The notes under the pieces: generated by a model
The model's input: the letters and a program-made list of their open reading frames with translations, nothing else
The model's database searches: none
Told to the model about the DNA's origin: nothing
Translations under genes and position numbers: made by a program
DNA from: a phage
Strand: one strand, 5' to 3'
DNA length: 64,000 nt
Sequence record: OZ336093.1
Part shown: positions 1 through 64,000 of the stretch, piece by piece
Layout of the letters: every line of letters begins with the position of its first letter
Numbering within the stretch: the first letter of the stretch is position 1

Positions 1-363
1 AGCATACGGTAAAGCATTGACAAGGATACCTGCACCACCAATTACAAAGACATCTTCATCAATAGAGCTATCAAGATACTTCAAAAATGCTCCAAATGAC
101 TCTTTACTGGCTTTAGCATACATTACATCATCTTTGCCAAAGTCTATGCCTAAGTATGGTACAGAATTTGTTAAGATGAGGTTTGCACGTTCTGGTAAAG
201 GTTTACTACCCAGAGTCTTAAAAGTCTCATTACCCATGACTACTAAGTTATTTTTAGTGAGTCTCTTAAACTCTTGCATGTCCTGTTTATGTCGAGGCCA
301 CGGCATACCAGTCGGTGTACCAAATTCACCGTTTTCACCACTTGCAAAGATTAATTTAATCAT
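1..363 (-). CDS. frd: dihydrofolate reductase (partial; 3' end lies beyond window start)
   Basis: reverse translation begins MIKLIFASGENGEFGTPTGMPWPRHKQDM..., classic DHFR N-terminal GxxGxxxxMPW motif; start ATG at 361-363. Confidence 0.8.
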   Translation of the reverse strand, partial: MIKLIFASGENGEFGTPTGMPWPRHKQDMQEFKRLTKNNLVVMGNETFKTLGSKPLPERANLILTNSVPYLGIDFGKDDVMYAKASKESFGAFLKYLDSSIDEDVFVIGGAGILVNALPYA

Positions 364-620
364 TTTGTAAATCCTTTCTTAATGAACCAGTTGATAACAT
401 TCTTCACAGCTTTATTGCTATGGTAGATTAAGTGTGGTGCAGGTTGGTATGAACCATAAGCCCAGAAAGCAATGATTTCATTACACCCTGTACACCTTGT
501 ACTCTCTTCAGCGATATGACCGTTGACTATTTCACTTACCTCACCTTGCAAGTCTGTACATCCACAATGTGGACATCGGATAGGTGTTCCATCAGACTCA
601 TAGCAGTGTTCAATTTTCAT
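360..620 (-). CDS. hypothetical Cys-rich (zinc-ribbon-like) protein
   Basis: 86 aa ORF with CPHCGC...CTGC motifs, tightly packed in same-strand gene block. Confidence 0.5.
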   Translation of the reverse strand: MKIEHCYESDGTPIRCPHCGCTDLQGEVSEIVNGHIAEESTRCTGCNEIIAFWAYGSYQPAPHLIYHSNKAVKNVINWFIKKGFTK

Positions 621-1136
621 TTATTTAACCTCAAAAACTGGCTCAAGAACCAATATAAAGTCTACACAGTCATCTTCTTCATCCAGAATACCATCAAAGT
701 TCTTAGGAACGAAGTCGAAGAGGCTCATAACAAAACAGTCAGAAGTGACCCTGATAGTTCCTCCCATGTTCTCTACAGTTAACACTGTGCGACTTTCTTT
801 TACCTCCCTCAGAAGATTACTCACAAAGTCATCTAAGAAGTACTTCATCAATGACTTAAAACCTTTAGGGTAGTCTGTACCAGAGTATGTTTCAATCTGA
901 GGGACAAGCTTAACATTTATGCTAGTCTTTGTTAAGAACGTACTAGAGAACATACTGTCAGGTAGTTTACAAACAATCTTTCCAGTACCTTCATGTTCAA
1001 TCTCAACAAAACCAGCTTCATCGCCACATGTAACTATTTTAAAAGATGCTTCATTCTCACCCTGTGAAGCCATAAACTTTTTAAGCATCTCTTTAAGGAA
1101 ATCTGCATGAGCATCTTGTAAGTAGACATCAATCAT
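621..1136 (-). CDS. hypothetical protein
   Basis: 171 aa ORF, abuts neighbours on same strand. Confidence 0.55.
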   Translation of the reverse strand: MIDVYLQDAHADFLKEMLKKFMASQGENEASFKIVTCGDEAGFVEIEHEGTGKIVCKLPDSMFSSTFLTKTSINVKLVPQIETYSGTDYPKGFKSLMKYFLDDFVSNLLREVKESRTVLTVENMGGTIRVTSDCFVMSLFDFVPKNFDGILDEEDDCVDFILVLEPVFEVK

Positions 1137-1149
1137 AGTTAATCACCTA

Positions 1150-1509
1150 TTATGGGAACAGACACTTAATGTCATCGTTTTTGAAAACAAAACTTGTGTA
1201 GTTGTGACCATCAACATCCAACCAAACAGCCTGAACATCTACACCATCAAGATTCTGGTAAAGCTCTTTGATGAAGTGGTCTTTCACAATCTGACTGCTA
1301 GTTGTTTCCAGCTTAATGTTCGAGATTGCTGAACCTACAGCCATATAGCCCATGACACGTTTCTTCTCAGTATGCTTAATCTTACCATCTTTGTAAGCCA
1401 TAATGAGATTGGAGAGAATCTTCACACCATAATACTTTTCAAGGTGAGTGGGTACGCCATAAAAACCTAATGCGAAGTTTTCAGAGTGGATAATGTTTTC
1501 ACGTTTCAT
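1150..1509 (-). CDS. hypothetical protein
   Basis: 119 aa ORF in operon-like packing. Confidence 0.55.
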   Translation of the reverse strand: MKRENIIHSENFALGFYGVPTHLEKYYGVKILSNLIMAYKDGKIKHTEKKRVMGYMAVGSAISNIKLETTSSQIVKDHFIKELYQNLDGVDVQAVWLDVDGHNYTSFVFKNDDIKCLFP

Positions 1510-1510
1510 A

Positions 1511-1810
1511 TTAATCTGCCAACCTTAAATTAAAATTAACACCAAATTTTTCACATACTTCCAACATATACTCAAGGGAGACATTACCAGTGAGATGAAT
1601 TATGTTGGACACACGAGCCTGAGAGATACCACAAATTTTAGCAACTTGCTCTTGAGAAAGACCTCTGGATTTAATCTCTCTCTTAAAACGATGTGCAACG
1701 AAATCTCTCATTTCGTATACATCCATTGGACAAATATAACTCTCCATTTCAGCCTCTCTATCAGCCTCCCAATCATCTTGTGGGGCATAAGGGTCAAAAA
1801 CCTCATTCAT
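1511..1810 (-). CDS. helix-turn-helix DNA-binding protein (XRE-like)
   Basis: C-terminal motif LSQEQVAKICGISQARVSNI typical of HTH; start chosen at internal Met (alternative 1840). Confidence 0.5.
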   Translation of the reverse strand: MNEVFDPYAPQDDWEADREAEMESYICPMDVYEMRDFVAHRFKREIKSRGLSQEQVAKICGISQARVSNIIHLTGNVSLEYMLEVCEKFGVNFNLRLAD

Positions 1811-2015
1811 CTTTCTTCTTCCGTTTGCGTGAAGTATCAATCAACGAATCTATGTTTGTAGCTCTAACCTTTTCACGTTCATCGTTAAGATAATCATCAA
1901 GAGCCTTTTCAATCTGTGAATCATCTTGACAGATGACTGTAAAGACTGTAAAGCCGTCTGTATCATCAATTATCTTACCATAACCGCTTCTGGGATGTAA
2001 CTTTTTAAGAGCCAT
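1803..2015 (-). CDS. hypothetical small protein
   Basis: 70 aa ORF with basic C-terminus, small overlap with downstream gene. Confidence 0.35.
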   Translation of the reverse strand: MALKKLHPRSGYGKIIDDTDGFTVFTVICQDDSQIEKALDDYLNDEREKVRATNIDSLIDTSRKRKKKDE

Positions 2016-2016
2016 A

Positions 2017-2400
2017 TCAAATACCTGTGCAGCTTCTGTTTTCTAAGAAATACTCAACACCATACATAGCTTTTTGCATCAAATCTTCTTTAAACTGGAT
2101 ACGGTGGTTGAGCATCGCCTGTACATCAATATCATCATGGTGTTTCTCTTTAATGTTTGCAGATTGCAGGAAATACTCTGCAAGAACACGATATTGATAG
2201 TCAGTTACCTTATCAGTCATCTCTGTCAAAGACTCTTCAGAGATTGGTTTAAGTAACTCACCATTAGCTAGAGCAATACCTTTTACAATCTGGCAAGTGT
2301 CTTCTGGAACACCTGATAAGTCCACATTTGGAAGTTCTGTTGCATTGACTGGTAAATTCATTGCCATAACCATTGCAGCAGCTAATAAAATCTTTTTCAT
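2017..2400 (-). CDS. secreted/periplasmic protein with N-terminal signal peptide
   Basis: N-terminus MKKILLAAAMVMAMNLPVNA is signal-peptide-like. Confidence 0.55.
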   Translation of the reverse strand: MKKILLAAAMVMAMNLPVNATELPNVDLSGVPEDTCQIVKGIALANGELLKPISEESLTEMTDKVTDYQYRVLAEYFLQSANIKEKHHDDIDVQAMLNHRIQFKEDLMQKAMYGVEYFLENRSCTGI

Positions 2401-2594
2401 AATGACCTCAAAGTTATATTAAATTTTGTATTACGTTGAGTATAAAAATAAGCTATAACACCTGACTTGTCAACAGATTTTATAGCTTATTTGGCAGATT
2501 TTTTATAAGGCTACTGCCATCCTTCCATACCATACCACACCAAACCACACCATACCGAACCACACCCTACCAAACCCGACCAAACCCGACCGAG

Positions 2595-2633
2595 CATCAC
2601 TTAAAAATCCTCTTAGAAGACTCTTAAGTGATG
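2595..2633. repeat. inverted repeat CATCACTTAA-N19-TTAAGTGATG (copy 1 of 3)
   Basis: perfect 10 bp arms; related copies at 3986-4046 and 4160-4199. Confidence 0.7.
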
Positions 2634-2744
2634 TAATCGAATTTTTATGTAGCTCCGATTAACTACCCGCACTTTACCAAACCTCACCCTACCCTACCAG
2701 ACCTTACCTAACCGCGCCGTACCTCATTAAAAGACCCTCTTAAA

Positions 2745-2778
2745 GACCTTTTAAAAAGGAGCCTCCGAAGAGGCTACC
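2745..2778 (-). terminator. rho-independent terminator
   Basis: minus strand reads GGTAGCCTCTTCGGAGGCTCC followed by TTTTT, directly downstream of the 2787-3227 gene. Confidence 0.6.
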
Positions 2779-2786
2779 TAGTCAAC

Positions 2787-3227
2787 TTAGAAAGGTTTTC
2801 TACGTTGCTTGTTAATGTTAGCTTTCATAGCAGCTAAATGGTTTTGCTGTTCAATCAGTCGTGAGCGTTCTTGATGGCTAAGTGCCATAGTGTTCACATT
2901 CTCAATCGCTTGAGTGGCTTGCTTTAAAGCACGACCAATCTTACCAGACATTTTACGTTTTGCAATAGTTGCTTGATGTTTAGGTTCAACCACACGATAG
3001 CCAACACCCATTGAAGCAACCAGATAAATCTTCTCTTCTTTAAGAAGCTTTTCAATAAACTTCTCAAGTCGGTTTAGTCGTGTAAGTGCATAAGCCTTCA
3101 TTTCATCTTCGTACTTAACAATGTCACCTTGATAAGTTGGCTTCACAATACCTAAGAAGGTGTCCATCTCAGAATGTGATACAGTGTCACCGTAACTGAA
3201 CTTTGCTGCTAATGCTTTTGTATTCAT
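2787..3227 (-). CDS. hypothetical protein
   Basis: 146 aa ORF; first gene of a two-gene cassette bracketed by repeat-rich spacers. Confidence 0.5.
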   Translation of the reverse strand: MNTKALAAKFSYGDTVSHSEMDTFLGIVKPTYQGDIVKYEDEMKAYALTRLNRLEKFIEKLLKEEKIYLVASMGVGYRVVEPKHQATIAKRKMSGKIGRALKQATQAIENVNTMALSHQERSRLIEQQNHLAAMKANINKQRRKPF

Positions 3228-3229
3228 AA

Positions 3230-3835
<606 letters not shown>

Positions 3836-3985
3836 TTAGTTTATTGTTAAGTTGTTTGTAAAGAACCCTCAACAGAAGACTCTTTAGAAACTTGGTAGAT
3901 TTTTAACGTGGCTACTACCATCCACCCACACTTTACCATACCTCACCGCGCCTTACCCGACCGGGCTGCACCTTGCCTTGCCAAA

Positions 3986-4046
3986 CATCACTTAAAAACC
4001 CTATGAGATAACCTATCGAGTATAATTTAAAGGCTCTTAAGTGATG
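3986..4046. repeat. inverted repeat CATCACTTAA...TTAAGTGATG (copy 2, longer loop)
   Basis: same 10 bp arms as 2595-2633. Confidence 0.65.
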
Positions 4047-4159
4047 CAATCGAATTTTAATGTAGCTCCGATTAACTACCCATACCCTACTTTGCCTTGC
4101 CGTACTGTACTTTACCCGACCATACCGGACAATACTTAACCCGACCTCGCCCTACCGGA

Positions 4160-4199
4160 CATCACTTAAAAACCCTCTTAGAAAGACTCTTAAGTGATG
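4160..4199. repeat. inverted repeat CATCACTTAA...TTAAGTGATG (copy 3)
   Basis: near-identical to 2595-2633 including loop CCTCTTAGAA(A)GACTC. Confidence 0.7.
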
Positions 4200-4414
4200 C
4201 TGGTGAGTACCCGTTGGTTTATGCTGCTCAGTATACTCACCAAATTTTCTATGTCAACAACTTTTTATAAAAAAGTTCTGATAGCTATATGTGTCACGAA
4301 ACAAAAGATTGTAAACAAGACACCCATTGCAAAAGATGTGTCCAAAAGCTTACTTGCAACGTATGACAATACAAAGACAACCAGTATAAACAGAATGACT
4401 GTACTGAACATAGT

Positions 4415-5515
4415 TTATTCATAATCCCTAATAACTATCCCTACAGGAAACTGTAAAGAACCCTTACGAGTCATCTTCTGGAACTGAACAGTTAAAGGTT
4501 TCCCGATAAACTCTTCAGGATGTTCAGCAAGATACTGTTTCTTCTCATGAGTAGTCTTCCATGAGACATCTACAAAGACATTAGGAAGAGTCTCTACAAC
4601 GAACTTGCCATGACCACGTTTATCGGTCTTTACACCAGTCACTTTAAACTCTTCAGTGTGCATCTTCTTGTGCTTAATCAAGAAGTATGAACGGTGACCA
4701 CACTCGTAGAAAGATTCTTCAGAGATTGAGCGGTACATTGCACCTTCAAACTTAGCTTCAACCCACTTATCATGAGCTTCATCAAACTCTTCCCAAGAAT
4801 TTACACGGATAGTCTGCACAGGAACAACTCTACAGGTATCCCCAAGCTCAACAATGGGTGAGTTATCAATAACTTCACGACGCTCAGGCCAAGATTTTGA
4901 ATTGTCACAGATATCATACCAGTAGAATTTAAGAAGGTGACGGTCTGGATTGTCAGCATTCTTAATCATAGATACAATATCTTCTAAGTCCCAACCATGA
5001 GCATAAATCTCTCCATCAAAGTCTTCAACTTGCGGGTGTAATTTAAGCAACAAAAGCAAATCTGGGATTAGTTCTGCTGGAACGTTGTAAACAGTATTCT
5101 CACGAGAATAAGCCGTGAAACTAACTGAATCATCATCTCTTGAAATTCTACAACGTACACCATCCAGTTTTGGTTGAGCATCAGCAGGGAACTTCAGATA
5201 CTTTGCGTGACTAACCTTTGCAGCATCATGAGCAAGCTGTACGCCTACCTTCTCAGTATTCTGTGCAGACTCTTTTGTGTAAGCATAACCTTTACGGTCA
5301 ACTTGCTTTTTATACTTAGCAGCAACTTCAAAGAGAGCTTGCTGTTCAGCATTACGCTCATTCTTTTTACCGATGTTCTTAGGCTCTGCTGTGTACTCTT
5401 CAAACATCATCTTGCCATTTTCTTTACCATAGGTTGTGATAACTTTGTCACCTACAGCAACACATGACCAGACGTTGAAGGAACCATCTTTATTTTGTTT
5501 GTACAGAATTGTCAT
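4415..5515 (-). CDS. ATP-dependent DNA ligase
   Basis: adenylation motif KLDGVRC (KxDG), DGEIY and EGAMYRS motifs, LIKHKK; start at internal Met with GAGG RBS (alternative 5551). Confidence 0.85.
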   Translation of the reverse strand: MTILYKQNKDGSFNVWSCVAVGDKVITTYGKENGKMMFEEYTAEPKNIGKKNERNAEQQALFEVAAKYKKQVDRKGYAYTKESAQNTEKVGVQLAHDAAKVSHAKYLKFPADAQPKLDGVRCRISRDDDSVSFTAYSRENTVYNVPAELIPDLLLLLKLHPQVEDFDGEIYAHGWDLEDIVSMIKNADNPDRHLLKFYWYDICDNSKSWPERREVIDNSPIVELGDTCRVVPVQTIRVNSWEEFDEAHDKWVEAKFEGAMYRSISEESFYECGHRSYFLIKHKKMHTEEFKVTGVKTDKRGHGKFVVETLPNVFVDVSWKTTHEKKQYLAEHPEEFIGKPLTVQFQKMTRKGSLQFPVGIVIRDYE

Positions 5516-5708
5516 TTTTAACCTCTGAGTGATACCAAGTGTTGCAAGCATTACATGCGTAAAGCTCTAAGTCGTTTTTATCTGGTTTATGGAAACAGTT
5601 TGACCCACAACGACACCGGAATAACTTACCATCAACACGAAGAATGAATGTTTCAAGCTCACCATCTTCTGTAAGAACTGCGTTCTTAAATTTATTATCT
5701 TTACCCAT
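5490..5708 (-). CDS. hypothetical zinc-ribbon protein
   Basis: 72 aa, CRCGSNC...CNACN motifs. Confidence 0.45.
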   Translation of the reverse strand: MGKDNKFKNAVLTEDGELETFILRVDGKLFRCRCGSNCFHKPDKNDLELYACNACNTWYHSEVKNDNSVQTK

Positions 5709-5864
5709 TTGTACTCTCGCCTGTGTCAGATTTTATATAAGACCTCTCACTACGTCTTTTAATGAAATGTACAACGCATTTTGGTGTATTTTTTACATCT
5801 TTAATGTGCAACCTTTCGAAACTGTGTACTGTGAAGATTGCATCTGTCATTGTTTGCTTAGATT

Positions 5865-6071
5865 TCATTTTCTCTTACCACCAATTTCCACGTCGATAAC
5901 TTGAACATCACCAGCAACATCAAACTTATGAATGATGCTTTCCACAGTGTAAGTCCAACCATCAATGCGAACAAGCTCACCTTCTCGTGGAACTATTGGA
6001 TTGCGTTGAGCTACAGTTGTAGTGGAGTGAACAACATCATAACGATAGATATAGTTTACTAATACTTCCAT
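5865..6071 (-). CDS. hypothetical small protein
   Basis: ORF truncated to internal Met preceded by GAGTGAGG RBS, to avoid overlap with upstream lipoprotein gene. Confidence 0.4.
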   Translation of the reverse strand: MEVLVNYIYRYDVVHSTTTVAQRNPIVPREGELVRIDGWTYTVESIIHKFDVAGDVQVIDVEIGGKRK

Positions 6072-6081
6072 CGTAAAAACC

Positions 6082-6339
6082 TCACTCAATAACCGTGGTA
6101 TGTGATTGACCATTTTTGCCATAGCTATAAGATGTTGTTGTTTGAGAGTTTGGGCATCTGACAACAACAATATCTCTGCTTATAGCATCACCATTGAGTT
6201 TGTAGATTTTGCAGTCTTGCATCTCTGGAGGGAGGCTGTAAGAAGCATCTTTGTTTTCATAAGATGGGTTGCAGCCAGCCAGAAAAATTACTCCAAGTGC
6301 AACCATTGCTTTCACACAACTCTTAACCTTATTGTTCAC
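6082..6339 (-). CDS. putative lipoprotein
   Basis: signal peptide with lipobox-like FLAGC (MNNKVKSCVKAMVALGVIFLAGC). Confidence 0.6.
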   Translation of the reverse strand: MNNKVKSCVKAMVALGVIFLAGCNPSYENKDASYSLPPEMQDCKIYKLNGDAISRDIVVVRCPNSQTTTSYSYGKNGQSHTTVIE

Positions 6340-6471
6340 GATAGTCTACCTCTCTGTATGTTTTTAAATAGTGAGTGATGAGTTCTGGTAATTCACTACG
6401 TTTAACGTTTGAACGAAGAAGTGTCCAGTCAAAACCTTTACCAACCCTTCCCCAGAGACTGTACATCTTCT

Positions 6472-6705
6472 TCATAGCAACTCCAGAATATCAATACGTT
6501 CACCTTTGAGTACTCCAGTACGGTCTTTTGCAATCTTACCGTCAACGATAAGGATGTGTGTAGACCTTAAAGCGTCGTTGTTAAAGGTTTTTACGAACTT
6601 GCTAGGCATGACTACAATGGACATCTCCTGAATTAACTCTGGAGTGTAGCAGTTATCATGAAGTTGCTGAATAACGTCTGCAAGTGTCATTTTTGATGTC
6701 TCCAA
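6472..6705 (-). CDS. hypothetical protein
   Basis: 77 aa ORF. Confidence 0.45.
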   Translation of the reverse strand: METSKMTLADVIQQLHDNCYTPELIQEMSIVVMPSKFVKTFNNDALRSTHILIVDGKIAKDRTGVLKGERIDILELL

Positions 6706-6902
6706 TATTCAATGTCAATAAGCTCTTGTGCAATGCTTTTCAGATTACCTTTCAAGAAAACCTTCTCAGAACCTGAAAGAGATGAATTATCAATTAGCCT
6801 GTTCATTCTCTCAAACAACTTCTGCTTACGATTCTTGATGGTTTCCTTTGAAGCACCTTTCATCATTGCTGCATGGGTTCTTCCACGGTGGCTCATAATC
6901 AC
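6687..6902 (-). CDS. hypothetical protein
   Basis: 71 aa ORF. Confidence 0.4.
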   Translation of the reverse strand: MIMSHRGRTHAAMMKGASKETIKNRKQKLFERMNRLIDNSSLSGSEKVFLKGNLKSIAQELIDIEYWRHQK

Positions 6903-6957
6903 TCCTATATAAGATATAGTATAAGGTACTCTTCCATGAGCACCTTGTCAATACTAA

Positions 6958-9657
6958 TTAGTGAACCTCAAGCCAGCTTTTACCAACCTTACCAGTACCT
7001 ATAACAAGTGTTTCTTTCTTAAGACCTAAGTTTTTAGAAGCTTGTCCATAATACCAGTCAGTAACTGCTTTCACTTCTGCCGTCATACTTTCTGGACATT
7101 CCCAACTTGTTTCATCGTGATATGCGCAGAGCAAACGAGCACCAATAGCTGGTTGACGACCATTCAACTTCATCAAACCTTCGTCAATCATACGACGACA
7201 AGCAAGGTTAATTGCCTCATTTTGAATCTGAGCCTCTGAACCCATCAAAAGATAGTTCAACAGTTTGTGTGGAGATTTACACCACAACCAAGCTCCAGCA
7301 ACCTTTACAAAACCCCCTTTAGAGATTGCAGCAGTCTTACCAAACACCTCTTCAAGTGCCTTCTTAGTTGCTTTGTAGTCAGCTTCCAAGTTATCTAGCA
7401 ACTTCTTAATTTTAGGCAAACGCACAAAGTAAGTCTGTTTAGTTAATGCACCTTCCTGAGTAGTGGCTGCCTTAATAGTTTTAGCAAACTTTTCATCACC
7501 TGCACCGAACAGTAGTGCATAGATACCATTCTTAGCTTTCTTACGACCTTTGCTAATCTCATGAAGAAGATTCTCATCCTGAGTAGCTCGACAAGTCAAG
7601 ATATCCTGCTCATCATTCAAGCTAAAGTAAATACTGTTCAGTGTATGTGCATCAGTCCCTGAATAGACAACGTACAGGTCATTCTCAGAGTCATAGCGAA
7701 GGTACTTATCAATCTCTGGGTTTAGGTACTCATCAAAATGTTTGCAGTAATAGCGTCCATCTTCTTGACGAATAAACTCAATCTCTTCTTTACCTTGCGT
7801 TACCGCTTTGGTGAAGTCTTTGTCACCCATAAAGTTACAAAGGAGAACTAGCTGAGCTGAGTTCATGTCTACAGAGACAACATTAGTACCTTCTTCACAA
7901 ATCCACACTGCCCTCATTGGTTCCCCATAGACGGCAGCACCAGACGGTACGTTTACAATACCATATTGTGTCATACGTCCAGTTGAAGTACCAAATACCA
8001 TTGCACCAGCACTAAGGCGACCATCAGGACGAATCTGGTTCAACCAACCTTTTTCATCATCCTTTGAGTTCTCAATAGTTCTGCGTCTGTGCATCAAAGT
8101 GTAGTACTTAGCAATCTTCTGTCCAAGCTCACCTTCAATCGTATCATAAGATGATTCAGTAAGTTTTGGTGAAGTACGGATTAAGCAAGGCTCAAGCAAA
8201 TCTGTGTATTTCTTCACAGACCAGTTATGCTCAATGTACTGTACACCTTCATGCTCAACATAGCTCAAACCACACCGCTCAATCATTTCCTGCCACTTAG
8301 GATGTTTTGTAATCATCTTTTTATTGTCTTTGAAACGACAAACTTTGACAGGGCGACCATCTGAGTCTTTCTTGTAGTTCCAGTCATCTGGAATCCAACC
8401 AACTGATTTCAAGTAGTCTTTAACAACTGCTACCTGAGTCATACGAGAAACTTCAAACTCAATTGGTGTATATGGTGCATCAATCAAACCTGTGTAGCGA
8501 CTTGACTCAAGTTCAAAGTGGTTAACAACGTGACTGTTATAGTACTTCACAGTTTTGACTGTTTTTACTGGCTTCCAGTCTTTGCATTTCTTGCCAATCT
8601 TTGCATTCAACTCATTGCAAATTGCACGAGCATCCTTCATTGCTACAAAACCTTCCTTGTACTCTTCACCAGTTACAGAGTTGGTTGGTGTATAGCAATT
8701 TCTCTTTTCAATGTTGAAAATCTTTGTAGTTGGCTTACCAAATGGCTTGATTTCATATGTCTGCATCTCACCGTTACGTACCTGCTGACGATACTTTGTC
8801 TTAGGGTACTTGGTAATTCTCTTCAGTCCATCTGCATGACCGAATGTTTCAACATACTCATTCCAAGCTTTTGCAAACTCTTCTCCAGTGACTTTACCTT
8901 TGGTCTTAATAGTTGGAGGTAGATGTGGTTCAACCTCTGAAGCAAGTTCATTAGTCAATTTGTCAAGCTCCTTTACATGGAACTCCATAAGCTCCTTATC
9001 AGCTTTCCAACCATTGATAGCTTGTTGGCTCATCCAGAAAGATGTCTCTTTAGCTCGCATGTAAGTTTCATAAGTGTCTATACCACACTTCTTAAGCTTG
9101 AGATACTCGTTATCAAGTGCCCGTTTAGTTTTGGCGTTAATACGGATATCTTCTACAACACGAGTGAAGATTTCTGCATTCCATACACCCCAATGCTCAA
9201 TCTCTGGTTTACGAACACCAACACGAGCACCCCATGCAGCCAAACCATGAGCACCTTTATAACCCTTTGGAGTTGGTCTATCCATCCACTGAACACGAGA
9301 CTGAATAAGAGAATCCTGAAAGAAATTACTCCACGGCTTACATTTTGGATTATCAAAGTTCCATAAATCCGGTGCAATGTGATTGAAGACCCACCAGTCA
9401 TAACCGAGGCCGTTATGGATACAAAGTCGTTTTGCCTTTAACGCAAACTCAACACCTTCACGTAAACCACCCTTAATGTACTTAGTGTACTTGTGACCGA
9501 GGATAGGCTCATCTGTAAAGACCCATACAGGTGGCTCTTCATCGTCAGATTTATAGTCTGCAAAGGCCATTACGTGAACTTTAGTGAACTCAAGGAGTAA
9601 ACCATCAGTTTCTGTATCACCAACCAAATGTAAGTTTTTAAAATCTACGTTTTCCAT
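6958..9657 (-). CDS. DNA polymerase, family A (PolI-like) with 3'-5' exonuclease domain
   Basis: Exo I motif VGDTETDG near N-terminus; motif A-like VDMNSAQLVLL, motif B-like LLFGAGDEKFAK, motif C YHDE; start at Met with AGAGGGAG RBS. Confidence 0.85.
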   Translation of the reverse strand: MENVDFKNLHLVGDTETDGLLLEFTKVHVMAFADYKSDDEEPPVWVFTDEPILGHKYTKYIKGGLREGVEFALKAKRLCIHNGLGYDWWVFNHIAPDLWNFDNPKCKPWSNFFQDSLIQSRVQWMDRPTPKGYKGAHGLAAWGARVGVRKPEIEHWGVWNAEIFTRVVEDIRINAKTKRALDNEYLKLKKCGIDTYETYMRAKETSFWMSQQAINGWKADKELMEFHVKELDKLTNELASEVEPHLPPTIKTKGKVTGEEFAKAWNEYVETFGHADGLKRITKYPKTKYRQQVRNGEMQTYEIKPFGKPTTKIFNIEKRNCYTPTNSVTGEEYKEGFVAMKDARAICNELNAKIGKKCKDWKPVKTVKTVKYYNSHVVNHFELESSRYTGLIDAPYTPIEFEVSRMTQVAVVKDYLKSVGWIPDDWNYKKDSDGRPVKVCRFKDNKKMITKHPKWQEMIERCGLSYVEHEGVQYIEHNWSVKKYTDLLEPCLIRTSPKLTESSYDTIEGELGQKIAKYYTLMHRRRTIENSKDDEKGWLNQIRPDGRLSAGAMVFGTSTGRMTQYGIVNVPSGAAVYGEPMRAVWICEEGTNVVSVDMNSAQLVLLCNFMGDKDFTKAVTQGKEEIEFIRQEDGRYYCKHFDEYLNPEIDKYLRYDSENDLYVVYSGTDAHTLNSIYFSLNDEQDILTCRATQDENLLHEISKGRKKAKNGIYALLFGAGDEKFAKTIKAATTQEGALTKQTYFVRLPKIKKLLDNLEADYKATKKALEEVFGKTAAISKGGFVKVAGAWLWCKSPHKLLNYLLMGSEAQIQNEAINLACRRMIDEGLMKLNGRQPAIGARLLCAYHDETSWECPESMTAEVKAVTDWYYGQASKNLGLKKETLVIGTGKVGKSWLEVH

Positions 9658-9716
9658 TTTTACTCCCTCTAAAATCATTAACCCCATACATTACTGCAAA
9701 AAATTATAAAAAGCAA

Positions 9717-9750
9717 GTTGACAATACACTTGACAAGGTGTTAATCTTTG
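9717..9750 (+). promoter_or_regulatory. candidate promoter region (tandem TTGACA boxes) in divergent intergenic region
   Basis: TTGACAATACACTTGACAAGGTG; motif CTTGACAAGGTG recurs at 24992 and 56236. Confidence 0.4.
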
Positions 9751-9855
9751 CGAAGTGGGTTTTTACTTAAAAGGTTACTTAACAGTTTAACTATACAGAT
9801 ACTTTAAAACTCTTAAAAGATTATTTAATAGCTTTTAAAAAGCTTTAAAGTATAA

Positions 9856-9872
9856 CGTATAGAATACGTTAA
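9856..9872. promoter_or_regulatory. palindromic operator-like site AACGTATAGAATACGTT
   Basis: perfect 7 bp inverted repeat with 3 bp spacer, 40 bp upstream of first plus-strand gene. Confidence 0.4.
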
Positions 9873-9914
9873 GATAAAAGATTAAAACTTAATAGTTACT
9901 TAAAAGAGGCTTAC

Positions 9915-10337
9915 ATGCAGAAAATGTTTGTTCACCCAGACATAGCTGACTTTGTTAGAGCTTTGCAGAAGTTGGAAGAACTTGACATTGCTGCTCAACG
10001 GGAATATGCTCACCATCACAGGAGAATGGTTGATATACAACATGAAATAGAGTTGTCTGAAAACTATGAAGATGACTTAAAATGCTCTGTATTTGAGCAT
10101 ATGAAAGATGTTGCTACAGCGAGACGTAAAGCTAAAGACACAGTTGCTTTACTAGATTCTCTTAAAAAGATGTTGCAAAGTGGTACAGACCTGTGTAATC
10201 TAGCGTCACTGATTAACGATGTTGAAACTTCTTGGGATAGGCACTATTATCCACGTTCTGAAAAGACACTTGACTTTTCTTCATCTGAAAACTTAAAATG
10301 TTCTAGAAAGAAACTTAACCAACTGAGAGAGAAATAA
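9915..10337 (+). CDS. hypothetical protein
   Basis: 140 aa ORF at head of long plus-strand block. Confidence 0.5.
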   Translation: MQKMFVHPDIADFVRALQKLEELDIAAQREYAHHHRRMVDIQHEIELSENYEDDLKCSVFEHMKDVATARRKAKDTVALLDSLKKMLQSGTDLCNLASLINDVETSWDRHYYPRSEKTLDFSSSENLKCSRKKLNQLREK

Positions 10338-10338
10338 T

Positions 10339-11139
10339 ATGAATATCGATGTAGAAAAGATGCTTGAAGAAAAAGGTATTGACGAAGCATTTTTAATCAA
10401 TGCCGTAGAAAGCATGGCTATGATTCTTCGTGGGAACAACTACACAGAACAGTTTATGCCTGCAAGCTATAACTTGCCTGAAGACAAGTCTGATAACGGT
10501 GCTTTTGCAGAACAGGTTAACATGATGCTTTGCGACAAAACACTCGCTCTGGCATCTATTGCGGTTGGTGTTGATGCTCTTGCAGAGTTTATTTTTTATG
10601 AGATGCAGAGAAATGACTATATCAGGATGTCAGACGAAGATAAGGAACTGTTGCTGACTAAGGACACTGATTTCATTATTGATACACTTATCTCATCAAC
10701 AAGTGCTGTTATGGCTGTTCTTGAGAAGCGTATGGAAGAGAAACTTTCACGATATGAAAAACTTGATTGGGGCGTAGAAGAATTAAGCCCACGAATCAAA
10801 GAGATTATCCAGCAAACTAAAGAGTCTTTGGAAGAAGCTGTTGAAAATGACTCTGTAGCTGATATAGAACCACTTCAGGTGAAAGTTGCACTGATGATTC
10901 CAGCTATCTCTACGATGATGAATATCGTTGCACTAATCCAACTTTCACAGATGATGGGTGTGAGTATTGAGTTCATTGAAGAGATGACTGGTGGCGTCAG
11001 TATGCAAGCAATCAATGATGTTTTGGTGAACATTGGTGCTTCCATCATTGAAGAGAAACTACGCATTAACTTCGGTGATGATTTTGTGAAGCAACTCTCA
11101 GCTATGGCTGAAAAAGAGTCTGCTGAGCAACTTCACTAA
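10339..11139 (+). CDS. hypothetical protein
   Basis: 266 aa ORF, 2 bp after previous stop. Confidence 0.55.
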   Translation: MNIDVEKMLEEKGIDEAFLINAVESMAMILRGNNYTEQFMPASYNLPEDKSDNGAFAEQVNMMLCDKTLALASIAVGVDALAEFIFYEMQRNDYIRMSDEDKELLLTKDTDFIIDTLISSTSAVMAVLEKRMEEKLSRYEKLDWGVEELSPRIKEIIQQTKESLEEAVENDSVADIEPLQVKVALMIPAISTMMNIVALIQLSQMMGVSIEFIEEMTGGVSMQAINDVLVNIGASIIEEKLRINFGDDFVKQLSAMAEKESAEQLH

Positions 11140-11157
11140 GTCTTTATAAATCTTACA

Positions 11158-11182
11158 AGCCTCCTTAGTTGGGGGCTTTTTA
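11158..11182 (+). terminator. rho-independent terminator (leaky)
   Basis: AGCCTCC-TTAGTTG-GGGGCTTTTT hairpin plus T-run. Confidence 0.5.
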
Positions 11183-11200
11183 GTAATTAATGGAGATAAA

Positions 11201-11944
11201 ATGAGTAATATTATAGCATTTACTGGAAAGGCACGTTCTGGAAAAGACACCTCATGTTCTATTGTGAAGAACATCTTAGAGGATGAGCACGGCTACAATG
11301 TTGAAGTAATGGCCTTTGCAGACAACCTTAAACTATCTGCATCAAAGATATTTGACTTGACTTGGAATGACCTGTACGGTGAAACTAAAGAGACTCCACA
11401 GGTTTTTGACTTATCATATCCTGAACTGATGTTCAAAGTTACGGAAGCTATGGAGTTCACCTTCAGAGATGAACGTTACCATATGGACTACAAGCTTATG
11501 TCAGAGTTAACCGGACGATTAATCATGGAGCTTAAGAAGGTTGCTAAACCGACTCTATTGACACGTCTGGGGTTTAGCAAAAAGTATAAATTCTCATCAA
11601 GACAAATTCAACAGATTTGGGGTACTGAAGTTATCCGTAAAGTTATGGGCGACAAGTTCTGGTCTAAAGACCTTGAAAAAAGAATGGTTAGATTCTATGA
11701 AATGTGCTCACTTAGAAATCAATATGGTTTTGTCTTAATCAGTGATTTAAGATTTGACTCTGAAGCTGAATGGCTGAGTAGATTTGCACACCAAACTATT
11801 GAAGTAAAAAGAGACAATGTGGACAAAGTTTCATCACATGTTTCAGAAAATGGGATTTCTACAAAATATGAGCGTGACATTATTCATAATAATGGTACTC
11901 TTGCAGACCTTGAGAACAAGCTAAGAGCCATCATTAAAGTTTAA
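11201..11944 (+). CDS. deoxynucleoside monophosphate kinase
   Basis: N-terminal IIAFTGKARSGKDT P-loop resembling T4 gp1 dNMP kinase. Confidence 0.7.
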   Translation: MSNIIAFTGKARSGKDTSCSIVKNILEDEHGYNVEVMAFADNLKLSASKIFDLTWNDLYGETKETPQVFDLSYPELMFKVTEAMEFTFRDERYHMDYKLMSELTGRLIMELKKVAKPTLLTRLGFSKKYKFSSRQIQQIWGTEVIRKVMGDKFWSKDLEKRMVRFYEMCSLRNQYGFVLISDLRFDSEAEWLSRFAHQTIEVKRDNVDKVSSHVSENGISTKYERDIIHNNGTLADLENKLRAIIKV

Positions 11945-11952
11945 AAGAGAGA

Positions 11953-12153
11953 ATGAAGATGAGAGTAAAAGACAATTTTAAAGTTATTGACCACCGTTTA
12001 GTGGAACTCTCATCTCTTTCCAATGAGGTAATGATTGAACGTCTTAAGAGAGTTGAATCACGAAGGAAAGAGATTGCAGATGAAATTCATGAACTGGACA
12101 AGATTGAAAATGGATTGAAGGCAGAACTACAACGAAGAGGTGCTAATGTCTAA
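11953..12153 (+). CDS. hypothetical small protein
   Basis: 66 aa coiled-coil-like ORF. Confidence 0.4.
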   Translation: MKMRVKDNFKVIDHRLVELSSLSNEVMIERLKRVESRRKEIADEIHELDKIENGLKAELQRRGANV

Positions 12154-14131
12154 AGGTCGTAAATTGAAAGAGGCTGGTCAGTTTGTTGGTCATTGTGCAT
12201 GTCCACGTTGTGGTTCATCAGATGCTGGTTCAATCTATCATCATGACGATGATTCTTATTCAATGACTTGCTTTAGTTGTAACAAAGGTTTCCCAGAGTG
12301 GGATTTTGATAAAGGACAAATCGTGAGCACTTATTCTACTGGTTCAGACAATAAAAACCGTACTTTCCGTGGAATGGACTTAGAAGATGTAAAAGAAAAC
12401 CTAGAAGCAATGGACTTGAAAGACAGGAAGATTCCTGCAAAAGTCCTTGAACGCTTAGGTATCAAGGTTGACATTGACAGTGACGGTGAAATTGATGCGC
12501 ACTTCTATCCAACTTACAAACGTAATGAAGATGGTAAGCTAGAACACGTTGGTTACCGTGTACGTCACCGTTACCCAGAAGACCATCCAAAAGAGCACCT
12601 ACGTGGTAAGCTAAAAGACTTTTCTGGTGGTGTTGGAGACATTAAAGGTGAACTAGCAATGTTCGGTTCATGGATTGCTCCAGAAGGTGGTAACCGTCTA
12701 TTCATCTGGGAAGGTGAGATGGAATGTGCGACAGCAATCTATATGACTTCTCTTGCGATTAAGGACAAATCTCGTCGTAAGAATTACTGTCACGTATCTG
12801 TTCCGTCAGGTGCAAACATTAAGTCTATCAAAGATAACTATCAGTACATTACATCATTTGATGAGATTTACTTGTGCTTTGATAATGATGAAGCAGGTGC
12901 TAAAGCTACCAAAGAGGCTGCTGGCATTCTCCCTATCGAGAAGGTTCGTTTATTTCAGTATCCAGAGGGTGTAAAAGACCTTAACGAATGGTGGACAAAG
13001 TTCTATAAAGAGAAAGACACAGTTCTTGAAGGGTTTAAGCAGCGTATCTACAATGCACCCCGTTACTGCCCTGCTGGTATCAAGAACTTCGCAGATGGTT
13101 TTGAGGCAATGAAGAATCGTGGTCAGATTCCATTGATTCCTTTCCCAGAATCTTTCGGAGATTTGAACAGGCTGACTTATGGCGGTTACGGTTTAGGTGA
13201 GATTACAACTCTGGCAGCACCATCTTCAGTGGGTAAATCTGCATACACTCGTGAAATGATTTATACTGCTTGGAAGGATACCGATTACAATATTGGTGTA
13301 ATTCCTGTAGAAGATACCTATGAAGAGTTGATGGAGATGCTTTGTGCAATCCACCTCAGCAAGCAGATTTCTGAGATTCCTTATGACGAACGTGATTGGG
13401 ATGAATTGAAGGAAGCACATGCAGAGCTATCTAAAGGTCGTCGTATCCACATCGTAGACCATCAAGGTGCAATTGACCAAGATAACCTGCTGGAATTTGT
13501 TGACTATCTTGTTAACAGTTTAGACTGTAAGATTATTATTCTTGACCCTATTACGTTGGCTCTGTCACGTTCAGATACGGATGAAGAGGAAGTTTTGTCT
13601 GAACTATTGCGCCGTTGCAAACGCTACCAGTATGCACAGGTGAACGTCTGTCACGTTCGTAAGAGCGCAGGTGGTCAGAAAGCTAACTCTGAAGGTGGAG
13701 ACATCTCTGAAGAGGATATTAAAGGTTCAGGTGCGTATTTCCAGATTTCTATGAACAACATTCTGTTAATGCGTAACAAGGTTGACCCAGACCCTGTTAA
13801 GAAAAACTTGACAAAAATCAAGTTAACTAAATGTCGTCGTCACGGTAAGTCAACAGGTATTGCTGGTCATACTTGGTACAACCCAGATACAGGACGCCTC
13901 ATCAAAGCATCTGGTTGTGGAGTTGACATTGATGGTGCAGCAGAAAATATTCGCCAACAGTTTGGTATTGGTGAAGCTGAAGACCATTACGATGACTCTT
14001 TGCCACATTATGAGGATGAAGTGTTTGACCGTGAAACTGGTGAAGTTTATACTGAAGAACAACGTCAAAGTTCAACAATTCCACCTGTATTAAGTGAGGA
14101 TGCAGATGACTGCCCATTCGAAACTGAGTGA
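12140..14131 (+). CDS. bifunctional primase-helicase (T7 gp4-like)
   Basis: N-terminal zinc ribbon CxxC...CxxC, TOPRIM FDNDEAGAKATKEAAG, DnaB-like Walker A APSSVGKSAY and Walker B IIILDPIT. Confidence 0.85.
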   Translation: MLMSKGRKLKEAGQFVGHCACPRCGSSDAGSIYHHDDDSYSMTCFSCNKGFPEWDFDKGQIVSTYSTGSDNKNRTFRGMDLEDVKENLEAMDLKDRKIPAKVLERLGIKVDIDSDGEIDAHFYPTYKRNEDGKLEHVGYRVRHRYPEDHPKEHLRGKLKDFSGGVGDIKGELAMFGSWIAPEGGNRLFIWEGEMECATAIYMTSLAIKDKSRRKNYCHVSVPSGANIKSIKDNYQYITSFDEIYLCFDNDEAGAKATKEAAGILPIEKVRLFQYPEGVKDLNEWWTKFYKEKDTVLEGFKQRIYNAPRYCPAGIKNFADGFEAMKNRGQIPLIPFPESFGDLNRLTYGGYGLGEITTLAAPSSVGKSAYTREMIYTAWKDTDYNIGVIPVEDTYEELMEMLCAIHLSKQISEIPYDERDWDELKEAHAELSKGRRIHIVDHQGAIDQDNLLEFVDYLVNSLDCKIIILDPITLALSRSDTDEEEVLSELLRRCKRYQYAQVNVCHVRKSAGGQKANSEGGDISEEDIKGSGAYFQISMNNILLMRNKVDPDPVKKNLTKIKLTKCRRHGKSTGIAGHTWYNPDTGRLIKASGCGVDIDGAAENIRQQFGIGEAEDHYDDSLPHYEDEVFDRETGEVYTEEQRQSSTIPPVLSEDADDCPFETE

Positions 14132-14383
14132 TAGTTATAAAAGAGAGGGGTTCACACCCTTCTTTGAAGAAAAAAGTTTAAATAAATTTCAGGAAGAGTG
14201 TTTGACAAAGGTTGATAGGTTCTATAGAATGCTCTACATGAAATGTGATGGAGGTGTTGAGGTAGAAGAAAAGTTCCACCACAGTATTATCACAGTCACT
14301 ATTACTATACCTCAGCATAATATTGGTTGGCTGTTTATAATGAAAGAAAATGTGTTTGAATATCAAGTATATCGGAGAATATC

Positions 14384-14533
14384 ATGAAACACTCTAAAGC
14401 ATTTGAAAAAGTTTTTGGGGATTCCTTAAAAGCCACTGCTGGAAAACCAGCAAAATACTATGAAGAAAAACGTGTAAGAACTGGAAAAACTGCACGTAAA
14501 GCAGCTTCTAAAGATAAGCACAACTTCCAGTAA
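14384..14533 (+). CDS. hypothetical small basic protein
   Basis: 49 aa ORF with GGAGAA RBS; not in supplied track (under 60 aa). Confidence 0.3.
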   Translation: MKHSKAFEKVFGDSLKATAGKPAKYYEEKRVRTGKTARKAASKDKHNFQ

Positions 14534-14547
14534 TTAGTAATTAGTAT

Positions 14548-14582
14548 TTGACAATAGAGTATCAACAAACTAGAATTAGTAC
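14548..14582 (+). promoter_or_regulatory. sigma70-like promoter TTGACA-N17-TAGAAT
   Basis: consensus -35 and near-consensus -10 about 30 bp upstream of the SSB-like gene. Confidence 0.55.
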
Positions 14583-14612
14583 TCTTCATAAATTGAGATA
14601 GAGGTTTAAATA

Positions 14613-15470
14613 ATGTCTAAAGTTGTTAAAATGAAAGCTCCGGTAGAGAAGTACAACGGTACTGAACGCCAAACTCTGCGTTACCTGCTGAAAGATGTCT
14701 GGTTTTATTACCTGAACACTTCACCACGTCCGGGAAAAGGTAAATCTATTGATAAGAAATTCCCAGGAAAAGACTGTAACTACAGCGTATCAATTCTGGC
14801 AGAAGACGGTAACAAACTGTTTAAAGAGTTTACTAAGTCTAAGAAAAATCCAGAAGGCTGGGATAAAGTCACTACTGAAGCAGTTGATGCAGACGACTTC
14901 GAAGAGAAGTTTGGTTGTAAACCACCTTTTGAAGCAGACACTTACTACATCTTGAAAGTAAGTCGTGCAGCAGCTTATAAAGATGGTGCTGTATGGACAG
15001 CTAAACAGTCATTCCCTGTTATGCTTATTGAAGAAGTAAATGGTAAGCGTGTAGCTGTTAAACAGCCGATGAAGAAAATCAAAGCTCAAGCATCTGATAA
15101 ACATGAAGATGATAAGAACTATGATGTAATTCATCCAGATATTGCAGTTGGTAACGGTTCTTTTGGTAGTGTGATTCTTTCTACTCACTTCTACACTTTT
15201 GAGAATAATGTTCTGACAAAACCTATTCAGGAACAGTTTATCATTGATACTCTTGTACCTTACACTGGTGGTAACGGTGCTAACGGCGAACCTGAACTGG
15301 ATGAAGACGAACTGGCTATGCTTGGTCTTGATGGTGTCGAAGATAACGGTGAAATCACTGAAGAAGACGCAACAGACCACAAACCTTCGAATGATTCTGA
15401 TGATGGTGACGATGAAGACTTGCCAGACCCAGATGACGAAGAAGATGAAGACTTCGATACAGAAGACTAA
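14613..15470 (+). CDS. putative single-stranded DNA-binding protein
   Basis: strongly acidic C-terminal tail (DDGDDEDLPDPDDEEDEDFDTED) as in phage SSBs; position between helicase and nuclease. Confidence 0.5.
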   Translation: MSKVVKMKAPVEKYNGTERQTLRYLLKDVWFYYLNTSPRPGKGKSIDKKFPGKDCNYSVSILAEDGNKLFKEFTKSKKNPEGWDKVTTEAVDADDFEEKFGCKPPFEADTYYILKVSRAAAYKDGAVWTAKQSFPVMLIEEVNGKRVAVKQPMKKIKAQASDKHEDDKNYDVIHPDIAVGNGSFGSVILSTHFYTFENNVLTKPIQEQFIIDTLVPYTGGNGANGEPELDEDELAMLGLDGVEDNGEITEEDATDHKPSNDSDDGDDEDLPDPDDEEDEDFDTED

Positions 15471-15488
15471 TCTCTAAAAGTTACTTTA

Positions 15489-15516
15489 AAGCCCTGTACT
15501 TAGTATGGGGCTTTTT
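15489..15516 (+). terminator. rho-independent terminator
   Basis: AGCCC..GGGGCT hairpin followed by TTTTT. Confidence 0.5.
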
Positions 15517-15532
15517 CATATGGAGAGTCACA

Positions 15533-16573
15533 ATGGAGAAGTACACATTAAAAAAACTTCCCGATTCAGTTACACATGTCTTTATTGACTCTGACAGTAT
15601 TGCCTATAAAGGTGCTTGTGTAGTTGAGAAAGCAAAATATAAATATGTCAATAAACTCACAGCAGAAGAATCTGAATCATTTGATAATGCAAAAGATGCT
15701 GCAAGATGGTTAGCAGACCAGAGAATCCTTGTGGAAGAGCTTGGCCTGACATTTGATGAAGATGAATGGGAAAGACAGACTTGGAAAGAAGCTAAGAGTG
15801 AGAAAGAAGCTATCATGGCTACTCAACAGGTTCTTCAGGAATGGCTTAAGGTGGTTGGTAAAGAGAGAACTTGGGTAGGTTATTTAACAGAGAAAGGTGT
15901 GCATAAACATAAAGACATTAAAGGTCTTGAGCACCAATATCAAGGGAACCGTAAAGATGCTGTCACACCAACACACTTAGTTGCTTGTCGTGAGTATCTT
16001 CTGTCAAGACCAGAGTTCAAACTCTTAAAGGGAGGATTCGAAGCCGATTCAATCGTAATTGCTAAAGCTGAAAAGATGGGTAAGAAGGCTGCTCTTATGA
16101 GTATTGACAAAGACCTTCGACAAGCTGAAGGAACTTATTGTATTGATATGACTTATGAAAAATCACCACTAATCTTTATTGCTGATAATAATGTTGGCGA
16201 TATCTGGGATTGTCCTATCAAATCAAAACCAAAAGCTGCAAAAACAGTTGGTGTAGGTTTTAAGTTCTTGTGCTATCAGGCTGTTGCTGGAGATAATGCA
16301 GACAACTACTTCGGACTTAAAGGTGCTGGTAAAGTAGCTGTGATGAATGCTTTAGATGGTAAAGAGACCTACAAAGAGTGTCTTGATGCTATCTATGAAC
16401 TCTATGCTAAAAAAGACTCTTACACCTATGTATCATGGGATGGACAGACTGTTACAAAGACACCGTTAGAGCTAATGGAACAGCATTTCTGGATAGCTTA
16501 TCAAGAAAGAAATCCAAAAGATAATTTCTCTTTTAAGAAATATAATTGGGAGCCGTGTATGAATGAAGATTAA
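15533..16573 (+). CDS. 5'-3' exonuclease / flap endonuclease (RNase H-like)
   Basis: PIN-like N-terminus VFIDSDSIAY and GFEADSIVIA...SIDKDLRQ resembling T5 D15/T4 RNase H family. Confidence 0.65.
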   Translation: MEKYTLKKLPDSVTHVFIDSDSIAYKGACVVEKAKYKYVNKLTAEESESFDNAKDAARWLADQRILVEELGLTFDEDEWERQTWKEAKSEKEAIMATQQVLQEWLKVVGKERTWVGYLTEKGVHKHKDIKGLEHQYQGNRKDAVTPTHLVACREYLLSRPEFKLLKGGFEADSIVIAKAEKMGKKAALMSIDKDLRQAEGTYCIDMTYEKSPLIFIADNNVGDIWDCPIKSKPKAAKTVGVGFKFLCYQAVAGDNADNYFGLKGAGKVAVMNALDGKETYKECLDAIYELYAKKDSYTYVSWDGQTVTKTPLELMEQHFWIAYQERNPKDNFSFKKYNWEPCMNED

Positions 16574-17060
16574 AAGATTTGGCAATTGCCCCACCTATGG
16601 TCATTGGGTATCTTTATGTGGGGAAGTTGACCCCACTAAACATTTTGGTTTTGTCTATTTAGTACACTGTAAGAAGACTGGACAATATTATATCGGAAAG
16701 AAACAGCTTAATAGTGTGACCAAAAGAAAAGTTGCTGGCAAGACTCGGAAGAAGGTAGTCACTAAGGAGAGTGATTGGATGACTTACGAGACTTCTTCTG
16801 AGTATATTAAAAAAGATATTGAGAGCTTTGGAAAAGAATTTTTTGACTTTTACATTATCCAAACCTACTACACGAAAGGTGGTCTAGTTTATGGCGAAGC
16901 AAACCTTCAACATAAATTCGATGTAATGACAAAAAGGATTGACTCTAAGCTCAGACTCTTCTACAATGCCAATATTGCAGCAATTAAGTTTATCACTAAA
17001 GAAACTTATGAAGATGCTGAAAAAAGAATCCATAAGGTAATGAAAGCAAATTGTGCTTGA
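16563..17060 (+). CDS. GIY-YIG endonuclease (putative homing endonuclease)
   Basis: GFVYLVHCKKTGQYYIGKK matches the GIY-(N10)-YIG motif. Confidence 0.65.
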   Translation: MKIKRFGNCPTYGHWVSLCGEVDPTKHFGFVYLVHCKKTGQYYIGKKQLNSVTKRKVAGKTRKKVVTKESDWMTYETSSEYIKKDIESFGKEFFDFYIIQTYYTKGGLVYGEANLQHKFDVMTKRIDSKLRLFYNANIAAIKFITKETYEDAEKRIHKVMKANCA

Positions 17061-17066
17061 TAACTA

Positions 17067-17312
17067 TTGAGAGAGAATAAAATGTTTAACAAAAGTAAAG
17101 CTGTGAGTCATGTAGCAAAGGTTGACAGCAAGATTGAAGAACTTGAGCGCATTCTTGCAAATGCCAGAGAGTCAATAATTAAAGAAGTTGAAGCTGTTGA
17201 ATCTCAAATGCAGCACCTAATGCTTAAACGTCAAGAGTTACGTGAGCATCTGGAATATATTGAAACACGAGAGCTAAAAGTTAACAGATTTTTAAGGAGT
17301 CCGAATGTTTAA
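17067..17312 (+). CDS. hypothetical coiled-coil protein
   Basis: 81 aa ORF. Confidence 0.45.
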   Translation: MRENKMFNKSKAVSHVAKVDSKIEELERILANARESIIKEVEAVESQMQHLMLKRQELREHLEYIETRELKVNRFLRSPNV

Positions 17313-18060
17313 CTCAAGAGAATCAGTAAAAAACTGGAATCTTCGTTGTGGAAACACCCAAAAGCAACCTTACAGCAATGAGTATTGGGAATCTTTGAAA
17401 TCTCAATCTCTGTGTATGCTTGAGGAAGCAAAAGAGCTTGTAAAAGCAATTGAAGAGAAAGACCCCATTGAGACACTGGATGCTCAGGCAGATTTGCAAT
17501 ATGTTCTTGATGGTTTGATTTACCTGTCACAACATGACCATAACGGTGCTATGAAAGCTGTTTGTCATAATAATGACCTGAAGTACACAGATGACTATGA
17601 AGAAGCTTTAAAACGTCTTGCAGATATTGAGAAGCGTACTGGTCAAGAGTGTATCATCAGAATGTCAGTAGTTGATGGTAAAGAGTGGTATGCGATTGTT
17701 CGTGCAGCCGATGGTAAGATTATGAAGCAGTCTAATCTTCCTAAAGTGCAGCTTGGTGAATACATTGTAGAACTTGAAAGCCAAGAACTTTTTGTGGTAG
17801 TATCTGAGACATGCGTTATCTGCAAAAGTATTGTAGGTAGCTTAAAGGATTTGGGTGTAGATGGTTTTGTAGAAGTTAATCCAATTACCTCTAAAGCAGA
17901 TAAAGATTTCTGTAAAGAGAACGGACTATGGATTGCAGATATTGTCTACTATGATGGTGAGCAGTTCCATGTAACCTCATACCCGAAACTGAATTATGAT
18001 GCTAATAACCTGAAGTGCTGGTTAAAAGGGGTTGGTTATAATGGATTCACAGAACATTAA
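17305..18060 (+). CDS. hypothetical protein
   Basis: 251 aa ORF. Confidence 0.5.
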   Translation: MFNSRESVKNWNLRCGNTQKQPYSNEYWESLKSQSLCMLEEAKELVKAIEEKDPIETLDAQADLQYVLDGLIYLSQHDHNGAMKAVCHNNDLKYTDDYEEALKRLADIEKRTGQECIIRMSVVDGKEWYAIVRAADGKIMKQSNLPKVQLGEYIVELESQELFVVVSETCVICKSIVGSLKDLGVDGFVEVNPITSKADKDFCKENGLWIADIVYYDGEQFHVTSYPKLNYDANNLKCWLKGVGYNGFTEH

Positions 18061-18364
18061 TAAAGAGGGTGTGGCTCAGAAGAGCCACTTCTCAAACTAC
18101 AATATTTCTATGACGGTGTTTATGAATGACCCGTTACTAGAAAAATATGGTGAGACTCCAGATACACTTCTGGACAATGAACAAGTTTTAAAAGCAGTCC
18201 TGTACAAATACGGGATTGATATTGAGAAAGAATATTCTTTTGAAATCTGCCAACACAGAAATACTTTTGGTAAAGTTGTGATGGCTCCGCTCTTTATGGG
18301 TGTAGAAAGAACTGACTATGGTTGGTTGTATCTAAAAAGAAACTTGGAGAAATACCGTGTCTAA
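18032..18364 (+). CDS. hypothetical protein
   Basis: 110 aa ORF, start uncertain. Confidence 0.4.
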   Translation: MVIMDSQNINKEGVAQKSHFSNYNISMTVFMNDPLLEKYGETPDTLLDNEQVLKAVLYKYGIDIEKEYSFEICQHRNTFGKVVMAPLFMGVERTDYGWLYLKRNLEKYRV

Positions 18365-18689
18365 AACAAAAAAGCTATCTTATGATGACATTATCTCAGG
18401 TGCTAAGTTAGGTGTTGATAGTATAGGACAAGACGTTAAGCACGGAGACACAGTTATGTACTGTGATGACCGAAAAGGCAGAAGTGCAATCTTGTTTGGA
18501 AGAGTTGTTTGCAAGATACGAGGTAATTATGTTGTTGAAGACATGAATGTTGATGTCACAAAACAGCTTGAAATTATTATGAGTAATAATATATCATGGT
18601 TCATCAATTGTATGCACACTTCTTCAGTCACAAAAGTAAGTGATAAGTTTTACGACATGTGGCAGAATGAGCAAATTTTCAAGATTTAA
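18357..18689 (+). CDS. hypothetical protein
   Basis: 110 aa ORF, apparent GTG start after GGAGA RBS. Confidence 0.45.
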   Translation: MSKTKKLSYDDIISGAKLGVDSIGQDVKHGDTVMYCDDRKGRSAILFGRVVCKIRGNYVVEDMNVDVTKQLEIIMSNNISWFINCMHTSSVTKVSDKFYDMWQNEQIFKI

Positions 18690-18696
18690 ACTAGGG

Positions 18697-18718
18697 AGCC
18701 TCTTCGGAGGCTCTTTTC
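18697..18718 (+). terminator. rho-independent terminator
   Basis: GAGCCTC-TTCG-GAGGCTC followed by TTTT. Confidence 0.65.
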
Positions 18719-18734
18719 ATCTGTAGGATTCAAA

Positions 18735-20969
18735 ATGATTAAGACAATTAAAAAATCAAACGGTACAGTAGTAAGCTTTGACCCAGAAAGACTGAATAAA
18801 TGGGCATCATGGGCAGATAAGCGTGGAATTATCTGGTCAGAAGTCACTATGGAAGCCATGAAACGTGTCTATGAAGGCTGCACTACAAAAGAGATGCACC
18901 AAGCCATGATTGATGTTTGTGTTGATAAACAAACTCAAGAGTACTCAGACATGGCTGGACGGCTACTTCTGGGTATTATCTACAAAGAAGCCTTTGGAGG
19001 CTTTACTAAGGTTCCTACTCTGGTTACCTTCGTTAAAAATATGGAGAGAGCAGGACTTTGGGAGAAGATGGATTATTCACAGGAAGAGCTTGAATACCTG
19101 CAAGGTTACATCGTGCACTCAAAAGATATCTCTTACGGCTATGCAGTCTTGAAACAGTTCAGAGACAAGTATGGTATCCGTGATATTAAAACTGGAAGAC
19201 TTTTTGAGTCACCTCAATTTATGTTTATGGGTATGGCTATGAAAGCCTTTGAGAAGCAACCAAAGCACCGTAGACTGCAAGATGTTATCAAGCTGTACAC
19301 TTACCTATCTGACCTGAAGATTAACGCTCCTACTCCTTATTTAAACGGTTTAAGAGCAACTAAATCAGGCTATGCGTCATGCTGTTTGATTAAGGCAAAT
19401 GATACTGCTGAATCACTTGGTATTGCTGCAAAGGTTGCTTATGATATGACTACAAAGCAAGCTGGTATCGGTATGCTGATGGAGACTCGCACTATTGGTG
19501 ATGGTATCCGTCAAAACACCATTGAGCACATGGGTAAGCTACCTTATTATAAGCTTGTACGTTCATCTGTAGAGGCAAATAAACAGAAGAGTCGTGGTGG
19601 CTCAGCTAATAACTTCTACACTGCTCTAGACCCGCAGATTGAAGATTTACTGCGTTTGAAGCACCCTACAACGGTTCCTTCTAAACGTATTAATGAGATG
19701 GACTACTCATTCGGCACAAACGATTATTTCTGGCAGTGTGTTCAGTATGATACAGATTGGTTGCTATTCTCTTACAAAGATGCACCAAAACTCTATGACA
19801 TGTTCTACACAGCATCTGCTGATGAGTTTGCTATGGCAGTTGGTCATGCAGTACATTCAGGTGTTAAGCACAGACGGGTAAAGGCTCGTGAAATTGCTAA
19901 GCTGTTTATCCAGCAGCGTTATGCAACAGGTCGTGTGTATCCTTTCTTCACCAACAATGCAAACACACACACGCCATTTAAAGAACCATTGAAGATGTCA
20001 AATCTTTGTATGGAAATTGTGTTGCCAGTGTACGGATTTGAGAAAGAGACAGACCTTTACAGAGATGATGCTGTGAAAGAGGATGGTGAGGTGGCTCTTT
20101 GCTTCCTAGCTAGTTTGGTTGCAGGGAGAATTTCAGAAGATGAATACGCTGACGTTGCTTATTATGCTCTTGCAATGGTTGACTCCGTTATTGACCTTAT
20201 GGATTATCCGTATCCGTCGATGCGTAACCATGTTCAGAAGCGTCGTTCTGTTGGGATTGGCCTTACAAATGTGGCTCATTACCTTGCGAAGAACTACGTG
20301 AACTACTCTTCACGAGCAGGTAAAACGAAACTCCATGAACTGGCAGAGATGCACTCTTACTATCTGCATGAAGCCTCTCTGAGACTTGCTAAAGAGCGTG
20401 GCGTTCCAGAGTACATGAAGTTCACTAAGTATCCTGAAGGTTGGGTTCCTCCAAAGACAGCTAACAAGAAGATTGATGAAAAGCATGATGCAAAACTACG
20501 ATATGATTGGGATGACTTAGCACAACGTATCAAAGAAAATGGTGGAATCCGAAACTCTGTATTAGAAGCTTACATGCCTAATGAGAGTTCTTCACTAGCA
20601 ACTAATACGACAAATGGCTTGTACCCAATTCGTGACTTTATTTTAACTAAAAAGTCTGCAACTGGTAACGTGCTGTTTATTGTTCCAGATTATGAAGAGT
20701 TAAAGTATGTATATGAAATTGCTTGGGGTATTGACACCTTTGACCTGATTGATTGTTATGCAATTGTTCAAAAGTTCACTGGTCAAGCTATCTCTTCAGA
20801 TTTCTATGTTGACTACGCAAAAGCTAAGAAGGTATCATTGGCTCAAGCTTTGAAGTACATGATTTATGCCAACTCGGTAGGTATGAAAACCATGTACTAC
20901 CTTAACAGTCGCATTGGTGTAGGTAAATCTGCACTGCAAGATGCTTATTGCGAGGGTTGTGGTGTTTAG
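18735..20969 (+). CDS. nrdA: ribonucleotide reductase class Ia alpha subunit
   Basis: N-terminal ATP cone (IKKSNGTVVSFDPERL), catalytic NLCMEIVLP region, 744 aa. Confidence 0.9.
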   Translation: MIKTIKKSNGTVVSFDPERLNKWASWADKRGIIWSEVTMEAMKRVYEGCTTKEMHQAMIDVCVDKQTQEYSDMAGRLLLGIIYKEAFGGFTKVPTLVTFVKNMERAGLWEKMDYSQEELEYLQGYIVHSKDISYGYAVLKQFRDKYGIRDIKTGRLFESPQFMFMGMAMKAFEKQPKHRRLQDVIKLYTYLSDLKINAPTPYLNGLRATKSGYASCCLIKANDTAESLGIAAKVAYDMTTKQAGIGMLMETRTIGDGIRQNTIEHMGKLPYYKLVRSSVEANKQKSRGGSANNFYTALDPQIEDLLRLKHPTTVPSKRINEMDYSFGTNDYFWQCVQYDTDWLLFSYKDAPKLYDMFYTASADEFAMAVGHAVHSGVKHRRVKAREIAKLFIQQRYATGRVYPFFTNNANTHTPFKEPLKMSNLCMEIVLPVYGFEKETDLYRDDAVKEDGEVALCFLASLVAGRISEDEYADVAYYALAMVDSVIDLMDYPYPSMRNHVQKRRSVGIGLTNVAHYLAKNYVNYSSRAGKTKLHELAEMHSYYLHEASLRLAKERGVPEYMKFTKYPEGWVPPKTANKKIDEKHDAKLRYDWDDLAQRIKENGGIRNSVLEAYMPNESSSLATNTTNGLYPIRDFILTKKSATGNVLFIVPDYEELKYVYEIAWGIDTFDLIDCYAIVQKFTGQAISSDFYVDYAKAKKVSLAQALKYMIYANSVGMKTMYYLNSRIGVGKSALQDAYCEGCGV

Positions 20970-21024
20970 TTTTAACAACTATGAGGGTCGTAAAAGACCC
21001 TCTAAAAATAACTTTGGAGAGACC

Positions 21025-21282
21025 ATGAAAGATTTAATAGAAAAACATGAGCGGCCTATATACTTGCTCCACAAGCCTCGGAAAACGATGTACTATGTGA
21101 GTAGCACAGATATGATGATAAAACAAAAGGATGACTCATGGGTTGCTGGTATCTCTTACATCTCTATAGCAGATGGTAAAATCTACGCAAGACCTTATGA
21201 GATGTTTAACAAAGAAAATTGGGAAGTTTTAGACAGAAAACAAGCCTTAGAAATGATAAAGAAAGGAGAAATCACGCTATGA
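21025..21282 (+). CDS. hypothetical small protein
   Basis: 85 aa, GGAGAG RBS, ATGA overlap with nrdB start. Confidence 0.35.
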   Translation: MKDLIEKHERPIYLLHKPRKTMYYVSSTDMMIKQKDDSWVAGISYISIADGKIYARPYEMFNKENWEVLDRKQALEMIKKGEITL

Positions 21283-22352
21283 TTAACCAGCACCCAATCT
21301 TTTTAGGTGGTGAGAGAAAAACTTTTGACTCACTTAATAAACACTACCCAAAAATCTTTGAACTTTATAAACAACAAAAAGCACAAGATTGGTCAGAAGA
21401 TGAGTTCCCTTTTGAACAATCACGTCTTGATTTTGAGAGTGTACCAGCATCAATGTCAGGTGTAATGCTTGAGATTCTTAAGTGGCAGTGGGAAGCAGAT
21501 ACTCAAGTTGCTAAGAGCTTGGCATTTGCCTTTGCACCATTTATCTCTGATGACATCTATGCAACTGCAATTATGAAGCAGTCTGAGATTGAAAACCTAC
21601 ATGCTCTTACTTACTCAGAGATTGTAAGGCAATGTATTAAAAACCCTGAAACAATCTTAGATGAGATTAACCAGAATGTTGCTGTACAAGACCGATTAAA
21701 AACTGTGAATCGTGTTCTTGAAGAATTACTGGATGAAGGTATAAACTATCGTCTGAGTTATGTGCGTGATTCACTTCTGGACAAAGACCCTTTACACTTC
21801 CATAAAGTGATTCTGAAAGGGCTATTTGCAGTGACTGCACTTGAAGGTATATCTTTTATGGCATCCTTTGCATGTACCTTTGCACTTGATGCTCAAGATA
21901 AATTTCAGGGTATTGCTCAAGCTGTCCAGAAAATTATGCTTGATGAAATCCTTCACACTAAAATTGATATTGAAGTTTTAAAAGAAACTTTAAGAGATGA
22001 TGAGTGGCAGAAAGCTTTTCAACAAATTCTTCCAGAGATTAAAGTAATCTTAGATGAAGTAGTTGAAAGTGAAGAGAAATGGTCGTATTATATCTTCTCC
22101 GAAGGACGTGCTGTAGTTGGCTTAAATACAAAGCTTCTTCATGAGTGGGTTTACTATAATGCTGCCCCACTGTATGATATGTTTGGCATTCCCAGAGATT
22201 TTGTAGCTCCTAAAGAACCACCTTTGAAGTACATGATTAAGAAGATGGAAATTGATAAAGAGCAGAATGCTAATCAGGAGCAACAGAATGGTGCGTACCT
22301 ATTGAATACTGTTGTAGATGATTTGAATAGTGGATTTTTAGAGGTTCCTTAA
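21279..22352 (+). CDS. nrdB: ribonucleotide reductase class Ia beta subunit
   Basis: 357 aa immediately downstream of nrdA, AAGGAG RBS; size, position and the EILHTKID stretch are consistent with a di-iron R2 subunit (full ligand set not verified here). Confidence 0.85.
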   Translation: MINQHPIFLGGERKTFDSLNKHYPKIFELYKQQKAQDWSEDEFPFEQSRLDFESVPASMSGVMLEILKWQWEADTQVAKSLAFAFAPFISDDIYATAIMKQSEIENLHALTYSEIVRQCIKNPETILDEINQNVAVQDRLKTVNRVLEELLDEGINYRLSYVRDSLLDKDPLHFHKVILKGLFAVTALEGISFMASFACTFALDAQDKFQGIAQAVQKIMLDEILHTKIDIEVLKETLRDDEWQKAFQQILPEIKVILDEVVESEEKWSYYIFSEGRAVVGLNTKLLHEWVYYNAAPLYDMFGIPRDFVAPKEPPLKYMIKKMEIDKEQNANQEQQNGAYLLNTVVDDLNSGFLEVP

Positions 22353-22594
22353 TGACTTATGTAATTTACTCCAAAACTGGATGCCCTCAATGTGAGACTG
22401 CAAAGAATTTTGCAAAAGCTCGTGGTATTGAACATGTTGTGAGAATGTTAGGGCAGGATTATGAGCTATCAGACCTGATGGATATTGCACAGATGCCAGT
22501 TCGTCAGATGCCATTCATCATGAAAACTGATGGGCAAAACCTAAAGCCTGTTGGAACGCTACAGAATTTTATGGCAGAGGTGAATAATGCTTAA
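22352..22594 (+). CDS. glutaredoxin (NrdH-like redoxin)
   Basis: CPQC active-site motif near N-terminus, 80 aa, adjacent to RNR genes. Confidence 0.7.
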   Translation: MTYVIYSKTGCPQCETAKNFAKARGIEHVVRMLGQDYELSDLMDIAQMPVRQMPFIMKTDGQNLKPVGTLQNFMAEVNNA

Positions 22595-22793
22595 ACGCCT
22601 TTGGGAAGGTTTGGTTGTTGATGCACCAGCTATTGTGATTGGTATGCTTATTGTTAACCTATTTACTGACTTTGAACAAGGTTCATTGTTTGGAGCTATG
22701 TTACTATGGGTTATCTTCGAAATATTAGAGATACAGTTAGGTATCACTGAAAAACTAAGAGAACTCTTTTCGAAGTTTTCTAAAAAGATTTAA
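22587..22793 (+). CDS. hypothetical small membrane protein
   Basis: hydrophobic 68 aa ORF. Confidence 0.4.
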   Translation: MLKRLWEGLVVDAPAIVIGMLIVNLFTDFEQGSLFGAMLLWVIFEILEIQLGITEKLRELFSKFSKKI

Positions 22794-22800
22794 AATGAAA

Positions 22801-22823
22801 GGGTCTCTTCGGAGACCTTTTTA
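22801..22823 (+). terminator. rho-independent terminator
   Basis: GGTCTC-TTCG-GAGACC followed by TTTTT. Confidence 0.65.
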
Positions 22824-22841
22824 GCATGTAAAGGGGCAATA

Positions 22842-24986
22842 ATGAACAAAGTACAGATTATTAAAAAGAACGGCTCACTTGAAGAACCTGATATCAAAAA
22901 AGTTTTAGCAGCAGTCACAAAGTCAGCTAACAGAGTTGGTTATAAAGAGCTTCCACCAGATGTTACTCAAGCTCTTGAGTCAGCATTTATGAGGATTCTG
23001 GTAAAGTCCACTAAGCAGAATAATTTGCTAATTTCTGTAAATGATATTCACAGTATTGTTGAGGGTGCTTTGGCAGAAGTCAATCACGAGATTTATGAGT
23101 CTTACTCAACATATAGAAATTACCGTAAAGAAGTTGCTCAAAATTGGGATGAGCTTTACCAGAAGACCAAAGATACACTCTTCTTAGGTGACCGAGAAAA
23201 CGCTAATTTTGACAGCAGTTTAATTTCTACAAAAGGTTCAATTATTCGTGGTTATCTGACTAAAGAAATCTTTAAACAGTACCACTTAACACCAGAGGAA
23301 CTTGAAGCCATTGAAAAAGGGTTTATCTATATCCATGATTTAAGAGACCTAATTTTTGGTGGTATCAACTGTTGCCTGTTTGACATTGGTAAAGTCCTGA
23401 AAGGTGGCTTTGAAATGTCTGGCATCGAATATTGTGAACCGAAGTCTGTACTGTCAGCCTTACAGGTTATTGGTGATGTAGTTCTTTCAGCAACTGCACA
23501 GCAATTTGGTGGTTTTACTTTAGCAGAGATTGATAAGGTACTTGTACCGTATGCTAAGAAGTCTCTACGCTATCATGCTGAGAAAGCATCATCTTATGGT
23601 ATTCCTAAAGAGCATTACCACAATTATGTAATGGAGCAGTTACAAATTGAACTGACTCAAGGTTTTCAGTCACTTGAGATGAAACTAAATACCGTGCCTT
23701 GTAGCCGTGGTGATTTTGCATTCACAACTTTGACATTCGGGTTACTTGAATCAGATATGTCCAATGAAGATAACCGACTGCAATATATGATTGCAAGTAC
23801 TCTCCTAGATGTTCGTATGAATGGTCAAGGTAAGAGCAAGAAACCTGTTGTATTCCCTAAACTGGTTTATATTTATGACCAGAAGAGACATAATGAGAAT
23901 ATCTGCCAAGGCCACCTGTACAGTAAAGCTATAGAGTGTTGCTCTAAAGCGATGTATCCAGATTTCTTAAGTGTGTCTGGTCATGGTGCTGTAGCAGAAG
24001 CTTTTGAGCGTTCTGGCAAGGTAATTTCGCCGATGGGTTGTAGAGCCTTCTTATCTCCATATCTTAATGAGGATGGGGAAGAGTTCTACGTTGGTCGTGC
24101 TAACATTGGTGCTGTATCTTTGAACTTACCGATGATTTATCAGTACGCCAAAGAGAATGGTTTAGATTTCTGGAAAGAGCTTGATAAGTACCTAGAGATG
24201 ATTCGCAGCTTCCACAAGAAACGCTACGAAATGATTGCTAATATGCCAGCAAGTTCTAACCCTCTCGCATTCACACAGGGTGGTCTATACAAAGGGAATA
24301 AGAAACCTACTGATAAGGTTGGCTGGGATATCGTGAAGTCCTTCACAGCTTCTTTTGGGGTTACTGCGCTTGATGAATTATCTGTTCTTGCTGAAGGTAA
24401 ACGACTTCATGAAGTTGGAAGTTGCAGTTTTGCATACGATGTTCTGGAATACATCAACATGAAAACTGAAGAGTTTAAAAATGAAGATGGTTTCTTATAT
24501 GCAGTCTATGGCACTCCAGCAGAATCACTTTGTGGAACTCAGCTAAAACAGTTCAGAGATATGTTTGGAGTTATCAAAGGTGTTTCTGATAAGGAATACT
24601 TTACAAACAGCTTCCATATGAATGTTGCAGCAGACATCACACCATTTGAGAAGCAGGACTTAGAAGAACCTTTCTTCCATATCTGTAGAGGTGGCAGAAT
24701 CCAGTATGTAAGGGTAGCTAATCCAGAAAACTTATCAGCACTTAAGAGTTGTATTACAAGAGGGATGTTGAAAGGTTTCTATCAGGGACTTAACTTTGAC
24801 TTAGCAATCTGTGAACATTGTGGTAACAGACCAAAGGCTGATGTTGAAGAGTGTGAGGTTTGCCATTCACATGATATCTCTGTGATTAACAGGGTGTGTG
24901 GGTATCTTGGATGGACTAAGATTAAAGGTGAATCCCGAATGAACGATGCAAAAATCGCTGAGATTCGTGATAGAGTCTCTATGTAA
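22842..24986 (+). CDS. nrdD: anaerobic ribonucleoside-triphosphate reductase (class III)
   Basis: C-terminal glycyl-radical motif RVCGYLG, Cys-rich C-terminus, N-terminal ATP cone. Confidence 0.9.
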   Translation: MNKVQIIKKNGSLEEPDIKKVLAAVTKSANRVGYKELPPDVTQALESAFMRILVKSTKQNNLLISVNDIHSIVEGALAEVNHEIYESYSTYRNYRKEVAQNWDELYQKTKDTLFLGDRENANFDSSLISTKGSIIRGYLTKEIFKQYHLTPEELEAIEKGFIYIHDLRDLIFGGINCCLFDIGKVLKGGFEMSGIEYCEPKSVLSALQVIGDVVLSATAQQFGGFTLAEIDKVLVPYAKKSLRYHAEKASSYGIPKEHYHNYVMEQLQIELTQGFQSLEMKLNTVPCSRGDFAFTTLTFGLLESDMSNEDNRLQYMIASTLLDVRMNGQGKSKKPVVFPKLVYIYDQKRHNENICQGHLYSKAIECCSKAMYPDFLSVSGHGAVAEAFERSGKVISPMGCRAFLSPYLNEDGEEFYVGRANIGAVSLNLPMIYQYAKENGLDFWKELDKYLEMIRSFHKKRYEMIANMPASSNPLAFTQGGLYKGNKKPTDKVGWDIVKSFTASFGVTALDELSVLAEGKRLHEVGSCSFAYDVLEYINMKTEEFKNEDGFLYAVYGTPAESLCGTQLKQFRDMFGVIKGVSDKEYFTNSFHMNVAADITPFEKQDLEEPFFHICRGGRIQYVRVANPENLSALKSCITRGMLKGFYQGLNFDLAICEHCGNRPKADVEECEVCHSHDISVINRVCGYLGWTKIKGESRMNDAKIAEIRDRVSM

Positions 24987-24998
24987 AAACTTGACAAG

Positions 24999-25037
24999 GT
25001 GATGTAGGTCTTGATAGGCTTACATCACCTTTTTTAT
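24999..25037 (+). terminator. rho-independent terminator
   Basis: GGTGATGTA..TACATCACC stem followed by TTTTTT. Confidence 0.65.
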
Positions 25038-25141
25038 TGGATGTTAGATATGGCAGAGAGTATTATTGGGTTGTTCATAGGTTCTGTCTTACTAGGGTTC
25101 TTTTTAGGACTTTCTTATTGTGAATTGAAAGGTAAGTTAAA

Positions 25142-25342
25142 ATGTTTAAGATATCAAAAGCGTTGATATACATACTCCATATTCTAGTCTTCTTCTTTGG
25201 GGTTAGTGTTATGGTATGGGGTTTTTCAGACCCACAATGGAGTTTCTCATATCATGGTCAGATGGATTTATGGTCATGCTTCAAACCATTTTTAGGGTTA
25301 GTCATAGCATTCAGTGCATTACCAACTAAGGTGAAATTATGA
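25142..25342 (+). CDS. hypothetical small membrane protein
   Basis: 66 aa with two hydrophobic segments. Confidence 0.4.
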   Translation: MFKISKALIYILHILVFFFGVSVMVWGFSDPQWSFSYHGQMDLWSCFKPFLGLVIAFSALPTKVKL

Positions 25343-25734
25343 TTAAGTTGAACAAAAAACAGTTTGAGTGGATTAAAGATTATGCCTCAGAGTGTGGCTC
25401 TTGTGAAAAGAATCACGTAAGGTACTCAACATTCCATACAGCCTTTACATTATATCTCAGCGAAAACGTTCTAGCTGATTCTGTAGAAGATGGTGTGTCA
25501 TTACCTAATGAGTTACTTGATAAATTAGCTGTAGTTACTGGAACTTGGTCTGAAGAAGATGGTCATGAGTTATCTGATGATGTTGTCTTCTACAGTCTTG
25601 AAAACATTATGAATCCAGAGTATATTGCACTAATGACCTGTGCACAAGACTGTGTAATCTTGCAGGATTTCATCAAGAAACACTGCGAAGAGTTTATTAC
25701 TAAACAGGTTCCTTGTCAGGTGGTGTTTGAATGA
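25339..25734 (+). CDS. hypothetical protein
   Basis: 131 aa ORF. Confidence 0.45.
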   Translation: MIKLNKKQFEWIKDYASECGSCEKNHVRYSTFHTAFTLYLSENVLADSVEDGVSLPNELLDKLAVVTGTWSEEDGHELSDDVVFYSLENIMNPEYIALMTCAQDCVILQDFIKKHCEEFITKQVPCQVVFE

Positions 25735-26030
25735 GTAAAACAATTCGAAGAAAAGGTTTAAAGAACGTTCATGGACTCTACGAGTGGAGAAATGAGGTAC
25801 GTAACAGAGAAAATGCTTCAGATGTCTACTTCCATTCTGATATGATGTCCAGAAAAGGTGGCTCTTACGACTTCACAAGCCAGCCTTGTAGAGAGATTAA
25901 GAAGGCCACTAAACGTCTTACAAGAACACAAATAAGGCAGCTTTCTAAGACATCCTTCTTAGATGAAGATTTTGATATTGATAGCAAGTCTCCAAAGAAA
26001 GCCGCTAAGAACACTTATATGTATTGGTGA
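25731..26030 (+). CDS. hypothetical protein
   Basis: 99 aa basic ORF. Confidence 0.45.
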   Translation: MSKTIRRKGLKNVHGLYEWRNEVRNRENASDVYFHSDMMSRKGGSYDFTSQPCREIKKATKRLTRTQIRQLSKTSFLDEDFDIDSKSPKKAAKNTYMYW

Positions 26031-26039
26031 GGTAACTAG

Positions 26040-26525
26040 ATGAATTACATGGAGATTCGACCATTTGACACAGCTAATGGTGAAGGGGTTCGTGTAAGCC
26101 TCTTCGTAGCTGGTTGTAAGCACCACTGTGAAGGTTGCTTTAATAAGGAATCTTGGAAGTTTAATGCTGGTAAAGAGTTCACTTATGCAAACCTTTATGG
26201 CATCATTAAGTTAATGGATGATAATGCCATCAGTGGGCTGTCAATACTTGGTGGAGAACCTCTGGATGATAGAAACATTCAAGAGGTTACCAACATATGC
26301 AAACGTATTAAAACCGTTTACCCAGAAAAATCTATCTGGCTCTGGACAGGTTTTCAGTTACATGAAAAAATTCACCTTGATGTGATGAAATATGTTGACG
26401 TGGTGATTGATGGTAAGTATGATTCATCTAAACCAACAGTTAAACCATATCGTGGTTCTGATAACCAAAACCTCTGGAGAAAAGAGTATGGGTGGCAAGG
26501 TGATTGTCAGTGGAGAGCAGAGTGA
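26040..26525 (+). CDS. nrdG: anaerobic RNR activating protein (radical SAM)
   Basis: CKHHCEGC cluster in N-terminal region, 161 aa, downstream of nrdD. Confidence 0.75.
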   Translation: MNYMEIRPFDTANGEGVRVSLFVAGCKHHCEGCFNKESWKFNAGKEFTYANLYGIIKLMDDNAISGLSILGGEPLDDRNIQEVTNICKRIKTVYPEKSIWLWTGFQLHEKIHLDVMKYVDVVIDGKYDSSKPTVKPYRGSDNQNLWRKEYGWQGDCQWRAE

Positions 26526-26607
26526 TTATTCTGGCAAATGGACTAAGGTATAACTCCAATTGGTATCACTGAAGAAGAACTTCATAAGTTCTGTATTAAA
26601 CTTTAAT

Positions 26608-26631
26608 GAGAGAGAGAGAGAGAGAGAGAGA
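26608..26631. repeat. (GA)12 dinucleotide microsatellite
   Basis: gagagagagagagagagagagaga immediately upstream of ATG at 26638. Confidence 0.9.
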
Positions 26632-26637
26632 CTAAAA

Positions 26638-26904
26638 ATGGGAATTTTAGGTAATATGAAAGCTGGATTCTTGAAGGCACTGGCAAAAGCAGCAGCAATT
26701 GTTTCTATGACTGGAAAGCAGGTCGGTGTAGATGCTTCAGCGGTTGCACAGGTTCTTACAAGCCAAATTGAACAGCAGCCTTACATCTATGTAGGTCGTG
26801 GCAAAGGTGGTAAGAAACAAGCCCACCGTCCGTCTGGTGCAGCAGCTATTAAACGAGCAGCTAAGAAAGCTCGTAACCGTAAACGTAATAAGAAGGCTAA
26901 ATAA
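26638..26904 (+). CDS. hypothetical basic protein (Lys/Arg-rich C-terminus)
   Basis: start chosen at Met after the GA repeat; C-terminus AAIKRAAKKARNRKRNKKAK. Confidence 0.45.
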   Translation: MGILGNMKAGFLKALAKAAAIVSMTGKQVGVDASAVAQVLTSQIEQQPYIYVGRGKGGKKQAHRPSGAAAIKRAAKKARNRKRNKKAK

Positions 26905-26906
26905 TC

Positions 26907-27227
26907 ATGAGCAAAGTTTATAACACTCGTAAATTACAGATTTTCTTACTGTGCCAGTTTATGGCTAGAGAGCATAACTCCTACTATTGTGGTACAGGAT
27001 TCATTAGTGATAATGATGGCTCATATCTCCCATTCAAAGAGGCTGTAAAACTCTTCAATGAAGAGAAAAGCTCTGAGAAAGATATTGAAAAGGTTAAATT
27101 AACCTATAGTAAGAAAGATAAGAAGATTATCTGCCTAGATAACTTTGTGAAAGTTACCAAAGAAACTAAAGAGTTAATGGAAGAAAGTGAAATTCCATTC
27201 ACAAGAATCTTGAAAGTAGCTCAGTAA
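26907..27227 (+). CDS. hypothetical protein
   Basis: 106 aa ORF. Confidence 0.45.
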   Translation: MSKVYNTRKLQIFLLCQFMAREHNSYYCGTGFISDNDGSYLPFKEAVKLFNEEKSSEKDIEKVKLTYSKKDKKIICLDNFVKVTKETKELMEESEIPFTRILKVAQ

Positions 27228-27250
27228 GCAGATACTATAAGGGAACTGTA

Positions 27251-27276
27251 AAGGTTCCCTTTTTATTTTGGAGATA
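27251..27276 (+). terminator. rho-independent terminator
   Basis: GGGAAC-TGTAAAG-GTTCCC followed by TTTTT. Confidence 0.6.
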
Positions 27277-27278
27277 AT

Positions 27279-27794
27279 ATGTATCTGTCAAATCTGAAAC
27301 GTTCTGCTGCAATGTCAGTGTTAAGACTCAGTTTTGAGGAACGTCAAGAGTTCATTGACTCCCACCAATACGACCCTTCCAACTCCAATCACATGATTCT
27401 CTGGAATCGTGAGAGTACTCGTGAAAGAGCATTATTTCGATATTACCCACACTATACCATAGACAACCTATATGAATGCTTTGTTGTGAAGAACACCATT
27501 ACAGTACTCAATAAACTTTGCAGATACACAGGCAGTCAATCCTTCACATTAGGTCACCACAAACCTGTTACAAAAGGTGGTGAACATCACTGTGCAAACT
27601 GGTTTATCCAGACTAAACTTGATAACCAGAAGCAAGGGGATAGTCTTTTAAGTACCCCTAAGATGACCTACGAAGAGCAAGAGAAATATATCAAAAACAA
27701 TATGCCAGATGTGCTTGACAACAACTATACAGATTTGGCAATATCTCTCCTGTTGAAGTTCGAGACAGTTTATAGGGCAACTTATAATGGCTAA
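27279..27794 (+). CDS. HNH endonuclease
   Basis: HNH core GHHKPVTKGGEHHCANWFIQTKLDNQKQG. Confidence 0.65.
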   Translation: MYLSNLKRSAAMSVLRLSFEERQEFIDSHQYDPSNSNHMILWNRESTRERALFRYYPHYTIDNLYECFVVKNTITVLNKLCRYTGSQSFTLGHHKPVTKGGEHHCANWFIQTKLDNQKQGDSLLSTPKMTYEEQEKYIKNNMPDVLDNNYTDLAISLLLKFETVYRATYNG

Positions 27795-28065
27795 AGAGAA
27801 GTGGGAGATTTTACCATTAGTCAGTGAAGGTGGTAATGGTTGTGAGATGTACATGATACGTGGTCATGTTCCAGAACCAATTGCACTTGAGATGGTAAAC
27901 AACTTTACAGATGGCTCTTACAAAGACTTAGGAGAGCCAACTATAAAGCAGCAATGGGTAAAGCCTGTACCAGACAGCACAGGTAACTGTAGTGTACTTT
28001 ATCACGTTGTAGACCCTGCAAAATGCAAATCTGCAATGGCAGTAACAAACGTAACTTTTGATTGA
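27787..28065 (+). CDS. hypothetical protein
   Basis: 92 aa ORF. Confidence 0.45.
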   Translation: MAKEKWEILPLVSEGGNGCEMYMIRGHVPEPIALEMVNNFTDGSYKDLGEPTIKQQWVKPVPDSTGNCSVLYHVVDPAKCKSAMAVTNVTFD

Positions 28066-28076
28066 GAGAGAAAACT

Positions 28077-28958
28077 ATGAAAACATCTATCCGTGTTACA
28101 GTTCATTCACCAACTAAAGGGACTCATGAAGAAGAGTTTAACATCGTCCAATTCCCTTCTGGTGAGATTGGTGGACACTTTTCGCCAGAGTTTGTTGATT
28201 TTACTGCTTATGCAGCATCATCTATCAACAATGTGATTATGATTGTAAAAGGTTATGATAAGGACACATTGTTTGCTGTGGCACTTGCTAAAGAAGCAAT
28301 TGATGATTTAGTACCTCATAAGTTTGCTATGAAGACTGCTATCTTTTACTATTTGCCAAATGCACGTTACGACCGTCACATGTTTAAAGGTGATGCAGCA
28401 GCTTTGAAAGTGTTTGCACAACAGGTTAATGCAATGGGTTTTGATGCAGTCTGTGCAGTTGACCCTCACAGCTATGTACCAGATAACCTGTTTAACTGCT
28501 TCCAGAGTATTCCTCAAAAGGAAATTGCAGTCCACTATGCAAATGACCCACTGATTGATTACTTAGTAGCCCCAGATGCAGGTGCTGCTAAGAAGATTGC
28601 AGAGACTGCTAAAGAGGTGGATAAACCATACATCACAATGTCTAAAGTGCGTAACCTTAAGACTGGTGAAATTACTGGTATGCGAATCCTTGATGATGTT
28701 GATTTGACAGATAAAACCGTCATGATTCTGGATGATATCTGTGATGGTGGTCGAACCTTCATAGAAGCAGCGAAGCATCTTCGTGAAGCAGGTGCAAAAC
28801 GTGTGGAACTTTATGTAACACATGGTATCTTCTCTAAAGATGTTGAAAACCTTCTTGACAATGGTATCGACCATATTTACACTACAAACTCTTTAGGCGA
28901 AGCTAAAGACCGTGGCTTAACACATTACAGTCAAGTTACTGTAGCAAACCTTGATTGA
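28077..28958 (+). CDS. ribose-phosphate pyrophosphokinase-like enzyme (Prs family; could be an ADP-ribose pyrophosphokinase)
   Basis: PRPP-binding motif VMILDDICDGGRTFIEAAKHLREAGAKRVELYVTHGIFS; start at ATG after GAGAGAG RBS. Confidence 0.8.
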   Translation: MKTSIRVTVHSPTKGTHEEEFNIVQFPSGEIGGHFSPEFVDFTAYAASSINNVIMIVKGYDKDTLFAVALAKEAIDDLVPHKFAMKTAIFYYLPNARYDRHMFKGDAAALKVFAQQVNAMGFDAVCAVDPHSYVPDNLFNCFQSIPQKEIAVHYANDPLIDYLVAPDAGAAKKIAETAKEVDKPYITMSKVRNLKTGEITGMRILDDVDLTDKTVMILDDICDGGRTFIEAAKHLREAGAKRVELYVTHGIFSKDVENLLDNGIDHIYTTNSLGEAKDRGLTHYSQVTVANLD

Positions 28959-28966
28959 AAGTTTAT

Positions 28967-28988
28967 AGGGGCTTAAAAGCCCCATTTT
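28967..28988 (+). terminator. rho-independent terminator
   Basis: GGGGCTT-AAA-AGCCCC followed by ATTTT. Confidence 0.5.
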
Positions 28989-29003
28989 GAGAGAGATTAA
29001 AAG

Positions 29004-30785
29004 ATGACTAAATCACTTTATGCAGTACCAGCAGGTTTAAACGCAGATGCTTACAAATCTGGTCATGTTTACCAGTACCCTAGTGCAACAGAATACTTGA
29101 TGTTCAACCTGACACCACGTAGTGACAAATGGTTTAACAGCCCATTAGCAATTGATGGTGTAGTAGCTTTTGGTATTCAACGTTTCGTTAAAGATTACTT
29201 GATAGACCACTGGAACGCCACTTTCTTTGAACGTGATAAAAAAGAAGCCATTGATGAAATATTAGAAGTCATGAATGGTGTTCTGGGTAAAGATGCTATC
29301 GGTCGAGAGCATTGGGAAGCACTTCACGACTTAGGTTATCTACCAGTTGAAGTATACGCTGTAGAAGAAGGTACAGTTGTCCCTATGCGTGTCCCAATGA
29401 TTGTCTTCCAGAACACTGTTTCAGGTTTCCATTGGGTAGCGGGGTATCTGGAAGATGCTTTCTCTGCTGAGATTTGGAAGGCTTGTACCATTGCAACTAT
29501 TGCATTGCATTATAAACGCATCTGTAAGAAGTGGGCTGACCTTACTTGCGACAACGACTTACATTTACCTTATCAGTGCCATGACTTTGCTATGCGTGGT
29601 ATGTCCGGCTTTACTGATGACGCATTTAACGCTGTAGGCCACTTAACCAGCTTTAAAGGAACTGATAGCTTCCCTGCTGTGTATACGGCTAAACGAATCT
29701 ATGGACAGTCTTACCCAATCTCTGATATTGGTAGCTCTGTACCAGCCACTGAGCACTCTGTAATGTGTGCAAACATTGCTTGGGAAGGTGGTAATGAGTT
29801 GATTGAAGAAGAAAGACGCTTTAAAGGTGAGTTACAAACCTTCCGTCGTTTCTTAACAGAAACTTACCCAACTGGTATTGCAAGTATTGTTTCAGATACT
29901 TATAACTTCTGGAGAACTGTGTCAGAAATCTTACCAGCACTCCGTAAAGAAATTATGGAACGTGATGGTAAACTGGTAATTCGCCCTGACTCTGGAGACC
30001 CTGTACATATTGTCACAGGTTATAAAGCAATCCACTTAGAGTGTGCTAAAAAGGCTTATTACGAGCACCTAAGCAAGCTTGAAGCCAGCGACACAATGTT
30101 GAATGCTGTTCTGAACATGAAGCTTGAAAACATCAACTATGGTATTGCTGGATGGCTACTGTCAGAAGGCTACGAAATGGTTGTTGACAGAGAAGACTTT
30201 GAAGTTGCTGATACAGTGCTGTTGAAAAACGCTTATATGGTTGGTTCTGCAAACGTTGTAACACGTCCTGTAGCGGAGATTGATGGAGCTATCAAGACAC
30301 TGTATAACATCTTTGGGGGAACTATTAACTCTAAAGGGTTTAAGGTACTGGATGAGCACATCGGCCTTATCTATGGTGACTCTATCACGCTGGAACGTGC
30401 AAACGAAATCATGAAGCGTCTGTATGAAATGGGTTTTGCAAGCTCTAACGTAGTATTTGGTGTAGGCTCTTACACTTACCAGTACATGACTCGTGACACC
30501 TTTGCATTTGCTGTCAAAGCAACTCTTGCAAGCATTGGTGGTAAAGAGATTATGCTTGCAAAAGACCCTAAAACAGATAGTGGTGTTAAGAAATCTGCCT
30601 TTGGTGGTGTAGCACCTATGTGGGATGGTGAAAATCTGAAAGCTGTAGATGGCTATGGGTTCCAGAGCTTTGCAGATGCACTTGAACACCCAGCTTGTGC
30701 TTTACGTCTAGTCTTTAGTGACTCTGAGCAGTTCGGCTACACAACTCTTGGTGATATTCGAAATAATATTGACAAGCAGCTTTAA
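29004..30785 (+). CDS. nadV: nicotinamide phosphoribosyltransferase-like enzyme (NadV/NAMPT family)
   Basis: 593 aa with NAMPT-like layout, directly downstream of Prs-like gene. Confidence 0.8.
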   Translation: MTKSLYAVPAGLNADAYKSGHVYQYPSATEYLMFNLTPRSDKWFNSPLAIDGVVAFGIQRFVKDYLIDHWNATFFERDKKEAIDEILEVMNGVLGKDAIGREHWEALHDLGYLPVEVYAVEEGTVVPMRVPMIVFQNTVSGFHWVAGYLEDAFSAEIWKACTIATIALHYKRICKKWADLTCDNDLHLPYQCHDFAMRGMSGFTDDAFNAVGHLTSFKGTDSFPAVYTAKRIYGQSYPISDIGSSVPATEHSVMCANIAWEGGNELIEEERRFKGELQTFRRFLTETYPTGIASIVSDTYNFWRTVSEILPALRKEIMERDGKLVIRPDSGDPVHIVTGYKAIHLECAKKAYYEHLSKLEASDTMLNAVLNMKLENINYGIAGWLLSEGYEMVVDREDFEVADTVLLKNAYMVGSANVVTRPVAEIDGAIKTLYNIFGGTINSKGFKVLDEHIGLIYGDSITLERANEIMKRLYEMGFASSNVVFGVGSYTYQYMTRDTFAFAVKATLASIGGKEIMLAKDPKTDSGVKKSAFGGVAPMWDGENLKAVDGYGFQSFADALEHPACALRLVFSDSEQFGYTTLGDIRNNIDKQL

Positions 30786-30798
30786 AAGTATATGATAA

Positions 30799-30823
30799 GA
30801 GGCTCCTACGGGAGCCTTTTTAA
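30799..30823 (+). terminator. rho-independent terminator
   Basis: GAGGCTCC-TACG-GGAGCCTTTTT. Confidence 0.65.
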
Positions 30824-30835
30824 TTTCTGGAGAAG

Positions 30836-31183
30836 ATGATGGATAGCCTTTCTATATGGTTTAACAAGAAACCTGTGCAACCAAAATACTTACAAGTTGC
30901 CTATACAGACATCCTTGAAGTTCTCGGTAAAGAAAAGTTTGAAAAGTTTTGTGAAGGTATCTACAATCACCACTGCCAATTTGCTACAAAAGAAGGTATG
31001 TTTGTCATAGAACAATTCTTTGGCAGAGACCCAGATGACTACGAAGAGATTAGCTTTGTAATGAAATACATGATAGAGTATATTGAAAATCGTGGATTCG
31101 AAGTTAATCCTGAATTTTATGAACATGAGGGTGTACCTTTAGCAAAAGGTTTCGATGGCATACTCGTTAACTGGACTTGGTGA
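30836..31183 (+). CDS. hypothetical protein
   Basis: 115 aa ORF. Confidence 0.45.
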   Translation: MMDSLSIWFNKKPVQPKYLQVAYTDILEVLGKEKFEKFCEGIYNHHCQFATKEGMFVIEQFFGRDPDDYEEISFVMKYMIEYIENRGFEVNPEFYEHEGVPLAKGFDGILVNWTW

Positions 31184-31524
31184 AAACTATGAAAATCAAA
31201 GAGATGAACATCAACATTGTCTTAGAAGAACGTTGGGAGAACATCAATAAGCCTGAAGATGGCCATAAGTTTCTTAACAAAATTTTAGTAGCAGCTAAAG
31301 AAGAACTGACTGGCAAGGTCGCAGCAGCAATTACAATAAAGGTCTGCGTAAAAGGTCTTCCAGACAATCACCAATTTGCACTTGACGAGTTTAAAGGAAG
31401 CTTCTACAATCCAAACAAACAGATGCTTGAAAGTAACTTTGCAGTGTCTACAAGTATCGTTCATGACAGAAGCTTTATCCTTTACAAGAATATGAGAGGT
31501 GAGTCATGCAAGCATATTGGATAG
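31177..31524 (+). CDS. hypothetical protein
   Basis: 115 aa ORF. Confidence 0.45.
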   Translation: MVKTMKIKEMNINIVLEERWENINKPEDGHKFLNKILVAAKEELTGKVAAAITIKVCVKGLPDNHQFALDEFKGSFYNPNKQMLESNFAVSTSIVHDRSFILYKNMRGESCKHIG

Positions 31525-31682
31525 AAATTTTACTGTCACTCGGTAGTGTAGCAGTCCTTGTTTATCTTCTTTGTAAGTACTTTGCAGAACATAAGAAGTG
31601 TGACTACTGTAACGGAGAAGGGTATACAAGAGCAGGTTGTTGCCCTATGTGTGGTGGTTCTGGTAAAATGTTTAATAAGTAA
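31506..31682 (+). CDS. hypothetical small membrane-anchored Cys-rich protein
   Basis: 58 aa; N-terminal hydrophobic helix then CDYCNGEG...CPMCGGSG (DnaJ-type zinc-finger-like); not in supplied track. Confidence 0.3.
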   Translation: MQAYWIEILLSLGSVAVLVYLLCKYFAEHKKCDYCNGEGYTRAGCCPMCGGSGKMFNK

Positions 31683-31710
31683 TTTAACAGTAAACTAAGA
31701 GGAAAGTATT

Positions 31711-34077
31711 ATGCGCATGGTAAATGACCACGCAGAAGTGATTAAGAGTTCAACTTCTTTAGAGACGTCTCAAGCACAGATTACAATGACACCTGAGATG
31801 TTCAGCCTTTTGAGTTCTGGTGTATATACCTTTAAAGAAAGGGCAGTGATTCGTGAACTGTCATGTAACGCAGTAGATGCTCAGAAAGAAGCTGGAAAAG
31901 AGAACATCCCATTCCATGTGCATTTACCTACTCGTTTTGAGCCTTACTTCGAAGTTCGTGATTTTGGAACTGGATTGACTCATGATAAAGTTATGAGTTT
32001 GTACCTAAACTATGGAGCTTCTACGAAGAATGACTCTAATGACTACATTGGTGCAATGGGTATCGGCTCAAAGTCACCATTTGCAATTGCTCAGTCATTC
32101 ACAGTATCTAGTTATGTTGACGGTGTTGTTAATAAGTACTCTGTTTATCTTGAGAATGGTATCCCTCAAGTAACTAAGCTGACAACTAACCAAACAAAAG
32201 AACCTAATGGTTTAGCTGTACGTGTGGCAGTTGCTGACCACCGTATCTCAAAGTTCTTTGAAGAAGCTGGGAATGTGTACTCATACTTCACTGTAAAACC
32301 AGAAAGTAATATTGAGTACGACGATGTATTAGCAGATATGAACGTAATTGCCCGTGAAGAAGGTGTTTATGATGCCATGATTCATAAGCACAGCTGGCGT
32401 TCTAGTGATAACAGGACAGAGTTTAATGTGGTGATGGGTAACATTGCCTACCCTGTTAATATGGAAGCATTACTTGGCGATGATTTCTTCAAAGTATTGC
32501 CAGAATTTTTCCGTAGGAGCGTAGACCTTGTAAACATCTACATGCCTATTGGTTCAGTTGCTATTGCAGCTTCTCGTGAAGCATTGCAGATGAATGACAC
32601 GACAAAAAATGTTATCATTGAGGCTACTAAAAAGATAACTGAAGCCATTACAAAGGATGTTATCAAAAAGATTAACAATCAGCCCACACTCATGGATGCT
32701 GCACAGGCTTATGCTGAGTTGCGTTTGAACTCACGAGAAATGTTTAATGCTGTGTGTCCAAAGCTAGAGTGGGGAGGCGTTAAGCTTGATTCTCTGGAAG
32801 AAGAGTTGCTAAACATTCGTCGCGGGATTATCTACGCAGAAGACGGCTCAGTCATTTATGAACGTGACGGTAAAGGTAATATTAAGGTTGATAGGAACGG
32901 GAACAATATCCCTAAAGTAGATTATCTTTATAACCCAGTTGCTTATGTCAAGTTCAACTCTTTAGAGAGTAAGATTCGTGCAACAGCACTTTCCTACACT
33001 CAAGAGGCAAGTATGTTCAATATCTTTGGTGCAATGCGTAAAAGCCAAATTGAACAGTTTTTGTTCGTGATTAATGACCGTCGCAATAAAAATGGTACTG
33101 AGAAGACTGTAGGCCGCAATCAGATTCTGCGTGGTGCATGTCGAGACTACGCCAGTGAGTCAAGTCTGTTTCACAGATACAATGGTATTGTGTTTGTATT
33201 CTCGACTGAAAAAGAGTTAGACGACCTAATCAATCTACACAAACTTGATAAAAGCTTGTTAAAGATTGTGAAGATGTCTGATAAGGAGCACCATTATCAG
33301 CGTAAAGAAGCTGTAAGAGGTGTTGTAAAACTCTGGAAAGCTGTTCCAGCAGAAGGTGTAGCTTCCTATAAAGAGGTTTCAGAGGACTTTGATACAATTG
33401 AAGAACCTCAGCTTTACATTAAGGCAATTGGTGACACAGTTGATGGCGAATGTTTTTGCTCATCTCCAGAAGATGTAGCCAAGTCAGTTGCTAATGTTAC
33501 AGGGAAGACAGTCTATGTTTTCCGAAAAGCAAATTGGAAAAAGATACCAGAAGACTGGATTGAAGTAGATGAGAAACTCTTGAACGACAGCTTAACTGAT
33601 GTTCATTGGATTAATCATAACAGGTATATGACACGTATCTATATGAATGGTGTCCTTGACCTTACAAGCAGTTGGATTATTGCCAGAAACTTTACGTTCA
33701 ATAACAGGAAGATTTCTCGTGGCTATTGCTATTCACGGGATACAAACAAAACTATCTTCCTAGAAGGAAATGAAGATGCTGTAGAGGCAATGTTCGGTAA
33801 AATCCAATACGTTGCTGCACCATTTGCATACACTTATACTATTAGTGTATTGAAAACTTTGAAAGACTGTCTTGACAATGATACAAAGCTTTACAAGAAA
33901 ATTAAGAAAGCTGGTGACCGTATGGTCATTAAGGTGACAAACTACCTTTCAAAAAGAAAACAAGAAAACTTCTTGCTTTCTCATTTAGATTGGAATAAAG
34001 TGTCACCCATCGAAGTGAGTAAGTTCTTAGGCTTTGATGTAAAATGTGTTCCAGAAGGGACTACAATTTATGATTAA
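31711..34077 (+). CDS. rIIA: rIIA-like protein (GHKL ATPase domain)
   Basis: Bergerat-fold motifs RELSCNAVDA, DFGTGL, GAMGIGSKSPFA; N-terminal region aligns by eye with T4 rIIA as I recall it. Confidence 0.8.
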   Translation: MRMVNDHAEVIKSSTSLETSQAQITMTPEMFSLLSSGVYTFKERAVIRELSCNAVDAQKEAGKENIPFHVHLPTRFEPYFEVRDFGTGLTHDKVMSLYLNYGASTKNDSNDYIGAMGIGSKSPFAIAQSFTVSSYVDGVVNKYSVYLENGIPQVTKLTTNQTKEPNGLAVRVAVADHRISKFFEEAGNVYSYFTVKPESNIEYDDVLADMNVIAREEGVYDAMIHKHSWRSSDNRTEFNVVMGNIAYPVNMEALLGDDFFKVLPEFFRRSVDLVNIYMPIGSVAIAASREALQMNDTTKNVIIEATKKITEAITKDVIKKINNQPTLMDAAQAYAELRLNSREMFNAVCPKLEWGGVKLDSLEEELLNIRRGIIYAEDGSVIYERDGKGNIKVDRNGNNIPKVDYLYNPVAYVKFNSLESKIRATALSYTQEASMFNIFGAMRKSQIEQFLFVINDRRNKNGTEKTVGRNQILRGACRDYASESSLFHRYNGIVFVFSTEKELDDLINLHKLDKSLLKIVKMSDKEHHYQRKEAVRGVVKLWKAVPAEGVASYKEVSEDFDTIEEPQLYIKAIGDTVDGECFCSSPEDVAKSVANVTGKTVYVFRKANWKKIPEDWIEVDEKLLNDSLTDVHWINHNRYMTRIYMNGVLDLTSSWIIARNFTFNNRKISRGYCYSRDTNKTIFLEGNEDAVEAMFGKIQYVAAPFAYTYTISVLKTLKDCLDNDTKLYKKIKKAGDRMVIKVTNYLSKRKQENFLLSHLDWNKVSPIEVSKFLGFDVKCVPEGTTIYD

Positions 34078-34088
34078 AGTGTTTGACA

Positions 34089-34108
34089 AGGGGCTTCAAA
34101 GCCCCTTA
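34089..34108 (+). terminator. hairpin, possible terminator
   Basis: AGGGGCTT-CAA-AGCCCCT; weak T-run. Confidence 0.4.
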
Positions 34109-34156
34109 AAATAGCATCACAAAATGATTTATTAACTAACAAGAGAGAGTAATAAG

Positions 34157-35266
34157 ATGACTACTAAAACTAAAGCACAGATTGACGCAGAAATTTACAA
34201 ACTGGTTAAAGAGGGCAAGCTGACTAAAACCGCTATTGCACAGAAATTTAACACCTCAACCCGTTCAGTCGGTCGTGCTGTAGAGCGTCATGAAGCAACC
34301 TTAAAAGGGAATAAGAAGGTGACTTCTACACCAGCTACGAAGACTTTGAAGCAAGTTGCTAAGACCTTTAAAAAGAAAGCTGACAAACCAGTTGAAAAGG
34401 TTGTTAAAGAGTCTGTACAGAAAGCTCCAGTAAATAAACTACATGAAGCTATGCAGAAAGATGACAAGATTGAGTACATGATTACTGGTGACTCTGTAAT
34501 TATGACTTATGGTTCAGAGTCTGAAATTGTTGAGTCTACTCATCCGAACTATCAAGAGATTGTAGTTCATGTTGTGAAAGGTGAGTTTAAGAAAGCCTTT
34601 GAACTGATGAACATTCGTAAGTCTATCGAAAACTTCACTCAGGGTGCTATCACAATCAAAGGTGATAAGTTATTCTACGGTGCTGTTGAGATGCGTTCTA
34701 CTCTGGTTGACCGTATTCTTCACATGATGAAGACTGGAGATAAAGGCTTTGAACGCCTTGTGATGTTCTTCGAAAAACTGATGGAAAACCCATCTAAAGA
34801 TTCCGTAGAACAACTTTGGGGCTTCGTATCTCACCTTGATGTTGAAATTGATGAAGAAGGCTACATCATTGGTTGGAAGAAAGTCTCTACTCGTGAAGGC
34901 AAGCTGGTTGACTCCCACACCTACAGAGTACCTAATGATTTGGGTAACATTGTAGAAATGCCACGTTGGATGGTTGATAATAACCGTAACGTGACTTGCT
35001 CTCAAGGTCTTCACGTTGGTGCTTGGGATTATGTTCGCTGCTTCTCAGGTGATACAATTCTTAAGGTTCGTGTTCATCCACGAGACGTTGTATCCGTACC
35101 AACTGATTACAACGATATGAAGATGCGTTCATCACGTTATGAAGTTGCAGCAATCGTTGATAATCAACGTAAAGTACTGAAAGCATGGGATGGTAAGACT
35201 GAAGCTTTACATGTCATCGTTGGTACTGCTGGTGAACTTATCTCTCAGCGTAAACGTGAAAGCTAA
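34157..35266 (+). CDS. rIIB: rIIB-like protein
   Basis: blocks GDKLFYGAVEMRSTLVDRILHMMKTGD and VRVHPRDVVSVPTDYNDMKMRSSRYEV resemble T4 rIIB as I recall it; follows rIIA-like gene. Confidence 0.7.
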   Translation: MTTKTKAQIDAEIYKLVKEGKLTKTAIAQKFNTSTRSVGRAVERHEATLKGNKKVTSTPATKTLKQVAKTFKKKADKPVEKVVKESVQKAPVNKLHEAMQKDDKIEYMITGDSVIMTYGSESEIVESTHPNYQEIVVHVVKGEFKKAFELMNIRKSIENFTQGAITIKGDKLFYGAVEMRSTLVDRILHMMKTGDKGFERLVMFFEKLMENPSKDSVEQLWGFVSHLDVEIDEEGYIIGWKKVSTREGKLVDSHTYRVPNDLGNIVEMPRWMVDNNRNVTCSQGLHVGAWDYVRCFSGDTILKVRVHPRDVVSVPTDYNDMKMRSSRYEVAAIVDNQRKVLKAWDGKTEALHVIVGTAGELISQRKRES

Positions 35267-35282
35267 TAAGTAATTTCTTAAA

Positions 35283-35307
35283 AGGCTGCTTCGGCGGCCT
35301 TTTTTAT
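35283..35307 (+). terminator. rho-independent terminator
   Basis: GGCTGC-TTCG-GCGGCC followed by TTTTTT. Confidence 0.65.
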
Positions 35308-35366
35308 TTGTATTTTGTGCAGAGTGCTGTATAATTGTTGTCACGATAAACTAAACAGGAGAACCA

Positions 35367-35915
35367 ATGAAGAAATTGATTCTAGGTTTGTGCTTAATGT
35401 TTACAGCACACTTATCTTATGCAGTTGACTGCCCAGAGCTATCAATTAGCCAAAAAGTAAACATGTTAAAAGCTTACCAGTATGGTGAGAATAACATGGG
35501 TAAAGGTTGGGGTATAACTCTAGCTGCTATAGCCTTACAAGAGTCAGAGTTAGGTCTGAAGGTAGAGAATAAAAAGACACATGATTATGGTATTTTCCAG
35601 AATCACTTGAAGACTGTTGTAAAGCGTAACAAAATTAGCCCTAATGTGGCTAAAAAGAAACTCTTAAAAGATTTTGACTATGCTGCGAAGGAAACGCACA
35701 AAGAACTTGAGTTTTGGACAAAGGTGCATGGTCAGCCAAAGTCAAAGAAGACTTTACAAAAAGTTTTAGCATCATATAATGCTGGGTATTCGTACAGAAT
35801 CCCTAAAGCTAAGAAGTATTCTCAAGATGTCTATAACAACATGAAAGTTATTGCTCAATGTGAATTTGCAACAAACATTTCTAAGGTAAATCATGAAAAA
35901 ATTAAGAAAGTCTGA
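35367..35915 (+). CDS. secreted lytic transglycosylase-like protein
   Basis: signal peptide MKKLILGLCLMFTAHLSYA; SLT-like motif ALQESELG...GIFQ. Confidence 0.5.
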   Translation: MKKLILGLCLMFTAHLSYAVDCPELSISQKVNMLKAYQYGENNMGKGWGITLAAIALQESELGLKVENKKTHDYGIFQNHLKTVVKRNKISPNVAKKKLLKDFDYAAKETHKELEFWTKVHGQPKSKKTLQKVLASYNAGYSYRIPKAKKYSQDVYNNMKVIAQCEFATNISKVNHEKIKKV

Positions 35916-36588
35916 TGAAGTACTGTGTCATGCTTATGACTTACATCCTCATGAGTTAGGTCTTGATTCCTGTGTATGGACTCCAGAACAGTGTAGGGAT
36001 TTTGAAGACACCGCAAGAGAGGTTGTATGTTCACTCGAAGAGTTCCACACATCAGAGCCAATTGTTAATGTTGTAGATAAAGAGACTGGACAAGCTATAG
36101 GTGTAAGTCGTGATAGTTTAGTCATAGTCAATAAAGACCTTGTAGAAAAAGGGAATCTCATCTTAGCAGATATTGATGGTGTTCTTACAAATTTTAATCA
36201 CGAAGATTGTTCAACGGAATTGACTGACGGTTCATTCTCGCAGTATACCAATCTTCTTGATTCTGTAAGAGCAAAGCCGACGTATGTTTTCAATATCATT
36301 GATGCAATTGCTAATCATGCTGCTGTTGGACTCTTGACAGCGAGAGGTGAATCTCAGAGAATACCTACTGAGATGTTTTTAAGGCATAACACAGAGCATG
36401 ATTACATGCTTTTTATGCGTGGTTTTGGGACTAACTCTATAAGTGCAGAAAGTTTGAAAGTAAGGATGATTCAGTCTTGCATTCTTCCTTACTTTAATAT
36501 AGTATGCTTTATAGAAGACACAGAGAAGAATGTTCAGAAGGTAAACAGAATACTTCCACACATCAAAACCATGTTAGTTAAACATTGA
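35893..36588 (+). CDS. hypothetical protein (possible HAD-like phosphatase)
   Basis: internal LILADIDGVLTN resembles HAD motif I; weak. Confidence 0.4.
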   Translation: MKKLRKSDEVLCHAYDLHPHELGLDSCVWTPEQCRDFEDTAREVVCSLEEFHTSEPIVNVVDKETGQAIGVSRDSLVIVNKDLVEKGNLILADIDGVLTNFNHEDCSTELTDGSFSQYTNLLDSVRAKPTYVFNIIDAIANHAAVGLLTARGESQRIPTEMFLRHNTEHDYMLFMRGFGTNSISAESLKVRMIQSCILPYFNIVCFIEDTEKNVQKVNRILPHIKTMLVKH

Positions 36589-36598
36589 GAGAAAACTT

Positions 36599-37063
36599 AT
36601 GAACAATATCATTACGGTAGCACTGGACGTTACGGCAAACAAATCTGAAGTAGTTCGTAAAATGATTCAAGGTAACTTTGAAGGTAAAATTTTCCGTGCT
36701 GTTAATGTAAAAGCTGATGGTAGCATTCGTGAATATCGTGCATTGTTGAACGTTAAGAAGCACGTAAAAGGTGTTGGTTCAACGACTGCACACAAAGAAA
36801 ACCTGATGACTATCTATGATATGGGTAAGGCTTCAGAGTTAGGTGCTGAAGGTATCGTTAAAGAAGGTGCTCCGTATCGCTCTTTCAATCTGGAAACTAC
36901 TCTTATGCTTTCCTTTACAAGTGGTTCTAAAACAATCACTTATCTCTTTACTGATGCTGCAACGGTATCTGCTATTAAGGATAGCACTGTCAAAGCTGGC
37001 GTAGTTGCTGCTGCAAAAGCTTCTTCGATGGCTGCGAATATCCTTGCTAAAGTCCTCGGTTAA
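36599..37063 (+). CDS. hypothetical protein
   Basis: 154 aa ORF. Confidence 0.5.
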   Translation: MNNIITVALDVTANKSEVVRKMIQGNFEGKIFRAVNVKADGSIREYRALLNVKKHVKGVGSTTAHKENLMTIYDMGKASELGAEGIVKEGAPYRSFNLETTLMLSFTSGSKTITYLFTDAATVSAIKDSTVKAGVVAAAKASSMAANILAKVLG

Positions 37064-37074
37064 GGTTAAGATAC

Positions 37075-37096
37075 AGGCTCCTTCGGGAGCCTTTTT
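37075..37096 (+). terminator. rho-independent terminator
   Basis: AGGCTCC-TTCG-GGAGCCTTTTT. Confidence 0.65.
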
Positions 37097-37115
37097 CATT
37101 TCAGGAGATTGTTAA

Positions 37116-37463
37116 ATGACATTTAAAGAGTTTTGTCAAGCTACTTTCATAATTGTTTTCTTAGTTGGGGCAGGTGTCTGGGGAGGATACTCTTACAGAG
37201 ACTACCAAGTTGCTGAAACTGAGCTAAATAATGAGAAACTAATAAGTGTTGCCAAAGATGCTTATCAGGAAGGTTTAGCCACACTCAGCACCAATTACAA
37301 AAATGATTTGAAAGATGTGCTTGCTAAGAATAAGCACACAAAAGAGGTACTAACATATGAAAAAACTAAGCCAGAGTTTTATAATGTTTGTGTTACTGAT
37401 AATTATGTCAGGGTGTTCAACGAACAAAGTGAACAGTACATTCAAAAACTCCCAAGTAAGTGA
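37116..37463 (+). CDS. membrane protein (possible i-spanin-like)
   Basis: N-terminal TM segment FIIVFLVGAGVWGG then charged helical region. Confidence 0.4.
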   Translation: MTFKEFCQATFIIVFLVGAGVWGGYSYRDYQVAETELNNEKLISVAKDAYQEGLATLSTNYKNDLKDVLAKNKHTKEVLTYEKTKPEFYNVCVTDNYVRVFNEQSEQYIQKLPSK

Positions 37464-37626
37464 GAGTGATAAGTACACTCAAGAAGATTCAAGATTCACT
37501 ATCAAAGGTAATACTGGTAGTGATGTGGCAGCAGCCCTTGAGTTCTATCGTGATGGATTTTACCAGTGCACAATCAAAGCTAATAACCTTATTGATATGA
37601 TTTTATTAGGAAATAAACAGCAATGA
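37357..37626 (+). CDS. lipoprotein overlapping previous gene (possible o-spanin-like)
   Basis: lipobox IIMSGCST; starts inside the 3' part of the previous gene in another frame. Confidence 0.4.
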   Translation: MKKLSQSFIMFVLLIIMSGCSTNKVNSTFKNSQVSESDKYTQEDSRFTIKGNTGSDVAAALEFYRDGFYQCTIKANNLIDMILLGNKQQ

Positions 37627-37892
37627 CAGAGAATGAAGATACTTTTTACGTAGAAGGGTACTTACTGTTACCGCGACCAAAAGAAACTTATATGCGAATT
37701 GACTTCATACCAACCATTATGGATAATGTGATGTGTCATATCTTTATGCAGGGTGTCACAGCACAGCTTAAGCATGTTGGTAAAGACTGCAAAATAAAGG
37801 TTGACACTCATCCAGAAATCAAAGAGAATCACTACACATGGTTCTTACCAGACTCTAAAGAAATCTTAGCAGTTCTCAAAACGAGGAAGTAA
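37623..37892 (+). CDS. hypothetical protein
   Basis: 89 aa ORF. Confidence 0.45.
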   Translation: MTENEDTFYVEGYLLLPRPKETYMRIDFIPTIMDNVMCHIFMQGVTAQLKHVGKDCKIKVDTHPEIKENHYTWFLPDSKEILAVLKTRK

Positions 37893-37894
37893 CT

Positions 37895-38221
37895 ATGCAG
37901 ATTAATGGAAGAGACTTTGTAGCCGTTTACTACGAGAAAGGTAAAGAGGTTGGTGTAGCACAAGTATCTTATGGCAATGGTAAGTGGCTATATGGGACAA
38001 TCGCAGTAGTAGGAACAAGAAGTGATACAAAAACTTTTAAAGATTGTGTTGACCTTCTTGAAGAATCCATACACAATCATTGGTGTCTGATATGGATGAC
38101 TGACAACGAAGTGATAGAACGCTTCAAAAAGATTGGTATCAACATTGATAGCATTGAACATGTTGATTTATATGAGCTAACTGAGAAGGTAAACTATGAA
38201 AGTAATACTAGCCAGAGATAA
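37895..38221 (+). CDS. hypothetical protein
   Basis: 108 aa ORF. Confidence 0.45.
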   Translation: MQINGRDFVAVYYEKGKEVGVAQVSYGNGKWLYGTIAVVGTRSDTKTFKDCVDLLEESIHNHWCLIWMTDNEVIERFKKIGINIDSIEHVDLYELTEKVNYESNTSQR

Positions 38222-38423
38222 AAAGACACGGAAACTTATCAGGTCAGCGGTGTTCATTGGACGAAATAAGGTCATACCATTTGCAGCAAATGATGTGATA
38301 GCTTACCGGAAGAACTTAGTATTCACTGACTGTTTACGTGGCTTCATCTCTGAACCATTAGAACACTTTAAAAGTCGTTGTGGTAAAGGCATCATCATTC
38401 AAGAGGTAATTATTCATGGCTGA
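38196..38423 (+). CDS. hypothetical protein
   Basis: 75 aa ORF. Confidence 0.4.
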   Translation: MKVILARDKKTRKLIRSAVFIGRNKVIPFAANDVIAYRKNLVFTDCLRGFISEPLEHFKSRCGKGIIIQEVIIHG

Positions 38424-38616
38424 TTTCTGCAAAGACTGTGCTATCGAAATGTTTGGACGTGATACAGGTGATTTAAAAGGTCTTATCACTGAAGATGACT
38501 TTAAAGCTGGCTATGCAATGCCAGTAATCTGTGAAGGTTGTGGGTGCATCTGGGTAGACCACGAAGGGCAACGTGTAAAACCTTCAGAAGATAAAGAATC
38601 TTGGGAGAGATGTTAA
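38416..38616 (+). CDS. hypothetical Cys-rich small protein
   Basis: 66 aa, CKDC...CEGCGC. Confidence 0.4.
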   Translation: MADFCKDCAIEMFGRDTGDLKGLITEDDFKAGYAMPVICEGCGCIWVDHEGQRVKPSEDKESWERC

Positions 38617-39402
38617 ATGGGTATTGTAAAAATCATCAAAGGTGATATCTTTGACGCATTTGATAAAGGTAAGTTTGACATCATTGGTCACGGTTGCAAC
38701 TGTATGAACTTCATGGGTGCAGGTATTGCAGCAACTATTTCCAAGCGTTATCCAAAAGTGTATGATACTGACACAGAAGTTTACCTGTTTGCAGGTGGCA
38801 TTCGTCACAAACCCTGTGAAAATTTACTAGGTAATTTCTCTGTAGCACGTTTAAAACAAGGCCGTATAGCTAACCTTTACACCCAACTTCATACTGGTAA
38901 AGATGCCCGATACAGTGCTTTAGAGTCATCTTTGAAACAGCTTAACAGATACTGTGAAGTTAACCAGTTGAAGAAAGTTGGTCTACCTATGATTGGTGCA
39001 GGTATCGGTGGGCTTGACCCTCAAGCTGTCACAGTTATCATTAATCAGGTGATGAAGAGTGTAGATGTTTATCTGTATGTCTATGAAGCAAAAATGTATA
39101 ATGAGTTACACTCAGGTTGGAAAAACTACTGTGAACCAGAATACTTTGCAGGTGTAGTTGTGTTCACAGATAACGAAGTTACCCTCTTCAGACGAAGAAA
39201 AGGTAAGATACATCAAAGTAACCCTCCGGTTGAAAAGATGTCTCTGAGTAACGCTCTAGTTACCCACCTGTCGAAGAGCAATCACAGGATTGCAGTAACA
39301 TTTGGCAGTGATGCAGATACTTATATCTATGCAAGAACTGATGAGGATATCGAGACAGTTTTCTCTTCACCAGAAGTTACCTTCTTAGACGCAAAGAACT
39401 AA
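38617..39402 (+). CDS. macro-domain protein (ADP-ribose binding/processing)
   Basis: N-terminal IIKGDIFDAFDKGKFDIIGHGCNCMNFMGAGIAATI matches macro-domain layout (GDI..., Gly-rich AGIA loop). Confidence 0.65.
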   Translation: MGIVKIIKGDIFDAFDKGKFDIIGHGCNCMNFMGAGIAATISKRYPKVYDTDTEVYLFAGGIRHKPCENLLGNFSVARLKQGRIANLYTQLHTGKDARYSALESSLKQLNRYCEVNQLKKVGLPMIGAGIGGLDPQAVTVIINQVMKSVDVYLYVYEAKMYNELHSGWKNYCEPEYFAGVVVFTDNEVTLFRRRKGKIHQSNPPVEKMSLSNALVTHLSKSNHRIAVTFGSDADTYIYARTDEDIETVFSSPEVTFLDAKN

Positions 39403-39469
39403 GAAACTCTGTAGAATATTCACAATAGACCAAGCCTTTCTTATCTGGTAAATTTTTCAGGTAAGGAGG

Positions 39470-39670
39470 GCTTTTTCATTTCAGAATTGTGCAGGTAGAT
39501 TTCTATAGAGAAACCTGTAGAGAAAATATTGAACTCCAAAGAGAAAATTCATTTTCAAACTGTGCAGATAATCTCCAAAGAGCTTTTTCATTTTCAAAAC
39601 GTGCAGACCCCGCTCAGGTCGGGCAAGGAAAATCATTTTAGATTTGTGCAGGTAGGTTTTTATAGAGAGC
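39470..39670. repeat. four iteron-like direct repeats (core TTTTCAnAnnTGTGCAG)
   Basis: copies centred near 39489, 39562, 39601, 39647; copies 1 and 4 share TGTGCAGGTAGrTTTyTATAGAGA. Confidence 0.6.
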
Positions 39671-39710
39671 CAGACCAACCCCTCTCCCCCTCTTACTCCC
39701 CCTCTCCCCA
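39671..39710. repeat. C-rich polypyrimidine tract
   Basis: ccagaccaacccctctccccctcttactccccctctcccc. Confidence 0.8.
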
Positions 39711-39831
39711 AAAGTCAAGAGAAAAATTTGTAGCGGATTGAAAAATAATTCTTGATTTGTGTTCTGTTTTGTGGTAGTCGTGTGCGCCCGTTTCATTACA
39801 GTTTTGCCAAAAATATTTTTAAAATTTTTTC

Positions 39832-39860
39832 TTGACTCTTTGAACGTGGTTATCTAGTAT
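39832..39860 (+). promoter_or_regulatory. sigma70-like promoter TTGACT-N17-TAGTAT followed by GGGGAGG/CCTTCCCC stem-loop
   Basis: first unit of the recurring promoter/stem-loop/leader cassette. Confidence 0.5.
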
Positions 39861-39923
39861 TTGCATCAACGGGGAGGGAATGACCTTCCCCACTAAATAA
39901 AGTCCTAAACTGGAGATTCAAAA

Positions 39924-40307
39924 ATGGCATATCGTGCACCTAAATTCATCAACAAAGACAACTTTCGCAACGCACTGGAGAAGTCACTTGATGAGAATTT
40001 TAAAGGTAACATTATCGTTGTTCACGCATTCAATTTTAAGTATGATGTAAACGGGAATAGAATCAACCATTACACGGCAACCATGTTAGATGGTACACTT
40101 TCAAGTGAAAAAGCCGTACTAAATGCACTGGCAGGACGTGGAAAGGTATTAGTAAGATGTGATAAGAGACGTTATCAGGGCGGCGCATATGGTTATGATG
40201 ATGCTGTTTACCATCTTGAAAATATGGGCTATCAAGTAGAAAAAGCTGGAGCATCACAAATCATCGGCAGCGATGGTTATGTAACTATCTTCAAAATTAA
40301 CAAATAA
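39924..40307 (+). CDS. hypothetical protein (ORFan cassette gene)
   Basis: 127 aa; conserved leader ...CTAAACTGGAGATTCAAAA before ATG. Confidence 0.5.
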   Translation: MAYRAPKFINKDNFRNALEKSLDENFKGNIIVVHAFNFKYDVNGNRINHYTATMLDGTLSSEKAVLNALAGRGKVLVRCDKRRYQGGAYGYDDAVYHLENMGYQVEKAGASQIIGSDGYVTIFKINK

Positions 40308-40393
40308 AGTACTTTACAAGGGGCTTATAGTTCGATAAAGTAAGCCCCAGATAAAGAGCTTTACCACTAAATCCTAAATTGGAGAACTTAAAA

Positions 40394-40687
40394 ATGGCTA
40401 TTATCAAAAACGTTGTAATTACTGCAAAGACTCGTGATGACGCTCGCGTTATGGCTAAAAAGTTATGCGGGAAAGTGGTTGACAATGGAAAACAATCCGC
40501 TGTAAGGTGGGGCGTGAAGGTTGATAAACAGTTGAAGTTAAAAAATTCACCGATAAACCTTTTTACATGTGTAAACACTATCGGGAAGACAAATGTATAC
40601 ACGAAAAAGGCATACATTAGGCGCGTAGCATTAACATCCCCCATTCGTACAATGAGAAGTTATGCAAAGCTGAAAATTAACAAATAA
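40394..40687 (+). CDS. hypothetical protein (ORFan cassette gene)
   Basis: 97 aa; start set at ATG after conserved leader. Confidence 0.5.
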   Translation: MAIIKNVVITAKTRDDARVMAKKLCGKVVDNGKQSAVRWGVKVDKQLKLKNSPINLFTCVNTIGKTNVYTKKAYIRRVALTSPIRTMRSYAKLKINK

Positions 40688-40772
40688 AGTACTTTACAGG
40701 GGGCTTAAAAGTTGATATCTTAAGCCCCAGATAAAGAGCTTTACCACTCAATCCTAAACTGGAGATTCTAAA

Positions 40773-41285
40773 ATGAAAACTGTAGACGCTACCTTTGAAG
40801 TTGTAAAAGAAAAATTTTCCATCATCTACGAAGCGGTAAATTGCTACGAAGCAAGCCATAATCTCGATAATTGGGAGTTTACAAACGACCATCAAGGCGG
40901 TGTGACTGTTAAAAATCCTAACTGTCAGCATAATGATTTTAAATATGCAATCCCTTTGCATTACAGCCTTAAACAGCTTTCAAGTGACTATGCAAAACAA
41001 GGCCGGGAAAATCCATCAAAAGAGGCTTACGCAAGCTTACAAAAAGAACTAGAAAGAGATTTAGAGGCTTCAGAGTACAGCCTTGCCGCGAAAGTTGTGG
41101 ATGCAAACGGTAACACGGTTTTAGAAAGTTTTTATCTTGGTTATGCTTTCGATTGGTGCTATCGTGACGGCGATGATTTAGAGGATAGACTAAAAGAAGA
41201 GGTGAACAATTCAGACGCAGAAACTGAAGTATTAGAACGTTTGGAATCGTTGAAAGATTCAGTGATGAATATCTTTAAGAACTAA
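40773..41285 (+). CDS. hypothetical protein (ORFan cassette gene)
   Basis: 170 aa; conserved leader. Confidence 0.5.
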   Translation: MKTVDATFEVVKEKFSIIYEAVNCYEASHNLDNWEFTNDHQGGVTVKNPNCQHNDFKYAIPLHYSLKQLSSDYAKQGRENPSKEAYASLQKELERDLEASEYSLAAKVVDANGNTVLESFYLGYAFDWCYRDGDDLEDRLKEEVNNSDAETEVLERLESLKDSVMNIFKN

Positions 41286-41377
41286 ATAGATTTCTTTACA
41301 CGGGGTTATCAAGCTGGTAGGATAGCCCCAGATAAAGAGATTTATCAAATAAAGCCCTTAAACTAGGAGATTCTAAA

Positions 41378-41674
41378 ATGAAATTATCAAATCAAGTGCG
41401 TGAAAATCTGAGCAAATTACTCAACAAAATTGATTTCATTGAAACATCAAGGAATAGCCATGATGTTATGGAATGGTTACACGGCAAAATAAAAGGTCGT
41501 CGTGTAGTGATTTGCTTATGGAACAGTTGCAGGGAGTATAAAAAACCTGTATTACAAGTCAATATCTATGATGATACTTTTAAAAGTCCAGTAAAGTCTA
41601 AAAGCGATTTATTAGAATCTTATGAGATATCTGTAAATGGCAAAGTATCACGTAATGAGGTAACACCATGTTAA
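41378..41674 (+). CDS. hypothetical protein (ORFan cassette gene)
   Basis: 98 aa; conserved leader. Confidence 0.5.
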   Translation: MKLSNQVRENLSKLLNKIDFIETSRNSHDVMEWLHGKIKGRRVVICLWNSCREYKKPVLQVNIYDDTFKSPVKSKSDLLESYEISVNGKVSRNEVTPC

Positions 41675-42000
41675 TGACTGGTATCACTGCAATCATTGCC
41701 ATTTTCGCGCTATATAAGGCATATAAAGCCTATAATCTAGCAAATAAGGCAATCACACAGCAGGTTAGTAATAACCTTGTAGAAAGCTTTCTAGGGCGCC
41801 TCAGTGATGAGCAAATAAAGCGGCTAGAGATGAGCTTCAGATATAAAGCGAAAACCTATCAGATAAGTGACATCTTTAAAGATGATTTTCAGTTAGTTGA
41901 TGATTATAATTCTCTGATAAATGCTTTAAACGTCAGTGACTTGAAAGACTATCACGCTGTAATTGTTCAAGAATTGAGCAAACGAAAACAAAACTGTTGA
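41668..42000 (+). CDS. hypothetical protein with N-terminal TM helix
   Basis: 110 aa ORF. Confidence 0.45.
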   Translation: MLMTGITAIIAIFALYKAYKAYNLANKAITQQVSNNLVESFLGRLSDEQIKRLEMSFRYKAKTYQISDIFKDDFQLVDDYNSLINALNVSDLKDYHAVIVQELSKRKQNC

Positions 42001-42025
42001 CACTGGTTTTCAGATAGATTAAATT
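41997..42025 (+). promoter_or_regulatory. sigma70-like promoter TTGACA-N17-TAAATT
   Basis: followed by GGGGAGGGAATGACCTTCCCC stem-loop and conserved leader. Confidence 0.55.
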
Positions 42026-42088
42026 ACACACCAACGGGGAGGGAATGACCTTCCCCACTAAATAAAGTCCTAAACTGGAGATTCAAAA

Positions 42089-42247
42089 ATGTTTTTTGCA
42101 GGTGATAAAGTTGTCTGGAATGATATAGATGACGGTTTATGTACGAAAGTTGTTGTTATCTTAGAAATTGATTATATCACTGGTGTTGCAACTGTAGCAG
42201 ATAATGATATAATCTTTGATGTCTTAATTAGTGAACTGTCAAAATAA
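42089..42247 (+). CDS. hypothetical small protein (ORFan cassette gene)
   Basis: 52 aa; not in track; own promoter/leader cassette. Confidence 0.4.
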   Translation: MFFAGDKVVWNDIDDGLCTKVVVILEIDYITGVATVADNDIIFDVLISELSK

Positions 42248-42272
42248 AATCCTTAAACTAGGAGCTTTTAAA

Positions 42273-42545
42273 ATGTACACTACTAACAACGGTCGCACTT
42301 TAAACGTAACCCTTCGTCACTATGTGAACGGTGTAATGCACTTCGAGGATTTACAAGCCGAACAACATATCTTAGATTGGCAACTAGCAGGACTCCAAAA
42401 AACTGCTACCGGATACGGCAAAAAGATTCCAACTAGCTGGAAAGTACACTATGAAGGACGTTTGCGCAGAATTTACCAAGATGTATGCAGCAATAGCGCA
42501 TCTAGTTACATCATAGTAAAAGGTAAAAAGCTGCATTTAGTATAA
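42273..42545 (+). CDS. hypothetical protein (ORFan cassette gene)
   Basis: start at Met after leader ...CTAGGAGCTTTTAAA. Confidence 0.45.
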   Translation: MYTTNNGRTLNVTLRHYVNGVMHFEDLQAEQHILDWQLAGLQKTATGYGKKIPTSWKVHYEGRLRRIYQDVCSNSASSYIIVKGKKLHLV

Positions 42546-42630
42546 AGTACTTTACAGGGGGCTTATAAGTCTGTACAGTAAGCTCCCGATAAAGAATTTT
42601 ATCACTCAATCCTAAATTGGAGACTCTAAA

Positions 42631-43035
42631 ATGGCTATTAATAATCGTGAACTGGCTGTATTAAAAGCACGTTTGACCGTCAACCGCATCAACGTTATTA
42701 CATCAGCAGCACCGGACGAAACATTACACAACATTATCGGGAAGATTCAAGGCGTTATCTTAGACGTTGAAAATGTAAAAAACTCATTAGCCGACGTTGC
42801 AGCAGGTATCACACTAGATGGCGCACAATATGAAATGTCCGACATGTTAGGTAAATCAAAGGTAATGAATAAAGAGATTGATTTAAAAATGTTTAGATTT
42901 GCCGTGAAAGTGTGGCTATCTGTTGAGTATGACGCTAATTTTGCAATCGCTGATTTCTTTGCCACATGGTTGCAACGTAATTTGGCGAGTCATGACTTCC
43001 GTGACATCTGCGATGCAATTTACGCAGAACTCTAA
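42631..43035 (+). CDS. hypothetical protein (ORFan cassette gene)
   Basis: 134 aa; type B leader (GGGGCTTA..TAAGC hairpin). Confidence 0.5.
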   Translation: MAINNRELAVLKARLTVNRINVITSAAPDETLHNIIGKIQGVILDVENVKNSLADVAAGITLDGAQYEMSDMLGKSKVMNKEIDLKMFRFAVKVWLSVEYDANFAIADFFATWLQRNLASHDFRDICDAIYAEL

Positions 43036-43043
43036 AAATTTTA

Positions 43044-43072
43044 TTGACACTGATTTTTAGATAGATTAAATT
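43044..43072 (+). promoter_or_regulatory. sigma70-like promoter TTGACA-N17-TAAATT
   Basis: near-identical to the promoter at 41997. Confidence 0.55.
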
Positions 43073-43136
43073 ACTCATCAACGGGGAGGGAATAACCTTC
43101 CCACTAAGTAAAGTCCTTAAACTAGGAGATTCAAAA

Positions 43137-43385
43137 ATGATGAATTTTTTAAATATCCCTGATACTTGCCGACTGTTGACGCAACCAGAAAATTTAGGCA
43201 AACCTTTCCTGTACCATATGCCAGACAATACACCAAAAACATATAGCTACACGGTTAACCGCTTTACGGGTTACGCTGCAAAAAACGGTTACAAGGTTAC
43301 TACTCAAAAAGTAACACTATTTACAAATATCGAAGAGCTTCCAACAATCGCTGTAAAACTAATATTTACGAAGAAGACGCAATAA
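43137..43385 (+). CDS. hypothetical protein (ORFan cassette gene)
   Basis: 82 aa. Confidence 0.45.
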   Translation: MMNFLNIPDTCRLLTQPENLGKPFLYHMPDNTPKTYSYTVNRFTGYAAKNGYKVTTQKVTLFTNIEELPTIAVKLIFTKKTQ

Positions 43386-43470
43386 AGTACTTTACAGGGG
43401 GCTTAAAAGTTGATATCTTAAGCCCCAGATAAAGAGCTTTACCACTAAATCCTAAACTGGAGATTCTAAA

Positions 43471-43674
43471 ATGACTATTATTAACGGCGTATCTATCGAG
43501 ACTGTACATATCAAAGACATTAAAGTTGGTGATGTAGTCCTTTCCCACGGCGTAGAGAAAACTGTCACTGCAAAGGATATCAAAGATGATTCTTTCATGG
43601 GTAGAACTCTCTTCGGTGATTCTTATTGCTTAGGTTATCTTGCAGTTTTAAAAGTTGTAAAAAATAACAAATAA
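43471..43674 (+). CDS. hypothetical protein (ORFan cassette gene)
   Basis: 67 aa; C-terminal KNNK then repeat AAGTACTTTACA. Confidence 0.45.
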   Translation: MTIINGVSIETVHIKDIKVGDVVLSHGVEKTVTAKDIKDDSFMGRTLFGDSYCLGYLAVLKVVKNNK

Positions 43675-43759
43675 AGTACTTTACAAGGGGCTTATAGTTC
43701 GATAAAGTAAGCCCCAGATAAAGAGCTTTACCAATCAATCCTAAACTGGAGATTCTAAA

Positions 43760-44302
43760 ATGAAATGTTTTCACGGTACTACTCAAGAAAATTTCCTCAA
43801 CCTGATTAATAACGGTAACAAGCCATCAGGTGCATGGAATTGTTCGGATATGGACGGCAATTTTTACGTGTATCCAGAAAATAAAATCTATGGCGACGAT
43901 GAGGAAGAGATAACATCGGAGGGCATTCAGCAAGCTCTAGGCAATGCCACTATCACCGCAGCTTTTCAGATGAAGACTCAAAATATTGTTATCTTAGAAC
44001 TCGATATTCCAGAGGATGAGCTAAATGATGATTATTCTTGTGATAATATGTCTGGCGTAGCAAGTTTTACAGAATACTTCGATTTAAATTGGATTAAAAA
44101 GGTTTACGTAACCGAGTTTAATGCGATGTTTTCACCTTTTTGTCTTCCTTCACTGGATAACCCAAATATGAACTATCTTGATGAGACATTAGAACTACTT
44201 GCTAAAAGTGTTCAACAATCGGACAGTATTCAGGTTTTTTGTGACATCATGGATACACTGACAGAAAACATCGCAGAAGAGGATTTAAAGAGCTTTTTCT
44301 AA
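43760..44302 (+). CDS. hypothetical acidic protein (ORFan cassette gene)
   Basis: 180 aa. Confidence 0.5.
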   Translation: MKCFHGTTQENFLNLINNGNKPSGAWNCSDMDGNFYVYPENKIYGDDEEEITSEGIQQALGNATITAAFQMKTQNIVILELDIPEDELNDDYSCDNMSGVASFTEYFDLNWIKKVYVTEFNAMFSPFCLPSLDNPNMNYLDETLELLAKSVQQSDSIQVFCDIMDTLTENIAEEDLKSFF

Positions 44303-44367
44303 AACCTATACAATCACCTTATAAACACTGATTAGCCCCTCACAGGGGCTTTTAGAGGGCTTAAATC

Positions 44368-44601
44368 ATGCTTACAACCGTTTATCTCATCCTTTCTATT
44401 TGTAATGGCCATTCATGTGACTTTAAAGGGCTTGAGGAGTTTACAGGGAGTAAAGAAAATGCTGTTCAAGTGTGCCAGATAGCAAGGCAAGACTACCCCG
44501 CCAGTGATGATATACAATGTTACTTTAAGACAGAAGATGAAGACGGTATCTATTTTGACAGCGTAGATGGTCAGTATGAAATTATCATTGAAAAAGACTA
44601 G
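44368..44601 (+). CDS. hypothetical small protein
   Basis: 77 aa; preceded by AGCCCCTCACAGGGGCT hairpin. Confidence 0.4.
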   Translation: MLTTVYLILSICNGHSCDFKGLEEFTGSKENAVQVCQIARQDYPASDDIQCYFKTEDEDGIYFDSVDGQYEIIIEKD

Positions 44602-44691
44602 ACAAGCCTGATAAAAATCTGTAAATTGTCAATAAACGGGGAGGGAATGACCTTCCCCACTAAATAAAGTCCTAAACTGGAGATTCTAAAA

Positions 44692-45033
44692 ATGGCTTAT
44701 GTAACTGTAATTACCAATAAAGAAAATTCATCTTGGTCAACTCAAGTCAGTGATAAGATGTCACCTATGCAGTGCCTAAAATACTTTGAGCAGTGGAACA
44801 AAGGCGAGGGTGTCAGCCCCTTTCAAGTGATGCAAATCATCCATACGGATAACGAAGGGAACAAAACGACACTTAATAGCGAATATTACGCAAATCGTTT
44901 TGAGAGTCGAGTTGAAACGATGAAGGGGCTACGTGAGGCCGGATATGGGCACATTGCCGCCCTGTTATGGGATAACCTACTAAAAAACCAACGTATCAGC
45001 TATGTAAAACCTGAAAAAATATTCATCAGTTAA
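44692..45033 (+). CDS. hypothetical protein (ORFan cassette gene)
   Basis: 113 aa; type A leader. Confidence 0.5.
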   Translation: MAYVTVITNKENSSWSTQVSDKMSPMQCLKYFEQWNKGEGVSPFQVMQIIHTDNEGNKTTLNSEYYANRFESRVETMKGLREAGYGHIAALLWDNLLKNQRISYVKPEKIFIS

Positions 45034-45230
45034 TCAATAACTTACAAAAAACTTTTAAAAAAGTGTTGACAATACCCATTGACATTGGTAACTTTGTTCG
45101 AGGGGGTTATCTAAAAGGGATTCACTTAACAGATTCTTTATATATAAACTTAAAAATTGCTTGCAATCACTTTCTAAAAGCCCTATAGTATCTATCAAGC
45201 AAAACAACTTCCTAAACTGGAGAAATCAAG

Positions 45231-45758
45231 ATGAATAAGTTCACAGCAATCAATACTATTCGCTCAAAAGACGTAATGAAAAAGCCTGTCAAGGATACTT
45301 TCGAATTTACCCTGAAAGATAAAACTTTTGCAGTTATCACGAAAGGGGAAGATAAGAAATATTACATACATCGCCCAAATCAGCAAATGATAACAGCTAA
45401 CAGCTTTATGAAGGCCGTAGCGGTTATCCTGCCGGATTATATGGCTATCGTCGCAGAAATTCACGAAATGGCTATCAAGGCGACTAAAAACGAGCTAAAC
45501 CAATACAAAATGGCTTATGAACGCTCTATAAAGTCTCATAACCTTTTTATTGCAATTTTCTACACTGGCGTGTCTGCTACTGGTACAGGCAATCAACAAC
45601 ACCCAATCTATGAAGTTGAAAAACTGTTTACAAGTGAATACAAAACAGATATTTTTAAAGTAACGTTAGGCAAGGCATTAACAGACTTAATCAAGCTTTA
45701 CGAAAAATCTTTAAAAAATTTAGAAAATGCACTTGACGAAACGTTATCAAATCTTTAA
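45231..45758 (+). CDS. hypothetical protein (ORFan cassette gene)
   Basis: 175 aa; upstream TTGACA boxes. Confidence 0.5.
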   Translation: MNKFTAINTIRSKDVMKKPVKDTFEFTLKDKTFAVITKGEDKKYYIHRPNQQMITANSFMKAVAVILPDYMAIVAEIHEMAIKATKNELNQYKMAYERSIKSHNLFIAIFYTGVSATGTGNQQHPIYEVEKLFTSEYKTDIFKVTLGKALTDLIKLYEKSLKNLENALDETLSNL

Positions 45759-45824
45759 AGTATCTATCAAGGGGAAGAAATCACTTCCCCACTAAATAAA
45801 GTCCTTAAACTAGGGGTTATCAAG

Positions 45825-46088
45825 ATGGAAAACGTAGAATTAACCACACTATTGCAGATTGCAACTGACAAAGAAGATGTAGCACTGTTTCACCGTATCG
45901 AAAGCGATTTATTCAATGGTGAAATCATCAAAGAATCTTACGAAGTTGTCGGATTCAAAGATGGTAAAGCATTTGGATTCTTTGACCTCGACAAAGGCAA
46001 CGCTGTTACAAAGTACGATGTTTTGTCTTGTGAGATTCTTACAAAATACAACGAAAAAAGGCTTGCAACATACGCCAATATGCAGTAA
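45825..46088 (+). CDS. hypothetical protein (ORFan cassette gene)
   Basis: 87 aa. Confidence 0.45.
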   Translation: MENVELTTLLQIATDKEDVALFHRIESDLFNGEIIKESYEVVGFKDGKAFGFFDLDKGNAVTKYDVLSCEILTKYNEKRLATYANMQ

Positions 46089-46152
46089 ATTACTAATTAA
46101 CGGGGGATGACCTCCCCCACTAAGTAAAGTCCTAAACTGGAGAATCTAAATT

Positions 46153-46401
46153 ATGTCAACTATCCGCGTAACTGTTAATGCTTATGGCTGCCACGAACTT
46201 GATGCAAAATTCGATATCGGTGGAACAAATAACACCTTTGACCTTATCAAAATGCTGATTCAGCAGGTGCTACCAGATTATAACCCTACCGATGACTTTT
46301 GGAAGGACGCTGTAAAAGAAGCCATAAACGAGGAATATCACTACCACTACTGGGGAGAAAAAATTGTCTCCCTGTACTACAACAAGCAAGATTATAACTA
46401 A
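46153..46401 (+). CDS. hypothetical protein (ORFan cassette gene)
   Basis: 82 aa; last gene of plus-strand block. Confidence 0.45.
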   Translation: MSTIRVTVNAYGCHELDAKFDIGGTNNTFDLIKMLIQQVLPDYNPTDDFWKDAVKEAINEEYHYHYWGEKIVSLYYNKQDYN

Positions 46402-46439
46402 TCGACGCAGCGGGGCTATTTAGCCCCAGATACCTTGAC

Positions 46440-46465
46440 AGCCCCTATTTAAAGGGGCTTTTTTA
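46440..46465 (+). terminator. rho-independent terminator ending the plus-strand block
   Basis: GCCCCT-ATTTAA-AGGGGC followed by TTTTTT. Confidence 0.7.
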
Positions 46466-47098
46466 CGTCTATCCAATCCTTATACAATCCCTTTCCTTTC
46501 CTTTCCAGAATCTTACTAGACCTTAAAAGCAATAACTCTATAGTCTACTCTATAACCTCTTATCAAATCAACTTAAATAAAAGCCAATAACCCCAGAAAG
46601 GGGATGGCCCATTTAAACGCTCTATAAAGCTCTATAACATCCTTATCAACCTAACTTAAGGGATTGCATTAACTCACCCTAAAAAGCCCTTTATAAAGCT
46701 TCCTAGAGACTTAAAAGAATCTTATAAGGGTGTAAGCTTTATCGTCTCGTTAGTATTCTTGTGAATAACTAAACAACCCCTTGATAGTCACTAAAAAGTA
46801 TGTTATAGGGGCTATAAAGTAGCTTAAAAGTTGCTTAAAAGTTACGTAAATGCTAGCCCCCTTAACATTTTCTTAACAATTTCTTAACAATCCCTACATA
46901 GTTATGCTTGTTAGAGACTTGTTAGCCCCTTGTTAAATCTCTGTTAAGACCACGTAAAAACCTTGTAAGAGTCTTTGACATAGCCTTAAAAGCTCCTGTA
47001 AAGCCCTATAAAGAGCTATCCATACAGTTGAGGGGTAGATACTAGGAAGAGGCTTAAAAGAACTTATAAGGGGCTATAGAGAGCTTTTAAGAGGCATG

Positions 47099-48061
47099 TT
47101 TAGAGAATCACTAAGAGAGAAAGGGAACGATAAGAAAAGAGATAGTGACCATGTTAATAGCTTGTTAAAAAGATTAAACACTTGTTAGGAACTTGTTAAT
47201 TATCCCTACAAAATAACTCTTTAAAATTAACTTGTTAGCTCTTGTTAGTCATCTGTTAAGATTCTGTAAAGTCTATGTATCAACTGTTAAGAAACTGTTA
47301 CATCCCTGTTAGTTCTGTTAAGAGTCTATTAAGACCTTTGAAGAGTTGTTAAGAGCTTGAGAGAGTTGTTAAGAGATTGTTAAGGATATTTTAAAATTTT
47401 GCAAAGTACTTGTAAGGGAGTTGTTAAGGGTTACCAAGCAGATATACATCCTCAACAGATATTTTTGAGTTCCTTCAAAGACCCTAAAAAATGACTTGAT
47501 AGCCCTATTTTATAAAAATTTTAAAATTCTGAATAATTACCTAGACAGTCTTTTAAAAATACAGGCATAAACAGGCTTATTTAGAGAATCACTAAGAGAG
47601 AAAGGGAACGATAAGAAAAGAGATAGTGACCATGTTAATAGCTTGTTAAAAAGATTAAACACTTGTTAGGAACTTGTTAATTATCCCTACAAAATAACTC
47701 TTTAAAATTAACTTGTTAGCTCTTGTTAGTCATCTGTTAAGATTCTGTAAAGTCTATGTATCAACTGTTAAGAAACTGTTACATCCCTGTTAGTTCTGTT
47801 AAGAGTCTATTAAGACCTTTGAAGAGTTGTTAAGAGCTTGAGAGAGTTGTTAAGAGATTGTTAAGGATATTTTAAAATTTTGCAAAGTACTTGTAAGGGA
47901 GTTGTTAAGGGTTACCAAGCAGATATACATCCTCAACAGATATTTTTGAGTTCCTTCAAAGACCCTAAAAAATGACTTGATAGCCCTATTTTATAAAAAT
48001 TTTAAAATTCTGAATAATTACCTAGACAGTCTTTTAAAAATACAGGCATAAACAGGCTTAT
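47099..48061. repeat. perfect tandem duplication, 2 x 481 bp, non-coding
   Basis: unit TTTAGAGAATCACTAAGAGAG...AACAGGCTTAT at 47099-47580 repeats at 47580-48061, identical as far as I can read; dense in CTGTTAAG/TTGTTAG motifs. Confidence 0.85.
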
Positions 48062-48504
48062 AAGATACCTTGTTAGTACCGTGTTAGACCTTGTGAGATA
48101 AGGTCTGTAAAGATATTCCTGTTAAGTTTGTTAAAACAGTCTATATAGAGGCTTAGTAGCTCCTAGTGAACACCTATAGAGGGTATCATAGCTGACATAG
48201 AGATTAAGAGGTGTATAGGAGCTTCTAAGAGGGTGTAGAGAGATGGTTAAGGTGATTGTATAGGTTGTTAAGAAGGCTTGTTAGAGGGCTTGTTAGAAGG
48301 GTTATACAGAGGGGCTATTAAGACCACTAGATAGTTACTAAGACACTATATAGTACTATATAACTATATAGAGAGTAAGATTAAGAAGGTTGTTAAGAAG
48401 GATAGATATTTTATTCACATATGATGGTGACCCAGAGGTTGGGACAACCGATAAAATTTTATAAAAATTAAAAAGCCCCCGATTAAGGAGGCTCTTAAGA
48501 TATT

Positions 48505-49098
48505 TTAAATCAGTGTTTCCAGAACTGTTTTCAGGGATGACTTAGTTGTCTGATAAAAATGAGTGAATCCGTTGTTGTTATCGAATATCTGCATCATAAT
48601 ATCATCTCCCTTGATTGGATACACTCGGATATCATAGTGAAACCCGTTAAAGACAGCAGAACCATTACAGAACACACTAAAATCGTCCACTGAGATATAC
48701 TCTTCATGTCCTGTGATTTTTATACAGACGCCTTTGCTCGGTCTCTTAGGGTTGATATCTTCCATCACAGACATACTCTGTCCACCAAGAGATACCATAG
48801 TGACCACTTTACGGTTCTTCTGTCTAAAGTACATTTTAACTTTCTGTAAAGTGTCTTCATAGAACGGATAAGACTTCTCTACAAAGATTCCTTCAAGTGG
48901 CTCTTTACCATTTTCAACTTCTCTGGTATGTCGTACTGCAAAGATAATTTGTTGGAACCAGTCAAGATTTTCTTCGGAGAGTGCTTCACGAACATCACTC
49001 CAGTCAAGGACTAGGTAGTTGCCTTCAACTTCTTTTAAGTTATCTTTTTCCATACCTATCACACCGTTATCGTAAAACTTGGTAAGCTGGTACTGCAA
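48505..49098 (-). CDS. hypothetical protein
   Basis: 197 aa ORF; start may be at the internal Met. Confidence 0.5.
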   Translation of the reverse strand: MQYQLTKFYDNGVIGMEKDNLKEVEGNYLVLDWSDVREALSEENLDWFQQIIFAVRHTREVENGKEPLEGIFVEKSYPFYEDTLQKVKMYFRQKNRKVVTMVSLGGQSMSVMEDINPKRPSKGVCIKITGHEEYISVDDFSVFCNGSAVFNGFHYDIRVYPIKGDDIMMQIFDNNNGFTHFYQTTKSSLKTVLETLI

Positions 49099-49531
49099 AC
49101 TCGTTGCTACTGTTTCTAATAAGGTCTTCTTCTGTTACTAAGAATGTAATCCCACATAAGTGCGTATAGTGGCTGTCATACTCGAATACTTTAAGTAAGT
49201 ATTTACCATCATGATAAACAGATTCTACTACACCTTTTGCAACAATCTTTCCAGTCTTGAAGTCTTTAAGAGGGTATGTATTACCAACTTTAGGGACTGT
49301 TTTCACTTCAGGTTCTTTTAGCTTCTCACTAGCTTCTACATCACCTAGTAAGTTAGAACTTTCAAAAGCTCTGAATCTCATATAAGCTTCTGAACATTCC
49401 CAGATAAAACAATGTACAAGAACCTTAGCAGCATGTCTTGAGCAATTCAACTCATCACAGATTTCTTTGTACATTTCATCTTTAGTTGAATTGGTAAGTA
49501 TTGCTTTTCGAACTGTTTCTTTAATTTTCAT
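49067..49531 (-). CDS. hypothetical protein
   Basis: 154 aa ORF. Confidence 0.5.
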   Translation of the reverse strand: MKIKETVRKAILTNSTKDEMYKEICDELNCSRHAAKVLVHCFIWECSEAYMRFRAFESSNLLGDVEASEKLKEPEVKTVPKVGNTYPLKDFKTGKIVAKGVVESVYHDGKYLLKVFEYDSHYTHLCGITFLVTEEDLIRNSSNEFAVPAYQVLR

Positions 49532-49949
49532 AAGTTCTCCGAATAACCCTATTAAGCATCTCTAAAGTCAGCTTTCCAGATTCTAAATGTGGCACAATAA
49601 GTTTTAAAGCTTTTTCAACATCATGCACAACATCTATTATACCTTCTGCATAGGCTTCTACAAGGATATCTTTTACATTTTGTGATTTACCTTTTTGTGG
49701 TATCACTAGACGCATATCAAACTCATTTGCTTGAGGATGGTTCTTACCTTGCCAATAACCATCTTTGTTAAAGCTGATGTAGTCACCGTGGTAAAAGTGT
49801 ACACCATTAGCTTTAAACTTCTCCAGCACAAGGCATTGAATTGGGTATTCAGTATTCCACTCCCTGACTCCTATAACCTTCACTGTTGCGATGTACTCCT
49901 GTGTTTTTGCATCTATGATGTCAAGTTCTTGACCAGCTATGATTTGCAT
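49521..49949 (-). CDS. hypothetical protein
   Basis: 142 aa ORF. Confidence 0.5.
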   Translation of the reverse strand: MQIIAGQELDIIDAKTQEYIATVKVIGVREWNTEYPIQCLVLEKFKANGVHFYHGDYISFNKDGYWQGKNHPQANEFDMRLVIPQKGKSQNVKDILVEAYAEGIIDVVHDVEKALKLIVPHLESGKLTLEMLNRVIRRTYEN

Positions 49950-50002
49950 ATTCGCTACCTTCTAAGTTTCTACAAAGGGGCTATCAAGTAACCCCTAAGT
50001 TA

Positions 50003-50227
50003 TTACTCAGACTTTTCAGTCTTCTTATCGGATTTCTTACTAGTCTTCTTCTCAGCTTTCTGCTCAGGTTCCTTCTCAGAAGTTGCCTTAATAACCATAT
50101 CAAGAAGCTCTGATAGGTCACTCTTCAGCAAAGTAACAGGCTGCTCATTGTAGAAGTTTTTGTCAAGATAAACTTTGAACTCTTCTATAGAAGGAAATCC
50201 AAAGATTGGTACAGGTGTCTTAATCAT
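50003..50227 (-). CDS. hypothetical small protein
   Basis: 74 aa, Lys-rich C-terminus. Confidence 0.4.
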   Translation of the reverse strand: MIKTPVPIFGFPSIEEFKVYLDKNFYNEQPVTLLKSDLSELLDMVIKATSEKEPEQKAEKKTSKKSDKKTEKSE

Positions 50228-50303
50228 TACTTAGTCTCTCCATAGGCATCTTTCAAGATTGCCTTGTTAATCATTTCAGCGATTGCAAAACGAACACATA
50301 CAG

Positions 50304-50807
50304 CTATAATTGTAGGTTGCATTCTTTACTTACCTCTTCAAGTTTAATCTCCGAGTCCTTAAGTCGTTTCTTATGAACTCTGAATCTTAGTAGTGAGATA
50401 ATGATACCAGCTAAAGGAACAGCATACAAGTACCATGCATCATATACCTTTGCAGTAATCTGTGTGATAGTTAAATCTTGAGCTATGTAACTGATTGCTG
50501 ATACGGCTAGTAATGTTGCTAAGAAGAAAACCAGTATCATAGCAATATTCAGACAACCTCTGGCATGGTATTCATGCTTAATGCACTTATTCTTCTCTTC
50601 AACAACCCTGTTGTAGTCATTTGTAAAGTCTCTGTAGAAAGCTTTCAAGTATTCTTGAGTGTAGCCTTCAAAGCAACCTGTACCGTACCAATAGTCACCA
50701 CCAAAGTGTGCTATGATACCGGTATCCCCATTTGGTTTGGTTACTCTCAAAGAGGTGTGATGACGAGTATCCTGATAATCTATCTTGTATCTTTCTTCGT
50801 AAATCAT
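50304..50807 (-). CDS. hypothetical membrane protein
   Basis: two hydrophobic helices (ILVFFLATLLAVSAISYI, YAVPLAGIIISLL). Confidence 0.5.
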   Translation of the reverse strand: MIYEERYKIDYQDTRHHTSLRVTKPNGDTGIIAHFGGDYWYGTGCFEGYTQEYLKAFYRDFTNDYNRVVEEKNKCIKHEYHARGCLNIAMILVFFLATLLAVSAISYIAQDLTITQITAKVYDAWYLYAVPLAGIIISLLRFRVHKKRLKDSEIKLEEVSKECNLQL

Positions 50808-51022
50808 TTTCCAATCCCTCTCAATCGTTTATTCCACTCAAGGTCAACAAGTCTTTGCAGGACTTTCCCTCTAGGTGTTACACCTTTTAAATCTGCATCG
50901 TAGCAACGGTAAAAGTCACCTTCAGCGTGTTTACCATAGCACTTTCTTATATTCTGACTTCTACGATATTGCTCTAACAGGGACAGTTTGTAGTAATCTT
51001 CAACTGTAGTTAGCTTTTTCAT
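50804..51022 (-). CDS. hypothetical protein
   Basis: 72 aa ORF. Confidence 0.4.
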   Translation of the reverse strand: MKKLTTVEDYYKLSLLEQYRRSQNIRKCYGKHAEGDFYRCYDADLKGVTPRGKVLQRLVDLEWNKRLRGIGK

Positions 51023-51105
51023 TCTTTTACCATGCCTCTTATCTAGAAACTAAAAAGGGAACTACCTCTCGATAGCTCCCATCATAATCAGTGTTGTATA
51101 CTCGG

Positions 51106-51687
51106 TCAAGAGTATTTTTTAGGCAGCAATGCACTGCGCTTGTTACTCTCTTCACTCAATAGTGCAATGAAATCATCACTTTTACCTTTCCACGGGCTGA
51201 ATGAAGGGATATGTTCGCGGATAGCCTCAATCACTGTTTTAAGTGCTGTGTTCTTCATCCACCAATCAGAATCTGCTGATGCTACCACGTAGTATCCACC
51301 GTCATCAGTTAAAATTGGCTCTGAAATACATGGTGAAATCAAAGTGGTGATGATTGAACCGTTGTTCATGTAGTATGTGCGCTTCATAACCTTTTCAAGA
51401 AGCTTGTGAAGGTCACCAAACAGTGTTACAAGTTCTTTGTGGTCAATATCTTTTTCGAGGTTTGCTCGATACTTCAATAGTGCAGCATCAACCTCTCTGT
51501 CATTGAACTTGAAATATTGAACCTCTTCAACAAGGCAAACACTGATATTGTTGACATTCATAGTCAACTTGCAAACTTTTACAGGAGAGTTGATATTTGG
51601 TTGAAAAAGTGCAATACAACCTTCAATATTTCCAAAATGTTGTACCAGTGTTACTTGTGGAGTGATATTCTGTTGCTCTTCGGACAT
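51106..51687 (-). CDS. hypothetical protein
   Basis: 193 aa ORF. Confidence 0.5.
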   Translation of the reverse strand: MSEEQQNITPQVTLVQHFGNIEGCIALFQPNINSPVKVCKLTMNVNNISVCLVEEVQYFKFNDREVDAALLKYRANLEKDIDHKELVTLFGDLHKLLEKVMKRTYYMNNGSIITTLISPCISEPILTDDGGYYVVASADSDWWMKNTALKTVIEAIREHIPSFSPWKGKSDDFIALLSEESNKRSALLPKKYS

Positions 51688-52031
51688 TACAGTTTCCTCA
51701 TTAAATACTTTTTAAGTTGGGTGTTAGGTTTCTCAAAAACTTCTATAGAAGATATCTTGACAGATTCACCACGCATACCAGTATGTTTGAATATGTAATA
51801 CTCTAACATCCCTATGTACTTTGCTGGTAAGTCATATTTGACATACACCGTTACAGAATCTTCAAACTCAACAACCTTTGTACCATCTTTGTAGTTAAAC
51901 TCTTTAGGATGGTTGTAGTTGTCTATATCGTACATTAAGAAGAGTCTTTTACGTTGTAAGTCAAGCTTATTTGTTAAAGACTCTTTAATATCTGAGAAGT
52001 TTTTGTAAACTGTGACATGGAGCTTACTCAT
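51687..52031 (-). CDS. hypothetical protein
   Basis: 114 aa ORF. Confidence 0.5.
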   Translation of the reverse strand: MSKLHVTVYKNFSDIKESLTNKLDLQRKRLFLMYDIDNYNHPKEFNYKDGTKVVEFEDSVTVYVKYDLPAKYIGMLEYYIFKHTGMRGESVKISSIEVFEKPNTQLKKYLMRKL

Positions 52032-52317
52032 CGTTAAACTCTCTGACGAAGAAATAGTTGACTTTATTATTACCTACCATAAGGTCAAAGCAGGTGTTCT
52101 CAAAAGGCTTGTTGTAGGCATCATATGAAGTGTACGTATCAGCTACTTGCTTAGTAGTGAGCTTTTTACTTGATGGATTTAAGAGGCCACCATACAGTTT
52201 CTTGATAGCCTCTTCTACAACAGACCAGATGATTTCGTCAGTAATTTCTTCGTACAGGTCAAGTTCACGCTCTAGTGAGAAGTCACAAATAGGGAAAATA
52301 ACCTGTACTTTACTCAT
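52024..52317 (-). CDS. hypothetical protein
   Basis: 97 aa ORF. Confidence 0.45.
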   Translation of the reverse strand: MSKVQVIFPICDFSLERELDLYEEITDEIIWSVVEEAIKKLYGGLLNPSSKKLTTKQVADTYTSYDAYNKPFENTCFDLMVGNNKVNYFFVREFNDE

Positions 52318-52712
52318 TAGCGAATGACCTGTGTTACCTGAATAGCTTCAGTTACTGACAAATCACCAACCGTTTCTTCTTTGACGAAGGTGAAGGTAAG
52401 TTCAACAGGCTCTTGTTCTTCCTGCTCAACCGGAATACCGTTAAGCTCATCAAAGATTGATTGAGTTGTCCAGTCTTCTCCACCATCTGGGTAGTGGATT
52501 GCGTAAAGAGGGAACTCTAAATTATACCAAGCAAATACAGGACAACCATCTTCATCATCTCGACATCTGTGGAGATATGTGTTTGTACCTTCAAAATGCA
52601 AATGGAGATTACCATTCTTCTCAAATAGAAGAGCATCTTGCAGGTCTAGTTCCTCATTTTCGCTATAACGGCTGACATCAACCTTAACATGGATATGACT
52701 GTTATTATTCAT
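52317..52712 (-). CDS. hypothetical protein
   Basis: 131 aa ORF. Confidence 0.5.
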   Translation of the reverse strand: MNNNSHIHVKVDVSRYSENEELDLQDALLFEKNGNLHLHFEGTNTYLHRCRDDEDGCPVFAWYNLEFPLYAIHYPDGGEDWTTQSIFDELNGIPVEQEEQEPVELTFTFVKEETVGDLSVTEAIQVTQVIR

Positions 52713-53103
52713 AAAAACCTCTCTCTGCTTGTTCGATTTTTGCTCTTAAAATTTCGCAATGTTGTAAATGGTAGTTAGCTTCTTGTTCATGTGTTGCTAA
52801 CTGCCTTTCAAGAACAGTTTTATAATAACCTGCAAGTTGCTCTTTTGTCAACGGGTGTTCTGAAATAATATCAAGTCCACTTTCGCCAAGAGGGTTGAAT
52901 TGTCCATGCTCATTGACATTGTAAGTCTCAAACTTGAACAGACCATTGTTCACAGACTCAATAGGCGACAGCTCAACAAGCTCTACAGTAAACCGTGTAT
53001 ATACCTTGTCACCTCTTGAAACCACATTGTTTCCGACAATGCGTACAAGCGAGCCATTACGAGTGTACTTAAAAGTTCCAAAGTCACTAGCCCAAAGTTT
53101 CAT
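52705..53103 (-). CDS. hypothetical protein
   Basis: 132 aa ORF. Confidence 0.5.
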   Translation of the reverse strand: MKLWASDFGTFKYTRNGSLVRIVGNNVVSRGDKVYTRFTVELVELSPIESVNNGLFKFETYNVNEHGQFNPLGESGLDIISEHPLTKEQLAGYYKTVLERQLATHEQEANYHLQHCEILRAKIEQAERGFYE

Positions 53104-53117
53104 AGTTTTCTCCTTAG

Positions 53118-53140
53118 AAAATAAAAAGGCTCCCGAAGGA
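53118..53140 (-). terminator. rho-independent terminator
   Basis: minus strand reads GGCTCC-TTCG-GGAGCC followed by TTTTTATTTT, just downstream of the endolysin gene. Confidence 0.6.
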
Positions 53141-53153
53141 GCCTATGAAGATA

Positions 53154-53618
53154 TTACTTTGGATATACACTGTCAAGATAAATGTCAGCTTCCATTCTAC
53201 GTCTGTTTTTCAGGCCGTTTGAAGTGACCTTCTTACCTTTTACTGTAACCTTGTTCCACCACTGCATAGCTTCTGCACAACCGACCTTATTACCAGCATT
53301 GTGGCGCTTGATAAATGTAGAGTCCTGCATAGCTGTGATACCAATGTTGTATGTTTCACTTACAAGTGCATCAAACTCATTCTGAGAAGTTGGAACCTTG
53401 ATGGCTTTGTTCACTGCTGTAACGAACTTTTCAACATCTGCAAGAAGATACTGTTCAGCTTGTTCAGCGGTAATCTTCATACCCATCTTAACAGGCTTCC
53501 CACCAATACGAATTGTCCCATACCCAATTGTGGGGATTCCAGCAGAATCTTCGTAAGACTCAAGCTTAAGACCTTCAAAGAACTTAATAGCTTCTAAACC
53601 TTTTCTTGAGAGTTGCAT
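53154..53618 (-). CDS. endolysin, glycoside hydrolase family 24 (T4/lambda lysozyme-like)
   Basis: N-terminal LEAIKFFEGLKLESYEDSAGIPTIGYG matches GH24 catalytic region. Confidence 0.8.
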   Translation of the reverse strand: MQLSRKGLEAIKFFEGLKLESYEDSAGIPTIGYGTIRIGGKPVKMGMKITAEQAEQYLLADVEKFVTAVNKAIKVPTSQNEFDALVSETYNIGITAMQDSTFIKRHNAGNKVGCAEAMQWWNKVTVKGKKVTSNGLKNRRRMEADIYLDSVYPK

Positions 53619-54751
53619 TATGCCTCCCCTGCTGTGTTAACAGTAACTGTTGCTGCATTAGATGTTACAGAGCCACCTGCACCAGTAACTACACAGGTGT
53701 AGCTTCCTGCATCAGCAGCGGTTGCACCTTCTTTGGTGTAAGTTGCAGCAGTTGCGTCTGGGATGACTTCCTCACCTTTCTTCCACTGATAACCTGTTGC
53801 ACCAGTAGCCACAACATTCAGCGTTAAGGTCTCACCTTCAGTGATTTCTTGATTGGTTGGCTGTTGAGTAATTACTGGAAGTGCGTTCACAGTTACTACA
53901 GCAGCATTAGATGTCACTGCACCACCCGCACCTGTTACAACGCAAGTATATGAGCCTGCATCTGCTGGCAGAGCACCAGACTTGCTATAGGTAGCATTTG
54001 TAGCTGAAGGAATGTCAGAGCCATCTTTCTTCCACTGGTAACCTGTCGCACCTGTTGCAGTCACTTCCAAGTTAATGCTTCCACCCTCATTGACAGTCTG
54101 ACCAGAAGGCTGCTGTGTAATCACAGGCAGTGCATTAACAGCAACTGTTGCCGCATCTGAGGTAACACTTGTTCCAGCCTCTCCAGATACAACACAAGTG
54201 TATGAGCCAGCATCAGAAGGTACTACGGACTGTTTTGTATAAGTTGCAGAGGTGGCACTAGGAATATCCTCTCCATCCTTTTTCCATTGATATCCAGTGG
54301 CATTCGTTGCAATAACACTTAGGGTAAGCGTACCACCTTCATTTACTGTTTGATTGGTTGGTTGCTGAGTGATTGCTGGTGGCTTGATAGCATCCTTCAA
54401 CTTAGCATTCAACATTGAGAATGGTTTAACTCTTGCCAGCCATTCACAATAAATTGTGTCAACGTCTTTACCATTGATAATTGCATATTGTAAGTCCATG
54501 AAGAAGTCAGAAGTTCTCATTTGAGCACCAATGCTGTAAAGCAACTCATCACTAAATGGAACTTTGTAGTCTGGTTTGTAGTCAAACTCATCGACTTCTG
54601 CAATATCAGCTTCAGGCCAATACGAACTGTAGGTAAGCGGTAAAATAGCCTCTTGATATGTTCTAAAATCATATCTCTTACCAGCCTTTACGTTTGCAAT
54701 GAAGCCCTTCACAAACTCTTTGAAGTCTGGGTAAGTCTTTGCTTTAATCAT
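53618..54751 (-). CDS. protein with three tandem Ig-like domains fused to an N-terminal domain
   Basis: three repeats of about 90 aa each containing TGYQWKKDG...DAGSYTCVV; N-terminal 120 aa paralogous to the adjacent 54748-55119 product. Confidence 0.6.
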   Translation of the reverse strand: MIKAKTYPDFKEFVKGFIANVKAGKRYDFRTYQEAILPLTYSSYWPEADIAEVDEFDYKPDYKVPFSDELLYSIGAQMRTSDFFMDLQYAIINGKDVDTIYCEWLARVKPFSMLNAKLKDAIKPPAITQQPTNQTVNEGGTLTLSVIATNATGYQWKKDGEDIPSATSATYTKQSVVPSDAGSYTCVVSGEAGTSVTSDAATVAVNALPVITQQPSGQTVNEGGSINLEVTATGATGYQWKKDGSDIPSATNATYSKSGALPADAGSYTCVVTGAGGAVTSNAAVVTVNALPVITQQPTNQEITEGETLTLNVVATGATGYQWKKGEEVIPDATAATYTKEGATAADAGSYTCVVTGAGGSVTSNAATVTVNTAGEA

Positions 54752-55119
54752 TTCTTTTTAGCCTCTAAATGTGCGTTTAGTCTAAAATAACCTTTGTGAT
54801 GCGGAGATACGTCACCAACAACAATACCTTTAACCTTATAACCTTTACCAATTACATACTGGATATCCATAAGGAATCTTCCAAGACCAACAATATGGAA
54901 CATTGGATATAATAGATTCTCAGAGTCTGGAATATTGATTTCGGGTTTGTAGGTACGATGTTCGATTGTTGGTGTAATATCTTCTTCAGGCCATTTGCTG
55001 AGTCTCCATGTCAAAGGTGTTGGGATAACATCATTAAGGCTGTACCTTTCACCATTTTGCACGGAATTGACATAGGATTGTAGGAAGCAATAAAAGTCTT
55101 TTGCACTCTTAGCTTTCAT
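54748..55119 (-). CDS. hypothetical protein, paralogue of the N-terminal domain of the Ig-like protein
   Basis: shared blocks FLMDIQYVI, YKPE, LNA(H/K)L with the 53618-54751 product. Confidence 0.5.
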   Translation of the reverse strand: MKAKSAKDFYCFLQSYVNSVQNGERYSLNDVIPTPLTWRLSKWPEEDITPTIEHRTYKPEINIPDSENLLYPMFHIVGLGRFLMDIQYVIGKGYKVKGIVVGDVSPHHKGYFRLNAHLEAKKK

Positions 55120-55166
55120 TAAATATCCTTATAAATAGTTAAAGGGGCATCAGCCCCTATTCACAC

Positions 55167-55757
55167 TTAAGCTTTGGTCTTAAGTAGGTTCTTAAGTTTT
55201 TTAAGATTCATACTCTCATCAAACTTAAAACCAAATCCATTGACATAATCAATGAACTCGGATTTCTTACTAAGTGACAATGCGTAACTCATATCGAAGT
55301 TCTTACTTGTTTCTGCGTCTGGACTAGAGTTCACATCAAATGAAATTTCTGTAGGTTCTTGCTTACTTTTTCTCATATTATCAACCAACAAACATGTATA
55401 GTTTGCTGGATAGAAGTTTACACTGCCATCAACGTAGCTGTACTTATTATTATGGATAAGGTTGGAAAATACCTTAAGAAATGTTTCTGAGTCGTGGCAA
55501 ACAAGTTTGAATTGGCTGCTCTCTCCAAGCGCAACTAATGAGTACGGACTTTCACTATCAAAGTCATAATTTGGATTCGATGGCGTCACTGTTACACGCA
55601 TCAAGTTATTAGCAATAGTCTTCTGTTTAAAAGAATTTTGAACATAGTGAAGACCTCTATCAGACTGATTGACTAGCTCTTTAAGTAGGTCATTTGCATA
55701 TGGTGAATTAATTGATACAGAGCCATCACTATTGTAATTAAAACTTACTGTTAACAT
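55167..55757 (-). CDS. hypothetical protein
   Basis: 196 aa ORF. Confidence 0.5.
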   Translation of the reverse strand: MLTVSFNYNSDGSVSINSPYANDLLKELVNQSDRGLHYVQNSFKQKTIANNLMRVTVTPSNPNYDFDSESPYSLVALGESSQFKLVCHDSETFLKVFSNLIHNNKYSYVDGSVNFYPANYTCLLVDNMRKSKQEPTEISFDVNSSPDAETSKNFDMSYALSLSKKSEFIDYVNGFGFKFDESMNLKKLKNLLKTKA

Positions 55758-55984
55758 TTTTCAGTTCTCCTGCGGTTTATAATTTTGCTGCAATAGAGAA
55801 ACGAAGTAAACTCACTGGAAGAAACCATTAAGTGTTGTTCACTAGATTGAGCCATTGCCCTGAAATACATTCCAGTCAAAGCATCATAGTGACTATTCTT
55901 TCCAATTGAGGTTATATAGCCATGACTCTTTGCAGTTTGATATAAATCTATAATATCTGCGATTTCTAATTGGGAACTACACAT
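55751..55984 (-). CDS. hypothetical protein
   Basis: 77 aa ORF. Confidence 0.4.
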   Translation of the reverse strand: MCSSQLEIADIIDLYQTAKSHGYITSIGKNSHYDALTGMYFRAMAQSSEQHLMVSSSEFTSFLYCSKIINRRRTEKC

Positions 55985-56148
55985 AGATAATCCTCTTGTC
56001 TTCTGTAATTTTGAAAGAACAGGTACAGACCAATTTCAGAGGACGAATAGTAGATTAATTCTACCCTTTTTGATTCCTTACAGTGATTGGTATTCTTACC
56101 TTTCTTCGGTTTATTTGATTTTCTCATTAAGTCTCCTTTGTAGAACAA
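55966..56148 (-). CDS. hypothetical small basic protein
   Basis: 60 aa ORF. Confidence 0.3.
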   Translation of the reverse strand: MFYKGDLMRKSNKPKKGKNTNHCKESKRVELIYYSSSEIGLYLFFQNYRRQEDYLCVVPN

Positions 56149-56221
56149 GGCAGACCTACAGCTTAAGTAAGATGGTACAGTAATCCATACAACAAGTCAA
56201 GAACTATTGCAAGTTAAAAAA

Positions 56222-56262
56222 GTTGTTGACAAAGTACTTGACAAGGTGTAGGCTTATAAATA
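56222..56262. promoter_or_regulatory. divergent promoter region with tandem TTGACA boxes
   Basis: GTTGTTGACAAAGTACTTGACAAGGTG...TTATAAATACT; inverted repeat AGATATC-N6-GATATCT at 56310-56330. Confidence 0.45.
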
Positions 56263-56375
56263 CTTAGAAGATAACTTAAAAGGTTCCTCTAAAAAGGCTA
56301 TTTAAACAGATATCTTTCTGGATATCTATCTTTTATCTTAAAAGCCTTTTAAGAGGTCTTATAAGAGGCATACCA

Positions 56376-56747
56376 ATGAAAAACAGAACAAACAAAGGCC
56401 AGTTTAAAAAAGGCCAGTCTGGAAACCCATCTGGAAGACCAAAAGGCTCTCGTAACAAAAGCTCACTTGTAAAAGCTCAACTGACCATTGATAATTCTGC
56501 TGAGTTTGCTGCAAAGTTGTTTGAGGCGGTTGTTACAAGGGATGCTGCTAAGCTTGCAGAGTTCGGTTTGACGACTGACGATGTAAACCTGAAGTCGATG
56601 ATGGAGGCTGGTAAAACCATCATGACTCACTCAGCAGGTGAGATGAAAGCGATTGCAGCAGACACTAAGAAGACCCCTGATAATGGTGGTCAGTCTCAGA
56701 CAGATAACAAACCAACGTTCTCTGCTGTAGCGACTCTCAAAAAATAA
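56376..56747 (+). CDS. hypothetical protein with N-terminal GNPxGRPKG-type basic motif
   Basis: KKGQSGNPSGRPKGSRNK near N-terminus. Confidence 0.5.
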   Translation: MKNRTNKGQFKKGQSGNPSGRPKGSRNKSSLVKAQLTIDNSAEFAAKLFEAVVTRDAAKLAEFGLTTDDVNLKSMMEAGKTIMTHSAGEMKAIAADTKKTPDNGGQSQTDNKPTFSAVATLKK

Positions 56748-56828
56748 TTTTAAAAGGTGTTGACAGACTCTACAAAGTTGCTCTAAAGTCTGTCACATCA
56801 ACAAACAAATGAGAGAAGAGAGTAAAAT

Positions 56829-58244
56829 ATGAGCGAATTATTTAAACATGCGCACCTTCATGCAGGTCGAACTGAAAATGGTGCTGTAAACCATACTTCA
56901 TCAATGTCTGCTCTTGTAGACTTTTACAAAGCTGCTGGTTCAAGCCGTAGCAACGTAGAAATCTTACCAGACCTGTTCTACAAAGCTTTGCGTGAGGATG
57001 TTGATGTTGCAGTTCGTATTTTGCTTCATATGCGAGATGTACGAGAAGGCATGGGTGAGCGTAAAGCCTTCAGAACTGTTTTACTTCAAGCGATTGAAGA
57101 TAAGGTTTTAGAACCTACACAGGTTCTTCGCATTATGGATAAGATTGCAGAGCTTGGTCGTTTTGATGACTTCAAAATCTTCGTAGGTACTCGTTTCGAG
57201 ACAGATGCCTTCAAACATTTAGAAGCAGCATTACTAGACCCTGCAACAGCAGGTTTGGCAGCCAAGTGGCTACCACGAGTCAAACCACGTCATAAGCAGT
57301 TTGTAAAACGTTTCTGCAAGTTTGCCAACTTGAGTGAGAAAGAGTACCGCACACTGTTGTCTGCACTATCTGATACAGTTGAGCAAAAAATCTCTGCTAA
57401 TGAGTTTGGTAAGATTGACTACAGTAAGATTCCTTCACTTGCTGCTGCACGTTACCAAAACCTGTTTAACCGTAAAGATGGAGAGCGTTACAAAGCTTAC
57501 ATCGAGTCCTTATCAAAAGGTGAGACTAAGATTAACGCTGGTGCTGTTTACCCATACGATGTGATTAAATCTATTAAGTATGGTAATGCAGATGTTGCTA
57601 ATGAGCAGTGGAAAGCACTACCAAACTGGATGGCAGAAGGTGAAAACATCTTGTGCATGACTGATGTCTCAAGCTCAATGTCTTGGGTGAATCTTGGTTC
57701 AATCACTGCTCTTGATATTGGTGTATCACTTGCATTGTATGTTGCAGAACGTAATACAGGTTGCTTTAAGAATGAGTTGATGGTTTATTCAACAAACCCT
57801 CACTTCATCGAACTGAGTGGTGATTTACGAAACCGTCATCGTCAGGTGATGCGACACGTTGAATATGGCTCAACTAACTTACAAGCAGCTTTTGACCGTA
57901 TTCTTGAGACAGGTAAAAGAAACAACTTGACTCAGAAAGATATGCCAAGTAAGCTTATCATTTTCTCCGATATGGAGTTTAATCAGGTTGATGGTGCTAA
58001 TGGCCGTACAAACTTCGAAGCAATTCGAGATAAGTACGAAAAAGCTGGATATGAGATGCCACAACTGGTATTCTGGTACTTAGCAAACCGTAATGGTACT
58101 TGCGAAGTGTCTGTTAAGGATAACGGTGTAGCAATGGTATCAGGCTTCTCTCCAGCTACTTTAAAAGCTCTGCTTGGTGGTGAGAAGTTTGACCCAATCA
58201 GCGTAATGCTCAAAGCAGTAATGATTGACCGTTATATCTGGTAA
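56829..58244 (+). CDS. vWA-domain protein, possibly Ro60/Rsr-like (TROVE-vWA) RNA-binding protein
   Basis: MIDAS-like motif CMTDVSSSMS with downstream T and SDME residues at vWA-typical spacing; about 260 aa helical N-terminal region; sits directly upstream of tRNA/structured-RNA array. Confidence 0.55.
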   Translation: MSELFKHAHLHAGRTENGAVNHTSSMSALVDFYKAAGSSRSNVEILPDLFYKALREDVDVAVRILLHMRDVREGMGERKAFRTVLLQAIEDKVLEPTQVLRIMDKIAELGRFDDFKIFVGTRFETDAFKHLEAALLDPATAGLAAKWLPRVKPRHKQFVKRFCKFANLSEKEYRTLLSALSDTVEQKISANEFGKIDYSKIPSLAAARYQNLFNRKDGERYKAYIESLSKGETKINAGAVYPYDVIKSIKYGNADVANEQWKALPNWMAEGENILCMTDVSSSMSWVNLGSITALDIGVSLALYVAERNTGCFKNELMVYSTNPHFIELSGDLRNRHRQVMRHVEYGSTNLQAAFDRILETGKRNNLTQKDMPSKLIIFSDMEFNQVDGANGRTNFEAIRDKYEKAGYEMPQLVFWYLANRNGTCEVSVKDNGVAMVSGFSPATLKALLGGEKFDPISVMLKAVMIDRYIW

Positions 58245-58410
58245 AAAAGTTTTAAAAAGGGTATTGACAATGTGTTTAATACCCTTTAATATGTTCTACA
58301 TAGAAACGAAATGAGAGCTTTTCTAAGATACTGAAAAATATTTTAAAAAAGTTCTTGACAATCACTAAAAAATAATGTTAAAGTGGTTACATAGAGTTTG
58401 AAAAGTTTAT

Positions 58411-58487
58411 CTCTGTTTAGCTCAGCTTGGTAGAGCGTTCCGTTTGGGGCGGTAAGGCCGGAGGTTCAAGTCCTCCAACAGAGACCA
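58411..58487 (+). tRNA. tRNA-Pro (anticodon TGG)
   Basis: hand-folded cloverleaf, 7 bp acceptor, T-arm GGAGG-TTCAAGT-CCTCC, CCA encoded. Confidence 0.7.
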
Positions 58488-58494
58488 AATTAAT

Positions 58495-58572
58495 GTTCCA
58501 GTAGACAAAATGGTAAAGTCACCACTCTTTCAAAGTGGATATCTGAGGGTTCAAATCCCTTCTGGAACGCCA
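58495..58572 (+). tRNA. tRNA-Glu (anticodon TTC)
   Basis: acceptor GTTCCAG/CTGGAAC, anticodon loop CTTTCAA, CCA encoded. Confidence 0.7.
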
Positions 58573-58579
58573 GTTTTGA

Positions 58580-58655
58580 CAGAAGACCAATTACAGCAAA
58601 CTTAATCTTATTCATCTGAAGGTAAATCGGACAAAGAAGAGATTTGGTCTGGTCA
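58580..58655 (+). ncRNA. structured RNA element, copy 1 (5' AGAAGACCAA / 3' TTGGTCTGG closing stem)
   Basis: conserved 5' block CAGAAGACCnnTTACAGCAA and 3' block GGTCTGG; stem covaries between copies. Confidence 0.5.
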
Positions 58656-58663
58656 TTAAGAAT

Positions 58664-58740
58664 TGCGGGTATAGAGAAAGGGCGTCTCACATGTCTCATT
58701 AGCATGGTATCGGCAGGTTCGACTCCTGCACCCGCCTCCA
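58664..58740 (+). tRNA. tRNA with anticodon CAT (Met or Ile2), irregular fold
   Basis: T-arm GCAGG-TTCGACT-CCTGC and CCA present; acceptor/D-arm register ambiguous. Confidence 0.5.
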
Positions 58741-58746
58741 AATTTG

Positions 58747-58808
58747 CAGAAGACCGTATTCAGCAACAAAATACTTTTTGCGGATAAAAGAAAAAACACG
58801 GTCTGGCA
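58747..58808 (+). ncRNA. structured RNA element, copy 2 (5' AGACCGT / 3' ACGGTCT stem)
   Basis: same conserved blocks as copy 1 with compensatory stem changes. Confidence 0.5.
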
Positions 58809-58817
58809 ATGTATTAA

Positions 58818-58894
58818 GGTTAGGAAGCACATAAGGTATGTGCGGTCGCCTGTTAAGCGAATGGCACAGGGTTCGAATCCCTGACTAACCGCCA
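58818..58894 (+). tRNA. tRNA-Asn (anticodon GTT)
   Basis: acceptor GGTTAGG/ACTAACC, loop CTGTTAA, CCA encoded. Confidence 0.7.
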
Positions 58895-58903
58895 AATTTA
58901 AAT

Positions 58904-58991
58904 GTGTCGTTATCCCGTAGATGGTAGCGGTGGGGACTGTAAATCCCTTGTCATTGAGACTCGGTAGGTTCGACTCCTACACGGCACACCA
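58904..58991 (+). tRNA. tRNA-Tyr (anticodon GTA), long variable arm
   Basis: loop CTGTAAA, long variable arm, T-arm GTAGG-TTCGACT-CCTAC, CCA encoded. Confidence 0.7.
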
Positions 58992-58996
58992 ATAAA

Positions 58997-59074
58997 GGTT
59001 ATGTAGTTTAATTTGGTTAAAATGCTCCCCTGTCACGGGAGATGATGAGGGTTCAAATCCCTTCGTAACCGCCA
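58997..59074 (+). tRNA. tRNA-Asp (anticodon GTC)
   Basis: stem CTCCC/GGGAG around loop CTGTCAC, CCA encoded. Confidence 0.7.
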
Positions 59075-59135
59075 ATTTTGAGAGGGCTATTTAGCCCCTC
59101 CCTTAAAGGGTTCTTACGAGTATCCTTTAAAGGGG

Positions 59136-59211
59136 CAGAAGACCAAATACAGCAAGAATGTATGAAATTTCAAGCCAATTTAATTTTGAAAATTTAAAAC
59201 TTGGTCTGGCT
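59136..59211 (+). ncRNA. structured RNA element, copy 3 (5' AGACCAA / 3' TTGGTCT stem)
   Basis: conserved CAGAAGACCAAATACAGCAA and TTGGTCTGG. Confidence 0.5.
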
Positions 59212-59222
59212 CAACAAATTTA

Positions 59223-59356
59223 CAGAAGACCGTTTACAGCAAAACTTAAACAATCTATTTCTCCGGTAAAGAAAAGGCGAAGGTTCGATTCCTTCACTCG
59301 GCAGATGTCGAGTTGGTGTAATGGTAGCACTTAAGATGATAAACAACGGTCTGGTA
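59223..59356 (+). ncRNA. structured RNA element, copy 4, with internal tRNA-like module
   Basis: closing stem AGACCGTT/AACGGTCT; interior carries T-arm-like GAAGG-TTCGATT-CCTTC and D-arm-like GTTGGTGTAATGGTAGCAC but no complete tRNA. Confidence 0.5.
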
Positions 59357-59503
59357 ATTATCTTTGTAGATAAGTTATTAAGCTTACCTGTGAGTATGCG
59401 ACCACAAAGGGTGAAAGGGTAAATTCTAGATTTAAACCCAACAAGGCACATCGCTACAGACCTTAAGCAAGTCTGGGTAGCTTATCTACAAAGATAATTT
59501 AAT

Positions 59504-59579
59504 GGAAGTGTAGCAGAATGGTGATGCGGCAGACTTTTAATCTGACAGGCGATGGGTTCGAATCCCTCCACTTCTACCA
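59504..59579 (+). tRNA. tRNA-Lys (anticodon TTT)
   Basis: loop CTTTTAA, T-stem with one bulged T, CCA encoded. Confidence 0.6.
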
Positions 59580-59583
59580 ATAT

Positions 59584-59660
59584 GGTTCAGTCGCAGATAA
59601 GGTAATGCAAGGGTCTCATAAGCCCTATGAATGTGGGTTCGATTCCCATCTGAACCTCCA
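59584..59660 (+). tRNA. tRNA-Met (anticodon CAT)
   Basis: loop CTCATAA flanked by GGG/CCC stem, acceptor GGTTCAG/CTGAACC, CCA encoded. Confidence 0.7.
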
Positions 59661-59661
59661 A

Positions 59662-59738
59662 GCTGGTATAGTTAAGAAGGTTATAACACTCCCCTGATAA
59701 GGGAACATCGGTGGTTCGATTCCACCTACCAGTACCAA
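59662..59738 (+). tRNA. tRNA-Ile (anticodon GAT)
   Basis: loop CTGATAA, T-arm GGTGG-TTCGATT-CCACC, CCA encoded. Confidence 0.65.
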
Positions 59739-59753
59739 TTTCAATAAAGTTGT

Positions 59754-59782
59754 TGACATTGAGATGTGACTACTTTATAGTA
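59754..59782 (+). promoter_or_regulatory. sigma70-like promoter TTGACA-N17-TATAGT inside the tRNA array
   Basis: consensus -35 with 17 bp spacer and TATAGT -10; followed by about 200 nt with no tRNA. Confidence 0.6.
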
Positions 59783-59983
59783 ACCTTAGTTTTCGTTGCG
59801 TAGCGTCTATTTTGCAAATTTAAAATAAATGCAAACGACAATGTTTTTCTGGCAGTAGCTTGATAGGCTAAACACCAGCGAGGTCTTCCAATCCCTCATC
59901 AAAGAATTTGGCGTACTAGCCCACGGTATGATTAATAAGGTGGGCATCTTTAAGGGCTTTCTAAGAGAGTCTTTAAAGATTAA

Positions 59984-60060
59984 TGCACCCTTAGTTCAAT
60001 TGGATAGAGCAACGGTCTTCTAAATCGTTAGTTACAGGTTCGAATCCTGTAGGGTGTGCC
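59984..60060 (+). tRNA. tRNA-Arg (anticodon TCT)
   Basis: loop CTTCTAA, T-arm ACAGG-TTCGAAT-CCTGT, CCA encoded. Confidence 0.7.
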
Positions 60061-60203
60061 AATTAGTTAGCAGATTACTTAGACGACCTAAGCGGGTCTT
60101 CCTGTAGGGAGGTGGTCTGTATCTCATGTTTTCCAGAACATGTAAATAATCTGAGAAGGGGCTTTACAGTGTTGAGATAATACGGTAAGCTTCGAATTAT
60201 AGT

Positions 60204-60286
60204 ATGGGACGATGTTAAGACTCTAAGGCATGAGCAACGGCCTCCAAAACCGTTTCAAAGGGGTTCAAATCCTCCGTCCCATGCCA
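60204..60286 (+). tRNA. tRNA-Trp-like (anticodon CCA), irregular
   Basis: anticodon arm resembles E. coli tRNA-Trp (CTCCAAA loop); about 7 extra nt between acceptor and D-stem. Confidence 0.45.
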
Positions 60287-60299
60287 AAGTCTTATTAGG

Positions 60300-60387
60300 G
60301 GTAGGTAGCGGCTAATGGCAGCCAAACAGTCTTGAAAACTGTTGCCACTGTAGAGATACGGTGAGGGTTCGACTCCTTTACTTACCG
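60300..60387 (+). tRNA. tRNA-Ser (anticodon TGA), long variable arm
   Basis: loop CTTGAAA, long variable arm; CCA not encoded. Confidence 0.65.
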
Positions 60388-60544
60388 CCTAATAAGATTT
60401 AAAGCCAAGCTTCATTCGGATGTTGCTTTGGTATACCGCGTGTATTGTTGTACGCACTGATAAAGCACCTAGTAGGTGTCACGGAGAAGAGATAATATCA
60501 AGCTCTCCAAAGGTTCTAGTCACCGGATTAAACAAGACTATGCA

Positions 60545-60568
60545 AAGACCTTTTTAGGTCTTTTTAGA
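60545..60568 (+). terminator. hairpin terminator within tRNA array
   Basis: AAGACCT-TTTT-AGGTCTT followed by TTTT. Confidence 0.5.
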
Positions 60569-60645
60569 GGGCTTCTAAGGTTATTACAGCTTGTTGTGGA
60601 ACCTTGTTGCTTAGGTTCTTAGAAGTTCTCTAAAAAGATTTAATG

Positions 60646-60723
60646 GGAGATTGACGGTAATTGGTAAACCTACCATCCTTAGAAGTTGGTGTTTGAGGGT
60701 TCGAATCCCTTGTCTCCTACCAA
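60646..60723 (+). tRNA. tRNA with anticodon TAG (nominally Leu) on a short-variable-arm scaffold
   Basis: loop CTTAGAA, acceptor GGGAGAT/GTCTCCT, CCA encoded; weak D-stem. Confidence 0.5.
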
Positions 60724-60730
60724 ATTAATG

Positions 60731-60806
60731 CAGGTGTAGCAAAATGGTTATGCGGCTGACTCTTAATCAGTAAGACGATGGGTTCAATTCCCTCCACCTG
60801 TACCAG
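60731..60806 (+). tRNA. tRNA-Lys (anticodon CTT)
   Basis: loop CTCTTAA; paralogous to the TTT copy incl. bulged T-stem; CCA encoded. Confidence 0.6.
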
Positions 60807-60812
60807 ACATTG

Positions 60813-60888
60813 GGGATGTAGTTTACATGGTTAAAACATAAGTTTTGCAAACTTAAGTACAGGGTTCAATTCCCTGCTTCTCCACCAA
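60813..60888 (+). tRNA. tRNA-Ala (anticodon TGC)
   Basis: D-stem GTTT/AAAC, loop TTTGCAA, T-arm CAGGG-TTCAATT-CCCTG, CCA encoded. Confidence 0.7.
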
Positions 60889-60894
60889 TTAGTG

Positions 60895-60969
60895 CATCCA
60901 TAGTTTAAACGGGAAAATTACAGTCTTCCAAACTGAGGTTGAGGGTTCGATTCCCTCTGGATGCTCCAA
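60895..60969 (+). tRNA. tRNA-Gly (anticodon TCC)
   Basis: loop CTTCCAA, acceptor GCATCCA/TGGATGC, CCA encoded. Confidence 0.65.
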
Positions 60970-60976
60970 ATTAATG

Positions 60977-61053
60977 CTGCTTTCGTATAATTGGCTATTA
61001 CACATCCCTTGTAAGGATGGAAATGCGGGTTCGAGTCCTGTGAGCAGCACCAA
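60977..61053 (+). tRNA. tRNA-Thr (anticodon TGT)
   Basis: stem CATCC/GGATG around loop CTTGTAA, CCA encoded. Confidence 0.7.
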
Positions 61054-61055
61054 TT

Positions 61056-61147
61056 CAGAGGTCAAGTGAAAGACCGCTGGTGTCAACTGAAGACCGTAAC
61101 AAATTCCACGGAGTTGAGTTAGCGGCACAACTTCAGACCTCTTTCAC
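61056..61147 (+). ncRNA. possible small structured RNA between tRNA-Thr and tRNA-Val
   Basis: about 90 nt with internal complementarity (AGTGAAAGA recurs; GAGGTC pairs with GACCTC) and no tRNA fold. Confidence 0.3.
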
Positions 61148-61222
61148 ACTCGCTTAGTTTATATGGTAAAACATCACCCTTACAAGATGAAGAAAAAGGT
61201 TCAAGTCCTTTAGTGAGTACCA
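61148..61222 (+). tRNA. tRNA-Val (anticodon TAC)
   Basis: loop CTTACAA, T-arm AAAGG-TTCAAGT-CCTTT, CCA encoded. Confidence 0.65.
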
Positions 61223-61223
61223 T

Positions 61224-61301
61224 GTTCCAGTATCCCAATTGGCAGAGGATGCAAGCTCAAACCTTGTATTAGTGACGGTTCGAATCCGTCTTGGAACACC
61301 A
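61224..61301 (+). tRNA. tRNA with anticodon CAA (nominally Leu) on a short-variable-arm scaffold
   Basis: stem GCAAG/CTTGT around loop CTCAAAC, T-arm GACGG-TTCGAAT-CCGTC, CCA encoded. Confidence 0.55.
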
Positions 61302-61306
61302 ATTTT

Positions 61307-61382
61307 GCAGGATTAGTTCAAATGGATAGAGCAACAGTCTACGAAGCTGTTAATAGGGGTTCGAATCCCTTATCCTGCGCCA
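61307..61382 (+). tRNA. tRNA-Arg (anticodon ACG)
   Basis: loop CTACGAA, D-arm GTTC..GAGC, CCA encoded. Confidence 0.7.
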
Positions 61383-61399
61383 GATAAAAAGGTGATACT

Positions 61400-61642
61400 A
61401 TGCAAACATTAACAGTAGTTGAACATGAAAACTGTGAGAATATTGAGTTTGTCAGGGTCATTGGTGTTGAACACCACATTTTCTTAAAAGTAGGGTACTT
61501 ATGTGACCCCGCTAGAGTAGAAAGATTTATACGTGATTGTTTTGGTGGTAGACAGCTAAAGAGTGTTATTTTTGAGACAGTTTTACCAGAAGGTTTAGAA
61601 ACGAATAATAACATTTATCTCCTTACAAGGATTAGACGATGA
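61400..61642 (+). CDS. hypothetical protein embedded in tRNA array
   Basis: 80 aa ORF starting 18 nt after tRNA-Arg. Confidence 0.35.
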   Translation: MQTLTVVEHENCENIEFVRVIGVEHHIFLKVGYLCDPARVERFIRDCFGGRQLKSVIFETVLPEGLETNNNIYLLTRIRR

Positions 61643-62196
61643 GATATTTAAAATATGCTTCATGGATTTTCCTAGCTTTGCTAGAACCATTAGCAGCAAC
61701 CTTAGCAGTTATCTTAGCACCTTTCGTAGTTCCATTTTACAGTGAGAAGAAAGGCCACTTACCTTTCGGATTTAGATGGATGGAGACATATGACAACCCA
61801 ATTGATGGTGACGAAGGTCATATCGAACGATGGGCTAAGATTAGAAAGATTGGTAAGCTGGGTGTCTACATGCAGAGAGTCGGATGGCTCTGGAGAAACA
61901 AAGCTTATAACTTCTCTTACCATGTATTAGGAAGAGATGTAAAAGATGTTACTAAGTGGAAAGGTAATATCAACGTAAGTTCTGACCCTGAAGATAATCA
62001 GACAGGTTATCTCCTAATGTGGAACAGTAATGCTTGGGGATTATTCGCTTTTATCCCATCAATTAAAGTCTTTGGTAAACAGTTTTACTGGAGAATTTAT
62101 ATTGGATGGAAACTAAAAAGTGTTGTCCCAGAAGAAAGAGCATTCTCAAGGGAAAGAGTTATGTTGGCATTCTTTATTCATCCACTGAGAAAGTAA
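61639..62196 (+). CDS. hypothetical membrane protein embedded in tRNA array
   Basis: 185 aa, N-terminal TM segment, Trp-rich. Confidence 0.45.
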   Translation: MRYLKYASWIFLALLEPLAATLAVILAPFVVPFYSEKKGHLPFGFRWMETYDNPIDGDEGHIERWAKIRKIGKLGVYMQRVGWLWRNKAYNFSYHVLGRDVKDVTKWKGNINVSSDPEDNQTGYLLMWNSNAWGLFAFIPSIKVFGKQFYWRIYIGWKLKSVVPEERAFSRERVMLAFFIHPLRK

Positions 62197-62204
62197 AGAT
62201 TTAA

Positions 62205-62280
62205 AGGGGATTAGTTTACAAGGTTAAAACCTCGGTCTTTGAAATCGAAGAAGTTGGTTCAATTCCAACATCCCCCGCCA
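62205..62280 (+). tRNA. tRNA-Gln (anticodon TTG)
   Basis: loop CTTTGAA, weak 1-72 pair as typical for tRNA-Gln, CCA encoded. Confidence 0.65.
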
Positions 62281-62282
62281 AT

Positions 62283-62361
62283 ACTCCATTACTCCAATTG
62301 GCAGAGAGGCCAGACTTAAAATCTGTGTTATGTATCGGTTCGAATCCGATATGGAGTACCA
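62283..62361 (+). tRNA. tRNA with anticodon TAA (nominally Leu) on a short-variable-arm scaffold
   Basis: loop CTTAAAA, T-arm ATCGG-TTCGAAT-CCGAT, about 7 nt variable loop, CCA encoded. Confidence 0.55.
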
Positions 62362-62366
62362 AATTT

Positions 62367-62442
62367 AGCGGTATAGCATAACTGGCAATGCAACAGTCTC
62401 TGAAGCTGTCCTATTAAGGTTCAAATCTTTATGCCGCTGCCA
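62367..62442 (+). tRNA. tRNA-Gln (anticodon CTG)
   Basis: loop CTCTGAA, D-stem GCAT/ATGC, CCA encoded. Confidence 0.6.
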
Positions 62443-62471
62443 CTTCTAAGGGTTCTTACGAGAGTCCTTAA

Positions 62472-62547
62472 ATGTGGCCTTATCATAAATGGTAATGACC
62501 CATGCTGTGAACATGGTCTATACGGGTTCAAATCCCGTAGGTCACCC
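62472..62547 (+). tRNA. tRNA-His (anticodon GTG)
   Basis: loop CTGTGAA, discriminator C, CCA encoded. Confidence 0.65.
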
Positions 62548-62553
62548 CAATTT

Positions 62554-62629
62554 ATAGTCCAAGTAGCTTATATGGTTAAAGCGCGTGTCTGAAAAACATG
62601 AGAAGAGGGTTCAAATCCCACTGGACTAC
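62554..62629 (+). tRNA. tRNA-Phe-like (anticodon GAA), irregular
   Basis: loop CTGAAAA, D-stem GCTT/AAGC; acceptor and T-stem register off by one. Confidence 0.5.
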
Positions 62630-62647
62630 CAATTTCAAAGGTGCTTA

Positions 62648-63382
62648 ATGAAAGAGATGACAGAACAAGGTAAGGAGATTTTTAATCTCTTAAAAACCGG
62701 TAAAGGGTTTTCTAACCCACTTATTACTGGTGCAGCAGTTCTCGGTGGAACCGTAGCTGCTTCTACATCACTTGTAAGCTCTATTAGTTCTGTAACAGAC
62801 CCTACAATGCAGGAGAAACTTGTTGCTGCTGGACTTACAACAGTCCTTCTAAACAGCTTTACAACAAGCCTTACAAGCACTACAGCAACTACTAAGACCC
62901 TGACAGACTACGGTCAAAAATCTATTGATGAGTTTTCATCACGTATGCAGGTAGCAAAGGGATATTCCAATGTTATGGGTGCAGCAGGAGAACAAGTTGG
63001 TTGTACACCGTTCAGTGGTATTATGGGTGTTGCTACAGAATATGGTCAAAAAGCTATTGATACGATTAACAGTACACTAGAGAGTGTTAACAATGTATTA
63101 AGTGACTTACAAGACGCTATTGACAAGGGTCTTGATACTGTTTCTGATTTAGCTAACCAAGCTGTCAGTAAGATTAATGAAGGTATCTCAAAGATTACAG
63201 CTTATGCAGATGAAGTTGTGCAGATGATTGAAGAAGAAGCTGCCCTTATTGCAGAGTACCTTAAAACGAATATCAATGGGTTCTTAGCAGGTATCTTACC
63301 AGACTGGTTTGATGATGCCTGTAAAACTGGTGTAATTGACACTATTGCAACACCAGAAATGAAGAACGCATTACAGAAATAA
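62648..63382 (+). CDS. hypothetical Ser/Thr-rich protein embedded in tRNA array
   Basis: start moved to first ATG downstream of tRNA-Phe (track start 62585 overlaps the tRNA). Confidence 0.45.
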   Translation: MKEMTEQGKEIFNLLKTGKGFSNPLITGAAVLGGTVAASTSLVSSISSVTDPTMQEKLVAAGLTTVLLNSFTTSLTSTTATTKTLTDYGQKSIDEFSSRMQVAKGYSNVMGAAGEQVGCTPFSGIMGVATEYGQKAIDTINSTLESVNNVLSDLQDAIDKGLDTVSDLANQAVSKINEGISKITAYADEVVQMIEEEAALIAEYLKTNINGFLAGILPDWFDDACKTGVIDTIATPEMKNALQK

Positions 63383-63383
63383 T

Positions 63384-63476
63384 GGAAGATTAACCCTAAA
63401 AGGTAAGGGAGCAGTTTGCTAAACTGCCAGTAGCTGAGAAATCGGTGTACCAGTTCAAGTCTGGTATCTTCCTCCA
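63384..63476 (+). tRNA. tRNA-Ser (anticodon GCT), long variable arm
   Basis: stem GCAGT/ACTGC around loop TTGCTAA, long variable arm, CCA encoded. Confidence 0.7.
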
Positions 63477-63480
63477 ATTT

Positions 63481-63556
63481 GAATCCGTGACAGAAATGGC
63501 TATGTGCCTGTCTGCAAAACAGGTTTATAAGGGTTCGAGTCCCTTCGGATTCTCCA
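63481..63556 (+). tRNA. tRNA-Cys (anticodon GCA)
   Basis: stem CCTGT/ACAGG around loop CTGCAAA, CCA encoded. Confidence 0.7.
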
Positions 63557-63593
63557 AGTTATTTTACTCTCTCTCAATTAAAATAATAATAAT

Positions 63594-63653
63594 GCCCTGC
63601 TATAAGTATTCTTCCTTTCGCTACCGAAGAGTATTTTTAGACAGGGCTTTTTT
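63594..63653 (+). terminator. long hairpin terminator after tRNA array
   Basis: GCCCTG...CAGGGC outer stem followed by TTTTTT. Confidence 0.6.
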
Positions 63654-63718
63654 ACAGAGTTATACTTTATAGGAAGACTTATACAGTATGTCTCTGACGT
63701 ACATTGTGGTTTCTCCTT

Positions 63719-63742
63719 GACGGTCTCTGTGCCGTCTTTTTT
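63719..63742 (+). terminator. rho-independent terminator
   Basis: GACGG-TCTCTGTGC-CGTC followed by TTTTTT. Confidence 0.5.
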
Positions 63743-63778
63743 AAGGGGAAACATGGTTAATTATTTGGAGAAAACATA

Positions 63779-63979
63779 ATGAGTGAGACCGTTTACAAAG
63801 AACTTTATGAAGCTAATAAAAAGCTAGAATTTATGCAGAACACTATCATGGCAATTGCAGATAGATTATCTGTAGCAACAGGTATTGATATTAAAGAAGC
63901 ATCTATGGATGCACTTCTTGATGCTGTTGATGCAAAGTTCGAAGTTAAGAAAGAAGAGACTGCTACAGACTCTGAATAA
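63779..63979 (+). CDS. hypothetical small acidic protein
   Basis: 66 aa ORF with GGAGAAA RBS. Confidence 0.4.
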   Translation: MSETVYKELYEANKKLEFMQNTIMAIADRLSVATGIDIKEASMDALLDAVDAKFEVKKEETATDSE

Positions 63980-64000
63980 TTCTATTTGCGGAGGCGCTTA

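What the first reader, a model, noticed from the sequence alone, without database searches (positions are those of the whole stretch)
58580..59356. Four copies of an inter-tRNA element with covarying closing stems
Each copy starts with CAGAAGACC(N)nTACAGCAA and ends with a complementary (N)GGTCTGG. The closing helix differs between copies (ACCAA/TTGGT in copies 1 and 3, ACCGT/ACGGT in copies 2 and 4) but pairing is preserved. That pattern suggests selection on RNA structure. The conserved GGTCTGG strand is reminiscent of the Ro-binding helix of Y RNAs, though that comparison is from memory.
Basis: seen in the sequence. Interest (0 to 1): 0.75.

Follow-up and report, generated by a model that had tools for sequence, protein, structure and literature searches.

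The report
Y-like RNAs for phage Ro-like protein
The four repeats are real, structured small-RNA genes inside a phage tRNA operon; they are most likely the RNA partners of the Ro60-shaped protein encoded next door, and they belong to a large family, not described in the literature searched, that sits beside this gene in many phages and shares its signature with the unexplained Class I RNAs of social amoebae.

Summary
Four elements lie at 58577-58655, 58744-58809, 59133-59212 and 59220-59357, on the + strand of a Felixounavirus tRNA operon. They share one "handle": a 4-bp outer stem that differs between copies but always pairs, an AGA/G internal loop, a 7-8 bp helix (AGACCNN/NNGGUCU), and single-stranded (U)UNCAGCAA.

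The gene just upstream (56829-58244, DUF2828+DUF7788) is predicted to fold like Ro60. It is the ortholog of Bas63 gp130. The authors who studied gp130 only guessed that Y RNAs hide among the tRNAs.

Helix-plus-CAGCAA elements sit on the gene strand right next to DUF2828 genes in two independent sets of about 80 loci each. A covariance model gave 49/49 and 67/68 hits on the gene strand.

Copy 4, like long forms elsewhere, carries a circularly permuted tRNA-like module (V, T, closed acceptor, D). This is the YrlA architecture. Several genes carry a mini-handle in their own 5' UTR.

A model built only from dictyostelid Class I RNAs finds the phage elements. These RNAs were thought unique to social amoebae.

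Best reading: Y-RNA-like partners of a Ro60-like protein, with a new handle motif. No expression or binding data exist yet.

The parts
56829..58244 (+). Gene for a 471-aa DUF2828 + DUF7788 (vWA) protein with a predicted Ro60-like ring fold. It is the ortholog of Bas63 gp130 and the presumed protein partner.
   Evidence: Pfam PF11443/PF25043, with no TROVE hit even at E<=10. PHROG 850 'RNA-binding protein'. AF2 model pLDDT 88, pTM 0.88. The Foldseek PDB top 10 are all Ro60/TROVE, E 4e-9 to 1e-6, TM 0.5-0.67. bas63_0130 sits at the same position. PhageMaP text on gp130.
58264..58384 (+). Two sigma-70-like promoters (TTGACA-17-TAATAT and TTGACA-18-TAAAGT) ahead of tRNA-Pro. They presumably drive the tRNA and element operon.
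   Evidence: Consensus scan. No terminator-like site on the + strand between them and the elements.
58577..58655 (+). Copy 1 (short form), between tRNA-Glu and tRNA-Met: H1 TGAC/GTCA, loop AGA/G, H2 AGACCAA/UUGGUCU, UUACAGCAA, and an inner 5-bp hairpin with a 7-nt loop.
   Evidence: CM R1 45.6 bits. RF01414 19.7 bits.
58744..58809 (+). Copy 2 (short form), between tRNA-Met and tRNA-Asn: H1 TTGC/GCAA, H2 AGACCGU/ACGGUCU, AUUCAGCAA, and an A-rich 3' tract.
   Evidence: R1 52.2 bits. RF01414 24 bits. Dictyostelid-only model R2 18.5 bits, E 0.08. A compensatory allele TTAC/GTAA occurs in relatives.
59133..59212 (+). Copy 3 (short form): H1 GGGC/GCUC (one G-U), H2 AGACCAA/UUGGUCU, AUACAGCAA, and an inner 7-bp hairpin.
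   Evidence: R1 47.7 bits. Orthologs have GAGC/GCTC or GAGC/GTTC.
59220..59357 (+). Copy 4 (long form): the same handle (H1 TTAC/GTAA; H2 AGACCGUU/AACGGUCU; UACAGCAA) enclosing a circularly permuted tRNA-like module.
   Evidence: fold. The Mooglevirus ortholog is found end to end by R1 at 39.2 bits. The tRNA model matches the V and T arms at 22 bits.
59245..59335 (+). tRNA-like module of copy 4. Its parts are: connecting stem CUUA/UAAG (59245-48 with 59332-35); anticodon-arm-like or V hairpin UUUCU-CCGGUAA-AGAAA (59258-59274); T arm GAAGG-UUCGAUU-CCUUC (59279-59295); closed 7-bp acceptor hairpin ACUCGGC-AGAU-GUCGAGU (59296-59313); D arm GGUGU-AAUGGUA-GCACU (59315-59331).
   Evidence: MFE and centroid fold. 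The order V-T-AS-D is the one described for YrlA. The acceptor stem shows a compensatory change in the Citrobacter phage (ACACG(U)/(G)CGUGU).

Best explanation
The four elements are genes for small non-coding RNAs that work like Y RNAs. They are the RNA partners of the Ro60-fold DUF2828 protein encoded immediately upstream.

Steps that are inferred:
1. They are transcribed with the tRNAs from the promoters at 58264-58384.
2. They are cut out when RNase P and the 3'-end enzymes mature the flanking tRNAs. The closing helices H1 and H2 protect the RNA ends.
3. The protein recognises the common handle, which is the closing helix plus the single-stranded (U)UNCAGCAA next to its 5' strand and the ...CU-G 3' end.
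4. The variable interior is an effector module. In copy 4 it is a permuted tRNA mimic, as in YrlA. In copies 1-3 it is a small hairpin.
5. The RNP acts in RNA or tRNA surveillance or repair, or as a counter-defence device. The orthologous protein, Bas63 gp130, is needed against the ppl defence system.

Steps that are shown:
- the repeats and their covarying structure;
- the Ro60 fold of the neighbouring protein;
- the strong, strand-specific co-location of handle RNAs with DUF2828 genes across very distant phages;
- tRNA-like modules in the long forms;
- handle mimics in the 5' UTR of several DUF2828 genes.
For: 1. Structure and covariation. Four different H1 stems all pair, and two H2 variants occur. 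Orthologs show compensatory alleles. In 68 independent CM hits, 99% of 453 cells pair, all 7 pairs change on both sides, and 171 cells have double changes against 46+-9 in shuffles.

2. Protein. The AF2 model has pLDDT 88, and the Foldseek top 10 are all Ro60/TROVE. The GenBank and PHROG name is 'RNA-binding protein' or 'Ro-like'.

3. Linkage.
- A descriptor (helix of at least 7 bp plus CAGCAA) hits 0.73-0.90 per kb in the 500 nt flanking the gene on its own strand. Background is about 0.07 per kb, and the opposite strand there gives 2 hits. 48 of 75 loci have a hit within 1 kb.
- CM R1 gave 49/49 hits (E<=0.1) on the gene strand in IMG/VR loci. It gave 67/68 (E<=1) in 80 unrelated GTDB loci.
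- In the 64-kb window only the four copies score. Three reach E<=1.4e-7. Copy 4 is hit only in its 5' part (18.3 bits, E 0.24), and two further hits at E 0.5-0.7 are taken as noise.
- Erwinia phage Tian has a syntenic tRNA cluster but no DUF2828 gene, and it has no element.

4. Homologs. Elements lie directly beside the gene in Mycobacterium phage Lolly9, Campylobacter CPX, Listeria LMSP-25, Yersinia P778 and Sinorhizobium phiM12.

5. YrlA-like long forms. Rfam YrlA matches the T/AS/D part in Lolly9 (37.7 bits, E 6e-7), L029 (39.2 bits) and L082 (38.9 and 28.7 bits). Copy 4 folds into V-T-AS-D.

6. 5'-UTR mini-handles lie just before the SD and AUG of the DUF2828 gene in L016, L021, L025, L009, L066, L018 and L004. 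This is the pattern expected for autoregulation by an RNA-binding protein.

7. PhageMaP. gp130 is Ro60-like and counters ppl, and Y RNAs among the tRNAs were only hypothesised.
Against: - There is no transcript, end-mapping or binding evidence of any kind.
- The canonical Ro60 motifs (GGUCCGA; GNCGAAN0-1G) are absent.
- No copy reaches an Rfam gathering score, and copy 4 gets no YrlA hit even at E<=10.
- The protein is not a Pfam TROVE member by sequence.
- About half of DUF2828 loci gave no CM hit at E<=0.1 within the flanks fetched, and T4-like Vibrio and Aeromonas phages gave weak or no hits.
- In the window the elements are separated from the gene by promoters and two tRNAs, and the gene has no handle in its own leader.
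- The CM seeds were chosen with a descriptor that demands pairing, so pairing statistics on seeds are circular. CM-fitted alignments also lean towards the structure.
- Single-sequence folding z-scores are weak.
Confidence: 0.7

Rival explanations
1. They are only spacers of the tRNA precursor. On this view the hairpins guide or insulate RNase P/E processing or tRNA folding and are degraded afterwards, with no link to the DUF2828 protein.
For: All four lie between tRNAs in one operon, with no promoter or terminator of their own. Other structured spacers with no handle exist in the same cluster.
Against: The same handle occurs next to DUF2828 genes where no tRNA flanks it, for example Lolly9 3' of the gene, many IMG/VR and GTDB loci, and 5' UTRs. 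A related tRNA cluster without the gene lacks it. An invariant single-stranded CAGCAA is not explained by processing needs.
Confidence: 0.08
2. They are cis-acting operators. On this view the DUF2828 protein binds handle hairpins in mRNAs or precursors to regulate translation or processing (autoregulation, or control of the tRNA operon), rather than forming a trans-acting RNP.
For: Mini-handles lie immediately upstream of the SD and AUG of the gene in several loci. In Vibrio phage phi-Grn1 the 3' strand overlaps the AUG. Elements are almost always on the gene strand and adjacent to it.
Against: In the window the gene's own leader has no handle. The copies are multiple, tandem and carry elaborate modules, including a complete tRNA mimic. 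The dictyostelid look-alikes are abundant free small RNAs. The two roles can coexist, since many RNA-binding proteins autoregulate through mimics of their real target.
Confidence: 0.1
3. They are free-standing tRNA-part mimics, acting as decoys or sponges for host anticodon nucleases or tRNA-modifying enzymes independently of the DUF2828 protein. The shared handle would serve only as a stabilising clamp.
For: The modules often resemble tRNA parts. Anticodon-arm-like hairpins occur in 15/70 elements against 3.5+-1.7 in shuffles. There are also T arms and whole tRNA bodies. The location is in tRNA clusters, and an RtcB ligase lies nearby in a Listeria phage.
Against: This does not explain the invariant CAGCAA, the tight linkage to one protein family or the 5'-UTR mimics. 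Copies 1-3 of the window have no canonical anticodon loop.
Confidence: 0.1
4. They are a chance repeat, or a selfish or mobile mini-repeat with no RNA function.
For: None beyond the repetition itself.
Against: The motif counts are far above expectation and ordered in pairs. The elements are conserved in 283 related phage records. The helix is rebuilt with different sequences in distant taxa. Hits are restricted to one strand.
Confidence: 0.01

Closest known systems
YrlA, the bacterial Y RNAs of Ro60/Rsr (Rfam RF02553; Chen et al. 2014, PMC4201824)
   Same: It is encoded next to a Ro60-fold protein. The terminal stem is the presumed protein handle. The long form holds a tRNA-like domain in the order V, T arm, closed acceptor-like stem, D arm. 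Long and short forms occur side by side (as with YrlA and YrlB) and are processed from one precursor. Long forms in related loci hit the YrlA model at E 6e-7 to 5e-5.
   Different: The partner protein is DUF2828/DUF7788, not Pfam TROVE. The handle motif is CAGCAA after a 7-bp helix, not GNCGAAN0-1G. No element reaches the gathering score of 69 bits, and copy 4 gets no hit. The elements are embedded in a phage tRNA operon.
Class I RNAs of dictyostelid social amoebae (Rfam RF01414; Kjellin et al. 2021, PMC7919456)
   Same: The architecture is the same: a short terminal stem whose sequence varies but always pairs, the motif (C)UUACAGCAA directly 3' of the 5' strand, a variable interior ending in an A-rich tract, a conserved start A-AG and end CU-G(U), a median size of about 60 nt with rarer long forms, and some members with a T-arm-like GGUUCGAUCC hairpin. 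RF01414 gives full-length sub-threshold hits on six phage elements. A CM built only from 23 dictyostelid RNAs finds the phage elements: 25 hits at E<=0.1, all on the gene strand, 24 of them within 2.5 kb of the gene (22 within 700 nt); and 21 of 22 on the gene strand in a second set.
   Different: Class I RNAs are eukaryotic, transcribed from their own DUSE promoters, and have a 6-bp stem with a 4-nt rather than 3-nt spacer. The only protein shown to bind them directly is the RRM protein Rnp1A. Scores are below the gathering score (24 against 41.5 bits). It could not be checked whether Dictyostelium has a DUF2828 protein, or whether the pull-down protein DDB_G0281243 is one.
Metazoan Y RNAs (Ro60-binding bulged helix)
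   Same: The 5' and 3' ends pair into a conserved helix with an asymmetric internal loop that serves as the protein handle. There is a variable loop or module, and several paralogs per genome.
   Different: The conserved sequence GGUCCGA/UUGACU is absent. Here the conserved single-stranded motif lies inside the helix, and the GGUC-type strand is on the 3' side (motif).
Yrl1/Yrl2 of Thermus phage phiLo with phiRo60 (PMC12135203; PDB 9KOP, 9L5Y)
   Same: It is a phage-encoded Ro60-fold protein with two small RNAs encoded next to the gene. phiRo60 is the best structural match of the window protein.
   Different: phiLo's protein is a recognised Ro60 homolog. Its RNAs were picked by the CGAA motif and are not in a tRNA operon.
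T4 species 1 and 2 stable RNAs (rnaC, rnaD) in the T4 tRNA cluster (from my own knowledge, not checked here)
   Same: They are small stable RNAs of unknown function that are co-transcribed with phage tRNAs and released by tRNA processing enzymes.
   Different: No Ro-like partner gene is known for them, and no sequence comparison was made here.

Membership tests
YrlA / bacterial Y RNA (RF02553) | Encoded adjacent to a Ro60 (TROVE) ortholog | tested here: inconclusive
   The adjacent protein has a Ro60 fold (Foldseek E 4e-9) but no Pfam TROVE match even at E<=10. It belongs to DUF2828/DUF7788.
YrlA / bacterial Y RNA (RF02553) | tRNA-like domain in the order (V), T arm, acceptor-like stem-loop, D arm, closed by the terminal stem | tested here: met
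   The copy 4 fold shows V 59258-74, T 59279-95 (loop UUCGAUU), AS 59296-313 (7 bp) and D 59315-31 (loop with GG). Homologous long forms match YrlA model positions 23-89.
YrlA / bacterial Y RNA (RF02553) | 5' motif GNCGAAN0-1G (presumed Rsr contact) | tested here: not met
   The motif is absent from all four copies. CAGCAA is the conserved motif instead.
YrlA / bacterial Y RNA (RF02553) | Rfam gathering score (69 bits) | tested here: not met
   There is no YrlA hit on copies 1-4 at gathering threshold or at E<=10. Related long forms score 29-39 bits.
YrlA / bacterial Y RNA (RF02553) | Bound by the Ro60 protein in vivo; tRNA-type modifications | not testable with these tools
   This needs RIP or EMSA and modification mapping.
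Dictyostelid Class I RNA (RF01414) | Short terminal stem joining the 5' and 3' ends, with structure but not sequence conserved | tested here: met
   There is a 7-8 bp H2 in all copies, and it covaries across the family.
Dictyostelid Class I RNA (RF01414) | Conserved 11-nt motif (CCUUACAGCAA) next to the 5' strand of the stem | tested here: met
   UUACAGCAA is present in copies 1 and 4, AUACAGCAA in copy 3 and AUUCAGCAA in copy 2. The spacer is 3 nt instead of 4.
Dictyostelid Class I RNA (RF01414) | Conserved termini: start (A)AG and end CUG(U) | tested here: met
   The window has A-AGACC... and ...GGUCU-G. Most metagenomic members have A-AGR... and ...YCU-G.
Dictyostelid Class I RNA (RF01414) | Rfam gathering score (41.5 bits) | tested here: not met
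   Scores are 24.0, 19.7 and 12.8 bits for copies 2, 1 and 4, and 18.5 bits with my dictyostelid model.
Dictyostelid Class I RNA (RF01414) | Dictyostelid gene with a DUSE promoter about 60 nt upstream; abundant cytoplasmic RNA of about 60 nt | tested here: not met
   This is a phage tRNA operon with sigma-70-like promoters. Expression is not testable here.
Metazoan-type Y RNA | Conserved bulged helix GGUCCGA / UUGACU bound by Ro60 | tested here: not met
   The sequence is absent. There is only a loose resemblance of GGUCUGG on the opposite (3') strand.
Ro60 / TROVE protein family (the neighbouring gene) | HEAT-repeat ring closed by a vWA domain | tested here: met
   The AF2 model is alpha-helical over residues 1-265 and has a Rossmann-like vWA fold over 270-465. 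It aligns full-length to Ro60 structures 9KOP, 9L5Y, 2I91, 1YVP and 2NVO.
Ro60 / TROVE protein family (the neighbouring gene) | Sequence membership (Pfam TROVE PF05731, or a PDB Ro60 hit by sequence) | tested here: not met
   There is no TROVE hit. phmmer and hmmsearch against PDB sequences find no Ro60.

The most novel reading that the evidence does not exclude
The phage elements and the Class I RNAs of Dictyostelia are members of one ancient, or horizontally shared, RNP system. In it, a DUF2828 Ro60-like ring protein recognises a terminal helix plus CAGCAA handle, and the variable module, often a tRNA part, supplies specificity. If so, Class I RNAs are not unique to social amoebae. Their long-sought mechanism would be Y-RNA-like, possibly through the uncharacterised pull-down protein DDB_G0281243. 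DUF2828 proteins of plants, mimiviruses and bacteria would then be expected to have similar RNA partners.
Probability: 0.45. Interest if true: 0.92.

Novelty: new variant of a known kind. Interest (0 to 1): 0.85.

Why it matters
- It supplies concrete candidates for the RNA partners of a Ro60-like phage protein. That protein was recently implicated in counter-defence (Bas63 gp130 against ppl), and its Y RNAs were only guessed at.
- It defines a large RNA family, with a new protein-handle motif, that was not found in Rfam or in the literature searched. The family is attached to a domain of unknown function found in phages, bacteria, giant viruses and eukaryotes.
- The modules look like tRNA parts displayed on a protein-bound handle. 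This points to a role in the conflict over tRNAs between phages and hosts, which can be tested with simple deletions.
- The unexpected match to dictyostelid Class I RNAs makes their function directly testable. These abundant developmental RNAs have lacked a mechanism for twenty years and were thought lineage-specific. The test is whether a DUF2828 protein binds them.

Tried and rejected
- Rfam at gathering thresholds found only tRNAs in the window and in nine related loci.
- Sequence searches of the protein and its profile against PDB chains found nothing useful. Only fold comparison revealed Ro60.
- The AFDB Foldseek library was not available. I therefore could not ask whether Dictyostelium DDB_G0281243 is a DUF2828 protein.
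- Looking for that identifier and for DUF2828 signature peptides in the supplementary proteome files of Kjellin et al. also failed. The files are truncated, and the two peptide hits are unrelated proteins. Avesson et al. 2011 and the 2020 Annual Review on bacterial Ro60 are not held.
- A first loose descriptor (6-bp helix, YAGCAA) was too noisy, so I tightened it.
- MAFFT misaligned the Campylobacter and one Mycobacterium element. I therefore chose seeds with a fixed register.
- The 100% pairing on the seed alignment is circular and is not used as evidence. The strand and position statistics, and the independent GTDB set, are used instead.
- CM R1 recovered window copy 4 only partly because of its 90-nt insert.
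- The idea that copy 4 is a true permuted or split tRNA gene was rejected. ARAGORN does not call it, the acceptor ends are joined by a 4-nt loop without CCA, and the anticodon-like loop is non-canonical (C at position 33).
- The ORFs overlapping the elements (58-85 aa; the Bas63 annotations bas63_0137 and 0138) were treated as spurious.
Full report
**What is there.** The window is a Felixounavirus-type phage genome: 283 phage records match this stretch, most at 90-99% identity. From 58411 to 63556 it carries 26 tRNA genes on the + strand.

Within this cluster the sequence holds four copies of CAGAAGACC in 650 nt. Each is followed 58-130 nt later by GGTCTGG.

Outside an asymmetric internal loop (AGA on the 5' side, G on the 3' side) lies a further 4-bp stem. 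It is different in each copy and always complementary: TGAC/GTCA, TTGC/GCAA, GGGC/GCUC and TTAC/GTAA. RNAfold gives all four copies the same closing architecture. The only strictly shared single-stranded sequence is CAGCAA, because copy 2 has AUUCAGCAA.

In seven related genomes the stems stay paired. Copy 2 exists as two alleles, TTGC/GCAA and TTAC/GTAA. Copy 3 exists as GGGC or GAGC with GCTC or GTTC.

**The neighbour.** The 471-aa gene ending 330 nt before the first copy (56829-58244) is DUF2828 + DUF7788. It has no TROVE signal by sequence.

An AlphaFold model from 36 homologs (pLDDT 88, pTM 0.88) matches, over its full length, only Ro60/TROVE structures in its first ten PDB hits. These include Thermus phage phiRo60, Xenopus Ro60 and Deinococcus Rsr, with E 4e-9 to 1e-6. 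Homologs in mycobacteriophages are annotated 'Ro-like RNA binding protein'.

The gene is the ortholog of bas63_0130. The PhageMaP preprint reports that gp130 is Ro60-like and counters the ppl defence system. [quoted passage not shown] The four elements are unannotated there, or are covered by tiny antisense ORFs.

**Relatives of the RNA.** A Citrobacter Mooglevirus has all four copies. Erwinia phage Tian has the syntenic tRNA cluster but no DUF2828 gene, and it has none.

Yersinia phage P778 (protein 53% identical) has three elements. Their helices are GGACUG/CAGUCC, GGAUUC/GAAUCC and GGACUC/GAGUCC, each followed by UUUACAGCAA or UAUUCAGCAA.

Elements with the same plan lie directly beside the gene in:
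- Mycobacterium phage Lolly9 (three in tandem, 3' of the gene);
- Campylobacter phage CPX (two, 5' of the gene);
- Listeria phage LMSP-25 (three, 5' of the gene);
- Sinorhizobium phage phiM12 (one after tRNA-Lys about 1.9 kb upstream of the gene, plus a mini-handle directly 5' of it).

**Statistics of the linkage.** I tested 75 diverse IMG/VR loci fetched with the protein alone. A simple descriptor (helix of at least 7 bp, 1-4 nt, then CAGCAA) hits at these rates:

| Region | Hits per kb |
|---|---|
| 500 nt upstream of the gene, gene strand | 0.73 |
| 500 nt downstream of the gene, gene strand | 0.90 |
| Elsewhere | about 0.07 |

The opposite strand in those same flanks gave two hits in total. 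48 of the 75 loci have a hit within 1 kb.

A covariance model (R1) built from 27 elements gave 49 hits at E<=0.1, all on the gene strand and nearly all adjacent to the gene. In 80 further loci from bacterial genome assemblies, which played no part in model building, it gave 68 hits at E<=1, of which 67 were on the gene strand. Most lay just upstream of the gene.

In that independent set 99% of helix cells pair and all seven pairs change on both sides. There are 171 double changes against 46+-9 in shuffles, and sliding the partner drops pairing to about 40%. One caveat applies: CM-fitted alignments lean towards the model. Pairing on the descriptor-selected seeds is circular and is not counted.

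**Modules.** Copy 4 encloses, within the common handle, a connecting stem, an anticodon-arm-like or V hairpin, a T arm with loop UUCGAUU, a closed 7-bp acceptor hairpin, and a D arm with loop AAUGGUA. This is a circularly permuted tRNA, and it is the order described for YrlA. The acceptor hairpin shows a compensatory change in the Citrobacter phage.

Rfam's YrlA model does not hit copy 4. It does match the equivalent part of the long elements of Lolly9 (37.7 bits, E 6e-7) and of two metagenomic loci (39.2, 38.9 and 28.7 bits).

Other long forms carry T arms, a whole tRNA body in normal order, or unrelated structured inserts. Anticodon-arm-like hairpins (5-bp stem; 7-nt loop such as CUGCUAA, CUGUUAA or CUUUUAA) occur in 15 of 70 elements, against 3.5+-1.7 in shuffles.

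Several DUF2828 genes carry a 40-nt mini-handle in their own leader, ending a few bases before the Shine-Dalgarno sequence. In one case it overlaps the AUG. This is what an autoregulating RNA-binding protein would be expected to have. The window gene has none.

**Link to social amoebae.** The only Rfam family that repeatedly aligned end to end with the short elements was RF01414, the Dictyostelium Class I RNA. It scored 24, 19.7 and 12.8 bits on copies 2, 1 and 4, and 23-24 bits on three metagenomic elements.

Class I RNAs are defined by:
- a short terminal stem that covaries;
- an 11-nt motif next to its 5' strand;
- conserved ends AAG and CUGU;
- a variable interior.

They were reported as unique to Dictyostelia and have no known mechanism. 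Published sequences read, for example, GUUGAC-CUUACAGCAA...GUCAAC-UG and GGUCUC-AUCACAGCAA...GAGACC-UG, and a few contain a GGUUCGAUCC hairpin.

I built a second model (R2) from 23 dictyostelid sequences only. In 911 kb of phage loci it gave 25 hits at E<=0.1. All were on the DUF2828 gene strand, and 24 lay within 2.5 kb of the gene (22 within 700 nt). Window copy 2 was among them. In the GTDB set, 21 of 22 hits at E<=1 were on the gene strand and coincided with R1 hits.

A pull-down of Class I RNA DdR-21 recovered Rnp1A, GuaB, NdkC and a protein of unknown function, DDB_G0281243. I could not determine whether that protein is a DUF2828 member.

**Interpretation.** The best-supported reading is that the four elements are Y-RNA-like partners of the Ro60-fold protein. 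The shared handle would be the protein-binding site and the variable interior an effector module.

Transcription with the tRNAs from the promoters at 58264-58384, and release by tRNA-processing enzymes, are inferred. So are binding and function. The function may be RNA or tRNA surveillance, or counter-defence, as the gp130-ppl result suggests.

The elements fail the formal membership tests for YrlA (motif and score) and for Class I RNA (score, promoter and taxon). I therefore file them as a new variant of the Y-RNA kind rather than as a member of either family. No paper in the searchable library describes this RNA family or links DUF2828 to Class I RNAs.

Noticed in passing
window 59358-59503 (+): A 146-nt spacer lies between copy 4 and tRNA-Lys. 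It has a 22-bp closing stem and a multibranched interior, with a folding z-score of -5.5. Neither Rfam nor either CM hits it. It may be another structured RNA in the operon.
   Followed up: partly
window 60540-60644 and 61053-61147 (+): Two more strongly structured inter-tRNA spacers occur here: a long hairpin with z -5.7, and a 95-nt stem-loop with z -3.0. Their function is unknown.
   Followed up: partly
window 60206-60290 (+): This stretch looks tRNA-like, with a 10-bp terminal stem and a GGUUCAAAUCC T arm. ARAGORN does not call it, and the only Rfam signal is a weak tRNA-Sec hit (22 bits). It may be a pseudo-tRNA or an unusual tRNA.
   Followed up: no
L016 4951-4990, L021 1762-1799, L025 2857-2894, L009 3896-3933, L066 4905-4944, L018 ~4947-4987, L004 ~4962-5006: Handle hairpins of about 40 nt (AGNNNNN-nnnCAGCAA-loop-NNNNNCU-G) lie in the 5' UTR of the DUF2828 gene itself, ending just before the SD and AUG. 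In Vibrio phage phi-Grn1 the hairpin overlaps the AUG. This looks like a translational autoregulation site.
   Followed up: partly
L005 5665-5719, L007 3865-3928, L082 6936-6990, L015 8799-8858: Short elements from a mycobacteriophage, a Campylobacter phage and metagenomic phages share an anticodon-arm mimic as their module. The stem is 5 bp and the loop is CUGCUAA, CUGUUAA or CUUUUAA, that is U33, A37 and anticodons GCU, GUU or UUU.
   Followed up: partly
L016 4276-4370, L017 3133-3232, L021 149-280, L025 1265-1373, L038 4734-4828: The long elements of one phage group (several of them large contigs of 210-240 kb) share a conserved insert, GAACCUUUCUGGAGGGGAAAGCAAAAACUCGCCAAAA. It is a distinct module of unknown role.
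   Followed up: no
L008 6808-8019 (Listeria phage LMSP-25): An RtcB-type 'tRNA splicing ligase' gene lies 1.3 kb downstream of the DUF2828 gene, with tRNAs upstream. This recalls the Rsr-YrlA-RtcB repair operon context of Salmonella.
   Followed up: no
L029 10696-10922 and L081 3253-3443: Rfam gives group I intron hits at 71.5 bits (above the gathering score of 50) and 40.9 bits (below it), in viral contigs that also carry the elements.
   Followed up: no
Supplement of PMC7919456 (asu_can_20, ppa_can_99, DdR-66, DdR-67): Some dictyostelid Class I RNAs are long forms. They carry a T-arm-like GGUUCGAUCC hairpin or a large structured insert, paralleling the long phage forms.
   Followed up: partly
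window 53618-54751 (-): This 377-aa protein has three tandem repeats of about 90 aa that look Ig-like (QQPxxQTVNEG...GYQWKKDG...AGSYTCVV). It is probably a virion decoration or adhesin domain.
   Followed up: no

Follow-up and report, generated by a model that had tools for sequence, protein, structure and literature searches.

Three tRNA-Leu genes without a long variable arm in a Felix O1-like phage, and their probable charging by the host leucyl-tRNA synthetase

Transfer RNAs for leucine are described in textbooks and recent reviews as carrying a long variable arm everywhere save in animal mitochondria. In the phage DNA considered here, a stretch of 64,000 nucleotides (sequence record OZ336093.1) that is termed the window, the only tRNAs with leucine anticodons lie in a tRNA array (Table 1) and lack such an arm, which raises the question of whether they are working tRNA-Leu and which synthetase charges them. 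The window holds the tRNA array of a Felixounavirus (Felix O1-like phage); the array is 95–98% identical to Felixounavirus genomes, and its gene order is also annotated in Mooglevirus Silverhawkium. A preliminary description, based on folding by hand, had noticed the short arms and had suggested either that the anticodon loop was being read in the wrong register or that the tRNAs are unusual and may carry another amino acid. The reading favoured here is that the three genes are probably functional type I tRNA-Leu, which have lost the arm and which would be charged with leucine by the host leucyl-tRNA synthetase (LeuRS) and used in translation.

Table 1. Positions of the tRNA-Leu genes, the class II controls and associated features in the window
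Feature	Coordinates	Strand	Details
Candidate sigma-70-like promoter	58355..58384	+	TTGACA, 18-nt spacer, TAAAGT, upstream TG; consensus match only
tRNA array with the three tRNA-Leu	58411..63556	+	26 tRNAs called by ARAGORN, + strand throughout; three small ORFs lie between them
tRNA-Tyr(GUA), class II, internal control	58904..58991	+	88 nt; 15-nt variable region with stem
tRNA-Ser(UGA), class II, internal control	60300..60389	+	90 nt; 19-nt variable arm, helical
tRNA-Leu(UAG), type I	60645..60722	+	78 nt including encoded CCA; ARAGORN, Rfam 40.0 bits
tRNA-Leu(CAA), type I	61224..61301	+	78 nt including CCA; ARAGORN, Rfam 44.0 bits
tRNA-Leu(UAA), type I	62283..62361	+	79 nt including CCA; ARAGORN, Rfam 48.3 bits
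tRNA-Ser(GCU), class II, internal control	63384..63476	+	93 nt; 21-nt variable arm, helical

Exactly three leucine-anticodon tRNAs (tag, caa and taa) are called by ARAGORN in the whole 64-kb window, and neither ARAGORN nor Rfam calls a class II tRNA-Leu there. The anticodons are those obtained by hand, no class II gene had been missed, and the observation that the only leucine-anticodon tRNAs are all short-armed is upheld by both programs (variable region 4–7 nt). When the encoded CCA is left aside each tRNA is 75–76 nt long, and all three score above the gathering score of Rfam RF00005 (29 bits) over the full model positions 1–71. In the ARAGORN structures the variable regions of the UAG, CAA and UAA tRNAs are 4, 5 and 7 nt, matching the remaining class I tRNAs of the array (3–8 nt), and none exceeds 10 nt or forms a stem-loop in the manner of class II. 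Each of the three has a leucine anticodon, leucine identity and a variable loop some 5 nt long, the features of a type I tRNA-Leu. A misread anticodon loop is not supported: both the anticodons and the leucine isotype come out the same with ARAGORN, with Rfam and in the records of related phages annotated by tRNAscan-SE. Only the start of the UAG gene has had to be moved, by 1 nt outwards from 60646, with the anticodon register remaining correct; the new start gives G1.U72, A73 and CCA, and is supported by a relative with C72.

The rest of the array bears on one further claim, that all 20 amino acids are covered provided that these three tRNAs decode leucine. The leucine anticodons are borne out, but full coverage also depends upon the element at 60204 being a tRNA-Trp, and this element is called by neither ARAGORN nor Rfam. 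Compensatory changes in relatives support it as a structured, tRNA-like RNA with a CCA anticodon. It had been listed as irregular together with tRNAs at 58664 and 62554, both of which are called by ARAGORN (the latter at 62556): the first is a tRNA-Met with U1.C72, U73 and U37, and the second a tRNA-Phe scoring 45 bits. The candidate promoter lies 27 nt before the first tRNA of the array, and the promoter and terminator scans of the array region gave match counts that are not above the expectation from shuffled sequences.

The three tRNA-Leu have the parts of a canonical cloverleaf, with a 7-bp acceptor stem, a 5-bp anticodon stem, a 7-nt anticodon loop with U33, and a 5-bp T stem closed by a UUCRANU loop. 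The CAA tRNA has a 3-bp D stem (UCC/GGA), the D loop CAAUUGGCAGA, a variable region of 5–6 nt (AUUAGU), U48 and A73. The UAA tRNA is built in the same way, with the D stem CUC/GAG, the D loop CAAUUGGCAGA, a variable region of 7 nt (GUUAUGU), U48 and A73, and its window copy has A1-U72 where most relatives have G1.U72. In both, the 3-bp D stem is accompanied by the leucine-type placement of G18G19 and A20a, an arrangement that is only partly present in the UAG tRNA. The latter has a variable region of 4–5 nt (UGUUU), G1.U72 and A73, an irregular D arm with one extra nucleotide before A14 and a mismatched D stem, a U30.U40 mismatch in the anticodon stem and the lowest Rfam score of the three.

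Such irregularities would be expected if the genes were decaying pseudogenes or software artefacts, with the phage relying on host tRNA-Leu, and the Rfam scores of the three are indeed among the lowest in the array. Single-sequence thermodynamic folding does not return cloverleaves as the minimum free energy structures of the UAG and UAA tRNAs, and it gives weak z-scores, which AT-rich tRNAs usually do; this folding was uninformative, and covariation was used for the structure instead. Within the UAG family 13 of the 17 pairs show compensatory changes. Among 86 distinct 77-nt viral type I tRNA-Leu, a set that is biased by its search pattern, the stem cells pair in 98% of cases, compared with 41–47% when the partner is shifted, with about four pair types per position. 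U8, U48 and A73, which the search pattern did not fix, are each present in 86 of 86. All three genes are retained in every relative examined, with changes that are compensatory and not disruptive, and they are conserved across Felixounavirus, Mooglevirus and Kolesnikvirus. Together with the independent calls by two programs and the recurrence of the same architecture in hundreds of viral contigs, this makes decay or artefact a very improbable explanation.

Type I tRNA-Leu are also found in T5-like, Vequintavirinae and other Ounavirinae phages, the first two of which infect the same hosts, and Actinomycetota chromosomes carry them too. In a sample of viral contigs drawn independently of leucine, short forms make up about one in four of the tRNA-Leu. 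The statement that bacterial tRNA-Leu is class II applies to the enterobacterial host, whose leuX, leuW and leuZ tRNAs are 85–87 nt, but not to Streptomyces, to other Actinomycetota or to many phages. A search for close copies of the CAA gene in 5,426 complete E. coli genomes returned none at E<=1e-3, and so, at the low sensitivity that a 78-nt query affords, there is no sign of a host or prophage origin. The literature search found no explicit description of armless tRNA-Leu in phages, only a remark in passing about a tRNA-Leu with a short arm, in a mycobacterial tRNA cluster, and the paper on the related phage Sf14 is silent on the variable arm (PMC12482277).

The leucine character of the tRNAs is seen most directly by comparison with the host. 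Alignment of the three genes to E. coli leuX, leuW and leuZ extends over their whole length and is broken only once, by a gap of 8–10 nt in the variable arm, and A14, G18, G19, A20a and A73 are invariant in it. In the CAA and UAA tRNAs the D loop (N13-AAUUGGCAGA) equals the E. coli AAUYGGUAGA in length and register. In all three, U8, A14 and A15 are present and the variable region ends in a U, as it also does in the copies from relatives, so that they would be able to form the U8-A14 pair and the A15-U48 Levitt pair. A73 is present in all three window genes and in nearly all copies from relatives, the exception being a G73 in one L0xx CAA copy. These are the features that E. coli LeuRS is reported to recognise, namely A73, A14, A15-U48, G18G19, A20a and the tertiary pairs that link D loop and T loop, whilst the anticodon and the sequence and fold of the long arm are described as immaterial, with arm-less minimal tRNA-Leu staying active (PMC9976931). 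For the Sf14 homologues, the tRNAscan-SE isotype models rank leucine first in each case, with scores of 67.4, 49.1 and 60.2 (PMC12482277).

The same elements bear on the suggestion that the tRNAs are loaded with a different amino acid, such that infection would bring a partial recoding of UUR and CUN codons. A class I shape is atypical for a bacterial tRNA-Leu, A73 is common to several other isotypes, and for Sf14 Leu_TAG the scores for Ile2 (65.7) and Lys (63.4) come near to that for Leu (67.4) (PMC12482277). Against this stand the leucine-specific D arm that aligns with E. coli tRNA-Leu, and A15 and U48. The alanine mark G3.U70 is absent, positions 3-70 being G-C, U-A and U-A, and neither the G73 nor the long arm of serine tRNAs is present, so that the marks for AlaRS and SerRS are lacking. 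By established identity rules, the other synthetases of A73 tRNAs depend on anticodon bases not present here (PMC9976931), the three anticodons matching no anticodon-reading synthetase outside the leucine set. Moreover, leucine codons make up about 8% of the codons in the window ORFs (1,042 of 13,196) and are read as leucine by the host tRNA-Leu, so that mischarged competitors would scramble every phage protein. Hence the tRNAs are unusual, as had been supposed, but in being type I tRNA-Leu, and their charging with anything other than leucine is highly unlikely.

Charging by the host enzyme is most likely on the evidence of these retained determinants, and is also the step for which the literature is in conflict. 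The long arm is held to be dispensable by one account (PMC9976931), whereas the S. coelicolor type I tRNA-Leu(CAA) was reported not to be charged in vitro by E. coli LeuRS (EcLeuRS), which is described in that study as charging type II tRNA-Leu only (Fan et al. 2019, PMC6614811). ScoLeuRS and the human mitochondrial enzyme are the only ones for which charging of type I tRNA-Leu has been demonstrated. In addition, Arg811 in the C-terminal domain of EcLeuRS contacts the phosphate of the long-arm nucleotide 47h, the corresponding contact is important for catalysis by M. tuberculosis LeuRS, and tRNAs whose variable-arm loop is larger are preferred by the leucine-specific domain of EcLeuRS. Each of these three observations weakens the case for working host-LeuRS charging, and for the UAG tRNA the weak D arm, the U.U mismatch and the low Rfam score also count against the favoured reading. 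The Streptomyces substrate differs, however, in having C48, where the phage tRNAs have the E. coli type A15/U48, and its rejection by EcLeuRS could be attributable to that nucleotide.

If the host enzyme charges the tRNAs poorly or not at all, they could still be real and expressed, either requiring a phage factor in order to be used or having a role outside decoding, as a decoy or sponge for host nucleases or toxins directed at tRNA. Phage tRNAs are known to neutralise the tRNA-cleaving defences PARIS, Septu and the PtuAB of Retron-Eco7, and both the contact of the long arm with bacterial LeuRS and the in vitro failure described above are in keeping with such a role. A decoy, however, would have no need of anticodons, A73 and CCA conserved in three isoacceptors across several phage families, and in these tRNAs all the published determinants for E. 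coli LeuRS are kept, including the A15/U48 missing from the Streptomyces substrate. Conservation likewise extends to the anticodon loops and to the three anticodons as a set, which fit the leucine codon usage of the phage. As for a phage-encoded helper, the only matches of ORFs within the array or next to it are to DUFs and to a PHROG 'RNA-binding protein' (DUF2828+DUF7788), with nothing synthetase-like among them. A function without efficient host charging is thus considered quite unlikely.

On the preferred reading, that of functional tRNA-Leu charged by host LeuRS, the genes would derive from ordinary tRNA-Leu by loss of a variable-arm hairpin of about 10 nt. The leucine architecture would have been kept, consisting of the 3-bp D stem, a D loop AAUUGGYARA that would fix the position of G18G19, and A14, A15 and A20a, along with U48 as the last variable nucleotide, the T loop UUCGAAU, A73 and the encoded CCA. 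The tRNAs would be transcribed along with the rest of the array and then processed, after which the host LeuRS would load leucine onto all three. The UAA tRNA would be expected to decode UUA and UUG, the CAA tRNA UUG, and the UAG tRNA CUA and CUG or possibly all CUN codons, and the codons so served would be ones used far more than CUG in this 39%-GC phage. In the window ORFs UUA accounts for 23% of leucine codons, UUG for 15%, CUU for 30%, CUA for 10% and CUG for 16%. LeuRS may be the one synthetase of a class II tRNA that is able to do without the arm; the Ser and Tyr tRNAs of the array keep theirs, presumably because their synthetases need them.

Among the closest described systems is the type I tRNA-Leu(CAA) of S. 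coelicolor, which resembles the phage tRNAs in being of bacterial type and in its short variable loop, of 5 nt, and which occurs in one cytoplasm alongside type II tRNA-Leu, with only one LeuRS present (Fan et al. 2019, NAR 47:6369, PMC6614811). Related actinobacterial copies have the D arm GCC CAAUUGGCAGA GGC and the variable loop NCAGU, as in the Mooglevirus and Kolesnikvirus copies. The S. coelicolor tRNA differs in being chromosomal, in having C48, in being one of five isoacceptors and in being served by a LeuRS with an adapted leucine-specific domain, whereas all three phage tRNA-Leu are type I with U48, and the LeuRS of their host (E. coli or Salmonella) is the one for which a failure to charge the Streptomyces tRNA was reported. 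The animal mitochondrial tRNA-Leu(UUR) and (CUN) are also type I, with A73 and A14 as identity elements as in the phage (PMC9976931), but these are structurally relaxed and have a dedicated LeuRS in a separate compartment, whereas in the phage tRNAs the D loop, the T loop and the elbow pairs have stayed canonical.

Amongst phages, the tRNA-Leu of T5-like phages (Tequintavirus) and Vequintavirinae are homologous type I forms, although from other phage families. Their UAG copy is about 84% identical to that of the window over 77–78 nt, with an equal 5-nt variable loop, and the U30.U40 mismatch of the window gene is shared by the T5-like and SSE121 copies; in SSE121 the UAG tRNA is of type I and the UAA tRNA of type II. 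The tRNA-Leu(UAA) of phage T4 is likewise an E. coli phage tRNA for UUA/UUG with a leucine-type D loop, AAUUGGUAAAG, but at 87 nt it has a normal long variable arm, unlike the Felixounavirus copies. The arm-less E. coli tRNA-Leu engineered by Larkin et al. 2002 and Asahara et al. 1993, 1998 retain A73 and the tertiary pairs linking the D loop to the T loop and are charged by E. coli LeuRS (PMC9976931), and are laboratory constructs, unlike the natural phage genes.

Why the arm was lost is a separate matter. A possible, though unlikely, explanation is that the loss is an adaptive counter-defence and not neutral streamlining, in which phages would have stripped the arm from the one class II tRNA whose synthetase can tolerate being without it. 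Antiphage nucleases would here be taken to recognise and cut long variable arms, tRNA-Tyr being what is cut by the PtuAB of Retron-Eco7 and Septu. The variants of phage tRNA-Tyr resistant to these systems are of the class II family and have a variable loop unlike that of the host, in which the cut site lies. In contrast to the armless Leu tRNAs, these variants keep a long loop (one of them a longer one), and the defence link has been demonstrated for Tyr only; we know of no nuclease that cuts the variable arm of tRNA-Leu. Were the idea correct, the phage would possess a nuclease-proof leucine-decoding set that keeps translation going when the host type II tRNA-Leu are destroyed, and natural type I tRNA-Leu would be substrates of E. 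coli LeuRS, against what the literature now states.

The one bacterial exception to have been studied, that of Streptomyces, has been presented as rare and dependent upon a specially adapted LeuRS (PMC6614811). Here a well-known group of phages that infect E. coli and Salmonella is found to have its entire tRNA-Leu set armless, and the scans show that such tRNA-Leu occur frequently both in the tRNA arrays of phages and in Actinomycetota. This raises the questions of whether enterobacterial LeuRS charges natural type I tRNA-Leu, which element (perhaps A15-U48) separates these from the rejected Streptomyces tRNA, and whether loss of the arm protects phage tRNAs from variable-arm nucleases. There is also a consequence for annotation, in that isotype models expect a long arm, and a practical one for the design of orthogonal tRNA-Leu in genetic-code expansion.

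ARAGORN called 26 tRNA genes across the whole window, all on the + strand and spanning 58411-63556, exactly three of which carry leucine anticodons. These three lie above the gathering score of the Rfam tRNA model (29 bits), and their variable regions fall within the class I range of the same array (3-8 nt). The single tRNA-Tyr of the array has a variable region of 15 nt with a helical arm and the two tRNA-Ser have regions of 19 and 21 nt, with a helical arm in each. The three leucine genes are real, and the calls bear out the preliminary description in that all three lack the long arm. Its anticodon register was correct, so that the suspicion of a misread anticodon loop can be set aside, and no long-armed tRNA-Leu that might have been overlooked was found by ARAGORN or Rfam anywhere in the window. 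The first gene is present as described, but it starts at 60645 rather than 60646, which gives G1·U72, A73 and CCA; in one relative C72 restores a Watson-Crick pair with G1.

Features in and around the tRNA array of OZ336093.1
Feature	Position	Strand	Description
tRNA-Leu(UAG)	60645-60722	+	ARAGORN (tag), 78 nt, CCA encoded; Rfam 40.0 bits
tRNA-Leu(CAA)	61224-61301	+	ARAGORN (caa), 78 nt, CCA encoded; Rfam 44.0 bits
tRNA-Leu(UAA)	62283-62361	+	ARAGORN (taa), 79 nt, CCA encoded; Rfam 48.3 bits
tRNA-like element	60204-60286	+	anticodon loop CUCCAAA (CCA, Trp), A1-U72, G73, encoded CCA; missed by ARAGORN, Rfam match 22 bits, to tRNA-Sec only
tRNA-Met(CAU)	58664-58740	+	U1·C72 mismatch atop acceptor stem, U73, U37 (anticodon loop CUCAUUA); called by ARAGORN, below Rfam threshold
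471-aa ORF	56829-58241	+	directly upstream of array; Pfam DUF2828 and DUF7788; PHROG 850, 'RNA-binding protein'
Four tRNA-sized spacer units	58576-59360	+	between tRNA genes; start with ACAGAAGACCnnnTnCAGCAA at 58576, 58743, 59132, 59219; end with GGTCTGG at 58646, 58800, 59203, 59348
Inverted repeat	59356-59499	+	22-nt arms, 95% complementary, 100 nt enclosed; just upstream of tRNA-Lys(UUU)
Inverted repeat	60554-60643	+	26-nt arms, 85% complementary, 38 nt enclosed; just upstream of tRNA-Leu(UAG)

Felixounavirus genomes, those of the Felix O1-like myoviruses that infect Salmonella and E. coli, share 95-98% identity with the 5.4-kb array, which matches 308 phage records in total. The same genes are annotated as tRNA-Leu in related records, explicitly via tRNAscan-SE in Silverhawkium. 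An array of identical gene order is described for the Mooglevirus phage Sf14 in work published in 2025, where isotype-specific tRNAscan-SE scores of 67.4 (Leu_TAG), 49.1 (Leu_CAA) and 60.2 (Leu_TAA) place Leu first in all three; the variable arm is never mentioned there (PMC12482277). Within a comparison set of the window, 25 further IMG/VR Felixounavirus or Mooglevirus loci, one T5-like phage and one Erwinia Kolesnikvirus, the three genes are kept throughout, at 77-79 nt each, and stem variation among relatives is compensatory. The UAG anticodon stem changes from CCAUC/GUUGG to UCUCG/CGAGA or CCUCG/CGAGG, and RNAalifold on 11 UAG-family sequences gives double changes at 13 of 17 pairs and a variable region of 5 columns. 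Leucine codon usage in 48 long ORFs of the window is UUA 23%, UUG 15%, CUU 30%, CUC 6%, CUA 10% and CUG 16%, whereas in E. coli CUG alone accounts for about half of leucine codons; the three anticodons therefore serve codons needed by this 39%-GC phage.

The E. coli K-12 isoacceptors with the same anticodons, leuX, leuW and leuZ, are ordinary type II tRNAs of 85, 85 and 87 nt, with which the phage tRNAs align end to end, the only interruption being one gapped block, 8-10 nt long, in the variable arm. The phage copies keep the Leu-type D arm: its stem is 3 bp long, and its loop, N13-AAUUGG-Y-A-R-A, matches E. coli AAUYGGUAGA in length and register. Also kept are U8, A14, A15, G18G19, A20a, U48 at the end of the variable region, a UUCGAAU T loop and the discriminator A73. 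According to a 2023 review, these D-arm features with U8, A14, A15, G18G19, A20a, U48 and A73 make up the recognition set of E. coli LeuRS, which includes neither the anticodon nor the long arm's sequence or fold; minimal tRNA-Leu without the arm are still LeuRS substrates (PMC9976931). The missing arm had raised the possibility of charging with another amino acid. This is very improbable, given that the leucine determinants are kept, that the alanine mark G3·U70 and the serine marks (long arm and G73) are absent from all three, and that by the identity rules of the same review no other anticodon-reading synthetase fits the three anticodons. Of the three, the UAG gene departs most from a regular fold: its D loop has one extra nucleotide, its D stem is mismatched and its anticodon stem has U30·U40. 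The mismatched anticodon stem lies at 60673-60687 in the window, and the copies considered alongside it are those at 7997-8073 of comparison locus L001 and 4112-4188 of L390 (phage SSE121). The T5-like and SSE121 copies share the U30·U40 mismatch; the stem is fully paired in other copies from Felixounavirus.

The best reading is hence that these are functional type I leucine tRNAs, which the conserved determinants suggest are probably charged by host LeuRS. Type I tRNA-Leu has precedents in animal mitochondria and, since Fan et al. 2019, in the tRNA-Leu(CAA) of S. coelicolor (PMC6614811). That study, which does not mention phages, calls the situation rare, credits charging to the leucine-specific domain of Streptomyces LeuRS and reports that E. 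coli LeuRS, described as type II-only, does not charge the Streptomyces tRNA (PMC6614811). The same laboratory found that Arg811 in the C-terminal domain of the E. coli enzyme contacts long-arm nucleotide 47h and that its leucine-specific domain prefers larger arm loops. Together these results weigh most heavily against straightforward charging by host LeuRS, and they conflict with the older identity work. The S. coelicolor tRNA has C48, whereas all phage copies keep the E. coli-type A15-U48, which E. coli LeuRS needs (PMC9976931). This difference may resolve the conflict. T5 tRNA work of the 1970s and 1980s (that of Scherberg and Weiss in 1970 and Hunt et al. in 1980) reportedly had T5-coded tRNAs charged by E. 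coli enzymes.

T5-like phages and Vequintavirinae carry 77-nt copies of the UAG tRNA that are about 84% identical to it. Both tRNA-Leu of the T5-like phage chee24 are 77 nt long, and the sole tRNA-Leu of T4 is type II (87 nt). Among Vequintavirinae, SSE121 combines in one genome a type I tRNA-Leu(UAG) at 4112-4188 with a type II tRNA-Leu(UAA) at 973-1058, and Av-05 has a copy at 7354-7430; the GenBank records of both leave the tRNAs unannotated. A pattern built from the Leu D loop, an NAR anticodon loop and a class I distance to the T loop matched at least 120 loci in IMG/VR. Among those listed, ARAGORN called 163 tRNA-Leu no longer than 80 nt, 151 of them distinct in sequence, and 55 that exceed this length; the Ser tRNAs (81-96 nt, except for a single call of 72 nt) and Tyr tRNAs (79-94 nt) remain long. 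In 86 distinct 77-nt viral sequences among the matches listed, stem cells are paired in 98% of cases, against 41-47% with shifted partners, and U8, U48 and A73, none of them fixed by the search pattern, are invariant; invariance at the other positions partly reflects ascertainment. In a Leu-independent sample, loci retrieved by a tRNA-Met pattern, 10 of 41 tRNA-Leu are 79 nt or less. In the searchable literature, armless tRNA-Leu were not found described for phages.

In GTDB species genomes, the matches listed for the Leu pattern are mostly lone chromosomal genes for tRNA-Leu of 73-79 nt from Actinomycetota (Nocardia, Rhodococcus, Gordonia, Mycobacterium, Corynebacterium, Bifidobacterium and Rothia); others belong to large tRNA arrays in cyanobacteria, in Polyangia and in other MAGs. 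The D arm and an NCAGU variable loop are common to actinobacterial and phage type I copies. Actinomycetota type I tRNA-Leu with UAA, CAA and UAG anticodons are found in loci L269-L388 (for example L274, L276, L290 and L334). This spread is much wider than the single S. coelicolor CAA case of the literature, to which one passing remark adds a tRNA-Leu(TAG) with a short arm from a cluster of mycobacterial tRNAs.

Loss of the arm is limited to Leu, the Ser and Tyr tRNAs of the same arrays retaining theirs, which fits the fact that among the three synthetases LeuRS alone can do without it. The loss may be neutral streamlining. It is doubtful, and suggested by analogy, that it was a selected escape, in which armless tRNA-Leu would resist any nuclease resembling the arm-cutting PtuAB; we know of no such nuclease for tRNA-Leu.

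Several other elements accompany the array. The element at 60204, in which about 8 extra nt separate the acceptor stem from a 3-bp D-like stem, is probably a non-canonical tRNA-Trp missed by standard software. Mooglevirus relatives support this, since paired substitutions there preserve the D-like stem (CUC/GAG becomes CAC/GUG), the anticodon stem (AACGG/CCGUU becomes GUAAG/CUUAC) and also the T stem. In comparison loci L005 and L018 a different, 71-nt tRNA-Trp occupies its slot. Such a tRNA would explain the reported 19-amino-acid coverage of these phages. The tRNA-Met(CAU) may be an initiator, an elongator or a tRNA-Ile2. The fourth spacer unit contains pieces resembling tRNA halves: a T arm with the 3' strand of an acceptor stem at 59246-59296 (Rfam tRNA, 22 bits), and after it a stretch like a 5' half. 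The units may represent small RNAs, degenerate tRNAs or a tRNA in permuted form. The upstream ORF, whose Silverhawkium homologue is annotated as vWA-like, may encode a Ro60/TROVE-like RNA chaperone beside the tRNAs and tRNA-like RNAs.

The leucine genes are already annotated in public records, and this kind of molecule is familiar from Streptomyces and mitochondria. Their significance is that type I tRNA-Leu is widespread in phages yet undescribed there, that the whole Leu set of this phage is armless, and that the host enzyme is reported to refuse type I tRNA-Leu.
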